A DNA stretch of 64,000 nt from Anthoceros angustus. Taxonomy: Eukaryota > Plantae > Anthocerotophyta. Positions 1-64,000 of this stretch are shown here, piece after piece (positions within the stretch are counted from its first letter, which is position 1; each line of letters opens with the position of its first letter). The stretch spans positions 1,674,001 to 1,738,000 of the forward strand of contig MU008169.1 of assembly GCA_010909165.1 (NCBI GenBank), written 5' to 3'. Position numbers and translations under genes: made by a program. The notes under the pieces are model-generated. The model made no database searches and had not been told where the DNA came from. It saw only the letters and a program-made list of their open reading frames with translations.

Positions 1-197
1 TTCCGCTCCCAAGCTAGTATCTCATCTGCACTTCTAGCAGGTACTGTGACCTTGGGGTCTGTGCCGTCCACGACGGACATCAGCTCATGCTCCTCAAATA
101 TTTGAGTTAGCCTCATGACCCAGATATTGTAATCTGTGCCATTGAACCTATCCTTGTCCTTGAATTCTATCTTCAAAGGAGCAGGATTTGTAGCCAT
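1..197 (-). CDS. Ty1/copia gag N-terminus (continues off the left edge)
   Basis: Hand translation from ATG at 197: MATNPAPLKIEFKDKDRFNGTDYNIWVMRLTQIFEEHELMSVVDGTDPK...AWER, the typical copia gag start (F-N-G-x-x-Y-x-x-W...VDGT); lies downstream of a tRNA-iMet PBS on the same strand. Confidence 0.8.
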   Translation of the reverse strand, partial: MATNPAPLKIEFKDKDRFNGTDYNIWVMRLTQIFEEHELMSVVDGTDPKVTVPARSADEILAWER

Positions 198-905
198 GTT
201 GACAAGAGCAACAGGCCTCAGGAAACTGTTCAAGACCAACTGAAGTTGACGCTGTCTATCTATATGTCGTAAATTCTCTGGGGAGAAATCCCAAAGAGAA
301 TATGTGGAAGCATCAGCAAAGAGGAATGAAATATCATCAACAAATTCATCATCTGAGTCTGAGCTTTCCGACATAAACAAAAGATATGCTCACAGCATGG
401 TGCGTTGCACCTGTGGACGTCTCCGAGAAGAGTTGGCAGACATAGGTGTGGGCTCCAACTTCGAAAGCTCTTCACACAGCTGATTGAGATCGTGAATGCT
501 GTCTGTAAGCTTCTCGATGAAGATCCACTGTGCTCTGTTGTGCTCCCGTAAGGCTGAAAGTTTGTCCTAGTTGACAGTCTCGCTCTCAAAAATGCGTCTT
601 GGAGTCGTGGATGTCCGAGGAAAATGGGCGCTCTGAGTTACACGAGTGAGTGCAAGTGTGACCACAGAAAAATGCTGGGGGCGATCGCGATTCCTCCTAG
701 CCGGCACTACCACCCTCCTTTCCGCAGATCTGCAATCAGGGCAAACCACTTGATGCTCCGAATACACAAAGGTAGGACGCTTCACTGGTTTGCTGGAGAA
801 TCTCGGAAGAGGAGGTGGATTTCCTCGTCTTGGCATCGTGACTCCGGGGCGCCGAGATCAGGATGCGTCAGATGCATTGACATCCATCGCGCACGCCCAA
901 ACCTG

Positions 906-917
906 GCTCTGATACCA
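906..917 (-). promoter_or_regulatory. Primer-binding site complementary to the tRNA-iMet 3' end
   Basis: Plus strand gctctgatacca = reverse complement of TGGTATCAGAGC. Confidence 0.9.
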
Positions 918-1718
918 TAAAAGCAATTAGAATTGCTGTTGGATCATGAGCGGTGACCAGAGCCAAGTGCACGGGAGAGACGGGAAGAGCGCGAGCGAAC
1001 GTGTGTGTACCAAGAAAGAGTACAGTATTGATAAAGCAGAAAGATACTTATACATGTTTGTAGAGAGCGGTTTAATAACCGTCAGTCTAGCTGGAAATAC
1101 TAAACTACCTAATAGCCGTTCATGAGACGGGCTAACTGGAGTAGAATGACGTAAACTGAAAGGCTATTCCCAATACTACGTACATACTCTACTCAATGGC
1201 GTTTCTCTCAGGGTAATATGTTTTTGACCCGGGGGAACTAGATTTTTGTTGCAGGTGTGCTTGTAATAGACCCAACTCGGGGACACTGTCTGCGAGCATG
1301 TTATCCTCAACCCTCCGGGTTGGGCAGCGGAGGTATGTGCGACAACGTAGGTCCACAAGTACTCTCTCATGCAGGGCCCCTAGCCACGCCTTCATCCCCC
1401 TTACCATTGAGACTCGCGGATTCATGGGTAAGGATTTCTCAAAGTTCATCAAGGCTAAGTAATACCACTGTCGCAAGAATGGGATTGGTCTCGCTCTTTC
1501 TTGTACAATGGCTTTTTCTAGGCAACGAGCGTCCATCGTCCTGCAAAGGGCATTGGCCAACGCAGTGTACAGAACAATAGCAAACGCAGGGGATGTGGCA
1601 TGGTCGGCACCAATGGTAGGTAAGTCCTTCTATATTCTAGACTAATATATTATCGAAGCAATAAGTAATTTCAAGATGGGCGATCGCAGGTGCTAGTCCC
1701 TCTTGGCCCGTGCCCTCT

Positions 1719-2142
1719 TGTAGAGTGCCAAACCTGATGTTCATACCCCCGGCAGCTTGTTTTAGGCTTGTTTTGTTTTTTTTGGGTTGTTACTTTTTAA
1801 TACGGATAGGTGGAGTTAGCTAATAAGGCCGTTTCGGCCAAATTGCACTTAGAGTGCAATCCCTAGACCTTAGGTCCATTGGGGCCGAACTGGCCCAACG
1901 AGTGCTAGACTGGTCCATCGAGACAAGGTGATCTGGCGAAGGGAGAGATATAGCCCGTTAAGAGAGGAGGTTGCCGGAGTAAGTCCGTTGAAGTGTGCCT
2001 GGCGTGGTTTGGACGGCGTAGTCCGGAACGGCTCTGCTGCTTGCCAGAATGGTTTGGCCGGGGTGGCATTCGACATAGTTGGTCCGGTCGGGCGGTTTAA
2101 TCCGACCGAGCGGTGTAGTCCGATGACGAATCTGTTGCCAGT

Positions 2143-2184
<42 letters not shown>

Positions 2185-3050
2185 GGATGAGCTACGGCCT
2201 AGGGTTAGGATATATATATATATATATATGCTGGTTAGACTAGGGGATATATAAGGAGGCCTGGCGCCCAAGACCCCCGAACTGTCCCGGGTACCATCTT
2301 CGCACTCTGTGTGCTCTTGCCTCCTGTGCTTGAGGAGCATAGTGTGTTCTTGCGTCGCCTTGCATAATTAATTAGTGGAAGGGGCATGTGTCGAGTCTAG
2401 AGCTCTGCTGACAAGCTTCGCTAACACGCTTGATGGGTGCAAACCAGGATCAGACCCAAGCTTAGCTGGCGCTCTAGAGCGATCCCTCGGCACGAGGTCA
2501 ACCATGGAGACTGCTGGAACGGAGGCTGCGGGGTTGTAAGTTGCGAAGCCACTACTCCGCATAACGTGAAGTAGCCAGAGGGAGCAAAGGCGGTCTAGTG
2601 TGAATACGCCGGCGTGTTGGTGTTATGAATACCAGCTATGGGTGGGTAAAGGAGGAGGAAGGCGTTGCGGCCCGTGTGCTGCGTTGGAGTTGCTGTCGGA
2701 CGGAGTCGAGGAAGTAGGAGCGCTGGGCACTAGGGTACGTAGATTGACGGACGGTCGTTAAACTTGTTCTGGTCGGCCGAACCTTAAATGGTGTTTTGAG
2801 ATACCCTAAACGGAATTCTGTGGGAAGGTCCGGTGGGTGGCACGTCTGTCAGTTAAGTTGTGGAGTGGCACGCGCCTAGGGTTCGCGGAGTTTGCTGGAC
2901 CCAACACAATGAAGTCCATTCAGGCAATAGGTTATAGAGCTTAGGCAGAATAATCACGAGTCCATTCCCTGTGGAACGAACCCCAGTACTACATCGACAT
3001 TGGGTTATAAATGTGCACCCGGCTAGTCCGCTAGCAAAAGTCTATCCACA
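1719..3050 (+). mobile_element. Solo LTR (1332 bp), probably Ty3/gypsy Athila/Tat-like
   Basis: Starts TGTAGA, ends TCCACA, flanked by the 5-bp direct repeat cctct (1714-1718, 3051-3055). Removing it restores the minisatellite unit gtgccctct|taagagtagatag. TATA-like gatatataagg at about 2246; 3' motif ccctgtggaacgaacccc...tactac resembles Athila/Tat LTR ends (from memory). Confidence 0.85.
2144..2229. repeat. (GT)n and (TA)n microsatellites inside the solo LTR
   Basis: (GT)n at 2144-2182; (TA)n at about 2211-2229. Confidence 0.95.
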
Positions 3051-3618
3051 CCTCTTAAGAGTAGATAGTTTTGATCATGGGCGCTAGTCCCCCTTGGCCC
3101 AGTGCCCTCTTAAGAATAGATAGTTTTAAAATGGACGATCGCGAGGGCTAGTCCCCTTGGCTCGGAGCCCTCTTGGCTAGTCCCGTGGGGGCTAGTCCCC
3201 TTGGCCCGGAGCCCTCTTGCTAATCCCCCTTGACCCCGTGCCCTCTTGAAAGTAGTAGCTTCAAGATGGGCGATCGTGGGGCTAGTCCAAGACCCTTGAA
3301 AGTAGGTAGCTTCAAGATGGCCGATCGCGGGGCTAGTCCAAGACCCTTGAAAGTAGGTAGCTTCAAGATGGGCGATCGCGAGGCTAGTCCAAGACCCTTG
3401 AAAGTAGGTAGCTTCAAGATGGGCGATCGCGGGGCTAGTCCAAGACCCTTGGCCCGGTGCCCTCTTGAGGGTTATTCCCCTTTATCTCGTGATAAATAAA
3501 ATTTCCCGTCTCTTTTTCTTACATAAATTTCTGCGTTCTCTCTTTCTTATACATAACAACTAAGTTTCTTACACATAAGAAGTAGGTGAAGGAGAAAGAC
3601 GCAGGATGCGGCCTGCGA

Positions 3619-3696
3619 ATTGTGCCATCTCGTGTGCTCCGAATGCCCACAAAACCTATTGTGCCATCTTGTGTGCTCCGTATGCCCACAAAACCT
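3619..3696. repeat. 39-bp tandem duplication
   Basis: attgtgccatctcgtgtgctccgaatgcccacaaaacct starts at 3619 and 3658. Confidence 0.9.
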
Positions 3697-3826
3697 ACTC
3701 GATACGCTATTTCTGTCCTTAATAGTTCCCATACCGCTCAACTCGATCCAGGTATATTTATCATTCTGTGAAATACCATTAAACCTAAATATATTTTAAG
3801 CTATTATTAACCAAAATGACACAATA

Positions 3827-4442
3827 AGTAACGGCATTGATGAAACAAGGTAGAAAGGTGAAAAGTTGAAAGAGGTAAAAAGCTAAGTTAGTAGCTGCCC
3901 TGTTAAGAAGATGCATGTGTTGCATGCTTCATGCAATCTCTTATTAGAGAAGAATTGCTACAGCCTCAAATGAAGAGCTGCCTAGAGAGGACTCTTAGTG
4001 ATCAGTAGTCTGTAAGAATCCCTAGATTTAACAGCTACCTAGTTGAGGTCAGACTGCGGGATATATAAGGGCTAGAGCACGGGCTTTGAGGAAGAAGTTA
4101 CTTTCTATTTGAGAGAGCAGGCAAGTGTGCACTACAAGCCTTGCGTTGAGAGAGCATGGAGAGCTAGCTAGTGAGCTTGTCATGGAATCAAGGGCAGTAG
4201 CCAGTTGGGCGTAGATATCCAGATTCCATTATTGTATTCTTGCAATAAAGAGCAGCACCTGGAGGAGGTGGCCTGCGAGTCGTCAGTGGACGGCGGGCTA
4301 CTTGGAGCCTAGTGTTGTGTTGTGAGGTTGAGAGCATTGAGAATCGTGCAAGTTTCTTGTGGAGTGAATTGGCGAGGTCCTAGACCGCTGGGAAGCCAGC
4401 ACTTGTCGCTTCCTTACTGGCTGCGCAGTGAGGGGTGTTACT
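3827..4442 (+). repeat. 5' LTR (616 bp)
   Basis: Begins AGTAACGG, ends TGTTACT, followed by 4 nt and the PBS; homologous to 9619-10359. Confidence 0.9.
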
Positions 4443-4495
4443 TTAGTGGTATTAGAGCGTAGTCAAATCCTCGGAGTGACTAGAGAGTGCACAAG

Positions 4496-7400
4496 ATGGT
4501 CAATAAGAAGCGTAAGGAGAGGCTGAAGAAGCAGCAATCTCCCGCCGATCATCCGCCTCAACCGCCTGAAGATTCATCATCGTCAGAACAAGAGGAAGTG
4601 AGAGCACCACCTGAGAGCTCAGCAGGCCCATCTGGAGAGAAGTCAGAGGACTCGAAGAAACGGATGGTGGAAGCTAGTACTTTATCAAGTTCTTCCAGGT
4701 GTCTTGGACGATGTAATGACTTCAAGGAAGAAGACAAAGAAGAATCCAGAGCCCACAGCTCAACAAGGTGAAGATGCGGAAGAACAACAAGAAATCTATC
4801 CGGCGAATTCAGCAGGCATCGTGAAAGTGGCTCCAAAACCGAGCATGAAGTTAGCTCTACCAGATAAGTATGAGGGAGAAAGAGATATGCAAGTCATTGA
4901 TTCTTAGATCTATTCTGTTGAGACTTATCTCGCCTCATCTGGTGTTGAGTCGGAGTACTACTTAGGTACTGTTGGCAATTTCTTAAAGGGCTATGCTTTG
5001 GTCTGGTGGCGAAGTTATGGTGCTAATGTTGGCCAAGGTAACCGAGCACATACCATCACAGACTGGGCATCTTTCAAAGAAGCCCTCAAGAAGCAGTTCC
5101 AACATGCGAATGCTTCACGTCTAAGTAGACAACAGCTGATAATATCAAGCAAACAGGTGATGTACGAGATTATGTAAGCACCTTCAGTGAAGCTGTCATG
5201 CACTGCACTACCATGAGTGAAGATGACATATACATCGCTTCATGGCTGGTTTGAAGGATTGCTAACAGAATTGAGTTGCATCCAACTACATTGGCAGAGG
5301 CCATTACAGCAACAGATGCCATTCCAGATACTTTTCATTCTAGTACATCCAACTCCTCCAGAAGATTTCAAGGCAGTACCCATGGCCGGTATGCCCAGAC
5401 TAGAGGAAGCTCTAGTAGTGCTAGCAGAGGAGCTGCTAAGGACACTGGAGGAAATGGAATTGCAAGAGGCAATTCAAGAGGAAATTTCCGCGGAAGAAAT
5501 CGAGGAGCACGCAGAGGCCGCGGAGCTCAGAGAACAACATCTTGGGTTCTCAAAAAGGAGTCTGCTACTCATGTGGAGAGCCGGGACATTATGCAAATGA
5601 ATGCCCGAATGGTGAACAGACTCTCAACGTAGCAGAAGGAGATCCACAGCCCCGAAGACTCACGATTACGGAAGTGGCCGGATCCGAGGATCCCAAGTGA
5701 CGGGATCGGCCACATGTTGCGAAGGCTGCATATGGTGAGTCTCAAAGTGTTGAGGACAGCACTATTCGGAGGGCGGGTGGAGAGCTCATGTACATACATG
5801 GATGTACATGAGCTCTCAGCAACATCCTCGCTTCTGCTCCATTTAGACATCCATGTATGTACATGAGCTCTCGCTAGTGTCCTTAGCAGCTCCTTTGCTG
5901 GCACTACTAGAGCTTCCTCTAGTCTGGGCATCGCCAGGTACGCCTTGAAATCTTGGAGGAGTTGGATGTACTAGAATGAAAAGTATCCGAATGGCATCTG
6001 GCGAATGGCCTCTGCCAATGTAGTTTGGACTATGCAACTCAATTACGTGGCGGATCCAAGGATCCCAAGTGACGGATCGGCCACATGTTGCAAGGCGCAT
6101 GTGGTGAGTCTCAAAGTGCCGAGGACAGACTATTCGGAGGGTGGGTGGAGAGCTCATGTACATACATGGATGTACATGAGCTCTCGAACATCCTCGCTCG
6201 CTCCATTTAGACATCCATGTGTACATGAGCTCGCTAGTGTCCTTAGCAGCTCCTTTGCGGCACTACTAGAGCTTCCTCTAGTCCGCATACCGCCATGCAC
6301 GCCTTGAAATCTTGGAGGAGTTGGATGTACTAGAATGAAAGTATCCGAATGGCATCCGTCCGCAATGGCCTCTGCCAATGTAGTTTGGACTATGCAACTC
6401 AATTACGTGGCGGATCCAAGGATCCCAGTGATAGGATCGGCCACATGTTGCGAAGGCGCATGTGGTGAGTCTCAAAGTGTTGAGGACAGACTATTCGGAG
6501 GGTGGGTGGAGAGCTCATGTACATACATGGATGTACATGAGCTCTCGAACATCCTCGCTCCATTTAGACATCCATGTATGTACATGAGCTCTCGCTAGTG
6601 TCCTTAGCAGCTCCTTTGCTGGCACTACTAGAGCTTCCTCTAGTCTGGGCATACTGGCCACGGGTACTGCCTTGAAATCTTCTGGAGGAGTTGGATGTAC
6701 TAGAATGAAAAGTATCTGGAATGGCATCTGCTGCTGCAATGGCCTCTGCCAATGTAGTTTGGACTATGCAACTCAATTACAGAAGTGGCCGGATCCAAGG
6801 ATCCCAAGTGATAGGATCGGCCACATGTTGCGAAGGCTGCATGTGGTGAGTCTCAAAGTGCTGAGGACAGCACTATTCGGAGGGTGGGTGGAGAGCTCAT
6901 GTACATACATGGATGTCTAAATGGAGCAGAAGCGAGGATGTTGCTTGACTTAGAAGTTGCTTGACTTAGATGTTGCTTGATAATTTCATTTATCCTAGCA
7001 AGGCAAGCAAGCTTGGTTTGACATGGGCTAGTACATCTGAGCCATGTAGAGTGAAACAAGCTAAAGGAATGCTGCAACACAAAGGTGAATTGCAAGAAGT
7101 GCCGTTGCATATAGGGAATTGGAAAGGAGCAGTGAGCTTCACAGTTTTAGATATGGATGATCATGAAATCATCTTGGGCTTAGAATGGATGAAGGCCAAC
7201 AAGGTATGTGTGAATGTGGACTCACGCACCATACAGATCTTAGGAGATGAAGAGCACAAAGTGAGTTGTGCAGTTCTCAAGCAAAGGCTTGGAGACAATA
7301 TTGATGATATCATCTCGAAGAAAGAGCTCAAATGTTGTGTAAAGGATGGAGAGGAACTCTTTTACTTGTGCAAGGACTAGAAGATGGTCTTGAGATGGAG

Positions 7401-9588
7401 TCTCGTGAGCGCCCAAGATTCCAAGGAAGTGCAGTCTTGAATGAGTTCAAGGACTTGATGCCCGATGAGTTGCCTCCTTTACCTCCTAGAAGAATTGTAG
7501 ATCATGAGATTGATCTCAAGCCGTGAAGTACACCGCCTTCAAGAGCCATATATAGATTATCGCAGGATGAGCTACAAGAGTCAAGAGACAGATGTCTAAC
7601 CCGCTAGCCAAGGGCTATGTGAGAATCTCAAAGTCCCCATTTGGTGCGCCTGTTGTTCACGCAAGAAGAATGGAGGATTGAGATTATGCTTGATTACGAG
7701 CACTCAATCGATAATGTTGAAGAATTCTTATCCTTTGCCAAGGATGGATGACTTGTTTGATGATTGAGAGGTGCTAAGTATTTCACCAAGTGGATCTAAT
7801 GGCGTGCTATTACCGATTCGCATCGAAGGACATGAATACAAGACCGCTTGTAGAACAAGGTATGGATCTTTGAGTTCCTTGTCATGCCATTTGGACTCAC
7901 TAATGCACCACACGCTCACTCTCATGAATACTATATTCGGAGATATGGATGAGTGTGTTGTGATCTACTTGGATGACATCATGATATACGCCTACCTTGA
8001 AGAGCATGTCCAACACTTGAGGAAAGTGTTAGAAAGGTTAAGAGCAAATTCTTTGTTCTTAGCTATAACAAAGTGTGACTTTGTTAAGGAAGAGATAGAC
8101 TTCCTAGGATTCATTGTCTCTGTGGATGATATCAGAATAGATCCTGATAAGGTAAAGGCCATACAGGGTTGGCTGTTGCGAGCGAATGTACACGAGGTGC
8201 GTATGTTTTTGGGATTGGCTAGCGTGTACAGATCATTTGTACCGATGTTTGCCAAGATTGCTGCCCCATTAACTGATCTCTTGAAGAAGGCGAAGGCTTG
8301 GAAGTGGGATGATGAATGTCGAGGGCATTCGAGTTTCGAAGTTGAAACTCACTACCCCAAGATTGGCAATCTATGATCCAAAGAAGGATATAGAAGTATA
8401 TCGATGCCGATATTGCAATTGGCGGAGTGCTCATGCAAGAAGGTAGGCCGGTGGCTTACGAATCAAGGAAGTGCATGAACATGAAAGGAAGTACCCACTT
8501 ATGAAAAGGAGATGATCGTCATCAATTGTCTCAAGATTTGGAGACATTATCTTCTAGGAAGATCTTTTGTGCATACGCATAATGTAAGCACGAGCTTCTT
8601 TACAAATCAGCTGCGACTAAGCGCAAGACAGGCTAGATGGCAAGATTTCCTAGCAATGTATGATGTGTCTATCAAGTACAAGCCAGGGAAGGAGAATCTC
8701 GTGGCAGATGCTTTGAGTCGCAAGCAGAGTTTAAGTTTGATAACTGCTTTTACGCTGAAGAGGCCTAAGCTAGCTGCAACACAGATGGTGATTGAGCCAA
8801 GGGACACTCACACGCAGATTAAGGAAGCTTATCTGCGAGATCCATTAGTACAGGATTGGATCAATGAAGTGGAGCAACCGGGATCTAAGTTTAAGCTTAG
8901 AAATGGCTTGTTGATGTTCAAGCAAAACAGGATTGTGATTCTTGATTCTCATGTGTTGAGAAGGAAATTGCTTGCAGAGTGACATGATGTGCCAAGTGCA
9001 GGTCATAGAGGGATTGACCCAACTTATGAGAAGTTGAGAAAGCTGTTTTACTGGCCTGGAATGTACAAGCATACTGTTGAGTATGTTAAGTCTTATGTAG
9101 ATTGCCAGCAGGATAAGGTGGAGCAGACAAATCCGCGAGGTTTGTTGCAACCCCTGCCTATTCCAAGAGGGCCTTGGAAAAGTATATCAATGGATTTCAT
9201 TATGCCATTGCCAGCCAGTAATGGACACATAGCTATCATGATAGTGGTTGATAGATTCAGCAAGCAAGCACACTTCATCCCTACAAAGAAGCGAGTGAAA
9301 GCTTCTAAAGTTGCTCAGTTGTTCAAAAAGCATGTATATGTGTTACATGGACTGCCTATGCAGATTGTGAGTGAGATATGAACAGGAAGGATTATGTCAT
9401 CCTGGTTCAACACAATCAAGGTCGGCGGGAAATTGTTGAATTCCTGGCAGAGAGAAGCGCCTACTGTCCGTGGTAATGTACCAGAGTATGTGGTAAGGCT
9501 TCGTGGTTATGTAGATCCTGTCTGGGTTTCACTTGAAGATGTGCAACAAGGATCATGGATGATCTCGCGTTACACTGGAGGTCATTGA
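4496..9588 (+). pseudogene. Disrupted gag-pol of the chromovirus
   Basis: Fragments: gag (DKYEGERD...), protease (6970-7380), RT (VIYLDDIMIY, YLDD at 7966-7977), RNase H (8512-8982, NLVADALSR), integrase zinc finger and core start (8989-9381, GLLQPLPIP...WKSISMDFI), chromodomain-like EYVVRLRGYVDPVWVSLEDV (9394-9588). Many stops and frameshifts; the C-terminal half of the integrase core is deleted. Confidence 0.9.
5640..6945. repeat. Fold-back tandem array inside the chromovirus (units about 360-380 bp)
   Basis: A forward segment gatcc...gagagctcatgtacatacatggatgt recurs at about 5681, 6054, 6412 and 6792. It alternates with three reverse-complement copies of gag 5269-5446 at about 5876-6044, 6236-6404 and 6597-6778. 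Confidence 0.9.
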
Positions 9589-9618
9589 GGACAATGACAT
9601 CTTCCCAATGGGGGAGAA

Positions 9619-10359
9619 AGTAACGGCATTGATGAAACAAGGTAGAAAGATGAAAAGTTGAAAGAGGTAAAAAGCTAAGTTAGTAGCTGCCCTGTTAAGA
9701 AGATGCATGTGTTGCATGCTTCATGCAATCTCTTATTAGAGAAGAATTGCTACAGCCACAAATGAAGAGCTGCCTAGAGAGGACTCTTAGTGATCAGTGG
9801 TCTGTAAGAATCCCTAGATTTAACAGCTACCTAGTTGAGGTCAGGCTGCGGGATATATAAGGGCTAGAGCACGGGCTTTGAGGAAGAAGTTACTCTATAA
9901 GGGCTAGAGCACGGGCTTTGAGGAAGAAGTTACTCACTCTTGGAGAGAGCAGGCAAGTGTGTGCTGCAAGCCTTGCTTTGAGAGCTGTGGAGAGCTAGCT
10001 AGTGAGCTTGTCATGGAATCAAGGGCAGTAGCCAATTGGGCGTAGATAGCCAGATTCCATTATTGTATTCTTGCAATAAAAGCCAATTGGGCGTAGATAG
10101 CCAGATTCCATTATTGCATTCTTGCAGAGGTGGCCTGCGGCTACTTGGAGCCTAGTGCTGTGTTGTGAGGTTGAAATCATTGAGAATCGTGCAATCATTG
10201 AGAATCGTGCAAGTTTCTTGTGGAGTGAATTAGCAAGGCCCTAGACCGCAGGGAAGCCAGCACCGAGACCCTAAACCGCTGGGAAGCCAGCACCGAGATC
10301 CTAAACTGCTGGGAAGCCAGCACTTGTCGCTTCCTTACTGCGCAGTGAGGGTTGTTACT
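9619..10359 (+). repeat. 3' LTR (741 bp) with internal tandem duplications
   Basis: Begins AGTAACGG right after the PPT, ends TGTTACT, followed by the TSD CAATA. Confidence 0.9.
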
Positions 10360-10507
10360 CAATAAGTGGAATCCTTTTAATAAGAGAATATGTAACAGGG
10401 ATGGTCTCGTTGAGTTGAAGGAAATAAAAACCAACTCAAATGGAAAATCGAACACACAATCGCCTGACGAAAACACACAATCGCCAAACCTGATGCACCC
10501 TTTCCAC

Positions 10508-11669
10508 TCAGCCGTCCCTCTCTGTGCCCTTCTGGGCGTCCCGTTCGTCGCTGTCATCGTCACTCGAGCTCTCGTAAGCCAAACCCAGCAAGCTAGCCTT
10601 GGCTGGTTGCACCTCGTCGGAGGATCTGCCTACTACAACCACTGGACTAGTCGAAGCAAGCCCAGATGGCCTTTCCTGCTCAACTCGATGATGCGTAGAT
10701 ACAACCACCTGCCCTTCACCAGTAGCGTTGCTGGAGCCTCCTCGCCCATCACCACGTGATACGTTTAATGGAGTGACGACGCGCAACCTCTTAGGCTTCA
10801 CCTCCACAATGCTCTTCAGCAGAGTATGCTGTCTGTATACACGTACCAGAAAAGTGAGATAAGAGAAGGCTCTCGCAGGCATATTGAAGTCCAGAGTAAG
10901 TGCATCCTCTTTCTCTTAGGTCATCTCTACTATCACCTTATGCCACTTCGTGGCTTGGGCTCCACCCTGACTGGTGCCACAGTAGTTGTCGGAACAGAAT
11001 CTGCCAAGCTGGCAGCCTTGTGCGGGAAGTAAGTCAAGGATAAAGCGGAGGCCATATACGAGATACAACAAAGACACAAACCACCACAAGGGACAAGCCA
11101 GGAGGATATCTTGAAAGCGGCAAAAGCTCGCTTTTCTGCTCGACGTCTCAGTCGCTCTGCATCTTCTTCTGCCTCCATTTGCTCCTTCAGATACAGTAGA
11201 TCATCACTGTCCAGAGCTAAAGGTACCCCCAACCGAATCCCACAGTCAGCCTTCTTTACCAGTAAGAGAGTCACCAAATCAAACGGACATGGACATAACG
11301 GATCGCAGAGGGAAGTTCAAAAAAAATACCACCGCGCCCATGCAAGTAGCCCCCTCTCTCTCCAGCTACTTCCTGCATCTGTTCTCACCACCATCATCCG
11401 CCAGGTGAAACGCCAAATTCCCTGTCAGGGCACGTTCTCAGAAAATGCGAGACTGAAACGCACGCTACCTGCCTGGCCTTGCCTTGCCGGCACACGCTAC
11501 ACAAGGAGCCATAGGCATATCCAGAGCACAAAACAGTAGCAGAATCTGATAGACCCGGTTCACTAACCTTAGCCACCATCCGCTTGAAGGCAAGGTCCTC
11601 GTCATCAGTCTTGTCAGCTCGGCCACCTTTGGGGCCCCATTTTTTGTCTGTCAGGGTGATCTTGTTCAT
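10508..11669 (-). CDS. Conserved plant protein of unknown function (spliced; 5' start uncertain)
   Basis: Hand-spliced exons 11669-11568, 11378-11330, 11216-11110, 11019-10937, 10832-10508 give ...DDEDLAFKRMVAK|MQEVAGERGGYLHGRG|ALDSDDLLYLKEQMEAEEDAERLRRRAEKRAFAAFK|KAASLAD...VEPKPRSGI|RQHTLLKSIVEVKPKR...SLLGLAYESSSDDD. I recall this as a conserved land-plant protein but cannot name it. Confidence 0.8.
11020..11109 (-). other. U12-type (minor spliceosome) AT-AC intron, 90 nt
   Basis: 5' splice site ATATCCTCC, branch site TCCTTGAC (plus 11033-11040), 3' end ...CCGCAC; removal gives in-frame AFK|KAA. Confidence 0.9.
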
Positions 11670-12568
11670 TAAAGAGGTTGTTAGAACAGCACGGTACATG
11701 AGCATCTTGAGGGCAGCTCAACCGCCACAGAACAAAATCCTATAGCCCACACAGAAACCTAACATGCAGAGCTCCTGTAGGCTTGATCCGCCAGGATGCA
11801 CCATGAACAAACTATGACATATGCAGAGAGCGAGCAGCAGCAGCGGCAACAGCAGAAAACCCCCGTTCTCCGCATAGGAAAGGGTGCATACCTTTGGGGT
11901 CACTCAGATTGGTGTACTCCCGCACCTCCCTGCCTGACATCTTTGCAAACCCAGCAAAAGAACCGCAACAGACACCGTCGATCCCTCTCCGCAGCCCGGC
12001 CGCAAACAACAGATCACTCGACAATCTGTAGCAAATTCACTAGGCATGCTGCCCTGCAGCCAGCACCGGTGGAAGAAAACCCGGCATGAAGTCACCCACA
12101 GCCGGGATGATATCAATGCTGAGCGGCTGCACCAAGCGCCCAACAAGCCGTCTCACGCTCTGGACGTTCGCTTTCTCCACATTCCTCCAGAGCCAATCGA
12201 TAAGGGTTTGGAATTGGTATTCTAGCTTCCTAACCGACAGAAAAAGAAAAGCGGTCCGTTTAGCGATCTATGGGTTGTCTAGGAAAAACGAGGACCGGAG
12301 TTACTGGATGACCAGGTTTAGCGTACCTACTATGTCCGTATGCAGATATACTTGTCCATGGACTTCCATATTCATTTACCATATCTGCAGTGATCCCGAT
12401 TGCCATTTATCGCAGTTGAGTCTTGACGGACAAGAGTTTGGACGAAGCATTTTGGAGCTATGTTTGTTAGCATAACCCTGAAGGAGAATGGAGTGCAGCT
12501 CCAAGTGAAGTGAACTGGCAATTGTTGGGCATCATACTTTTGTTGGAAAGAGGGAACGCCACAGGCTG

Positions 12569-15500
12569 ATGGCTGAAACTGTGACCAAGCTATGTCATCA
12601 AGGCCATCTCACTGAGGCCGTTGAGGCTTTGGGACTTCTGGTGCAGACAGACAGTTGTATTTCCACATCTCTGTTTTACACAGTCCTGAAGAACTGTCTT
12701 GTGAGGAAGGATCTTGTTCTGGGTCGCCGCGTTCATGCTCTCACACTGAAAATGGGGTATGAGTCGGATGCATTCTTGGGCAATCACATTCTGCGAATGT
12801 ACGCTTGTCATGGCAGGTTGCAAGACGCGATGGCTGTGTTCACCATGGTTGACCAACCAGATGTCTTCATGTGGTCCTCTATAATTTCTGCGCATGTTAA
12901 ACACGGGGAGGACAAGCAGGCCATAGAACTGTATCATCGGTTGCGCAAGTCAAGAGTGAAGGCAGATGGGCATGTGTTTGTGGCCGCCCTTCAGGCTTGT
13001 GCAAGGGGCTCGGACTTAAAAACTGGACAGCAGGTGCATGCTGATGTGTTGGAGAGTGGCATTGAACCTGATTTGTTTGTCTGTAACTGCTTGGTAGATA
13101 TGTATGCTAAGTGTGGCAGCTTGGAAGAGGCTCAAAGAGTGTTTGACGGACTTGATCGACCAGATGTGGTGACGTGGACTGCTCTGATTGCAGGGTATTC
13201 TCAGCAGGGCATGGGCCAGGAAGCCCTTCGTCTGTACAGTGTTATGCAAGAAGGCAGGACTGTGCCCAATTCCGTTACTTTTGTATGCCTCTTGCAGGCA
13301 TGTGCAAGCGTGGGCACCTCTGCTTTGGAGAAGGGGAGGCAGCTTCATGTGCAGATTAGAGAACAAGGACACCAAGCTGATGCTTTTGTAGCCAACAGTT
13401 TGATAAGCATGTATTCAAAGTGTGGCAGCGTAGAAGATGCTAAGAAAGTGTTTGATGGACTCGCTCGAAAAGATGTGGTGACATGGAATGCCATGCTAGC
13501 AGGGTATTCCCAGCAAGGCATGGGCCTGGAAGCATTGCGTCTGTACAGTGATATGCAAGAAGATGGCCTGGCTGTAGCAGATTCTGTCACATTTTTGTGC
13601 CTGCTGCAGGCATGTGCAAGCGTTGGCATGCCAGCTTTGGAGAAGGGGAAACTTCTTCATGCACAGATTAGAGAACAAGGACATCATGCTGATGTCTTCA
13701 TAGCGAACAGTTTGGTGAACATGTATGCAAAGTGCGGCAGCTTGGAAGAAGCTCTGAGAGTCTTCGATGGACTCAGTCAAAAAGATGTGGTGACGTGGAA
13801 TGTGATGATAGCAGGATACTCTCAGCAGGGCATGGGCCAGGACGCCCTTCAACTGTACACTGCAATGCAAGAAGAAGGGATGGCTGTACCCGATTCTGTG
13901 ACATTCGTGTCCTTACTTCAGGCATGTGCGAGTGTGGGGCCCTCAGCTTTGGAGAAGGGGAAGGAGCTTCATGGTCAGATAACAGAAGGAGGGCATCAGG
14001 CTGATGTCCTCCTAGCCAACAGTTTGGTGAACATGTATGCAAAATGTGGCAGCCCAGAAGATGCTCGTGGAGTTTTTGACAGACTCGTCCAAAAGGACGT
14101 GGTGACATGGAATGCCATGATAGCAGGGTATTCGCAGCAGGGCATGGGTCAGGAAGCCCTTCGTCTGTACAGTGCTATGCAAGAAGATGGAAGGGCTGCA
14201 CCCAATTCTGTGACTTTTGCATGCCTTCTGCAGGCATGTGCAAGTGTGGGCACCCTGGCTTTAGAGATGGGGAAGCAACTTCATGCAGAGATCAGAGAAA
14301 GGGGACATCAAGCTGATGTGTTTGTAGCCAGCAGTTTAGTGAACATGTATGCAAAGTGTGGCAGCCTGGAACACGCCCAGAGATTATTTGACGGGCTCAG
14401 ACAAAAGGATGTGGTGATGTGGAATGCCATGATAGCAGGATATTCCCAGCAGGGCATGGGCCAGGAAGCCCTTCATTTGTACACTGTTATGGAAGAAGAA
14501 GGGATTGCGGTGCCTGATTCGGTGACATTCGTCTGTCTCCTTCAGGCATGTGCAAGTGTTGGGACCGCAGCTTTGGAGAAGGGGAAGCATCTGCATCAGC
14601 AAATTAGAAAGCGAGGGTACCAAGCTGATGTGTTTGTAGCCAACACTTTAGTGAGCATGTATGCAAAACATGGCAGCCTAGATGATGCTCAGAGCCTGTT
14701 TGATGGACTGGGTCAAAAAGATGTGGTGACGTGGAATGCCATGATAGCAGGTTATTCCCAGCAGGGTATGGGACGGGAAGCCCTTCGTCTTTACAGGGCG
14801 ATGCTAGAAGAAGGCATTGCCATACCAGATTCTGTGACATTTGTGTGCCTCCTGCAGGCGTGCGCAAATGTTGCAGCCTTGCATATGGGAAGGCAGCTAC
14901 ATGTGCAGATCCAAGAACAAGGGTTTGAAGCTGATGTGTCTGTAGCTGGCAGTTTAATAAACATGTATGGAAAGGCTGGGAGCATGATTGATGCACAACG
15001 GGTGTTTGATGCGATGCCGGAAAAGGATGTTATTGCCTGGAGTGCACTTATTGCAGGCTACACGAGTCAAGGAGACAGTGAAGTGGTTTTTGACTTGTTC
15101 CAGAGAATGAAGGAGGATGGTATACAGCCAGTAGGCATCACATTTCTTAGTGTACTGACAGTATGCAGTCACGTGGGGCTCGTCAACAAGGGACGAGAGT
15201 ACTTTGAGGCTATGAGCAGACACTACGGCATCACTCCCACAGTGGAGCACTTCACATGCATGGTGGGTCTCCTGGGCCGTGCTGGTCGACTGGACGAGGC
15301 ACTATCTCTGGTGAGGTCAATGCCTCTGCCACCTAATGCGGCAGTTTGGCACACTCTGTTGGGCGCTTGTCAGAAGTGGAGCAACGTGGAGGTGGGGTGC
15401 CTCGCTTTCAATGAAGCAGTGAAGGTAGACAAGAACCACGGAGCAGCATATGTGGCTATGTCAAACATATACTCTGCTGCCCAGATGTGGGAGCAGGCAC

Positions 15501-15676
15501 ATGAGATGCAGACGACGAGAAAGACAAGAAGGGCATGGAAGCAGCCAGGTCAGAGCTGGTGGACAGACCTGGATGGAGTGGTGCATAGTTTCTTGGTTGG
15601 TGAGAAGAAGCCTTCTCCTATTCGTGTGCAGCTGAAACAAGTGTTTTCCGAAGTGGAGAAAGACTCGATCCAGTAA
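12569..15676 (+). CDS. PLS-class PPR RNA-editing factor (P-LL-S triplets, E1/E2, WW-type PG box, DYW truncated)
   Basis: 1035-aa intronless ORF; about 26 PPR motifs in 104-aa triplets (P 36, long L 37, S 31 aa), then E1/E2 and KQPGQSWWTD...VHSFLVG, with a stop before any HxE/CxxC motif. Confidence 0.95.
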   Translation: MAETVTKLCHQGHLTEAVEALGLLVQTDSCISTSLFYTVLKNCLVRKDLVLGRRVHALTLKMGYESDAFLGNHILRMYACHGRLQDAMAVFTMVDQPDVFMWSSIISAHVKHGEDKQAIELYHRLRKSRVKADGHVFVAALQACARGSDLKTGQQVHADVLESGIEPDLFVCNCLVDMYAKCGSLEEAQRVFDGLDRPDVVTWTALIAGYSQQGMGQEALRLYSVMQEGRTVPNSVTFVCLLQACASVGTSALEKGRQLHVQIREQGHQADAFVANSLISMYSKCGSVEDAKKVFDGLARKDVVTWNAMLAGYSQQGMGLEALRLYSDMQEDGLAVADSVTFLCLLQACASVGMPALEKGKLLHAQIREQGHHADVFIANSLVNMYAKCGSLEEALRVFDGLSQKDVVTWNVMIAGYSQQGMGQDALQLYTAMQEEGMAVPDSVTFVSLLQACASVGPSALEKGKELHGQITEGGHQADVLLANSLVNMYAKCGSPEDARGVFDRLVQKDVVTWNAMIAGYSQQGMGQEALRLYSAMQEDGRAAPNSVTFACLLQACASVGTLALEMGKQLHAEIRERGHQADVFVASSLVNMYAKCGSLEHAQRLFDGLRQKDVVMWNAMIAGYSQQGMGQEALHLYTVMEEEGIAVPDSVTFVCLLQACASVGTAALEKGKHLHQQIRKRGYQADVFVANTLVSMYAKHGSLDDAQSLFDGLGQKDVVTWNAMIAGYSQQGMGREALRLYRAMLEEGIAIPDSVTFVCLLQACANVAALHMGRQLHVQIQEQGFEADVSVAGSLINMYGKAGSMIDAQRVFDAMPEKDVIAWSALIAGYTSQGDSEVVFDLFQRMKEDGIQPVGITFLSVLTVCSHVGLVNKGREYFEAMSRHYGITPTVEHFTCMVGLLGRAGRLDEALSLVRSMPLPPNAAVWHTLLGACQKWSNVEVGCLAFNEAVKVDKNHGAAYVAMSNIYSAAQMWEQAHEMQTTRKTRRAWKQPGQSWWTDLDGVVHSFLVGEKKPSPIRVQLKQVFSEVEKDSIQ

Positions 15677-15747
15677 CTTCTGGTCATCTATGTGGCGTCA
15701 AGCTCTCCTTCGTCATCATCGAAGACTGGCGTCTCCTCAGGAAGAAG

Positions 15748-15895
15748 AACAGTGCCGGGGGGCAATCCAAGACTCAACCAGGCCCTTTTTGTCATGAACA
15801 ACAGTGCCGAAGAGCAAGCTAAGACTCAACCAGGCCCTTCTTTTCATGAACCACAGGAACGGTGCCGGAGAGCAATCCAAGACTGAACCAGGCCC
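15748..15895. repeat. Three degenerate 52-58 bp tandem repeats just after the PPR stop
   Basis: aacagtgccg...aagactcaaccaggccc starts at 15748, 15800 and 15858. Confidence 0.85.
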
Positions 15896-16386
15896 CCAGA
15901 TTCAAACGCGTCGTGTTCCAACTGTGTGGAGGGATAACCAGGCTTGATATAAATAGGGCAAGAGATTTTCATTGAGTTGGAGAGGTTCCAACTACAACAG
16001 TCTCATTACCCGCATCTATCATACATCAGAATTTTAGCTACTAGGTCGACATAGGTGAACAGGCTCAGCAACCCAATCCGAATGTTCATTTCGGTGGCAA
16101 TAGATTGAATAACTGGAAGTTCAAATCTACGAGAAAACAGGAATGGTTCTCAGGAGTTGAATTTTGAAGGTCGTGGGTTGCTTTCCAAGCTCTCTACTTT
16201 TGCATGAACTGGTTGCCAGGAGGGTAGTGGTGAACCGGAGCCGGCTGTGCAGGGACCTCAAGTTTGTGTCGGTTGGCAACAAATCCTGCACACAACCAAT
16301 GGATTTGTCACTTCCGCCCTTGCCGAAAGAAACCGACAACCTGCAGAGCAGAGCAGAAGAAACGGCAGCATAGCGCCGATTTGGGA

Positions 16387-17195
16387 CTAACCAAGTTTAG
16401 GATCGATGTCGCGGAGCTTTAGCTCGCGGTACTGCTGCGTGAGGGAGCAGAGCGGGCAGCAGCAATCGGAGAAGAAATCACCGCAAGGCTCGTCCGGGAG
16501 CCCGTACTTGGTCCGCAGCTTTGCACGGTAGCCGCAAGTGTATAAGCACCCGCACCCCGTCCAAGACTGAAGGCAGCAGTAGATCAACCCTGCACTACCA
16601 CAAGCTGCACGCACGTGTACACACGCAATATCCCGATTTAAGTATTGTTCCACTCCCGCAACATCGCACGACGGAGGAGCAGCATATCCGACATTGCGAA
16701 AGGCCTAGTACAGTCAATCTACTCACAGGTAGCTCCATGGTCAAGAATCTCCACGATCCGCCCGACCAGAACGCAAGGGCAGCACCAGGCGCAACAACCT
16801 GGAGGAGAGACGGCGCGGTAGGGGAGGCGGAGTCAGTCTGGCGGCATCGGGAAATTTCAATATCACATTGCTGTACTAAAACCGCTGTTTCTAAGCATCC
16901 ACAGCACCGCAGCACGTAGAACCGCATTCTTCGGACGGAAGCAAAGGCGGAATTTCCAAGCATCACATTGCGTGCACTAAACACGCTGTTTCCAAGCATC
17001 CGCAGCAGCTCCTTAAGCTAGCAGCAAACCAGAGAGCGCAGAAAAAAGCATCGGCGTCCACATTCTTCAGCTGGAAGCAAAGCAGAGAGCGCAGAAAGTA
17101 TCGGCCAGCTTACAGATCTCGCAGTCGTCAAAGCAGGCGCAGTAGCCGGTGCGCCAGGCGTCGGAGTTGGCAGGGGGAGTGTAGCTATACGCCAT
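16387..17195 (-). CDS. PLAC8 / PCR / cell-number-regulator family Cys-rich protein (at least 3 exons; 3' end uncertain)
   Basis: Exon 1 from ATG 17195: MAYSYTPPANSDAWRTGYCACFDDCEI; exon 2: CCAWCCPCVLVGRIVEILDHGAT; exon 3: CGSAGLIY...YRAKLRTKYGLPDEPCGDFFSDCCCPLCSLTQQYRELK. GT-AG junctions found. Confidence 0.9.
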
Positions 17196-18589
17196 ATCAA
17201 CGGATCAACCACAGAAACAAATGCAACAACAACTTCAAGATTGCACCACAGAGGAACTCCGCTCCGCTCCGCACCGCAACAACACGCCACACCACACCAC
17301 ACCACACCACACCACACCGGAACCGCTCCGCACGAGATCGCCGCAAGGACGGATCAAGCAATCTGATTCGAGGCTATCGAACCAGCAATACGATCTTGAA
17401 AGCAAAAGCAATCCGCAGGCTCCGTCAAGGTACAGCCGGCGAGCCCGCGCCAAGGCGAAGGCACGAAAGCGGAGCGAGAGACTGATCCCTTCGTGCACAA
17501 CGCCAGCTCATATTCGGTGCGCCTTTGACCCGGCCCCGACGCCGCAAGTGGGAAGCAGTTTCCACCCAATGGGTCATTCTACATAGAAATTTTCCTATCA
17601 TAGGACTCGGCACTTCACAACTGGCACCATGGTGTGCCCATACAACGAAGGAGCTTTCCCGGCTCCTTCCGGGCCGGAGGAGCCTGGAAAGAACTGGCAG
17701 GCTGGAAATCCCGGCATTATCCTAAACGAAGAGTTCCTCGAAATCGCGTCAGCAAAAGATTCCGTGACTGCGGTATGCGGCACGACCCGGTCACCCGGTC
17801 GCCGCAGCCTTCTTCAGACATTTCCACCGGGACTGGAGTCAGGAGCGCGTTTGGCAAACGTTCTCGGATGACCGGAATGATCGCTGCCTGCGGCCTGCTG
17901 CGACGGAGATTCCTGTCTCGATGGATAAAATTTAATAACTTTAAATTGTATATATAAACTGGATGTTTAATTAGGAACGTTTTCTCGGGTTCTTTCTTGT
18001 TCCCATCACCTCGGCGTAGATGACACTTCTCATATGTACATGCTTTTATCCACGGATAATATTTTCAATTTTTATTATATATATTTGTTTTATTTTTTTC
18101 ATAGGGCTACTTGGATCTGTGTCAAATAAAGCATAATGCTTTCCTTATGCAAACTTCTTCCAATTGAGTTAAATGAGATGCCTCTTTTCTTGTGCAATCT
18201 TCTTTTGGTTTAGTTCAGTGAAATGGGCAGCTCTCCTCGTGCGATCTTCTTTCAATTTGATTAAGAGAATGAGAATAATTTATTTTCTGGTTCAAGTTCG
18301 TTCATCTAGACACGATGCTATGACGATATACGCTTGCCTCTTAGTTACTTGCAGATTTCATATATTTGTATGTTGAGCTTCTTGGTGAGTAATTTAGGTC
18401 TTGAAGTTATGGACTCTTATTCTATCTTTTTTGAATAAAAAATAGATATTTTATTATTTATGATAATGTGATTGATATGATATTATAAATATTACACGAT
18501 AATATACATACATGATGTAAAAATAACAAGTAACAAAAAGAATATGTTAGCACTAGCTATCTCTCAATTATGGTTCAAACAAGTTCTCA

Positions 18590-19069
18590 TTAATGTTTCA
18601 ATAATGGTTCAGGAACGACCGGGCAATTGTCAGGAATTTCTAGAGTAGTGTACCTTAGATAACAATCTTGAACCAAAATTGAACCAGAACGAGGTACATC
18701 GGAACAAAGATTAAATAAGATATCATTTAAGATATGTGACAGACATTCATAACATGCTTTATGTGTGGTCATGCTACTTCGGTTAAGGTAACATTTCAAA
18801 ACTCCCCAAAAAATTGGCAAGTCATTTTGAGCAAAATAAGGAAAATTAGGGAATTGGTTTGCACCATTGTAGATAAATTGATCAGCAGCATTAATTAACC
18901 ATGCACCTCTAGGATCAAGGGTTGTATAAGGTTCCCCACATATATGCTCAATACGAGTTAGATTCGGACCATCGTCACTTGACTCAGTTTGATATAATCC
19001 ATGTAGGATCATTAGAGAGAAAAACACATTTTTACAACATGTAAAGAGAGAGTACTTATAAACCAACAT
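18590..19069 (-). CDS. Secreted single-domain DUF26/Gnk2 (stress-antifungal)-like Cys-rich protein, divergent
   Basis: 159-aa intronless ORF in AT-rich DNA; hydrophobic N-terminus; GVLKC-x12-C-x2-C...LC...GSILVQDCYLRY matches the DUF26 pattern (YGLAQC...CxxC...C...GCFLRY). Confidence 0.7.
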   Translation of the reverse strand: MLVYKYSLFTCCKNVFFSLMILHGLYQTESSDDGPNLTRIEHICGEPYTTLDPRGAWLINAADQFIYNGANQFPNFPYFAQNDLPIFWGVLKCYLNRSSMTTHKACYECLSHILNDILFNLCSDVPRSGSILVQDCYLRYTTLEIPDNCPVVPEPLLKH

Positions 19070-19647
19070 CCTCAGAATTGATTACATGTTGAATTTATAA
19101 ATTATGCTCTTTTTGTACCTACAATGTTATTAAAATAGTTCCCATCCGCAACCAAAGAATTGCTTAATAAGCACCTTCAATTTGATTCACCTTGACTTGG
19201 TTTATATGTACACCATTGAGTGAAAGAGGTACTAACTTGGGGAGGTGGTCGTCACAATGAAAATACAACTTGAGCATAAAAATTAGTTGATCTTTACTTT
19301 ATGACTATTGGATTCCGCTCTCTATTTAAACTATTGAGCTAAATATAGAATAATGACATATTATATGACACAAGCAAAATTATCTAAATAATACATAGGT
19401 AGAGGAAATAATTAGAAGTAAATTCAAGTATCCGGCTTTTTTAGTGAGTTGGAAAAACACTAGATTAGAATTTCTTCTCTGTATAAACTAAAAAAAATAT
19501 AAAATTATTTAAATAAAATATAAAATAAACTTGTGTTGTGTATAATTTTGTATATAATGATGCTAAATTCTTGAATTTCAAACCTTACTTTGGGATCTGG
19601 AGAACATCACGTCTGCAGTATGAGCACTTAAATCGGTTAGAAAAAGG

Positions 19648-19915
19648 ATGGTTTCGGTTGGAGTGAAAAAGATAGTTTCGGTTGGGGTCTTGCTGGGTTG
19701 TGTTAGAGCCTTGCCTTGCCTTGGTGTGAAGTCCGGTGAGACTTTAACTTCATGGTGGCAGAGATTTAATTGCGTCATCGGAAAAGAGTCGTGCATGTCC
19801 ATGTTGTGGAGATGAGCTGCGAATTCACCAGCGTCCATGTTTGAAGGATGAGCTGCGATGCTTTTATGATGGGGAACAACCAAATCTCCTCCTCAGCATT
19901 GCGTTCACAAACTAG
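19648..19915 (+). pseudogene. Degenerate orphan gene, copy A of a tandem pair
   Basis: Frameshifted pieces MVSVGVKKIVSVGVLLGC... / DLIASSEKSRACPCCGDELR...EQPNLLLSIAFTN*, homologous to copy B. Confidence 0.4.
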
Positions 19916-20270
19916 ATGTGTAATTGGTACATGCTTAAGAGGAGAGAATCACAGTACAGTGCCGACAAAAGATATGCAAAGCTGGACATGGGAAACCGTG
20001 ATGGAGGCAGCTCCTGTTTGGAGGTAGGCTAGATCAGGTATCTTCTATGTCTAGGACTATTAGGAACTCTGCTGCCATGCCAGAAAGGAAGTTGCACAAT
20101 ACCAGCAGGAAAATGGAGCCCTAAAGGGCAAGGATGGACTTTGTCTTGATAGCATCAAAGATGTGACCTCCCGTTTGAAGCAGATCCAGCCCCTGGCTTG
20201 CCTACATAAACAACGCCATGTCTGACCCTGACTGACATCAAAGAAACCTTGAGGAAAACGGCGCTAGTAT

Positions 20271-21035
20271 TTGCAGCAGCTTCACGGAACTGGGAAGATG
20301 ATCTCCATAATTCTTGGAGCCCTGCTGGGTTCGGCGTTCATGTTTGGAAGCGGGGTTGGAGTCGCGTGCGCGGTGGGCGGGTGGTTGATGTCTACGAAGA
20401 GTCGTGCCATCCGGTCGGAGGTGGGCAGGCGCAGCCATGGCCATGCGGGGAGCGGGACTGGGCCGAAGGTTCGTGTGGAGTCCAGAGAGATTGAACTTCT
20501 GCTGGATTTGATTGCCCCATACAAGAATTGTGTTGCATGTTTTGGAGAGTAGCTGTGGACTGATAACTGTCCATGTTTTGGAGGTGAGCTACATGCCCTG
20601 TTCTGAGAGTGGTGTCCATGTATTGATGAGCTTTACATGTATTGATGAGCTTTACATGTATTGATGAGCTTTACATGTTTTGAAGGGCGTCGATGTTTCG
20701 GAGAAGAGCTTCGTAGCTCTGTGAGGCGACGTGAGTCCGTACTTGGGAGATCAGATGCGAACTAGTTTTGGAGATGAGCTCTGTGGGTCAGTGTTTGGGG
20801 ATTACTTTAGCAGTGGGAGTCAATGTTTTGGGGATCAGCTCTGAGAGTCCTGGTTTGGAGATGAGCTGCGGACTAGAGTGAGATACTGGGATGTCTTTCA
20901 CTGAACTGGGATCTCAAGTGTGTCTGTCTTGGCAAAGTTACATGGCCTGTTCCTGTCACGGAATGTAATACAATGTGAAGCTACCATTTTGAGAAGCAAC
21001 CAAAAAGTCTCCTAAGCGCTGCATTCACAAAGTAG
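20271..21035 (+). pseudogene. Degenerate orphan membrane-protein gene, copy B, with ~10-aa FGD(E/Q)L repeats
   Basis: ORF 20271-20552 has a hydrophobic segment. Broken frames continue with CFGGEL, CFGEEL, SFGDEL, CFGDQL, WFGDEL and end EKQPKSLLSAAFTK*. The 3' flank (about 20995-21327) aligns with 19875-20208. A 19-bp x3 repeat lies at 20617-20677. Confidence 0.45.
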
Positions 21036-21475
21036 AGGTGTAGTTGATACATGCTTAAGCGGAGGAAATACAGGAGTGTGCCAACAGGCTCACAGATATC
21101 CAGTGCTGTCCAGCGGAAATCCTGATTGAGGTAGCTCCTGTTTGTAGAAAGGAAAGTGTTGTCTCTAGGATTATTAGAGGAAGCCTGCTGCCATGCCACA
21201 AAGGAAGTTGCACCCGACCTGGCAAGAGAATGCATCCCGAAGAGACAAGAACGGACTTGTCTCGTGGGCCACAAAGATCGACACCTCCCGTTCGTAGCAA
21301 ATCCAGCCCCTGGCTTGCCTGCATCAAATTAGGTCTGTCCCTGGCTGCCAGCAAATCAACTCTGGGAAAAACGATGAAGTGTTTGCGGCAGGCTTCACTA
21401 AACTGCATCCTGAGAAGGTTGGATCTGTCAACCAGTGATGCCATAGCTTGAGGCAATGCCGGCATCCAGAAAACC

Positions 21476-22240
21476 CTAACCCTCGTCATCAGAGTGATCG
21501 GAACTCTCTTGCTCATACTTGGTCACGAGCTTCTCGATGAAATCCCTGCGCACCCTGTCCGTAACGGCCTCTGTGGACGCCTCATCCTCTCCCGCCCCGA
21601 CCAGCACCGGCCCGACCTGCAACAACGTAAAGGCCACGTCCTCGGGAGTGCACCTGTTGCCCCCGAACGGCCGCATGCCCACCAGGGTAGACTTCACGTT
21701 GCTCTGGTGGTACACCAGCACCGTGGGCAGATTGAAGTCGGGGTAATCCTTGATGCAGTCCGTGGACACGATCTTCACAAACTTCGTCCCAGCATACTTC
21801 CCCGCCAGCTCCTCCAAACACTGGCCCAGGATGTGGCAGTCGGGATTCCCGTCCTTGTACAGATGCACCACCACCCACACATCCGCCGGCGCCTGCGACA
21901 CCTCCCGGATGAAATCCGCCCCCGTGATGCCCATCACGTACCCGAACCGGGCCTTCCTGGCCCGCTCCCGCATCTCCGCCAGCCGCTTCTTCCTGTACTC
22001 CTCCAGGAACCGATCGTCGTCCAGATCCGCATCGTCCTCCAACTCCTCCAGCTCCTCCTCCGTCTTCTCCTCCAGCCACGCCTTGTCCACCTTCTTCCCC
22101 CTCCCGTCCTCCGCCGGCTCCCACCCCGGGGGCCTCGCCTTGGGCGGCTTCGGCGGCAGGTTCCCGAGCTTCCTCTGGATGTCGTCCCACTCCGTCGTGG
22201 TGCCCTCCTCGTCCTTGTACACGTAGTGGTAGTCCGCCAT
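21476..22240 (-). CDS. Phosducin-like protein (PhLP2/PDCL3 class), intronless
   Basis: MADYHYVYKDEEGTTTEWDDIQRKLGNLPPKP...thioredoxin-like fold (VVVHLYK...LAGKYAGTKFVKI...IKDYPDFNLPTVLVY). Confidence 0.92.
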   Translation of the reverse strand: MADYHYVYKDEEGTTTEWDDIQRKLGNLPPKPPKARPPGWEPAEDGRGKKVDKAWLEEKTEEELEELEDDADLDDDRFLEEYRKKRLAEMRERARKARFGYVMGITGADFIREVSQAPADVWVVVHLYKDGNPDCHILGQCLEELAGKYAGTKFVKIVSTDCIKDYPDFNLPTVLVYHQSNVKSTLVGMRPFGGNRCTPEDVAFTLLQVGPVLVGAGEDEASTEAVTDRVRRDFIEKLVTKYEQESSDHSDDEG

Positions 22241-22507
22241 CGCTGGGCGCCCGCAAACCCCGAGCTTGAATCGCCCACAAACCCCGAGCTAGAATCGCCC
22301 ACAACCCTCCAGCAAGAATCGCCCACAAAGCTCGACCTCGTGCGCGAGCTCGCTCTCGCTCTCGCCCTCGCCCTCGCCCTCCCCTCGCTCGGAAACTAGG
22401 GTCGCGAAAGAACTCAAACCCGGACGCAACGAGCTCGGCGGGCGTGGCCTCCGGCGAGTCCGGGCCGCCGGGGCGAGGAAGAAGAAAGCCCGGTCGGGCC
22501 GGGGACG

Positions 22508-23676
22508 ATGGACGACGAGGAGGACGTGCCGTTGTCGGAGCTTGTGGCTATGTCGGAGCTGGCAGCGATTTCAGCCGCGTCCCGCGGGCAGGGCGAGGGC
22601 GAGGACCAGGGCCAGGCCAGCCCGCCTTCCGGCCCTACCGGCGGGCGCGGTCTCTGCGCGGGCATGCGGCGGCCATCGCGGTGGTGAAGTGGTCTCCGGA
22701 CGGGGAGTGGCTGGCCAGCGCGGGCGCGACCCGGAGATCCTGGTGTGGAGCGCCAAGGACTGGAGCGTGAAGGCGACGCTGCGGGGGCACGGCAAGGGGA
22801 TCTCGGATCTGGCATGGGCGGGGGACGGGAAGTGCATCTGCTCCGCGTCGGACGACGAGAGCGTCAAGATCTGGGACTGGGAGGCGCAGACGTGCGTGCA
22901 GACGCTCAAGGGCGAGAAGGACTGGTTCACCTTCTGCGTGGATGTGTGCCCGAAGAAGGAGCTGGTGGCGGCGGGGTCGTGGTCCGATAGCGTCAGGATA
23001 TGGCGGATCGGAAAGGGCAAGGACGTCACCTGCTCCATCCTGAAGGCGCACTCGGATCCCGTCACGGCCGTGCAGTTCAACAAGAAGGGGGACAGGCTGG
23101 TGACCAGCAGCTTGGATGGATTGTTCGTCATCTGGGACACGGAGCGATGGACGTACACGAAGCTGGTGAATGAAAACAGTGGTTTGCCTCCGGTTTCGCA
23201 CGTACAGTTCACGCCGGTGAAGAGTTCTGTGCTGGTGGCCACCATGGACAACGCCATTGTGAGTGAGCGAGGGTTCGGGTTGGACGCTGCTAGGGTTTGT
23301 CTGCATGCTTGTTAGGGTTTCGGTTGGAGATCAATTCGGGGGTTTATTCCATTGTGTCCTGAATTCTTTTTGTGGTTTCCTGTCGCAGAGGCTCTGGAAT
23401 TGGAGGACGGCGGAGATTACAAAAGAATATTTCGGCCATACGAATGAAGAATTATTTATCATGCCCGCGGTTACTGCCAAGGGGAAGTATGTAGTGAGCG
23501 GGTCAGAGGACAAGTTGGTGTACATATGGGATTTGCAGTCGAGGGTGGTACTGCAAAAGCTGACAGGACACTCTGCTGCAGTAATATGTGTTGCTTGTCA
23601 TCCATCGTCCACTCGGATTGCGTCGGCTGACTTGGCGGCGGAGGGCGGAGTGATCAATATTTGGGAGCAGGAGTAG
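22508..23676 (+). CDS. Divergent WDR5-like WD40 protein; two apparent 1-bp frameshifts; one intron (23259-23388)
   Basis: WD repeats RPY...LRGHAAAIAVVKWSPDGEWLASAG, LRGHGKGISDLAW, ILKAHSDPVTAVQFN, VVSGSEDKLVYIWDLQSRVVLQKLTGH. Adding one G at about 22615 and one at about 22722 opens the frame from ATG 22508. Confidence 0.8.
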
Positions 23677-23693
23677 TTGAGTTCTCGTTTTCG

Positions 23694-25072
23694 TTATTCC
23701 TTCTTAATGCCACTGGCGTTTCCCTGGAGGAATCCGCTCCTGATTTGGTCGGCGATGTCACTCACAGCTCCTGGGTTGTGTGGCACGAAGACTGTTGTAT
23801 TCTTAGAGTGCTGCCCGATTTCCTGCAAGCCAGACAGTTGTACAGATACGATAAGGTTGAGGGTACAAGTAGCTCCAGGTTGGACAGGATATGAAAGTGA
23901 GACTCACTTTGAGTGTGTCGAAATATTGAGTTATTAAAACCATGTCGAGAACATCCTTGGGTGTGGTGTCGTGCACGTTGCTGGAGAAAGCCAACACGCT
24001 CTCCCTCAGACCGTCCACGATGGCTTGACGTTGCCGGGCCACTCCCACTCCGGACAAGTACTTGCTCTCAGCTTCTGCTTCCGCTCTCTTCACCTGCAAG
24101 ATCTTCTCCGCTTCTGCCTTCTCGTTGGCTGCCACCCTCATCCGAGTGGCTGCGCATGGTACGAGGGGGGGGTGTCAGCTGGTGAAATGCAGCAAACCGA
24201 AGCCCTGCCATGGATGGGCTGGGCTGGGCAGGTTAAACTGCACAAAACGAGATACTTGCCTGCGTTGATCTCATTCATGGACCTCTTCACTGTGGCATCA
24301 GGTTCAATATCTGTGATGAGAGCCTGCTCGATGGCGTAGCCAAACACTCCCATGACCTGTGACAGTTCACACCCCGTAGTCAGCACGATGACTGAATTGG
24401 GTCATTGCAAATTAACTGCCCAACAGGCCACTTCATTCCAGCAGGCCTAGGCAGCTGCTGACCTTCTCCAACTCGTCCTTCACGTTGTGGGCAATGTCGT
24501 TTTTCTGCTCAAATACTTCGTCCAAAAGCATCTTAGGAACACTCGCTCTAACCACTGCAGCCCCTCGCCATCCACCACGTTAGCCGAGCTCACGCCACAT
24601 ACTACAGTAAAACCCAACAACCAAATCCAACACACCCACCGTCGAAAACATAAGCTTGAATTTGCTTGTGAGGGTCGGTGAGCTTGTAGAAGGCATCGTC
24701 AGCGTGCTCAAGCAGAGCCCGATATTGGACAGAGCAGACCACGGAAACGAACACGTTATCCTGCCAAAACAACAGTGGTTGAGAAGCCCACAAATCCTTT
24801 ATCCCCGCACCCTAAGCCCACCGCCACCCACCAGCTCAAACGCGCTTCCAACAAAACCACGGGACACGGAGAGGAGAGCCCACCTTAGTCTTAGTCTCGC
24901 ACCTCACATCCAGCTGCTGCACCCGCAGCGACACATATCCCGCAACGTTGTACCCGCAGAGCCAATTCACGCAATTGATTCCTGGAACTGCCAATCTTTC
25001 GAACTTTCCGAACCGCTCAACTATCCCCACCTTGGCTTGATCCACACACATACAGCAACAAACGGACCCCAT
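23694..25072 (-). CDS. HIR: Hypersensitive-induced response protein (SPFH/band 7), multi-exon
   Basis: [24 protein letters not shown]...[13 protein letters not shown]|[16 protein letters not shown]...|[48 protein letters not shown]...|[34 protein letters not shown]...KKE*; TAA at 23694-23696. Confidence 0.95.
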
Positions 25073-26119
25073 CGCTCTGCCTAATCTGCAATCCTCCAGT
25101 CAACAATCCGCAACAACCCAAATCCCGCCTTCTTCCGCTCACACCAGCCCGAGAATCCGGCACACGAACCCCAATCACTCGATGGTCACTACGCTCTTCG
25201 GCGGAAATGGCGATCACACCCTTCGCGTTATTCCTGCTCCAGTCTGTCCTGCCTAGGAGACGACCCAACTGGGTATAAATACCAGCGTGCGGATGAGTTA
25301 CTGACGTGGATAGTAGTTTACGCTGGCCTCACTATGTACCTACTTATCTACCAAAAGTAATATCGCAATAAAATTACACATTACGTATGTACCTACATAG
25401 TCTGGACTCGCCTACAGATCTAGAGCCAACAAAGGCAGGAATCCGAATCCGCGGCTCGTTTGGTACCTACATAGTTAGTTATGGTACCTAGTCAGTAAAA
25501 CAAAAGGCAACGAAAACAGGAATTACCGAGATGGGCCGGCTGTTACCCTAGACGTGATAAAGCTGCACTCCTCCTGTTGACAAGTCGCCCACAAAGAGCG
25601 CGTAGGGGTTCTTCCTGGGATGGATGGCCTTGGCAAGTGCAGTCGTGACGTCGTCTGTTCCCTGGGCCTGCCAGTGGCGGGAATGGAGAACGGAGCCACA
25701 TGAGCCTCTATCCACTTGCAGCGTCCTTGGTGGTACCCCACGTACATTTGGAAGTAGGAGCCTGCAGGGCATCTGAGCTCGAGGCGAGCTAAAGAGAGGC
25801 CGGCTTCCCGGTGTAAAAGCACGCTGCAGCCCCTGGGGCCTATCGCCCGGAAGCCCGGGCCGTGGCGTGGCTTGCGCTTTAAGATAACACTTCGTGCCAT
25901 GGGCCCGGGCCCCGGCTTGCATATGCCGCTTTGATGCTTCCACGCCGCCTTTCAAACTTCAAAGCCAAGGCGTCAAAGAAATCACTGAATGTGGGTTCCA
26001 CATCACTGCTACTTTGTCCTAACCCGGTATTCTTCACTCCTTGCTTTGTTATGAATCTCCGTATCCTGCAAGATGATGAAACAGTATGTGGCTTCAACTT
26101 CAAGAGTGGAAGGAACGGC

Positions 26120-26949
26120 GAGCTAGCCACACATGCTACAGCACAAAAGTGATGCGTGTGTCTGATGTGCGGAAGGCGACAGGCTGTCACCAGCCCCAAC
26201 ACGTAGAAGGATTTGTCAGCACAAACCCTGCTGCTGATGGTGGAAGCCTCTGAACTCCAGGGAAGAGTTGCGTAGCAGACCACTTTGTAATACGCTACAG
26301 GAACACATGGCCAGGGCTGGATGCCTTTTGTATCATACGGGAGTGGAAAATGTGATCTCTTTATGTGAAACTGCACAGGATCTCTTCTGATTTGACGAAA
26401 GGGGCACGTTTCCAAGCTGCACAAACTTGGGTTCCTTCCCACATTGAAGGATGATAACCTTGGGTTCCCTTTCCTTGCTCTGGTGACATACAACATCCAA
26501 GTAGGCTGCGCAAAAATTTGTCTGTGTGTGCTTTGGCCCGAGTGCTCTCTGCTACATAGCTTTGAGTGTCGGGGGCAGCGGAGTTGAATTGATAATCTTG
26601 CTGATAAGACCTGTTTCAATAGAGCCAATCTGCGTATCCCGCCAGATGATTAAACAGAACGTAACCTGGACGGCAACCGAGCTAGCCAACACAGCACAAA
26701 AGTGATACTTCTGTCTGTCTGCCTGTCAGGCAGGCAGGCGACAGGCAGTCACCAGCCCCAACACGTAGGAGGATTTATTAGCACAAACACCGCTGCTGAT
26801 AGTGGAAGCCTCTGAACTCCAGGGAAGAGCCGCGTAGCAGACTGCCTTCTAAAACACTACAAGAACAGATGGCCAGGGCTGGATGCTTATTGGATCGTCA
26901 GGAAGATGCCAAACTCTTCATAATATGGGAGTGGAAAATGTGATCTCTT
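26120..26949. repeat. Diverged direct duplication of about 240-270 bp
   Basis: 26120-26361 aligns with 26679-26949 (shared blocks ggaagcctctgaactccagggaagag, atggccagggctggatgc, gggagtggaaaatgtgatctctt). Confidence 0.85.
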
Positions 26950-26980
26950 AGCCCTGTGCAGCACCTCTTCTGTTTTGTGA

Positions 26981-27796
26981 CTAATAATGCCCTGCCAAGT
27001 AGTAAGGGTCCGCCATAGCTTCTAATATTCTCCGTTCCAGCTCTTTCTCTTCGATCCAAACAGAGCTCTGTTGCCTGGTTGCTGCTTTCTCCCTGTCTTG
27101 CTTCCTCGCGAGCAGCTTCTCCCTGAACAAACGCCTCTCTGCCCTATCTGCTCGATCTTTTTCCTGTTCAAGACGAAACGATGTCGCGTTAGTGACAAAG
27201 TCATGGAGAGCCAGTTTCTTCTATGGTGCATACAAGTTCCTTCCACACTCTAGTCCAGCCGGCTAAACAAACAAGTCAATCTATGCCAATCACACAACCT
27301 GAAATCTCCACCTTCATACCTGAACAAACTCAGGCTTCACCGAGTACATTCCAATTCAAGGCACCTCACAAACTAGACAACTGGGAAGGCATACCCTAGC
27401 AAGCCGTGACGCCTTGTTCCCCTCCTCGGCTTCCAGAGCTCGGGCCCTAGTCCGTTCCTCCCTCAAAGCAGCCCTCTGCGCTTTCTCCAGCATAACCTGG
27501 AGCTCCGCAGTCTTCTTCTTCTTCTCCTCCTTCCGCCTCCTCCCCGCCTCCTCCTCCGCGTACTGCTTCCTCAGCTCCGCCAACGACCTGTCATACTGCC
27601 GCCTGAGCTCAACCTTCGAATCCACCTTCTTCCTACTCCTCAAAATCTCGGACGCGTCGGATGACGCTTTCAGGTCATCAAAACCTGCCACACTCCCCGA
27701 GCCGCTGCTGGAATGTGCAGAAACCGTCAAAAGCCTTGCAGGAACATCACACACTCGCTTGTGCTGCACCAGCCTGTGCAACAAGCGCTGCGCCAT
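26981..27796 (-). CDS. mS26: Probable plant mitochondrial ribosomal protein mS26 (coiled coil), 2 exons
   Basis: Transit-peptide-like N-terminus; ELRRQYDRSLAELRKQY coiled coil; intron 27164-27394; exon 2 ends RQQSSVWIEEKELERRILEAMADPYYLAGHY*, matching my recollection of the plant mS26 C-terminal motif. Confidence 0.7.
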
Positions 27797-28415
27797 TGCA
27801 GTCTCACGGCTCCTCCTACCCTAACACACCAGCATTGCACCACATTCCAGTCACCATTTCCAGCCTCTTCCAGCCCCAGAACAGGCGTCACAGTACGCCA
27901 CCTCCGCCGTTCGTTCAAGCAAGACGATCTGACGACGAACCAAATGGATCACATTTCCAGCAGCCGCTCCCATCGATCGATCCGAGCTAGGAGCAAGACG
28001 AATTCCAAACCCTCGCATTTGGCTTAACCCAGGTGGTTTATTCCGTAATCAGAGTAAATTTGATTAAATTCGTCATAATTAGATAACCTAATCAAGGGAA
28101 CGCCAAAATAGAACGAGAAAGATTGGAATGGAAAGTCGAAAACAAGGAAGCATGACCTATATAGGTACATACGCTTACAACCACGTCTTTGGTGCCGCAA
28201 CTTCATTTCCTATTGTTTTCAGCTAGGAACGGAGCAGCTGCGGGAAGGCTTGCGAAGGAGAAGGCGCGTTGGGACGGTAGGGTTTGCTGGCGCCGGCTTG
28301 AGTGTTGCTTGCTTGTGCCGTGTGATGGTGCGTTCTTGATGGCGGGAGGTTGCTTGTAGCTGAGAAAGTTTTGCTGCTGCGTTGCTGGCTGTTCAGATTA
28401 CGAGCTTTTGTTGCG

Positions 28416-29357
28416 ATGGATGCGAGTGGAGGCGGGAAAGCGGCGAAGGGGAAGAGCTCCAAGAGCGGGGCGGGCAACAGAGGGGGAATCAGAACCCTGT
28501 CGGACTTGCGCCGGAATGTGGAGTCAGGCAGCGACTCGGAGGGGCCGCAGGAGTACTACACGGGAGGCGAGAAGAGCGGGATGATGGTGCAGGATCCCAA
28601 CAGAGGACGGAAGGATGTGGACGCCATCTTCGACCGGGCCCGGCAGTCGGGAGCTCGGGAGGGCTTTGCACCGGCGGAGCCTGCTACGCGGAGCAGTTTT
28701 GCTGGACCCGCGCGGACTTTGGCGGGGGATCAGCGGCTGCCGGAGCCGGAGCAGGCCGCGGATGTTGCTCCCGTTTTCCACACCATCACTTTCTGGAGGA
28801 ATGGTTTTACCGTGGACAACGGGCCTTTGCGCAGATTTGATGACCCCGCCAACGCTTCCTTCTTGGCTAGCATCAACAAGGCCGAGTGCCCCAGGGAATT
28901 GGAACCTGCGTCTCATGACACTCCTGTGCATGTGAACCTTGTGAGGCGGGATGATGATTGGCAGGCTCCCAAGGAACCTAAGCAGGTTCTGGCCTTCCAA
29001 GGCACAGGGAGGACGCTCGGGGGCAGCACTCCCGCTGCGCCTCCCAGTGCCGCTCCGGCTCCCCTGACGCCTAGGGAGGCAGGGACTCAGCCGGCCATGG
29101 GGCTCGTGGTGGATGACAAGAAACCCTCGACGTCGATACAGCTTCGCCTGTCCGATGGCACCCGCATGGTGGCTCGCTTCAACCATCATCACACAGTTGG
29201 CGACATCCGAGGGTTTATTCAAGCTGCCAGGCCGGGAACTTCAGGGTCATATCAGCTTCAGACGATGGGCTTTCCTCCCAAGCAGCTGACGGATCCTCTT
29301 CAGACAATTGAGGAGGCGGGTCTCATTAGTGCCGTGGTCATTCAGCGAGGCGGATGA
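28416..29357 (+). CDS. Plant UBX-domain protein, p47/PUX3-6 type (SEP + UBX), intronless
   Basis: IRTLSDL...[21 protein letters not shown] domain ([32 protein letters not shown]), SHP box [13 protein letters not shown] domain ([18 protein letters not shown]...MGFPPKQL). Confidence 0.93.
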
Positions 29358-29718
29358 ACATCCTCATCTCGGCCCTTTTGCTCCAATTCTGATGGTCGCT
29401 TTGATTATAGGAAGTTGGATGAATTTGAGTATAGTGGGACAATTTTCTTACTAGGTCTCTGAATTGTACAGCCACAGAAGCCTGAATTTTCACGTCTCTC
29501 AAATGTTGTAGATGACGCGGAGAACTTGCACAGTTATGCAAACCCCTCTTCTTATTTCAGACACTGCGTTACTTTCATAATCCTTGGAACTCTGACACTC
29601 ATGCTTTTTGCAATTCCACGCGCAATTTTCAAGACGTTGCAACATGGGTATAGCAGCTTCTCAATGGGTTGGAAGGCATACATTTAGCACGTTACAACAC
29701 AAAACTTTAGCTCAGATT

Positions 29719-30837
29719 CTAAGCAGCAGGAGTTTGTTGCGAATCAGGCTGCCCATGATGCACATGACCGGGATTATCTAGAGGGGAAGCAAGTCCGGTC
29801 TTACCAGCCAACTCCTCGACTAACATCCTAACCCTGAGGAGGGCAGCAGGTACCGAGTCCAAAGCAGGCCTGACATCGATCACGAAAGGCCACTTAGCCT
29901 GAGCATTGTCATCATAGTAGAAATCGATGACGTAGCGCATCTCCCGACCACCTCTGTCAACCGTCCAGTCGTGACGATCAAATGGCGCACCATAACCTAG
30001 AAGCTTTTTAACATGCGCCTGAAAAAGCCATACAGAGGATGTTAGCTTGTCACTGGAATCAAAGCTTCTCAACTCATCGAACATGAACACATGCACAGAT
30101 CGTTTGCTCACCTTGGGAGACAAGTCATGAGGCCGTCCTTCGAAATACAGCAACCTCGGTTCATACTCCGCTGAGCCCGGAAAAAGCTGAGAATACAACC
30201 TCTCCCATTGCAACAATCTGTTCCACGTGCTCTCGTTCACAGCGTTGTGAGTCGTGACAACAGCTTCCATATCCCGTTCACTCACATCATCAGCCTTACC
30301 TTTCCTAACAAGGCTATTAAAAAACATCTGAGGCGAGGGATACATCCAAGTCTCCTCGGTTCCACCCTTAGGTATAGACGATTTTTGCCTGTACGTAGAC
30401 AACACCTCCTCTTGCCCGGGAGCCGGGGTCTGGTTAGCATTCTTCGGCATCCTGTTCAGAGGATTAATCTCTTCCGCAGCCTCTTTCGTGCCGTAGTAGA
30501 GGAACGACGGCATCACCCAAATATCCCTCTTAGACGGTTCCTTCCCTTGCGGATCTATCCTCCTCCCGTACACATCATACACATGAGGATGCTTGTACTT
30601 GCCCTGCCTGCTCGACTCCTCACTCTCCGCATCCCGCCCCGAACTCCCTGCTGCCCCGCTACACGCAGCTCCCCCCTCTCGACTGCAGGCCGCATCCAGC
30701 AATTTCTCCCTAGCTGCACCTGTCACCGGACAGTCCGCACCAGGGAACGCCTTGTAATACAAATCATGCACTCTGTCGGGCACGCTTTTGCTCCGCTTCT
30801 CGGCTGGAGGACCTTCCACACTCCCCGCGTTTCCCAT
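29719..30837 (-). CDS. HCCS: Holocytochrome c synthase / cytochrome c heme lyase (System III); one in-frame intron 30019-30111
   Basis: CP heme motif (DCPV), NPLN-MP, SSIPKG...WMYPSPQMFFNSLVRKGK, HNAVNESTW, FEGRP..LSPK, PFDRHDWTVDRGG...RYVIDFY, IDVRPALDS. Confidence 0.95.
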   Translation of the reverse strand: MGNAGSVEGPPAEKRSKSVPDRVHDLYYKAFPGADCPVTGAAREKLLDAACSREGGAACSGAAGSSGRDAESEESSRQGKYKHPHVYDVYGRRIDPQGKEPSKRDIWVMPSFLYYGTKEAAEEINPLNRMPKNANQTPAPGQEEVLSTYRQKSSIPKGGTEETWMYPSPQMFFNSLVRKGKADDVSERDMEAVVTTHNAVNESTWNRLLQWERLYSQLFPGSAEYEPRLLYFEGRPHDLSPKVSKRSVHVFMFDELRSFDSSDKLTSSVWLFQAHVKKLLGYGAPFDRHDWTVDRGGREMRYVIDFYYDDNAQAKWPFVIDVRPALDSVPAALLRVRMLVEELAGKTGLASPLDNPGHVHHGQPDSQQTPAA

Positions 30838-31153
30838 GTAGAACCAACTCTATCCCCGATCAGCACACACAGGCGGTCCAGCCCGGGAATCCCTAACTCC
30901 AACACCACCCCTCGCTACCCAGACACCTGCGCAATCACAGCACAAAAAAACCTAGACTCGTCATCCATATACCCACCCGACACGCAGAAAGGAAACAAGC
31001 ACCACGAAATCCTCAGAAAGCAACAAGAAAGGAATCACGCACCATAAGCCAGCAGTGACATGCGCACCGCTCGCATCTGCTGCCAAAATCTCCTAACCAC
31101 CGAGCCTGCAACAAGCCGCGGCACAGCAAGGGCAACCGAAACGCAGCATCCGG

Positions 31154-32659
31154 TTGAGATCGCACAGCAGGCCATGCCAGGCCGAAACAGGGCCGCGTCT
31201 CACACGAATTATTGGTCCGCGTCTCATACGAATTATCGGCCGGCGTCTCAAACGAATTAATCCGCCTCCGGCCGCTGTTGAGCTTGAGCCACCGATTCTC
31301 ATGCCGCCGGGGATTAGCTCTAGCTGTGATGTTTATCCCCGTCCCAGTTGGAGTCCATACAGAGCCGCGTGGCAGCCTCCCGGACATACCACGCTGGCAG
31401 CGCCACTTGGCAAGGAGCTGGTGCGGGCTAGCGCTATCCTGCAGCAGCAGATGCAGATGCAGCTGCAGCTGCGAGCTTGCCTGAGGGAGCTGGCGAGGCG
31501 AGCGACGAGGAAGCAAGGGAAGATGGCGATGGCGGCGGCGCAGGCGCAGGAGCCGGGGAAGGATATGCTGCGGGTGCTGCAGGGCACGCAGGTGCAGCAG
31601 CTCGTGCAGAACAAGGGGAGGCTGATCGAGGTGCCGTACTCGGCCACGGTGAGCGACGCGCTGAACGCAATGCTGGCGCACAACGTGATGGCGGTGCCGG
31701 TGGCGGCTCCCCCGGGGCACTGGATCGGGGCAGGGGGGACGATGATCATGGAGTCGGACAAGGTGACGGGGGAGGTGCGGAAGCAGTACATCGGCATGGT
31801 GAGCGTGTTCGACATCCTCATCCACATCTGCGACACCCGGTTCGACCCGGACGTGGAGACGCGGCTGGTGCGGCCGATGACGACGGTGATCGGCCACACG
31901 CTGGAGGGCCTCAGCATGTGGACCATCTCCCCGAGCACGACCGTGTACGAGGCCATGGAGCCGATGAGCAAGGGCATCCACCGCGCGCTGGTCCCGGTGG
32001 TGAGCCGGATGGAGCACGGCGCGGGCGTGGAGCTCACGGAGTTCTCCCCGGGCTACCACATGCTCACGCAGACGGATCTGGTGCACTTCTTGCTGGACCA
32101 CGACGCGGAGCTCGGGGGCTTTCTGTCCTCGCACTCTGTGTCTCATGTCGGAGCTGTGCAAGACGACATCGTCGCCGTGCCGGGGAACTTCGATCTGCTC
32201 CGCGCTGTGTTCCATCTGTGGAACAACGGGATGACGGCGGTGGCGGTGCTGGAGCCGGCGCCGGAAGGAGTCGAGCCGGAGTTCGCTTCCGGAAAGGGGA
32301 AGAAGGCGCTGTGTTCTTTCTCCGCCGGCGATCTGAGAGCCTGCGCTGCGGAGACGCTCCGGCTATGGTGCCACAGGCCGCTGCTGGAGTTCTTGCAGCG
32401 GGCCGAGGTCGCCAAGCGTTACGGTCTTGGAGCGGCCTCGATGCAGGAGGGGAAGCTGCTGGACGCGGCTGCCATGCCCAGGCGTCTGGTCGCCTGCTCC
32501 CCGAACGCAACCCTAGCCGAAGCCATGCGGAAAGCCCTTGAGAGCAAAGTGCACCGGGTTTGGATCACGGATGAGGAAGGTCTGCTGCTTGGCGTTGTGC
32601 ATTTCAGCGACATACTGCGAGTAGTTCGCGAGCATGCCAGAGAGTCCAGACACCAGTGA
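31154..32659 (+). CDS. PV42: SnRK1 gamma-like CBS-domain protein (PV42 type), intronless; true start may be about 31523
   Basis: LIEVPYSATVSDALNAML...VMAVPVAAPPGHWIGAGG.MIMESDK.TG.VRKQYIGMV; four CBS repeats ending VHRVWITDEEGLLLGVVHFSDILR. Confidence 0.88.
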   Translation: MRSHSRPCQAETGPRLTRIIGPRLIRIIGRRLKRINPPPAAVELEPPILMPPGISSSCDVYPRPSWSPYRAAWQPPGHTTLAAPLGKELVRASAILQQQMQMQLQLRACLRELARRATRKQGKMAMAAAQAQEPGKDMLRVLQGTQVQQLVQNKGRLIEVPYSATVSDALNAMLAHNVMAVPVAAPPGHWIGAGGTMIMESDKVTGEVRKQYIGMVSVFDILIHICDTRFDPDVETRLVRPMTTVIGHTLEGLSMWTISPSTTVYEAMEPMSKGIHRALVPVVSRMEHGAGVELTEFSPGYHMLTQTDLVHFLLDHDAELGGFLSSHSVSHVGAVQDDIVAVPGNFDLLRAVFHLWNNGMTAVAVLEPAPEGVEPEFASGKGKKALCSFSAGDLRACAAETLRLWCHRPLLEFLQRAEVAKRYGLGAASMQEGKLLDAAAMPRRLVACSPNATLAEAMRKALESKVHRVWITDEEGLLLGVVHFSDILRVVREHARESRHQ

Positions 32660-32842
32660 GTGAGCGAGCGCCGGTTCCTCCAGGTGGTGTACATAGGAGG
32701 GGGTGATCCTTCATCTGTGCATATCCGATTTGGTTAAGCGAAGGTGTGAAGTGAGGCGATGCAGCAGTACTTCCTGTCACCAGATCAGCGAGCTCGTTTG
32801 CAGCTCTAGAGATCGGGATTCCGGCGCTGTGGAGCATGCATG

Positions 32843-35800
32843 TCAGTAGATGACTTGCTGAGCTGCAGAGCACCATGGACATGTTTGGCATTTGAAGACA
32901 TAGTTGTTCCAGTCGATCTTGTTTGCAGGCGTCCCGCATGCTCTGCACTGGATCCTGTCGCCGCCGAGTACGGGGTATCCCGTTACGCAGCAAGCTTCTC
33001 CTCGCGCCTAGAAACAGGAGACAGGAACACTAGATAAGTGAGAACTTGAAAAGGAGTGTGTGATCAAGAACACCGGCATTTCAGCATGCAGAGAGGTGCA
33101 AGCAGGTGCGCTTGTGTTACTTTGCAAAGATAACAGACCAACGCCGAAGCACAGATTTCTCCTTTGCAGCTGCCGCATCTCCTCTTGGTGAAAGTGTGTT
33201 TAACCTGCACCGTTTTCAGCGTCCTTGTCATTCTAACGTCACAGTTGAGTGAAGTGAACTGGAGTGGGCAGGCCGCTGCTACTCACATGTTGGTCCATGC
33301 TGAGTTGAATGACCCAGTCCCGCACTTCCTCCCTCTTTTCCTCTGCATCAATGACGATGTGAAAAGCAGGGACCCGGCCACCACTGTCCTACACACTCTG
33401 CAACTGGGTGTCTGGCTCGTACCTTCCACGTGGTGCTTCTCGGGAATGGGAAAGTCTTGCGGAATATCGGTGGTTTCGAATTCTGATATGTTTGAAGCTG
33501 TTCCGGTGTCTTGGTCATCTATGCCATCTGCAATGTCTAAATACCGGTTGAGGTATAGAAAGGCCATGCTCTCCCAGCCAAGCTGCGTCACACAGTACAG
33601 TTTGTTGCAGAAGAGGGATAAGCGACAGGAATCACCAAGGGCTCGCCAATCAGTGTTTTCACATGAAAGAAGGACAGTAACCTTCTTGCAGGCCATTCCA
33701 GCTTCATAGAAGGCCCTGTCTGCTGGTACCACACCAATATAGCGCAGAAGTGAGATACTGAGCTTGCCCTCCATCTCTTTGAGCCCCTGACATGAGCAGA
33801 CTCTGTTTGTTGGATTCCCAAACAACTTAGCAAGGGGAATCACTGAATCAGTAGCAAAACGCACCTACCTGATCCCTGGCTATACATCGTAACCTCATAA
33901 AACTTGTGGCTGATAGTAGTCTCTTCAACTCGAGACCTTCTGCATGTGCATAGAGTCATGGTCAGTCTTTGTTTCTAGTTCTCAAAGAAACCTGCATTTA
34001 CATGATGGAATGAAGTGAAGGTCAGAGGAAATCACCAGAGTCATCGGGGCTTCCCTTGAGCAGTTTTACCACATCATAGAGGAGAGCCCGCAATTCCTGC
34101 GACAGTTGGTCCAAAACTTATTTTGTGTTTGTCATGTCATCTGGAAGCACAAGCACGGAGCCTGCCTACCTGCACAGAAGATTCTAGAATGCTCGCGTCC
34201 CCTGCAGAATTGAGTAGTTGATGAGCAGCAAAGCAACAGAGGCCGAATGCTGGGGCAGTTGATGGGACCCCATACCGAGCCAAAACGGAGATGGCCTCCG
34301 GACACTGGAAAGGCAACAGCAAACAAAATTGGACACTATCCAGACTTCGCATGTAAGCAGAAAAATCAGAACTTAAGCTAACAATAAATCTCTTGACAAA
34401 CCTGGGCCTTTTGCAAACATGATTTGGCATGACGCATGGAAAAGTCTTTTTGTAAATCCGGACCAACAATACTTGCAAGCTCGTGCACCTGCAAATGAAG
34501 TAGAACTTGAAGTGGTATTGTGTTATACAAGATGCAGGCTCTGCCAGAGGAAAGCACTGATGCGCACCTTCTCCCAGTTCTCTTGTCGAACGTAAAGGTC
34601 AAGTGCTTCAGGTATATTTCCTGTTTTCACCAGCTGATCCGCTTGCCCTTTTTCGACTAAATGTTTCTTGTAGAGATCTTCTACATGCTGGCCATCAGTA
34701 AGAAAGTGTTGCATCAAAGTCTGTCCATCTAACAACCCGTTTGACAATATTCCAGAGATCCGTAACGGCTGCCCTAAGGAATGAGTTCGCCAAGGTTTTC
34801 CGTCACAATCCGGTCCCATTTTAGAAAGGTAGGCCTTAGTACCTTGTGTAGCTGCTGTGTTGAATTTGCTGCCAGGCTACGTGCCTTCTCCCAATTTCCA
34901 GTCAGAATGTAAAGGTCTGCTGCCTGAGAAATTAGTTGAGGTTTATTAGATGCATGTAAGCTGCATGCACCTAGTTTCCTACAGCTGGGTGCAACCACGG
35001 TTCATTACCTCCCGGTGAGCTTTGATGTCTTCATAAAGCTTTGCGGCGTCTTTGTATAATTTAGCAGTGGCGAGTTTCTTGGCAACCTCACCCACAACAT
35101 TTGGGAGACTTCTTGGTGCATGCTCTTTTGCCACCTTTATGGCCATCATCCATATCTGTTTCATACAAGGAAAAGGGTAACCATGAGTCAATTATTGTGA
35201 GGTGGGGTCTCCAATCACATTGGAGTGAAAGGTCTTGCAGAAGGGAGGTTTAAGGACCTGTTGGAGCTTTTGAACATCTGCCACCACAATGTCGTCAACC
35301 TGCAGGTATGCATCTATGGCCTCGTCATAGCTTTGCCTATGCTCTAAAGCCCTAGCCCTTGCCATAATAAGCTCCACCGTCTCCGTGCCCCCATTCTGGC
35401 TGGGAATAAGGCATGACAGATGGTAAACCGGTTGGTACCCTTGCATACACCAATGATTAACACCTGCTCAGAGAAGATAGCAGCATGACATTGCCACTCA
35501 TAATGAGGAGATGTGCACCTCTGCAAGAGAGCAGCCAACTCAGAATGGATATCAGGGACTTTCGCTGGCATGTAGACCTTCGCAACACGTAGGGCATCAT
35601 CCCATTTGTTGTTCTCCTTGTACATCGATATTGCCAGATCTGCTCTCTTAGCCTGATGTTCAGCCAGCCATTCACAAAGTTGCGATTTAAGGCCTAGAAC
35701 ACTTAGATTTTGGAGTCATCTGACAAGTCCCACCTTGGTCAAGAGTGCTTCAGCTTGGGCAAATTCCTTCTTCTCTATTAGCAACTGCGCCTGTGCAACC

Positions 35801-38800
35801 TGCTCCACAGCAATCGTTGCTGAGTGGGATGGGGATCGCATAACAGACAGACTCATTGTCAAATCAGATGTTCTAAGGTGGGCAATGTCCGACCTGGATA
35901 TGCGACATGGCAGCAGGGTCACACAAGTCTGCCACACGCATAGCTGCAAGCCAGTCCTTTTGATGTATGTACATCTCTATAGCCTCTCTAGGCTTTCCGA
36001 CTTTTATAAATTCTTCTTCTGCATCTTTGAATCGCCCTTCATCCTCCAGATACATAGCATACTTTAATTGCACCTGTCGTTGGCATGGTGACGTTAGCAA
36101 CTACTTATCTTAACACAATGACATGATTGAACATTATTTGCCAGCGGTTATATTGACCCTGTGATGCAAATCACCTCAGGCAACTTGAGTTTAGAGGAAG
36201 CACGACAAAGGTCAAATGCATGTTCAAATGCACCAGCTTCCATTGCATACTCAATAGCTTGTTCCACGAGGCCCAACTTCGCCAGAAGCTGAGCCCCATT
36301 CTCTCCACCAAGGGAAACAGCCCATGCATACGCAACCTAGCACAGATAGAAGTATCAAGAGTGGTTCAAGTCGAAATAACTCGCCATGGCATGCCATGTG
36401 AGTAAAGGTACCTGATTTGATCCCTCAACGCCACCATGGAGTTTCGCAACTCTCATTGCATCTTCCCACGAGCCCTTTGAGCTGTACATCTGCAACACAC
36501 AGAATAACGACCCAACTGGATCACTACAGGTCAGTAGCTATGCCCACATCCATAATAATGTCACAGATGATTACCGTAACAGCTGTCTTCCACTCTTGAG
36601 CTTCCAGAAAGTGTTGTTCAGCGTCTCTCAAAGAACCTGCTGATTGAAGCAGTCATCAACGATGAAAGACATGTCTTGCTTCTCAGGACTCTCGTAAATC
36701 CTTGATCTGCTGTTCCACTACTAGTGAACATGAAGGATATACAACTAGGGACAGTGTGACAGAAAATTACCCTCGGTTGCAAATTGTTTTGCCAGTTGAA
36801 GATGTGTATCTTGTAACAGATCCTGCATCATTTGAGGGTAAGTGATCAGGACACAGAAACTGTTACATCTGGCAATCGATAACACCAGAAACCAGAACTG
36901 ACCCTCCGATACTTGGCAACAAGGCGGATCATGTTGTCAAATGCTCGTGCTTTCTTGTACATGCTGATAGCTAAATCATGCTCTTTGGCTTCCAAATACA
37001 ATGCCTCAGCATCTTTGAAATGCCCAAGTGCTTCTAATTCCGTGGCTCGCTGCAAGTACAATACTGCCGCCTCTTCTTCTGACAAGTATCTTGATGCCAC
37101 CTGTGATATTAGAAGGAGAAAAATGAGGGTAGCCCTTAGTCTGCACTGGCCGAAGGACTTCCTGGAAATCACAAGAGTGACCTTCTGAGCAGCTTCCCAT
37201 TTGCTGGCACGTATGTACATCTCAAGAGCTTCATTAGCAAGCTTTGCACGGATGAAATATTTCTCAGCCTCATCATACTGCTTTGATGCTTCAAAATGTC
37301 TTGCAAATTTTTCATAAAATGGCAGAGCAACCTGAAAAGAGCATTTGTTTCTCATGTTACTTAGACCTTACTGAAAGGATGGTTTAGCAATCAGAAAGTG
37401 ATCTAGCAACCCCTGTGCGAACCTGAGCACTCTGAGCTTCTAAAATCTGCACAGCTTTTGTCCATTGCTTTGATGCTATTGCTGATTCTACAGCTTTTGT
37501 CCCGGATCCAGCTTCAATGAAATGATTGATGGCAGCATCCACCTGTAACCTCGGTTATATAACACCAGCCACCCGGCATAAGAAAGGAAAGAGTGTAGAG
37601 CATAGCCTGTCAGCGGCATGAACCAACTTGATAAAACACTCTGTACCTGGTTTTGAGAGACAAGCCAATTGCCCCATTCTTCTTCCAGGGGAACAACCTC
37701 ACTGGGAAACTCTCTTCGCGCAAGATCCACTGCATGCCGATATGCATGGCCTCGTCGATATGACTCCTTGGCTCGATCATTGTATCCAAATCTCTCCAAA
37801 AACATGCCAGCCTGACCACATTACACCAATGGCAGCTTTAGTGATGTCACTTTTGGCCCTCCGCCAAAATATCGCACCTTCTACGCAGCACATGTCAACG
37901 ATATGAACCTTCTCAAAAAGTCCTGCACGAGTAAGGGCTCCAGCTATTGACTCAAGGACTTCACTCTGCGACCACACACAATTCCTGTCTTAGCAGGCTC
38001 ACGAATCACTGTACTTGAAAAAAGTAGTCTGCAAAAGACCGTGTGTGTCAGTGCACCTGAAAGGCAAATGAATGCCTCATGGCACAATCTGCAGCATATC
38101 CTGGTAAGCCTCCTCTGAGAAACAAAGTTACTGCGCCAAGAACATCACCTTCTGCCTCTTTCAATTTACCAGCTTCCTCCTCCTGGCAAACTTGACGTTG
38201 TTAGGTCCACAAAGGTCAGAGACTAGGACAGCCTGTGCTTAAGAAAATCCAAGGATTGTGCTCTCCATATCATACCTGCCCTGTTTGCAAAAGCTGCTCA
38301 AAATAATTATGCCTCAGCATTCCCGCATCTGGGTGATTTTGGCTCTCTGCAACTGCTATGGCCTCCTTCCATCTGAAGCCAGCAGGCACACAGACAGAAT
38401 CTGGTCATTCTTGGTGTCCTAATGTCCTGAACACCGGCTCACTGCAGAATTATTTCATAACAAGACACAGCACTCAGAACGTTAGCCAGGTCAGACTGTA
38501 TTACTTATGACACCGAGTGTACATCTGTAAAATTTCATCCACACGTCCATGTTCGAGCAATATTATTTCTGCCGCCTGCAGTTCACGTCACCATTCCAGC
38601 CACTTGAAAGTGGGCTATGTACACAGCCTCCGAAAAGGACAGCAGATTATGAGGATGACCTTCCACTGATGTTTAAGTACAGCCAACTTTGCTCGGACCA
38701 AGTAGTGATCAAGAACTTCTCTTTGGACTTCTGGCACCACGGTTTCCTTTATCTTATTAACCTGCATGGATAGCAGCAGATTCTTTCAGGGCGCTGCAAC

Positions 38801-41800
38801 CAATATTTGTGTCCAAAGAGATGACAGCTAGTTCACCTTGTGGATGTACTGTGCTTTCGCAACATCACCGAGAGCTGCATAGCAACGCTCTGCATAAGTG
38901 AGCTCCCGGAATGACAGTGCAGTGGAGCCCAGCTGGCATTAGTCTCCAAGAAAGTTTGTCAGCAAAATAGTTCCACCACCATTCAGAACAATTAATACGG
39001 TTGTTGAGCTAGATATCAGAGAATGAGGTAACACCTGCCTCCACATGGCTTCAGTCTCTGCAGTTAATTGAAGCGGTTCAAGAATTGCAATTGCACGGTC
39101 GTAGTCTAAGTTTTCCAGCGCCGACCCGAATTCAATCAGTGCTTCATCCAGGACATAGCTTACCTGAATCCGCAATTTCATTGTGCCAAGTTCAGTGTAC
39201 AGGTTGAGTGTAACATGATTAACGTCAAACAAACTGATGAAATCTAGAAAATACCGTATTCAGTCCCTCATTCACAATCACTTCAGTGCGTCCTTGACTT
39301 CGCTCGATGTTCTCTACTTCTCCCTGTTAAATCATCCTCATATCAAGTATTTCAGTTCAGATCAGATGTTCAGGTCATACTTCTCATAACAAGCAAAGGC
39401 TCTATATTCCAACAAATGTGAGAGCTTGTAACATCAGTAGGTCTGCAGAACCTGACCTTAATGGGAAAGACCGTAGACTGTTCAGGATTTTTTATGCTGT
39501 ACCACACATAGAGGTTCCCCATGTTCTACAGTCCAGCAGTGAGCCAAAGGAAGGAGACTTAGACCACGGAACCAGCAACCTTTCACATTGCCTAAATATA
39601 TGTCTCATTCACGAGGGAGAAGTTGTTTCAGTGAGACCTGAGCAACAACAACATCACTATCTGGCACCCACTGAACATAGTTGCAAAAGCTTAACAGGGT
39701 TGTCCGCTCCTACATCAAAATTAGAGAAGACCAAATGGGCCTTGCCCCAGTCAGCCTGCCTTAATGTTTTCTGTGGCAAAAGGACGTTTGCAAATTCCTC
39801 AAGGAAGAGGACCTGTGTAGCAAGATTGAACAGATGCAGTTGTTGTTTATTGTCCCGGAAAAGAAGAAAAGTTGCGCTTGGATTCAACTCAAGCCAATCA
39901 ATTTGGCAGTCATGGTTGAGTGAGCCAGCCGTGCAGCCACTGCATAATTGGTTTGAGAGCACGTGGGTTAGCAGCCGAAGTGTACAGCAGAAGTCATTTT
40001 ATTCAATACCAGACAATCTCGCAGAACATAGAAAAGTGCAATACAGTTCGAGTACCTTACGAGATCAAGAATTCTGATGGTCTGGAGGTCTATAAGATAT
40101 GCTATCTTCTTGTTCTCGTCCTGCCCTGCCTGCACTGCCGATGTGTGGTCGTTTAGGCGGACACTGATGAGAAATTGAGTCAAATGCTCTGTCCGGCAGG
40201 TTCCCAAGATCTCATTACAACCATACTCCACCAGGGAAAGCTCCCCTGCGTTGTAGATCATACAAACTGATGGATAGTCAACTATAAATTTTTCATTTCC
40301 ACTCCCGCACCAAGCCACCTGGTTTGTAGCATTCAAAAGTCTCAAATGAATGCACATCACTGTTGATTGAGCACTAGTTGACAACCTTGCAATAACAAGG
40401 AGGAAATGGGCCAAAAATAACACACTATTCCATGTCCCACCTCTGAGAGTTTGCAGCTCTCCAAATTGCCCATGAGCAGGGTCTCGGAAGTATGAGCGAT
40501 AAGATACTGCAATCCAGGTCTATTGGTTAGTGGGAGGAAGACTTCACTACAAGCAGTGTTAGACCATGAATATTTTGATTTGACAACGAGGTCGCACTTG
40601 ATCATGGTAGATATTTATTTTAGTGATTTCGAATCCACAGTCAGAGCGGAGGACAATCCTTGTGCCAGATGACAACCTCTTTATGATCACCTGCCAGCAA
40701 CAGCAAATTTTTACCCCAGAAAGATCTTTTGGCCAGAACACACTGCAACTGTTTCAGGCTTCCCAGATTCTAAATGCTGTGATTGATAACCTGGCTTTTT
40801 GTGATGTAGGTGAATTCAAATTTGTCCTGGTACCGGTGCCTGCTGAGGCATGCATCAAAGAGATCTACATTCCCACACAGACCGCCGAGTGCAAGCTGGC
40901 TGAATTCATGACAAGGAACTCCTGTGAGTCCATTATAAAATACCTGAATCCAGTGACTTCTGAGTACAATGTCCTGATTCACAAGAAGGATCCTGATTCT
41001 GTACACAAACTGTGTCCATCTGCCCAAGATAAGGAACACACAACTGAAGCACTCACGTGCAACACAAATAGATAGGGTTGCAAAAGAGGCAGGAACCTGC
41101 CATCGGGTTTCCACGCCAGAGCAGATACAGTGTACAAGTTCTCAATTTCCATCCCTCCAATATCCTCCCAAAACCCATTTTGGCCTGTCAAGCTGCAGAA
41201 TGTCAAGGTCAGCTGGTGTTTCTGACAAAGCGAGTCCTTCCCAGCACAGACATTCTGTGGGATCTCATTGCTCAATAACACAGCACCTGAAAGTATGAAA
41301 TCCATTGAAACACCCAAGCACCACTGTCTCTCCACTTGGATTAAAGCACACAGACACAAATTCTTGTGCAGCCTACATGGATGTTGCATGTCATCAAAGC
41401 AGGCAAAGTGAGGCTTTGTATTTTGCTGTCTATTCCACAGTAATCGTGCACACCTGGATATTGCTGTAGTCGAACTGTTGCAAAATTCCACCATTGGTAT
41501 CAAAGAATGCGACCTGTTGAGAGAGCACACTTTGAGTTCGTGATGCAAGGCAACAAAGAGAGATAGTTTGGCACATAATTTAGTATTCAATAACACCTTG
41601 CAGTCAGGTCCTGCTGCCACAATGCTCTTGCCCCACGCAAGAACAAAAGGTATGCTACCTGCAGCATATTCAATGATATGCATTTGCAGTCACAGACGGG
41701 ATGTTGCTGAGAACACATGGAATGAACTTAAACATGAAGCATGTCCCAGACAAGCACACAGCTTGTGAAAACATTTGCCTGGATCAGACTTCGCTGCCAT

Positions 41801-42932
41801 CAGTACCATGATTTGCCAATTTGACCGCAGAGATGCCATGTCCGGAAGCCTCAAAAGTTAACCTTTAAGAGGACGCAACAATGAAAGCAATCAGGCCATC
41901 CATGCAGACGTTATCTCCTTGAAACTAACTCCAGGAGAAAAGCTACAAACAACCTTATTTTATTCCTCAAGTCCTTTCTTTCTCATGGCATAGGAATGCA
42001 GATTCTGATTATCCCATTCTATGGCGTTTCTAACCTGTAAATTGAACCATCGAGGTGCCCAACAAGGCAAGCTGAACCATCAGGACTAGAAGCGAGGCTC
42101 ACAACAGGACTCCCACCTCCATGTGCATAGACAGTTGCCGCCTTGTTTGTTCGTAAGTGGCCAGACTGGAACCCAAATTTTCAACACAAACATGTCAACA
42201 CGTCTCTTGCAAGACAGATCCCCAGATGAAGTCTGCAAGAGGGAAGATCAGTCCGCACCTTCACTTTGCCATCAAAGAGGCCAAACACTAGGTCGTTGAG
42301 ATGTTTGCTTGGCCACACAATACTCACAATCGAGGAAGTCTCCTGGAACTTGTTGCATATAGACTTCTTGTCCCCCCATTCCGTCCTGAAGCAGCATCCA
42401 GGTGTCTCATCAAGACACGGAACGAATACATGCAAAGAACAGAATGCGCATGCACATACACAACATACCCGAGCCTGTAGACAAAGATGATGTGATCACT
42501 TTGTGCAATCGCCAACCTCGTGCTATCAGGAGAAAACACCATGCCCACTACTATATAGCTCTTGGATTCCTGCAGGGGAGACTGTTCTCATTTTCTAAGC
42601 AGGTAGGTGACGGTTTAGCAGTGAAAGTCACTGTGACTTAAACTATGCGGTTTCAAATCCAGCACCCTGGGATCTGCAGGCTTTGTCGAAAACTTGTCCT
42701 TCAGTTCCCCATTTTCATCGAATAAGCTGACAACACGTTGCATAGAAACAGCAGCCAGTCTGCGACTGTTCAAGAAGTTGTCTTGTAAGTATCTTGCTCT
42801 GTGGAAGTGGTCACAACAAGCTCAGTCGTCTTCACAACGTAGTACAAACCTGTTGGGGGACCAAGCTAGTGCTGTAACTTTGTCGATCTGGTTGATAGCA
42901 GGTATAGGAGAACTGATGTATCGGAGCTGCAT
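32843..42932 (-). CDS. IFT172: Intraflagellar transport protein 172, many exons
   Basis: Start [27 protein letters not shown] (ATG 42932); [20 protein letters not shown]; [11 protein letters not shown]; [35 protein letters not shown]; [11 protein letters not shown]; C-terminal CCVTGYPV...CRAC...CPWC...IY* (TGA 32843-32845). Confidence 0.95.
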
Positions 42933-43998
42933 TTTCGCTGCAGGTTTTTCTATGCACCGAGCAGGTGGCTCAATTCACCTAACTAGAGCAGATTCTAGTC
43001 CCATTCAGCCAGTTGCAGATATCATCACTACATTACAGCTACTTTGGAGCTTGTGAGATACAGAAACTTGACACAAGAAGTGCTCCACGATTTAATAGTC
43101 AAGTCCTCCGCAATTTCCTGTGTTTGTGTCCCTCAATGGAGTGTAACTGCTTCCTCGGATGTGGGTTCCTGAGGTGTGGAGGTTAACTGCTGCCTACGGT
43201 TCTCCTTCTAGGGTTTCTCTGTCCACAGTCCGGGTATACGCTGGTGCTGATGAGATTGTAAGCAAACTCCTCTTGAACAGTCACACTCCTTCATACCCAT
43301 TCCCTGGAGCTCATCTCCAGTCAGTGCATGAGGCCACTGTCAGTGCTCCTGAAGCCTGACATTCAAAGCGGGGCTGTATTTTGTACAATTCTGCGGAACC
43401 ACTAAAGACAAGTGGCAGTCTACTGATTCCCGCGGGCCTGCTTGCTGCCGTCTATGCATTTGCGAACTGACACAGCTACAGTGGCAGAACAATCGTATCG
43501 TCCCGAGAACCTGGATCCAGGCTGGATGGTCAGATGCATGGCACGAGCGCACTTGTGAGATTCAAAGAGGCAGATTTAGGGACGGACATAATCTAAACAT
43601 ACCTTCCTATTTTAGCTGGCCCGTCCTCAGCACCGGAAAATAACTGTAACGATGCAGAATGTGGGCGCTTAAAACCTCGCGATTTGATTGTCGGGTTGAG
43701 GATCGACATGGAGTGCATTGAGAGAGATCTCATTATCATCGAGGAATGCGAAGTTGATCAGCAGTCGAGGATGTGGGTTGATGCAAATTCAGAAAGCATG
43801 CCTGAAGATGCGCCACATTTGCAGTCAGTCCTGGGTTTAGCCTGGTCCTTTGTCCCCAGACATCAGTAAAAGGTTCCTCCATGACATGAAGCTCGGGACG
43901 CTTCAGGGAATCGGCTAAAATCACCTTCTTGGGTTTTGTTAAGCGATCGCCCAATGTAAGCAGGAAAGGCCTGATTGCGCGGTGTCTATTAGACAGCC

Positions 43999-46900
43999 AT
44001 GGCTCGGAAGAAGAAGAATTCTGGGAAAGACTCTACCAGGAAAAAGAGGACGGGCGATGTGCCAATCGTTGAGCTCTCCGGTTGTAAATATGAGATCCTT
44101 CGTCAGGTCTTGAAGAAGCACGGTTGGGATGAAGCTGGTGAGAATGAGAAGAGCTGGCACCTCCTCTGGACAGGTGCAACATCATCCACGAATGGCGGCT
44201 CAGTACTCTTTCGTATGTTGTGATGGAGCAGTAGTTATTTGATTGGTAGCCGACTGATTTCGGTGAACGCTGCTGCAGATACTTCCATCGGTCCCGAAAA
44301 ATTGTTGCAACTCAAAAAGGGACAGAAGGTCAACCATTTCTATGGAATGCTGGAGATATGTCGGAAAAGGTCCTTGGCACGTAATCTTCTGACGATGCGA
44401 AAGTATGCACAGCCTTGTGCTTTTTCATGTTGACTGCTGTTTGCATTTTGCATCTCTCTCTCACATACTGTGTTGATTCGTCACCAAACAGGATGTTTCC
44501 TGCGCAATACAAGTTTTTTCCTCGTGCTTTTATTCTGCCTGGTCAGCTGCCATTGTTGATTTCAAGCTTCAACGTGCCGAGGGTTAAGACATTCATTTTG
44601 AAACCAGATAATGGCTGTCAGGTCCTTCTCCTTCCCTGAATCCCACTCGTTCCAAACCTCCTTAGTCCTAATGTGATTCTTGGAACCGCCCTGCTGTCAA
44701 CTTGCCACCCACTTAGGAGCAAGGGGAAGGATGCAGGCCGTAAACCCTTTAAATGACAGGATGCTTTTGTCATGTGCCGCCTTGTCAGTTCAGCAATTGC
44801 TAGAGTTCGTGTGCTCGAAATGACTCAACCGTTTGTTTGCAGGGACGGGGGGTTGTCCTGGTCCAAAGTGTTGCAGATGTGAAGGATGCTATCCAAGGAC
44901 TGAATGGAGCTAACTTTCTTGCACAGAAATACTTGACCAATCCAATGTTGTTGGATGGCTACAAGTTTGATCTTCGAATATATGCTCTCATGCTCTCATG
45001 TGATCCTCTGCGCCTTTATCTCTACAGGTTTTACCCTGAAGTACAAACTACTTATTACTTTCTACACGATGTCTCTGCAAGAACTGCCATTGTGGCGCAA
45101 TGTAATTACTTGTTTTGCTTGTTACCAGCTTGATCTGTCGATTTGTCACTGCTTGTGTCCACCTGACAAGTCCGAATTCTTGACACTATGATTCGAATAA
45201 GTGATCTGCTTCTATTCCAGGGAGGGTATTGCTCGTTTCTGTACAGAGAAGTACATGAAGCCAGATTCCAAGAACTTACGCCAGGCTTGCATGCATCTCA
45301 CTAACTACTCTGTTAACAAGTACAATCCCAAGTTCGAGTTCAACAAAAGTGAAGGAGAAACAGATCAAGGCCACAAGTGGAGTATGAGTGCATTGCTAAA
45401 TGCTTTGGCAATCCGTGGTTTTGACACAGCCAAGCTGCTGCGTCAGATTAGTCATATTGTCGTTATGACCATTATTCCCATCGTGCCTCTGCTGGTTCAT
45501 AACTACAAAACCTACTTGTCGGAGGATGAACAAGGAGATTCATGCTTTGAGCTTCTTGGACTGGATGTGCTTCTTGACGACAAGTGTAGACCCTGGTTGT
45601 TAGAGGTATGTCTCTTCTCCTTAAGTAGACACAGCGTACACACTCCTTCGTCCTGCCCTGTGAAAATCAGAGACGTACTGTTCAGAGTAACGTGTGATAA
45701 GCTTTGGACAAGGCTTGCATCCCTTGGCTTGTGATGTCCTGCTTGACGTTACTCTGAATGCTTCCTTGTGTGGCTTTGGACAAGGTTTGCATCCTTCGGC
45801 TTGTTATATCCTGATTGACGTTGCTCTGAATGCTTCCTTGTGTGCTCTGGATTCTGTGTAGGTGAACCATTCACCGTCTTTTTCGGTAGACACACCGTTG
45901 GATCGGTCTGTGAAAGAGGCGCTGATCAGTGACACACTTCGACTAGCTCACATAGATCCCTCTGTTATTCTCAAGGTGAGGCTCCAGGAGAAGAAGGTGT
46001 CGAAGATGAGGTTGTATGGGAAACCTGACAATGTGCCGACTCGAAGGTCGACTCCACAAGAAGGCAGTCACACACCTAGCAGTCAGAAACAGAAGAAGGC
46101 TAAAGACTTTGAGGCATTTGAGTCGGCAAACAAGGGAAAGTTTGAGCGGGTATATCCGCCAAGGGATGAAAAGCTGCAGAAACTATACAGTGTCTTGTTG
46201 GCTGGGTCAGAAGAAGCCTTCCAACGTTCTTTTGACATGAAAAACAAGGAGATCATATCCAAAGTACGTGAGGACCGCAGGCAAGAAGAACTCGAAAGGG
46301 ATGAAGCAGAGAGGCGCAAGGAGAAAGCCATTCTTGATGCCAAAAGAAAAGCTGCTCAAGAACGAGCAAGGCTCGTCGCCCAGATTCCCAGGGAGGAACT
46401 TGAATACAGTAGGCAAAGGGTGAACGCCTGTCTGGAGAGACTTGGGATGGATGGAGCATTGGCAGCAGACTTGAAAGGTGCATCAAAGGGGGAGCTGTAC
46501 AAAGCAGTTGTGAGACCACTAAATCAGCTTGTGCTTCAAAACACTCCCATAATATCTCCCAGGTTTCCTTTCCCACAACCACATAGCTCTTGTGCATCCT
46601 CTTCTAACCGCAGTGGCAACCTATCTCAAAGTGCTCACATTGTTGGGCTTTCCATCCGCGGGACTGGAACCTCAATAACTCCAGACCTGGAGATCGACGA
46701 AAGACAGAGGAGCTCATTCAGCAAGCTCCTGTCCAGATCGCAGGTATGGCAAGCAGGGAGTACTGGAGTCAGTCTGACTTGTGTGTGGTGTCCGCTGGTG
46801 TTACTCACTGTATGAAGCCTCTGTTGAACAGGATTGGGTACCGAGAGTTACAGAAGGATTTGAACCGGCTCACAGGCTTCCAACCCGTGCAAGTTTGGCC

Positions 46901-47649
46901 CCAATCGTAAATAAACCACACATACATGTCAAGTTCGAGGACATAGCATTGCTCAACAAGCGTGGGATGAAGTTGAAGCCAGAAGAGTTAGCTCAGAAAC
47001 TGGAGGAACTAGAAGCCATGACCAGATGTGAAAAGATAAAACCACAAGATCTTGGAGGAACAGCACCATTTGCTTACAAGACAGAGCCACAGACACAAGT
47101 AAAAGGTCAGAAAACTCTAGAATCGAGTGGTACATTTGTAGTGGCTAGGCACGCAGACACTGATGAGGGAACGGCTGTCCACCAGAGAGTTTCTCACTTG
47201 AATTGCCACTCAGCTAGGCCTTACACTTTGCCTGCATTTTTGAACCCACTACTTCTCAAGGCCCCATTTCGAAGAAAGAGTTGCCATTCCAAGTGGGACC
47301 CAAGACTGATGACAATGGTTGGTCATTTGGCTCAAGACGGAGGCCCCCCCACTCCAAGTGTGTTTTGCCCAAACTTGAGGACTCCCCAGACTGGAGACTC
47401 ACACCCATGCCGCTTCCAACAACAATAGCAGAAATATTCAATAGCCCAGATGTGCAGACAAGGGTGGCCCTTGCTGCAGCACAGAGCTCAGCTTTTGGCC
47501 ATGACAGCCATTTGCATTATTTTCAGGCTGCACTAGCAGAAGCAGGAGCTATGCTGACAGCTTCAGCCAGCAAACAGTCGGAGCTTGCCTGTTTTGCTCA
47601 GCACGGAAAGCGCAGTCCAGTGCCACGGACTAAGACACCTTGGTATTAG
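43999..47649 (+). CDS. Tubulin polyglutamylase, TTLL6/7/13 family, multi-exon; 3' end uncertain
   Basis: CKYEILRQV...WHLLWT|D...QKVNHFYGMLEICRK...|TFILKPDNGCQ|GRGV...AQKYLTNPMLLDGYKFDLRIY|EGIARFCTEKY...MHLTNYSVNK...CFELLGLDVLLDDKCRPWLLE|VNHSPSFSVDTPLD. Confidence 0.92.
45701..45844. repeat. 72-bp intronic tandem duplication in the TTLL gene
   Basis: gctttggacaagg...tgaatgcttccttgtgtg starts at 45701 and 45773. Confidence 0.85.
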
Positions 47650-48755
47650 TGCTTGGCAACGGCGAGTTGCATGGTTTGAGGTCATTTTGCCAGCCATCTG
47701 GTGGAGGTACTCCATCGAAGTCTGGCGTTTCTTCCCAATGGCCTGGTATGATGTTATAATAACGTTACAACTCCGGAGCTTTGCTCAACACCAGGACCTT
47801 GTTTGCACCCTCCCCATGCACCAAGGCTGCAGAATGCTTCCACTGGCTTGCCTTACCGATCACCCGAACCGGTGGCTTCTGTAGCAACTTGGTAGGGATG
47901 CCCATCTGAAATGCAAGTCTCCTCTGTCCAGCATTTGGCTTCTGGGTATGACGGAAATCAGTACTTGATTTGGATAGGAGTTGTAGGAGGTGGTTTGTGC
48001 ACTCTGCAGTGAACCTAAGACTCGGTGACCAATCATCGCAGGGTCTTGCAGCATCTTGTGAAAGGGGCGAGTGGTGCAGACACGAAGACCCCTTGATCAC
48101 TGAGACATTGGTCTACAACAAGCAAGGATGCCACCAGACCTCCTGTGAACCTAAAAGTTTTTGGAGAAGACGAAAGTGCTGCAAGCTTGAAGCGTGCAAG
48201 GGATTCCTTGAATATCATGTTGACAGATGCTGGCCTGTCACAGATTCCTGTCACTTGTCCTGCCGAGCTACCTGCATGTCACGATGCATAAAACCACTCA
48301 GTTTCTGAACGCCCACTCCCAACAGCATCGTATTTCCATCGGACATGCATACCCACATCCATCATAACACTGAGGTGTACTCAATTTTGGGAAATGGCAT
48401 GCACACTGCTAGCTCTTCTACGGCAGGCTGCCATCTCGCATGCCAAGGCCGTCAGACCCAACACCGTGCTGTGGAACGACAATCCACTCCAAAGCATCGA
48501 CACAAGACACACAGTGGATGTATTGACAAGATAAAATAGCAAATTAGATAAAAACAACTTCGTCTCTGTAAGCAAGACCGCTACATATCTAACATAGGCA
48601 AGCAAAAGCCAAAGTGATTAATCATTCACTACCTATTAGATTCCTATTCTTTATGGAAAAACATTTAATTTTTTTATGGTGCTTCAGATAAATGTAGATC
48701 AGATCATCATATTTACCCAATAAATGTAAGTGAAATATCTATATGTTATAATAAC

Positions 48756-48953
48756 ACTCTTTTATATATATAATCTTTTTTTAGAATATCTTTAACATGG
48801 ATTCTATGGACACATAAAAAGTACGCAATGGTTGACTTAGAATCTGTTTTGTAATACTCTTTTATATATGTAACCTTTTTTTAGAATATTTGTAACATGG
48901 ATTCTATGGAACGCACAAAAGGTATGCAACTGTTGACTTAGAATCTGTTTTGT
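48756..48953. repeat. 100-bp AT-rich tandem duplication
   Basis: actcttttatatat...gacttagaatctgttttgt starts at 48756 and 48856. Confidence 0.85.
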
Positions 48954-50004
48954 TTTTGCTGTTGAAACCATTGCTATCTATAGACTAACTTAACTTAACC
49001 AGAATACCCAGGAGTCACGAATTAAAACTCTCACCCTACATTTGGGCTTCTAGCTCAAATTTAGCACGGCAAAGAATTCTCGAAACAGTGCAGTTTCTTC
49101 CCGCCAATCCTCCGAAACAATTCGGTTTCTTCTCGCTGATCCATATGCATCAGATGAAACCATAGCCTTCTAAATTAGACCAGGTTTGCCTCCTTGAATT
49201 GAAGCGTAGGAGAGTCGCTGCCTCCATAGTTGACCCAAGGTCAGTCTGCCGTTTCCTTGTTAGCCAGGAAGGAGAGAGTGCATCTACGATATGTCCCCTC
49301 TCCACAACCGCGCTCGTCTAGCGTGGCAACACGGGCACCGACTTCTCTGCTCCACACATCGGCTATCCCATCCCGACCACCGGATTGGGCTGCTTGGCTT
49401 GATAAATCCTAAAGCCAATGCCATGTGCCATGATGTTAGGTCGCGTACCCATGGGTGCACACATAGCACTTGGATTTTGCCTCTCTCATTAGAGGGTCAC
49501 GAGTTAGTTTTTGGTGTAGCGCTTTTGGTGCTTGGTGTACTCGGTAGTGAAGGAAGATTGCTTTTCTTTCTGTCAATGATGTCCAATCTTGAGCGATTGT
49601 GCTGTCGTTAGGGTGCCAGAGAAAAAACTTTGCAGCGCACACCTTTGCATGTCCGAAGTTCAATGTCTATTGGTGCCAACACTACAAAGTGGGCAAGCCA
49701 TTGCGAGTTCGCAGAAACGTGGTAGGCGATGCGATGGTGTTCAGCACTTAAATCCGCAATGGATGGGAACATGTGAGAGGTCATTGGATAGCCCACACGG
49801 AGGCGCGGAGCACCCCATTTCTACAAAATTAATAGATCATCCATTCGGCATCTAGAAATTTCGGAGCGCATTCATCCTAAATATCTTCGGAAGCAAGCCA
49901 CGATCCTTCAATTGTTCTGGGATTAACCCCAAATTGCCGAATGCACTCAAATTGAGCCTTTTGACCATTTCTTTACCATTATATACAATTTTTGTATCAC
50001 ACTA

Positions 50005-50750
50005 GTTCATGTTAAGGTTCCTTTACATTACCAAAAATAATTGAAAATGTTTGATCATTATATCTCATTGAAACGCAAAAGAATCTTAAAAAAAACTCAT
50101 TAACCGCATCGAGAGCCATTACAAGGGATATTTTATTAAGGTGAAAAAATGATGGAAAGAGCCCATCCATGAGGGGACAACCAAAGACGACCCGGGGGTC
50201 GAGGTGGAGAGGAGCAACTAAACTCCCTACCTAAAGTCACCTACTGCACCCACAATGTCATATGCAGGAAGAATAAATTCTTTGGACCCGAGGGTCGAGG
50301 TGGAGAGGAGAAACTGAGCTCCCGACCTAAAGTCACTTACTGCACCCATAATGTCATATGCAGGAAGAATAAACGGCCTGCAAACCATGGAGGTAGAGCC
50401 ATTACTACCTTGTTACTTATCCGATGGTCCAAGTTTTTGATGCCTTAGAAAGGCCTTTTCTTGGACTATGTGTGCTATTGTTTTCAAACAAAAAAAAAGC
50501 ATAATAGTTTGAAAAATGTAATAGTTAAACTCCTTTTTTTTTTTTTTAAAAACCTTTCCAAACCATCAAACCTTTTCCAAAGCATTCAAAATCTGGACCA
50601 TAGGATTAGTATGCATGCAGTAATGGCATTCATTTCTTGAGAAGTTAATGAGTTTTTTAATCGATTCTTTTGCGTTTGGAGCGAATATTATAGTTAGAAT
50701 TTTTGAACTTTTCTTTCTCTAGTGTAAAGCACGGAACCTTGCACAATAGG
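50005..50750. mobile_element. Foldback/MITE-like element with long imperfect inverted arms and a secondary insertion
   Basis: gaaacgcaaaagaatc...aaactcattaac (about 50070-50104) is inverted at about 50645-50680; ccattac...atggtcca...aagg (50399-50455) is inverted at 50571-50626. The insert 50123-50394 is flanked by the 11-bp direct repeat agagccattac and holds a 96-bp x2 repeat (50189-50373). Confidence 0.65.
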
Positions 50751-51432
50751 CAACCTTAATTTGATTTCTTGTCATACATTGTTTTGTCCAAAGAGAGGCA
50801 TAAAGAGGGGCAAAGTCTCACATTGAGATCCCTGGTCAATCTAGGGATAATTTAGTTAGTATAATCCTATACTACTTTATAAATTGAACTAGTTCTATTT
50901 TGTATCCTCTAGTTCGATATGCTTACAAAATGTGGATAAATCTTTGTATAGCATTGACGTGGAATAAATTATGGATTTTTCAAACAAGGTTACAGGTACT
51001 TCTTCTAATGTCATTACTAATTGCTACATTTTCAGACTCTACCTATGGTTAGTTGACTTTCTTTCAACATTTGTACATCTAACATTTAGACACTCTTGAA
51101 ACATGAAAGAGAATACTCTCCTTTCAAAATTGTGCACCTAACTTTCAACCAAGTTTGGAACTTAAGAGAGAACGCCTAGATGGATGGTGGTTGTAGTTGT
51201 CATCATTTTATTCATTTGCTAGTACATTTGGGATTGTGTCAGCACATTTATCTATATCTCTATAGCGACATGCAAACCTGAATCATTTATTACGTGGACT
51301 TGATTGTGCATTTAATTCAAAGTAACCCCCTTGGGCTTTTTACATTTGGTGGTCTCCGTAAACCTTTTATAAATTTTCTTTTTACAACAAGAGATGAGAA
51401 GTACCGCATCCTGCATCCTGGCAGTGATTCTA

Positions 51433-51562
51433 CTCCAGGGTGCCTGAGTGTGGAGTTTCAATGGAAGACAAAGAAGTCTGTACAAGTCCACTTGGACTCT
51501 AGGGTGCTTGAGTGTGGAGTTTCAATGTAAGACAAAGAAGTCTATAAAAGTCCACTTGGACT
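51433..51562. repeat. 64-bp tandem duplication
   Basis: agggtgc(c/t)tgagtgtggagtttcaatg...aagtccacttggact starts at 51437 and 51501. Confidence 0.85.
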
Positions 51563-52728
51563 AAGCCATGTCACTCCTAAAGAGAGGGCAAACCTCCATA
51601 TTTGTACCTTGGCTATTTTAACAAGGTAAAGTCCAAAATGCGATTGAACATGCTTGTCATCAAGATGGTTTGAAAAGCCTTCTCCAATCACCCCTTATAA
51701 CTTTTTGGGAACTCTAAATGTGTATATTTAAAATAATTTTTAAGTTTAAAATGTTGGATTTTCTAATTCTGATAACTTGATCTTTATTTAATAATTATAT
51801 TATATATGGCATCTAAATTTATCATTATAAAACATATTCTTACTAAAATGTTGGTGAGTTAGTTATATAGGTTGGTCGTAAACTATATAGTCCAAGTTTT
51901 AACTTCATTCGGGTGGAGAAGGGTCGTGGAAGTGCGATGGTGCGTGGTGGAGTGGCAGTACCGGAGTGAAGTGGACAAAGGAAGCGATTCCGACGGTGTC
52001 AGGAATCAGAGTGTGCGACCCCGCTTGACCTCCACAAAGCCAGCTAATGGCACACACCGTCTTGCCCAGAAGCAGCCTGCTACTGCAACTGCAACCACTG
52101 CAATGGCGGCCTGACAGCAGCCGTGGCCAATCCAGGCCAGGACACCACACCCCACCAACCTGCCGGGTGTAAGGGCTGGGCGGTGTGAAGGGGCCTGTTT
52201 ATTGCACCAGACCTGGGTCATGTGACACGGCCATGGCAGTCCCTGTCAGGAGTACCCCAGAACAGAGCAGAGCAGAGCAGAGCAGAAGAGAGGGCTTCCC
52301 AGGACGCCCAGGGACAGCAAACAGCAGCAACCTGGAGCACGCGCTTTGGGGGCACAGGAATGATGATGGCGTTCTGCACTGCACTGCCCTGCCCAGCCCA
52401 GCCGGCCGTCGGCCCGGTCCTTGCCGGGGTCCGCTGACACAGATAGCGACAAGGCGGGGGGAGAGATGTGGAGCGCATCGCTTCTCAGTCCTGGGAGGGT
52501 GCCAGCTGGGGGCAGCGGTGGGCAGTGATGAGAGAGCTCTGCTGCCGGGGAAGGCAGCAGGCAGGCGCAGGAGAGAGAGGTGCTCTGCCCTGCAGCTGCC
52601 GGGAAGGGAAGGGAAGGGAAGGAAGCTTAGACCGGGGAGGATGACGCAAACACGGAGGTGGTGGAGGAGGACGACGCGCTCTCGAGGCTCCCCTTCGCTT
52701 CCTGGCTCTGCTTACTGCCCTCCCGACC

Positions 52729-54290
52729 ATGGTGAAGCTTCTGGTGCCGCTGCTCCTGCTGGCGATAGTGGCGTGGGCGCCCCTCGCCCAAGCCTCGCCA
52801 CCCACCGGGCTCCCCCTCGGCGGCCTCCTCGCCACCCACCGCCCACCTAAAATCCTCGTCAGCGGCCATGTCTTCTGCGACCAGTGCAGGATGGGGCTCA
52901 ACTCCCTCCTCACCGTGCCTCTTCAAGGTGAACTTCGCCTCCTTTCGTTGTCGGGCTTCCCAATGCTGATGCCCCGTGTGTGTGTGTCTCAATTGGGTAT
53001 TGGGTGGTGCTCTTGTTCGTTGTTGTCGGCATGTTCGATGTTCCATGCTCTTCGTTTGTTGCCACCCTGTAGAGCAGTTTGGGCTCTTGTTGGTAGCTTG
53101 TTTGTGAATACATTGCTGTGTTGGTTAGCTTGTTTCTGGATCCGGTCCTTTCCAGTCTTCGAGAATGCACTGATTCATGTGCTATGCCTTTGTAAGCTAG
53201 TGTTCGTTTGGAATGTCAGCATGTAACAGCCTTGGTTTGGTCTTCATTGTTGTGTAGCTTGCATATGAAACCTGCTCTTTGGATCCAGTCTTCCAATGTA
53301 TGGAACTTTCATGTGCCTCTTAGTCTATTTCTGAATCCGGTGCTTTCGTGTTGCAACATGGAGTCATCAGTTTAGTATGCTTGTTTGTGCGCTTGTTTCT
53401 GTTCCAGCTTTCAACACCTGTTAGGCGTCGTTGCCGGCTTGCGAAGCCACAGGCTCCTGACGAAATTGTGGGTGTGGGTGTGTGGGTGTCTCAGATGCCG
53501 AGGTGGGAGTCACGTGCGTAGATGTGTACGGCTTCGTCACGTACAATGCAGTGGGCTACACGAGCAACGACGGGGCGTTCCAGATACCTCTGGACGATTT
53601 GCCGCTCATCTATGGAGTGAAGGGGTGCAAAGCGCATCTGGTGTCATCCTCCGACTTCCAGTGCAACATGGCCTCCTCTGTTGGGGGAGGGAACTCCGGG
53701 GCCAAGTTGGTGCTGAATTCCCGGTCTCTGGAAGAGGTGATATTCACCTCGGGACCATTCGCTTACCGCCCATCAAAGCCCCTGCTTGTGTGCTCCCACT
53801 CTCCTCCCCCTCCAAACCCAACACACCATAACCACATCCCTGCCCCTACCGGTGGTGCTGTGCGTAGGATTCCAAACCCACCACCAGTTCCCCACCACTT
53901 GATGTCTCCTCCTCCTTCACCACCATCTCCACCTACAAATCCCAAGTACAGGTTTCCTCCCCCTCCTGCCTCTGGAGTGCACAAGGCCATCCCTCCTCCT
54001 CCTCACCATGCTGGGAAGCAAAAGGGCAAGTCCCCTCCACCTCCTGAGAAGCAGAAGCAAGTGGGCAATACTTCCCTCCTCCTCCTCCTCCTCCTCCTCC
54101 TCCACACCATGGACACGAAGGGCACAAGTCCCCCCCTCCGCCATCTCCTGGACAGGTTTACCACCCTCCCCCTCCACCACACCACGGCCACCAAGGGAAG
54201 ACGTCACCCAAGTCCAAGCCCAAGCCCAAGCCCAACAAGAAGCCTGACAAGCCCCCGTTGCCGGCTCCACCACCCAACTTCCGGAGCTGA
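52729..54290 (+). CDS. Pollen Ole e 1-domain / extensin-like proline-rich cell-wall protein; intron 52928-53494; apparent 1-bp frameshift at about 54063
   Basis: Signal peptide; VSGHVFCDQC; DAEVGVTC...GAFQIPL...CKAHLVSS...C; then SPPPP/His-Pro repeats. Adding one G to ggg at 54063-54065 continues QYFPPPPPPPPP...KPKPKPNKKPDKPPLPAPPPNFRS*. Confidence 0.88.
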
Positions 54291-54751
54291 GCTGGTTCCA
54301 AGGTGGCCAGGCAAGCTCAACGAAAAGCTGCCTCCTCGCCTGACGGCATGGCTGCTCCTTACATGCGCAGCCAGTTATGTCATCGTTGCTTGCAGAAGCT
54401 GGAGCCAGTAGTATAGGATAAGGTGCCGGGAAACCGTCTTTCTGCGAAGTGGGAAGGCAACAAATTTGTGTGGCCCGTTACGGACTAGCCGTAAAAATGT
54501 TTGTATGGCTCACAGCCTGTAACGCTCTTGGCTCATCTGAAGCACACATTTCCGACATGTCCGTGTGCCAGCCAAGTATACTGTCTCCGGGTGTGCGTTC
54601 TATCCAATGCCATACTGCTCATTGTCTTCAGTGGGAGCAACGTTCTGCGATTCTATCCTGCAGCCATAGAAACAATGCGAAACGTTAGCCTAACGTGGAC
54701 TGGTTACATTTCTAAGATTAAATAAGCTTTAGCCGAAGCTTTGACGGCTAC

Positions 54752-54823
54752 GGTCCCATAGTCTAGTGGTTAGGACACTGGACTCTGAATCCAGTAGCCC
54801 GAGTTCAAATCTCGGTGGGACCT
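54752..54823 (+). tRNA. trnQ-CUG: tRNA-Gln (anticodon CUG)
   Basis: GGTCCCA...TGGGACC acceptor stem; A box TAGTCTAGTGG; anticodon arm CTGGA-CT-CTG-AA-TCCAG (CTG at 54785-54787); T arm GAGTTCAAATC; TTTT at 54851-54854. Confidence 0.95.
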
Positions 54824-54892
54824 TGCAGCGTGATGATACCAATGTCAACATTTTGTGCACATGGACCCTGAGGGGCCGGTCGCTCAGGTCGG

Positions 54893-55160
54893 AGCGCCCT
54901 CCAAATCGAATCAACTTGCACTGAATGCCTCCATTTCGCGGAAGTAGTGCGGAGGGCCGAAATGCAATAGACTACAATCCGGGGCTCTTAGACAAGCGCG
55001 GCTTGCTGAAGAAGAAGAAGAAGAATGTTATTTAAGTCCTTAGTGCGCCCTCCAAATCGTAGTGCGGAGGGCCGAAATGCAATAGACTACAATCCGGGGC
55101 TCTTAGACAAGCGCGGCTTGCTGAAGAAGAAGAAGAAGAAGAATGCTATTTAAGTCCACT
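54893..55160. repeat. ~110-bp direct duplication, each copy ending in (GAA)n
   Basis: gcgccctccaaatc...gtagtgcggagggccgaaatgc...ggcttgct(gaa)n tg(t/c)tatttaagtcc occurs twice; copy 1 has an extra 35-nt segment. Confidence 0.85.
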
Positions 55161-55860
55161 AAGGAAGATTTCCGTCATGGGACTGAAATATGATAACTAT
55201 ATAGATTGTAGTAAAATTGTTTAGACTAATGTAAAGATAAAATTTAAATAAGATAAATAATCTTCAATCAATCAACAGTGTCAATGAAATTGCGTGAACG
55301 AGGGCCAAACACCACCAATTCATCCCCGCGAAAGAAAGCCACTTGACCTGCAGCACGAGCTGCTCTGAAAGTGGGTAACTTCTCCATCTTAGTCTACCAT
55401 TGCAATGGTGTAAGATCCTCATTGATATATAACTGAATTGTCCATAACATAGACCTAGCCGTCATAACCTGGAGGCGATCATCTATAGAGTGAAAAGTCA
55501 TAATCAATATGCGCTCCCTACTAGGATCCTTTCCAAGCCAGAAGACTCGAGGAACGACCACATCGATCTCTAGCCTATTGAGAAACTCCTTTGTAGCCAC
55601 AAGAGGTGCAACAATGTCATTACCAAGACCAGAAATTCTCAAGTTCAAAGTACGGCGAGCACGGTCCGTCGTCTCGGAAACAACTTCCGATATTGTGTTG
55701 CCACCAGAAGTAGCAGGGGGATCATTAATCCCTAGGAGGTTTTTACCAGTAAGCTTCTCCAAATATGTAGGTAAAACTTGTTTTGTTGAAGTGAAATAAT
55801 TTTCCAAATTTATGGCTTTATGAAGGCTCTCGGTTATTTGCCACCAGAGTCATGGTCATA
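55123..55860 (-). mobile_element. Non-LTR retroposon fragment: LINE ORF1-like gene followed closely by a stem-loop and (TTC)n tail
   Basis: ORF1-like RRM region RRTLNLRISGL...WLGKDPSRERILIMTFHSIDDRLQV...IQLYINEDLTPLQ (55394-55807). Past an internal TAG it continues ...FRAARAAGQVAFFRGDELVVFG to TGA at 55268. Putative 3' end agtcccatgacggaaatc...agtggact followed by (TTC)n at 55123-55143. Confidence 0.65.
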
Positions 55861-57085
55861 CATACTCCAGCCTGATTATTAATTGAAAGATTCAAAAGGG
55901 CACACACCGTTCTATCTGCCTTGATGTGCGCATGGACGCCCTTGTCCTACAGGATTGTTCCCAGGTTACCCAAGGTTTCAAATGTGCTATCACAGGCCAT
56001 GTGTGCTCAAATGTGCTGCAGGAGGACGGAATGGGCACCCCGCTTGAGGTCCCTCCGAGCTTCTGATGTTCACGTGCAGGAATAAGGCCAGTCTGCAATC
56101 TTGGACCCTCTTGACTGGCATGGTGTTCCTCTGAGTCTGGGCTCTAGTGTAAATTGAGCATGTGAAGTCGCATAAGATGGCATTTCCGATCTCTTAGTTT
56201 GCATCCTGTGCACCAGTGTGGCATTTCCCCTGGTTCTCTTATTCAGCTTTGTACATCCTAACGCATGCCATACGTTGACGTGATCATCCTCCTGCATGTT
56301 CATGTTACTAGCCTCATGCAGGTTGTTGTGATGGGGGCGATTAGTTAATGGGCGAGTAAGGTGTGCAAATACATGCTGGAAGGCACAAAGCTTTTCAGAA
56401 CGAAGATGTCACAGGAAAACGATGCTTTTGGAGGAGGGTGCAAACATCAAAGCCAGAAAAAGGTTGAACTTGCCAAGATTTATCGCAAGGAGAAGGAGCT
56501 GGAACTGCCCAAGCTGAAGAGAAAAGAAAAGATGCTTTCAGCTACTGTTAGCAAGCTTGACGGTTAGTCCTCATCTTCAAAAAGCTTATTTTGCCAGAAA
56601 CACTAGAGAGCTGATCGTGTTCCTGGTTGGTACTGAGCTTGATTCAAGCTCAGTACCTGACCTTTAGAAGGTGATCTGTAGCATGGTTGGTTCAAAAGTT
56701 TTGTGAGCGTAAATTGCTGCATCGGTAAGTTCACGCATGTAGTGATGTGGGATTGCCAAGGAATGCTAGTGCGTGGACAGGTTCTTCGAGTGAGTGATAA
56801 TCTGCAGGCGTATGACCTATGCTTGTTAAGTAGGAGTATATTCTTTACTTATGCTTTGCACAGACTGCGTCGATCTTATGGGTTATGGTTAACACAAGAA
56901 AAGGAAGCTGCAAAGGAGGCAGAGAGATAGGTAGGCGCAACTTGAGAGAAGCCTAATGGTTTGTTGGGGCCGAGGTTGGGGCGAGGACCAGGATGAAAAC
57001 GACGACCGGGGGAGGGGCTTTAAGAAGTCCTTCAACTAGCATGCACAGTACCTAACGCTATTGCTATCTTCAAACTTCTGGGAGT

Positions 57086-57494
57086 TGTACAGGAACTTGG
57101 CAATGAAATTTCTTCATTTTGCAAGGACATGCATTCTATAACTAAGGCTATTCCTCCAGTGAACCAGAAGGTGCGAAAGCTGTGTCAGGATACCAACACT
57201 TTTGAAGGGCTTTCCTTCTACAATGTCAAGATTGGCACGGTAGTTCTCAGTTTTTCAGTGCACAAGCGTGCGAAAAGGTAGTATTAAGAACGTGCAAATG
57301 TACAGGTACTTGGCAATGACATTTCTGCATTTTGCAAGGACGTGCATTCTATAACTAAGGCCATTCCTCCAGTGAACCCGAAGGTGCGAAACGTGTGTCA
57401 GGATATCAACACTTTTCATGAAGGGCTTCTCTTCTATAATGTCAAGATTAGCACGGTAGTTCTCAGTTTTCTAGTGCGCAAGCATGCGAAAAGG
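57086..57494. repeat. 213-bp tandem duplication
   Basis: tgtacagg(a/t)acttggcaatga...gcgaaaagg starts at 57086 and 57299. Confidence 0.85.
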
Positions 57495-59121
57495 AAGTAA
57501 CGGCAACAATGTATGCAAGAGCAATTCCCTAAGCAGAATGGATTCGAGTAAAATGGATCTGCTGAAGTAGGTTAGTATTTTGTGAATGCTAGACTTTGGT
57601 GTTGTGTGTAGTTTGCCCAATTTGCAACCTGGCCCGAAATTCCACATTCGGATCAGGAGTTTCGAGTTTCACACCTGCAAGCCATAAATCGGCCCCAAGC
57701 AAGGCCCGTGCTGTGTGAAGCAGTGGTTGCCGCCATCCAATTATAAAGTGTTGGGTGACACTTAACATCGTAGAGATGTTAAACTAATTTTTTGATGCTT
57801 AGATCAAACTAGTGCACATGAAAGGGTTTGTACAACTCCACTGTTGCAAAGTTGTGGTGGAGGATGATGCCTAGTGCATGGCAGCACTGCCGAAACAGTG
57901 AAGTTTGTTCTCTTGAGAGTACCAGTCTTCCTAAAGGTGTGCCAAGGGACCCGTTTTGCATAGACGAATCGCTCGTCAAAAACAAATTTAGTACACAGAT
58001 CATGTGGGAACTTGTTACTAACTGCTTGCAACCGACCCAACATTTGAGGTTTGGGCAAACGATGAAAGCAAATAGAAATTGGAAGATAGTCTTGTTGAGG
58101 TTTGAGCAAACGATGAAGACAAATAGAAATTGGCAGGTAGTCTTTAGCGTACTTCACTTAGTTTAGTGGACCGAGTACAAGTAATCCAAGTAGTAATACA
58201 GACCATCTAGAGGGGCAAGTAAACGAAGTATGGTAGAGACTACCTTATCTATATGTAGTATACTATATAGACACGTCTAGAGGTCAAGTAAGCTAAGTAC
58301 ATTAGAGAATACTTTATCCAGGTAGTAATCCAGGCACATCGAAAGGGTGACATAGATAATCGTATGATAGCTAGGCTCGATGGCCAGCAAAGCGGTATCA
58401 AGAGATCAAACAAAGGATTTGTACTTGAACTAGTTGTGGAAGCTTAGTGCCAGTGAATGAAGCCCCAAAACTACCATAGTTCATATAGTTATTCAAGTTA
58501 AGTATTATTCTTAATTTTATCTAAAAATATAAAAATTATCATGTAAATGCCTACACTAGATACGTGATATGGACATGATTATAGGACATGATTATAGGTA
58601 CCCCTATTTCTCATCTCTTCCCCTCAATAAAATTAGTTTCCTCTATTCCTCTAATAATTGATAAGTACCTAATTATGAGCAAAGTACCTAAGCTTAATGG
58701 TCTCCCTAGAGAAAAATTAAACCATTCGATGAGGGGAAGAGGCAGGGGGATGGGGGGTTGCCTAACACCATTCGACAGCTATATCAACTACAATATTGGT
58801 CATCCTTATGAATTGGTTTAAAAAATGGTGGAAAGAATTCATCTCTATTGTGAAGCAACATATCAAGAGAAATAAATAAATAAATTCAAAAACTTTATTA
58901 AAAATATTTAATTTTTAAAAACTTTATTTAATTTTTAATTTTTAATTTTATAAAACTGAAATTTATATTGAAAATATTATGAAATATAAAAGAAACTCTT
59001 TATATAGAAAGATATACCCGTATATTCCAAATAATAGAAACGGCTTGGTTTTCTATTTCTTTGAATTACTTACCTATAAAATATGTGTGTAGATTGTGTG
59101 CGTATACAAAAGCCTCTACTT

Positions 59122-59592
59122 TTAAAGTAAGACGGTGGTAAATTTGTATTGAATCTCACAATCTGCAACATGATAACTTGCAGCCATAGATTGGACACAC
59201 ACATCTAAAAGTCTCTCGCTGGCAAAATTTAAGCAGGAGCGACATTGATGGTTTTGCGCCATAGTTGATTTGCTTTGCTGTTGAAAAGTTGATTCTACCA
59301 TAGGAAAACAGTTTGCTGTTATATTAAGGCGATTAGGAGACCTGGTTTCACCAGGAGTGTAGTTATAGATTGCGGAATAAGGAAGCTCATTCGGAAATCT
59401 TTTGCTAGCTTCCCACACAGCTTCTTGCATATTGATAGTAAGCGACTCCACAATGTTTTCAAAAACATTATTTGGATTGCAATAATATGATACAAACGAT
59501 ATATCTGGAGAGACCTCAAAGTTCACTTGTTGTGGCAAAATTGTGTCAAAAGCACTTACTTTCATGATAAGTAGTAGCATAATTGAACACAT
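59122..59592 (-). CDS. Secreted single-domain DUF26/Gnk2-like Cys-rich protein, divergent
   Basis: From ATG 59592: signal-like MCSIMLLLIMKVSA; YYC...ANC-x21-C-x2-C-x11-C...YHVADCEIQY; intronless, in AT-rich DNA. Confidence 0.65.
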   Translation of the reverse strand: MCSIMLLLIMKVSAFDTILPQQVNFEVSPDISFVSYYCNPNNVFENIVESLTINMQEAVWEASKRFPNELPYSAIYNYTPGETRSPNRLNITANCFPMVESTFQQQSKSTMAQNHQCRSCLNFASERLLDVCVQSMAASYHVADCEIQYKFTTVLL

Positions 59593-60029
59593 TAATGTAG
59601 GATAAGAATTTTTACATCGATGCTCTGAAACACTATTGCACCCAACACCTGAAAAGCCACACAATGAGGCTAATTAGCCACATATCATGATAATATACAT
59701 TATCTCAACAAATGCAAGTAATCCTTTCATTTCAATTGTAAAAATGTTCCTCTCTATGATGAGTCGGTACATATTTGCTAAGATGCAATTTCTTACCCAA
59801 TATATTCATACTTGGTGATACAGGTTCAAGGACTTAAGAAAAAAGAAAATGACAAGTCTACATTGAAATGTAGGTAGTCATATTTAAAGCTGGAGTAATA
59901 CCTAAGAATCTTTGAATATATATATATAATAAGTATTATGATGTCATTCTCCATGTTTTTATAATGTTAAATGTCATCCTCCCTGCCCTTCCCGAGAGTT
60001 TTGTATGAGACACAACGTTTCCCAATTAG

Positions 60030-60290
60030 TTCTGATGGATATTAGGTAGTAAGGATTCATACTACATATTGAATCGTAATATAAAAGACTTGGTTCAGGG
60101 ATAACATAATTAGGTATATGGATGGATATGTTGGTTGATGATATAAAATATGTGGATTGATATTAGGTAGTAAGGGTTCATATGTATTATAAAAGACTTG
60201 GTTCTGGGGATAACATGATGAGGCAGAAAGGATGGATATGTTGGTTAATGATATAAAATTTGTAGATTGTTCTTTCAGGATATATAGAAA
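60030..60290. repeat. Degenerate AT-rich tandem repeat (about 120-bp unit)
   Basis: gatattaggtagtaagg...ataaaagacttggttc...ggatggatatgttggtt.atgatataaaat occurs twice; a partial third copy lies near 60420. Confidence 0.7.
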
Positions 60291-60777
60291 ATAGATAGGT
60301 TGGTTGATAAAATACGTAGTTCTTTCAGCATATGTAGAAAGTATGGATTACTGTGATCATTGTCAGAGTGGTAGAACATCAATAGATCGATTCAACTTGC
60401 GTGAGACACAATGTTTGATAGATATTTAGTAATAAGGATTCAGACCATGTATTGAATCGGAATATAAAAGATATAATGTTGACGCGGACCATGTTACTAG
60501 AGAAATGTTCAAAACCTTAGATGGTAGGTTTCCATCGAGAAACTTACATATAAGCAAGAACGAAGAAGAAGAAGAAAGAATTGCATATACCCCACCATGT
60601 CCAGCTTTGGAGATCGGGAATTAGAGATAACCTGGCAGCTACAATGGAATATCGGCATGCCTGCATCTAAAGTTGTTGTTATTGTCGAGGCCAGAGACAG
60701 TGCAGCCCAATGTGCATAGCTCCTCTCGGGGTTCAGCCTTGCTACCCAGTTTTTCCCCCTATGCGTGCAGCACTGCA

Positions 60778-60856
60778 GCCCAATTTTCCGGGGCCTCTGG
60801 ATGCAACCCAATTTCTAGCCCAATTTTCCGGGGCCTCTGGATGCAACCCAATTTCT
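60778..60856. repeat. 40-bp tandem duplication
   Basis: gcccaattttccggggcctctggatgcaacccaatttct starts at 60778 and 60818. Confidence 0.9.
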
Positions 60857-61028
60857 GCCCCTTAGACCTGCATGTAGAGCCAGCCCATTTTCCCCTCGTT
60901 GGGCCACTACATGTAGCCGTCGGCTCGCTAAGTGTACAGCCTGTGCATGGAAATGCCACCCCATCCCTTCCCTTTTATCGCATCACGATTCACTTCCAAG
61001 GTAGGGCAGGGCGCTTGGAATTGGGACT

Positions 61029-61085
61029 GAAGAAGAAGACGAAGAATTTTATAAGTCCACTAAGGACGGATTTCCGTCATGGACT
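61029..61085 (-). mobile_element. Short copy of the same retroposon 3' end (stem-loop + (TTC)n)
   Basis: gaagaagaagacgaagaattttataagtccactaaggacggatttccgtcatggact closely matches 55123-55184. Confidence 0.6.
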
Positions 61086-61483
61086 TGGTACTTGACAACT
61101 TGTACCATGGTGTGCCTAAGCTACTTGCACCAAGGGCATCCACTCCCTTTAGGCACCCCATCTAAGTACCGATCTAAGCTCAGGATGCTTAATCACGGCG
61201 TTCTTATAAATGTGTGTCCATTTGGCCTAGGCCATTTGAAGTTAATCAGGTATAGCATGCAATCATTTGTATGTTCCAGGAGGTACGCTGTTGCACAGAT
61301 ATCACACTCCACGGAGCCTGTCGAAACGAAACTGATCGAACTTCCAACCCTACACCCTGTCTTGTTCCCAGGCGGAGCAAATTCAGAGGTCGGAATTTGC
61401 TCCGAGGTCTAAATTGGCTCCGCCTAGGAACAAGACAGGGGCCCTATGCTGTTAGACTCTACAGTCTAGGCGATTGCACTTGG

Positions 61484-64000
61484 CTAGCCCGGAAAAGAAG
61501 GAATGGAATTGATACACGGCCATGATCTCCACTTGAAGTACTGTAATGAAGGCATCACACGAACATGTTCTTTCCCTGGACACATAAACCCTACTTGCAT
61601 CCTTGACGACGCGAACTTCGTTGCCATTTGACAATCAACACAACCCCGCACATTTAGAGCAGTAGAAATGGGGGCTCCTTTGGATGTATTATTGATGCCG
61701 GATGCAAAACTAAGCTTGTCGGTGTGGCCACACAAATGAACATCCTCTCGTCTACCATCAGACGAGTCCAGATGTGACACATTCCCTTTTTCCTTTGTTT
61801 TGACAAAGATCTCTTCCAGATCCCCAACCAAAAAACTATGCACCAGCCCGTCCATGTCTGTCCACCAGGTCTGACCGGGCTGCTTCCATGCTCTGATTCT
61901 TTTTCTCCTGACCTGCATCTTCTGTGCCTCATCCCACATGTGGGCACCCGTGTATACATTGGACATCAACACATATGCTGCAGCATCTCTGTCGTCTAGC
62001 TTCACTGCTTGGTCAAACGCATAGCGTCCCACCTCCACGTTGTTCCACTTTTGACAAGCTCCCAACAGAGTGTGCCACACAGCAGCGCTAGGCAGTACAG
62101 GCATTGTCCTTATGACAGTTAGAGCCTCATCCAGTCGGCCTGCACGGCCGAAGAGATCCACCATGCATGCATAGTGCTCCACATCGGGGGTGATGCTGTA
62201 GTTTCTACTCATGGCCTCAAAGTACTCTTGCCCCTTTTTCACAAGAGTCCCATGACTGCATACTGTTAGTATACTCAGGAAAGTGATTGCGTCTGGCTGT
62301 ATGCCATTGTCTCTCATTCTCTGTACCAAGTCGAAGACCCGTTTACTGTCTCCTTGGGAGCTGTACCCTGCAATTAGTGCACTCCAGGCACCCATGTCCC
62401 TGTTGGGCAGCACATCAAAGACGCGCTGTGCATCAACCATGCTCGCACACTTTCCATACATGTTTATCAAACTGCCCGCCACAAAGGCATCCTCTTGAAG
62501 CCCTTGTTCTTCAATCTGCGAATGCAACTGCCTTCCCAGGTGCAACGATGCCACACTTGCACATGCCTGAAGGAGGGATACAAATGTCACAGAATCAGGT
62601 ACAGCCATGCCTTCGTCTTGCATAGCAATGTACAGATGGAGGGCTTCTTGCCCCATGCTTTCCTGGGAATACCCTGCTATCATGGCATTCCACACCACCA
62701 CATTTTTTTCACCAAGAGCATCAAAAACGGTACGAGCGTCTTCTAAGCTGCCACACTTTGCATACATGTTCACCAAACTGCTGGCGACATACACATCAGC
62801 TTGAAGCCTTCGCTCTCTAATCTGCACATGAAGCTGCTTCCCCATCTCCAAAGCCGGGGTACCAACAACTGCACATGCCTGTAGGAGGCACACAAATGTC
62901 ACAGAATCAGGGGTGACCATGCCTTCTTGTTGCATATCTCCGTAAAGATGAAGGGCCTCCTGCCCCATGCCCTGTTGGGAATATCCTGCCATCAAGGCAT
63001 TCCATGTAACGACATCTTTCTGACCAAGCGTGTCAAACACTCTCTGAGCATCCTCCAAGCTGCCACACTTTGCATACATGTTCACCAAACTGGTGGCCAC
63101 AAAGCCATCAGCTTCATGTCCTTGCGCTCTGATCTGGGCATGCAGCTGCTTTCCCATCTCCAAACCCTGCGTGCCCACAATTGCACAAGCCTGCAAGAGG
63201 CACACAAATGTCACCGAATTGGGTACAGCAACGCCTTCTGCTTGCATAGCCCTGTAGAGACCAAGGGCTTCCTGACCCATACCCTGCTGGGAATATCCTG
63301 CAATTAGAGCGGTCCACGTCACACCCTCTTTCTGAACAAGTCCATCAAACACTCTCTGAGCATCTTTCAAGCTGCCACACTTAGCATACATGTTCACCAA
63401 ACTGCTGGCAACAAACGCATCAGCTTCATGTCCTTGCTCTATAATCTGCGCCTCCATCTGCTTCCCCTTCTCCAAAGCTGGGGTTCCCACACTTGAGCAT
63501 GCCTGCAGGAGGCACACAAATGTCATGGAATCAGGTACAGCCAAGCCATCTGCTAGCATGGCACTGTAAAGCGAAAGGGCTTCCATGCCCATCCCCTGCT
63601 GGGAATACCCTGCTATCATGGCAGTCCACGTCACCACATCTCTTGGCCCAGGTCCATCAAACACTTGCCGAGCACCTTCCACACTGCCACACTTTGCATA
63701 CATGTTCACCAAACTGCTGACAACAAACACATCAGCTTCATAGCCTCCTTCTCGGATCTGGGCATGTAGCTGCTTCCCCTTCTCCAAGGCTGGGACACCC
63801 ACACTTGCACATGCCTGTAGGAGGCACACAAAGGTCATGGAATCGGGTGCAGCCATGCCTTCTTCTTGCATATTGCTGTAAAGACGAAGGGCTTCCTGTC
63901 CCATGCCCTCCTGGGAATACCCTGCTATCAAGGCAGTCCAGGTCACCACATCTTTTTTACCGAGGCCATCAAACACTCTCTGAGCGTCTGCCAAGCTGCC
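61484..64000 (-). CDS. PLS-class PPR RNA-editing factor, paralog of 12569-15676, with a degenerate DYW:WW domain; 5' part beyond the window
   Basis: Same P-LL-S triplets, E1/E2 and KQPGQTWWTD, then LCGHTDKLSF...NVRGCVDC..ATKF; the frame is open to the window edge. Confidence 0.95.
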   Translation of the reverse strand, partial: GSLADAQRVFDGLGKKDVVTWTALIAGYSQEGMGQEALRLYSNMQEEGMAAPDSMTFVCLLQACASVGVPALEKGKQLHAQIREGGYEADVFVVSSLVNMYAKCGSVEGARQVFDGPGPRDVVTWTAMIAGYSQQGMGMEALSLYSAMLADGLAVPDSMTFVCLLQACSSVGTPALEKGKQMEAQIIEQGHEADAFVASSLVNMYAKCGSLKDAQRVFDGLVQKEGVTWTALIAGYSQQGMGQEALGLYRAMQAEGVAVPNSVTFVCLLQACAIVGTQGLEMGKQLHAQIRAQGHEADGFVATSLVNMYAKCGSLEDAQRVFDTLGQKDVVTWNALMAGYSQQGMGQEALHLYGDMQQEGMVTPDSVTFVCLLQACAVVGTPALEMGKQLHVQIRERRLQADVYVASSLVNMYAKCGSLEDARTVFDALGEKNVVVWNAMIAGYSQESMGQEALHLYIAMQDEGMAVPDSVTFVSLLQACASVASLHLGRQLHSQIEEQGLQEDAFVAGSLINMYGKCASMVDAQRVFDVLPNRDMGAWSALIAGYSSQGDSKRVFDLVQRMRDNGIQPDAITFLSILTVCSHGTLVKKGQEYFEAMSRNYSITPDVEHYACMVDLFGRAGRLDEALTVIRTMPVLPSAAVWHTLLGACQKWNNVEVGRYAFDQAVKLDDRDAAAYVLMSNVYTGAHMWDEAQKMQVRRKRIRAWKQPGQTWWTDMDGLVHSFLVGDLEEIFVKTKEKGNVSHLDSSDGRREDVHLCGHTDKLSFASGINNTSKGAPISTALNVRGCVDCQMATKFASSRMQVGFMCPGKEHVRVMPSLQYFKWRSWPCINSIPSFPG

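Follow-up and report, generated by a model that had tools for sequence, protein, structure and literature searches.

The 64-kb stretch of Anthoceros DNA analyzed here (the window) carries a gene for holocytochrome c synthase (HCCS) on its minus strand (30837-29719). It is very probably a nuclear System III gene of this hornwort, with three exons, which replaces the lost System I of cytochrome c maturation. The gene and its linkage, its transcription and splicing, its conserved catalytic residues and its place in the streptophyte HCCS clade were observed directly in this work. A 2024 publication had already described the replacement of System I by HCCS throughout the hornworts; the present finding is correct, not new. 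The window adds annotation-level detail for a close relative of a species covered by that study, namely the exon-intron structure, an intron in the 5' UTR, an upstream ORF (uORF), the neighbouring genes and the splicing evidence.

Gene structure and splicing

The gene appears as a 372-codon open reading frame (ORF) at 30837-29719 on the minus strand. The ORF matches the Pfam family Cyto_heme_lyase (PF01265) with an E-value of 3.6e-52 and a score of 178.2 bits, compared with a curated cut-off of 23.8, and the match spans profile positions 77-296 of 299. The ORF is uninterrupted only because the second intron of the gene, a 93-nt GT-AG intron, is in frame and stop-free. After splicing the protein has 341 aa. 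Its best protein match is the 341-aa entry 'TPA_exp: holocytochrome c synthase [Anthoceros agrestis]' (DBA44762.1), with which 331 of the 341 residues (97%) are identical. When the unspliced ORF is aligned to this entry there is a single 31-residue gap, located exactly at intron 2. Retention of this intron could insert 31 aa without a stop and result in a 372-aa isoform that escapes nonsense-mediated decay. The features of the gene and of the rest of the window are listed in Table 1.

Table 1. Exons and introns of the HCCS gene and other features of the 64-kb window
Feature	Position in window	Strand	Evidence
HCCS exon 1 (5' UTR only)	31043-31126	-	cDNA-like contig of run X1 on 31040-31126, 0 mismatches
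HCCS intron 1 (5' UTR, 116 nt, GTGCGT...GCGCAG)	30927-31042	-	skipped in X1, X12, X22; kept in DNA run X2
HCCS exon 2 (remaining 5' UTR and codons 1-242; ATG at 30837-30835)	30112-30926	-	ORF, Pfam, alignments
HCCS intron 2 (93 nt, GTGAGC...TTTCAG, phase 0, in frame, stop-free)	30019-30111	-	31-aa alignment gap; skipped in X1, X12, X22; present in X2
HCCS exon 3, coding part (codons 243-341 and TAG stop)	29719-30018	-	ORF, alignment, contigs
uORF in HCCS 5' UTR (36 codons, across intron 1)	31076-30853	-	
PUX4/p47-like gene (UBX-domain protein 4), last exon, SEP and UBX domains	28396-29357	+	Pfam; convergent to HCCS
CBS-domain protein gene (start codon approximate)	31523-32659	+	Pfam CBS; divergent from HCCS
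PLS-class PPR gene	61484-63994	-	
PLS-class PPR gene	12569-15676	+	
WD40-repeat (WDR5-like) exon	22542-23315	+	
ORF with Pollen_Ole_e_1 domain	53482-54411	+	

Four sequencing runs provide contigs for this locus; they are stored as contigs, from which transcript levels, transcript ends and rare isoforms are not readable. Run X1, from the same organism, contains a 2,607-nt contig that matches the window with 0 mismatches. Two segments are missing from it, one of 93 nt at 30018-30110 (±1) and one of 116 nt in the 5' UTR, and each is bounded by GT..AG on the minus strand. X1 was classed as RNA on the basis of its spliced contigs. Runs X12 and X22, from two related organisms that are a few percent diverged, contain contigs with the same two joints. 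In X2, a DNA run of the same sample and possibly of the sample behind the assembly, one 10,959-nt contig covers 28300-32700 and retains both introns. The spliced contigs of X1, X12 and X22 and the unspliced contig of X2 therefore indicate that the HCCS gene is transcribed, that both introns are removed, and that the gene is joined to both of its neighbours in the DNA.

The original prediction was of an intact HCCS with hallmark motifs at 29719-30837, interrupted by a spliceosomal intron. Both parts are confirmed: the first by the 178-bit match to PF01265, a CPV motif at aa 36-38 and 58 conserved residues, and the second by the 93-nt intron, which corresponds to the 31-aa gap in the alignment with A. 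agrestis and is skipped by cDNA-like contigs in three runs. The second intron found here (30927-31042) lies outside the interval covered by that prediction.

Position 31126 is a lower bound only for the start of the HCCS transcript, and the 3' UTR extends below 29719 to at least about 29662. The 5' UTR contains a uORF with a second in-frame ATG, which stops 12 nt upstream of the main HCCS ATG. A single unstranded contig of X1 (window 28396-31126) covers both HCCS and the PUX4-like gene, which are encoded on opposite strands. In X12 each transcript has a contig of its own, which ends at 29486 for the PUX4-like gene and starts at 29662 for HCCS. By these limits no more than about 180 nt would separate the 3' ends of the convergent genes, which may overlap.

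Conserved residues and N-terminus

The spliced protein was aligned with 121 homologs (122 rows in total). It carries the 58 residues that are common to at least 95% of the rows, including H197 and H258. The ten substitutions relative to A. agrestis all fall outside these 58 positions. Exon 2 encodes the CPV motif, the cap-domain motif W-x-YPS-x-QMF and the heme-ligand helix H197-x3-N-E-x2-W-x5-W-E. Exon 3 encodes PFDRHDW (containing H258), RYVIDFY and DVRPALD. There is one CPV motif, at aa 36-38, which is an N-terminal CPX heme-regulatory motif. CPX motifs are typical of HCCS.

Each of the residues H197, N201, E202, W205, W211 and E212 is common to at least 95% of the 122 homologs. They correspond to human H154, N158, E159, W162, W168 and E169 at a constant offset of +43, a correspondence that, like those that follow, rests on the residue numbers given in PMC11727520 and not on a direct alignment with human HCCS. 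H258 and W260 correspond to human H211 and W213, and the segment P254-F-D-R-H258-D-W260 is near-invariant. W164, Y166, P167, M171 and F172 correspond to W118, Y120, P121, M125 and F126 of the human cap domain. In human HCCS, His154 is the essential axial heme ligand, and the listed residues have been studied by mutation (PMC11727520). A PDB search by sequence gave no HCCS of known structure.

These results bear on the possibility that the gene is a relic, or redundant, and that System I still matures cytochrome c in this species. The gene has an intact reading frame and keeps 58 of the 58 near-invariant family residues, and its transcripts are correctly spliced in three organisms. Furthermore, no HCCS-bearing species retains System I, and hornwort mitogenomes are without ccm genes (PMC10879542). 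A relic or redundant HCCS is thus very improbable. No System I gene is present within the 64-kb window.

The window protein begins with MGNAGS (30835-30820), which fits the N-myristoylation consensus MGxxxS. N-myristoylation of human HCCS has been shown experimentally (PMC10752898, PMC4200515). A start of the form MGxxx[STAGC] occurs in 83 of the 122 homologs. This group includes the four hornwort entries and the Lycopodiales (Diphasiastrum, Huperzia, Pseudolycopodiella); of the five streptophyte algae with inspected N-termini, four have the same start. All ferns with complete N-termini, as well as Isoetes and Selaginella, start with ME instead. The loss of MGxxxS in ferns, Isoetes and Selaginella does not seem to be discussed in the literature.

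Genomic context

HCCS lies between two genes on the plus strand. Among named proteins, the PUX4-like gene matches PUX4/p47 of Riccia, Marchantia and Physcomitrium best and proteins of seed plants next; an RNA contig is spliced at 28396. RNA contigs cover the CBS-domain gene over 31734-32700 without joints. Further off are two long, intronless genes for PLS-class PPR proteins with E motifs. PLS-class PPR/DYW genes are typical of land plants. Taken together, the two neighbours and the PPR genes assign the window to a hornwort. The originally predicted location among plant genes, which was taken to argue against contamination, is borne out by the PUX4-type SEP/UBX gene and the CBS gene on either side and by the two PPR genes at a greater distance.

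In the PPR gene on the minus strand the match to the DYW deaminase is only partial, and the ORF reaches the edge of the window. The C-terminus reads HTD...CVDC compared with the usual HSE...CxDC, and has no terminal DYW; it represents an editing-factor domain that is either variant or decayed. Elsewhere in the window, an exon with WD40 repeats (WDR5-like) and a Pollen_Ole_e_1-domain ORF both resemble ordinary plant genes.

Phylogenetic origin

A maximum-likelihood tree was calculated from 40 sequences under LG+C20+F+G4, with support given as ultrafast bootstrap / SH-aLRT. The root is a single haptophyte on a long branch, and the sampling is without fungal or animal outgroups. The window protein is sister to that of A. 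agrestis (98/79) in a single hornwort clade (98/91), and the sister group of the hornworts consists of ferns and lycophytes (99/88). The land plants as a whole (100/99) are joined by the Coleochaetales (98/91), and the streptophytes form one clade (100/100). The HCCS trees of Li et al. show the same placement (PMC10879542). There are no fungal or animal proteins among the best 120 matches to the window protein, and the matches listed contain one HCCS protein per hornwort species.

One rival reading makes the sequence a contaminant, or a gene recently acquired by horizontal transfer from a fungus or an alga, instead of a native hornwort gene. In its favour, HCCS is typically found in fungi, animals and chlorophytes. 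Signs of horizontal movement of HCCS have been reported among ferns and lycophytes (PMC10879542), which adds to this concern. However, the gene is located between plant genes on one DNA contig, and the orthologs in two related organisms share both introns and the same neighbour. The hornwort clade is sister to ferns and lycophytes with the Coleochaetales next, as in the species tree, and 0 of the best 120 matches are fungal or animal. The probability of a contaminant or recent transfer is therefore negligible. The placement in the tree, together with the lack of fungal and animal proteins in the best 120 matches, fits descent within the green lineage and leaves no room for contamination or a recent transfer from fungi. 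The phylogenetic comparison of a green-lineage with a fungal origin, which had been proposed as a check on the prediction, thus places HCCS inside the hornwort clade, within the streptophytes.

Intron positions were also compared. The HCCS gene of Selaginella is intronless, and that of Adiantum is without an intron at the hornwort position, but its gene model is doubtful at the 3' end.

The order of branching, with the Coleochaetales followed by the land plants and the hornworts sister to ferns and lycophytes, would fit vertical descent. Under this reading hornwort HCCS was inherited from the common ancestor of land plants, which long carried both systems; mosses, most liverworts and seed plants then lost HCCS and the hornworts lost System I. 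We hold this scenario tentatively, as a serious possibility with a chance somewhat below even. Vertical descent with a long coexistence of both systems and transfer are the two hypotheses left open by Li et al. (PMC10879542). If vertical descent is true, hornwort genomes might retain datable relics of nuclear CCM genes.

One entry among the relatives is out of place. Phaeoceros is expected to be nearer to Nothoceros in the hornwort phylogeny. The HCCS assigned to 'Phaeoceros carolinianus' (DBA44787.1) is 94% identical to Anthoceros HCCS and only 71% identical to that of Nothoceros, and it groups with Anthoceros at 100/100. The 90% cluster of DBA44762.1 contains only that entry and the 'Phaeoceros carolinianus' entry. 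The trees of Li et al. likewise place the latter with Anthoceros (PMC10879542). The source transcriptome of DBA44787.1 (ERR2041186/7) may be mislabelled or mixed with an Anthoceros.

Proposed function and published work

In a survey of the Archaeplastida, at least 11 independent losses of System I were found, with 'all hornworts' among them (Li et al. 2024, Nat Commun 15:1548, PMC10879542). Every lineage that lost System I has an HCCS homolog, and no lineage that keeps System I has one; in hornworts both the mitochondrial and the nuclear System I genes are absent (PMC10879542). The hornworts sampled in that survey include A. agrestis (transcriptome and mitogenome MK087647), Leiosporoceros, Nothoceros and Phaeoceros (PMC10879542). 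The functional tests used fern and Chlamydomonas enzymes: either enzyme (fern HCCS, Chlamydomonas HCS) rescues yeast System III mutants, and fern HCCS also rescues an Arabidopsis ccmh mutant (PMC10879542). The same paper reports a mitochondrial location for fern and algal HCCS (PMC10879542). The original prediction that this lineage uses System III agrees with the conclusion drawn for all hornworts by Li et al. 2024 (PMC10879542), and its remark that such switches had already been reported in seed-free plants is accurate with respect to the same study.

On the basis of this literature, the expected site of action of the 341-aa protein is the mitochondrial intermembrane space. Heme would be bound through His197, the counterpart of human His154, and would then be linked to the apocytochrome c CXXCH motif through two thioether bonds. 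The enzyme probably also attaches heme to the CXXCH motif of cytochrome c1. In this way HCCS would take the place of the multi-subunit System I (ccm), which hornworts have lost according to the published survey.

The activity on both cytochromes is taken from published work, and HCCS could instead serve only one substrate (c or c1), as do Chlamydomonas HCS1 and yeast Cyc3, with a second lyase maturing the other. However, each System III user among the Archaeplastida outside the chlorophytes has just one HCCS, and both cytochrome c and c1 are substrates of the fern enzyme (PMC10879542). The matches listed, with one protein for each hornwort species, also argue against a second lyase. A one-substrate enzyme is therefore unlikely, and a single HCCS acting on both cytochromes is the preferred reading.

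Hornworts are one land-plant lineage among those that switched from System I to System III. Such a switch, in which one eukaryotic enzyme takes over from eight or more System I proteins, illustrates repeated evolution well.

Comparison with known systems

The closest known counterpart is the HCCS of A. agrestis (DBA44762.1), which has the same length and is the sister of the window protein in the tree. Given the ten substitutions between the two, the window comes from an Anthoceros species or strain different from that of the entry. DBA44762.1 is a transcript entry, to which the window adds the two introns, the uORF and the neighbours. The HCCS of the fern Ceratopteris richardii, which has been functionally tested, belongs to the same Pfam family and to the same land-plant clade (100/99); it is single copy and is presumed to act on both cytochromes. 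The Ceratopteris entry matches about 64% of the query at 57% identity, while fern proteins of fuller length are 51-61% identical. Fern HCCS are without the MGNxGS N-terminus of the hornwort proteins. With respect to human HCCS, the heme-ligand helix, H211/W213 and the cap-domain residues are all matched in the hornwort protein, but the N-terminal region of the latter is longer and of low complexity. System I (CcmABCEFH), which is found in seed plants, mosses and most liverworts, yields the same end product, cytochromes c and c1 with heme in thioether linkage to their CXXCH motif. It is unrelated to HCCS, being multi-subunit, partly encoded in the mitochondrion and of bacterial origin.
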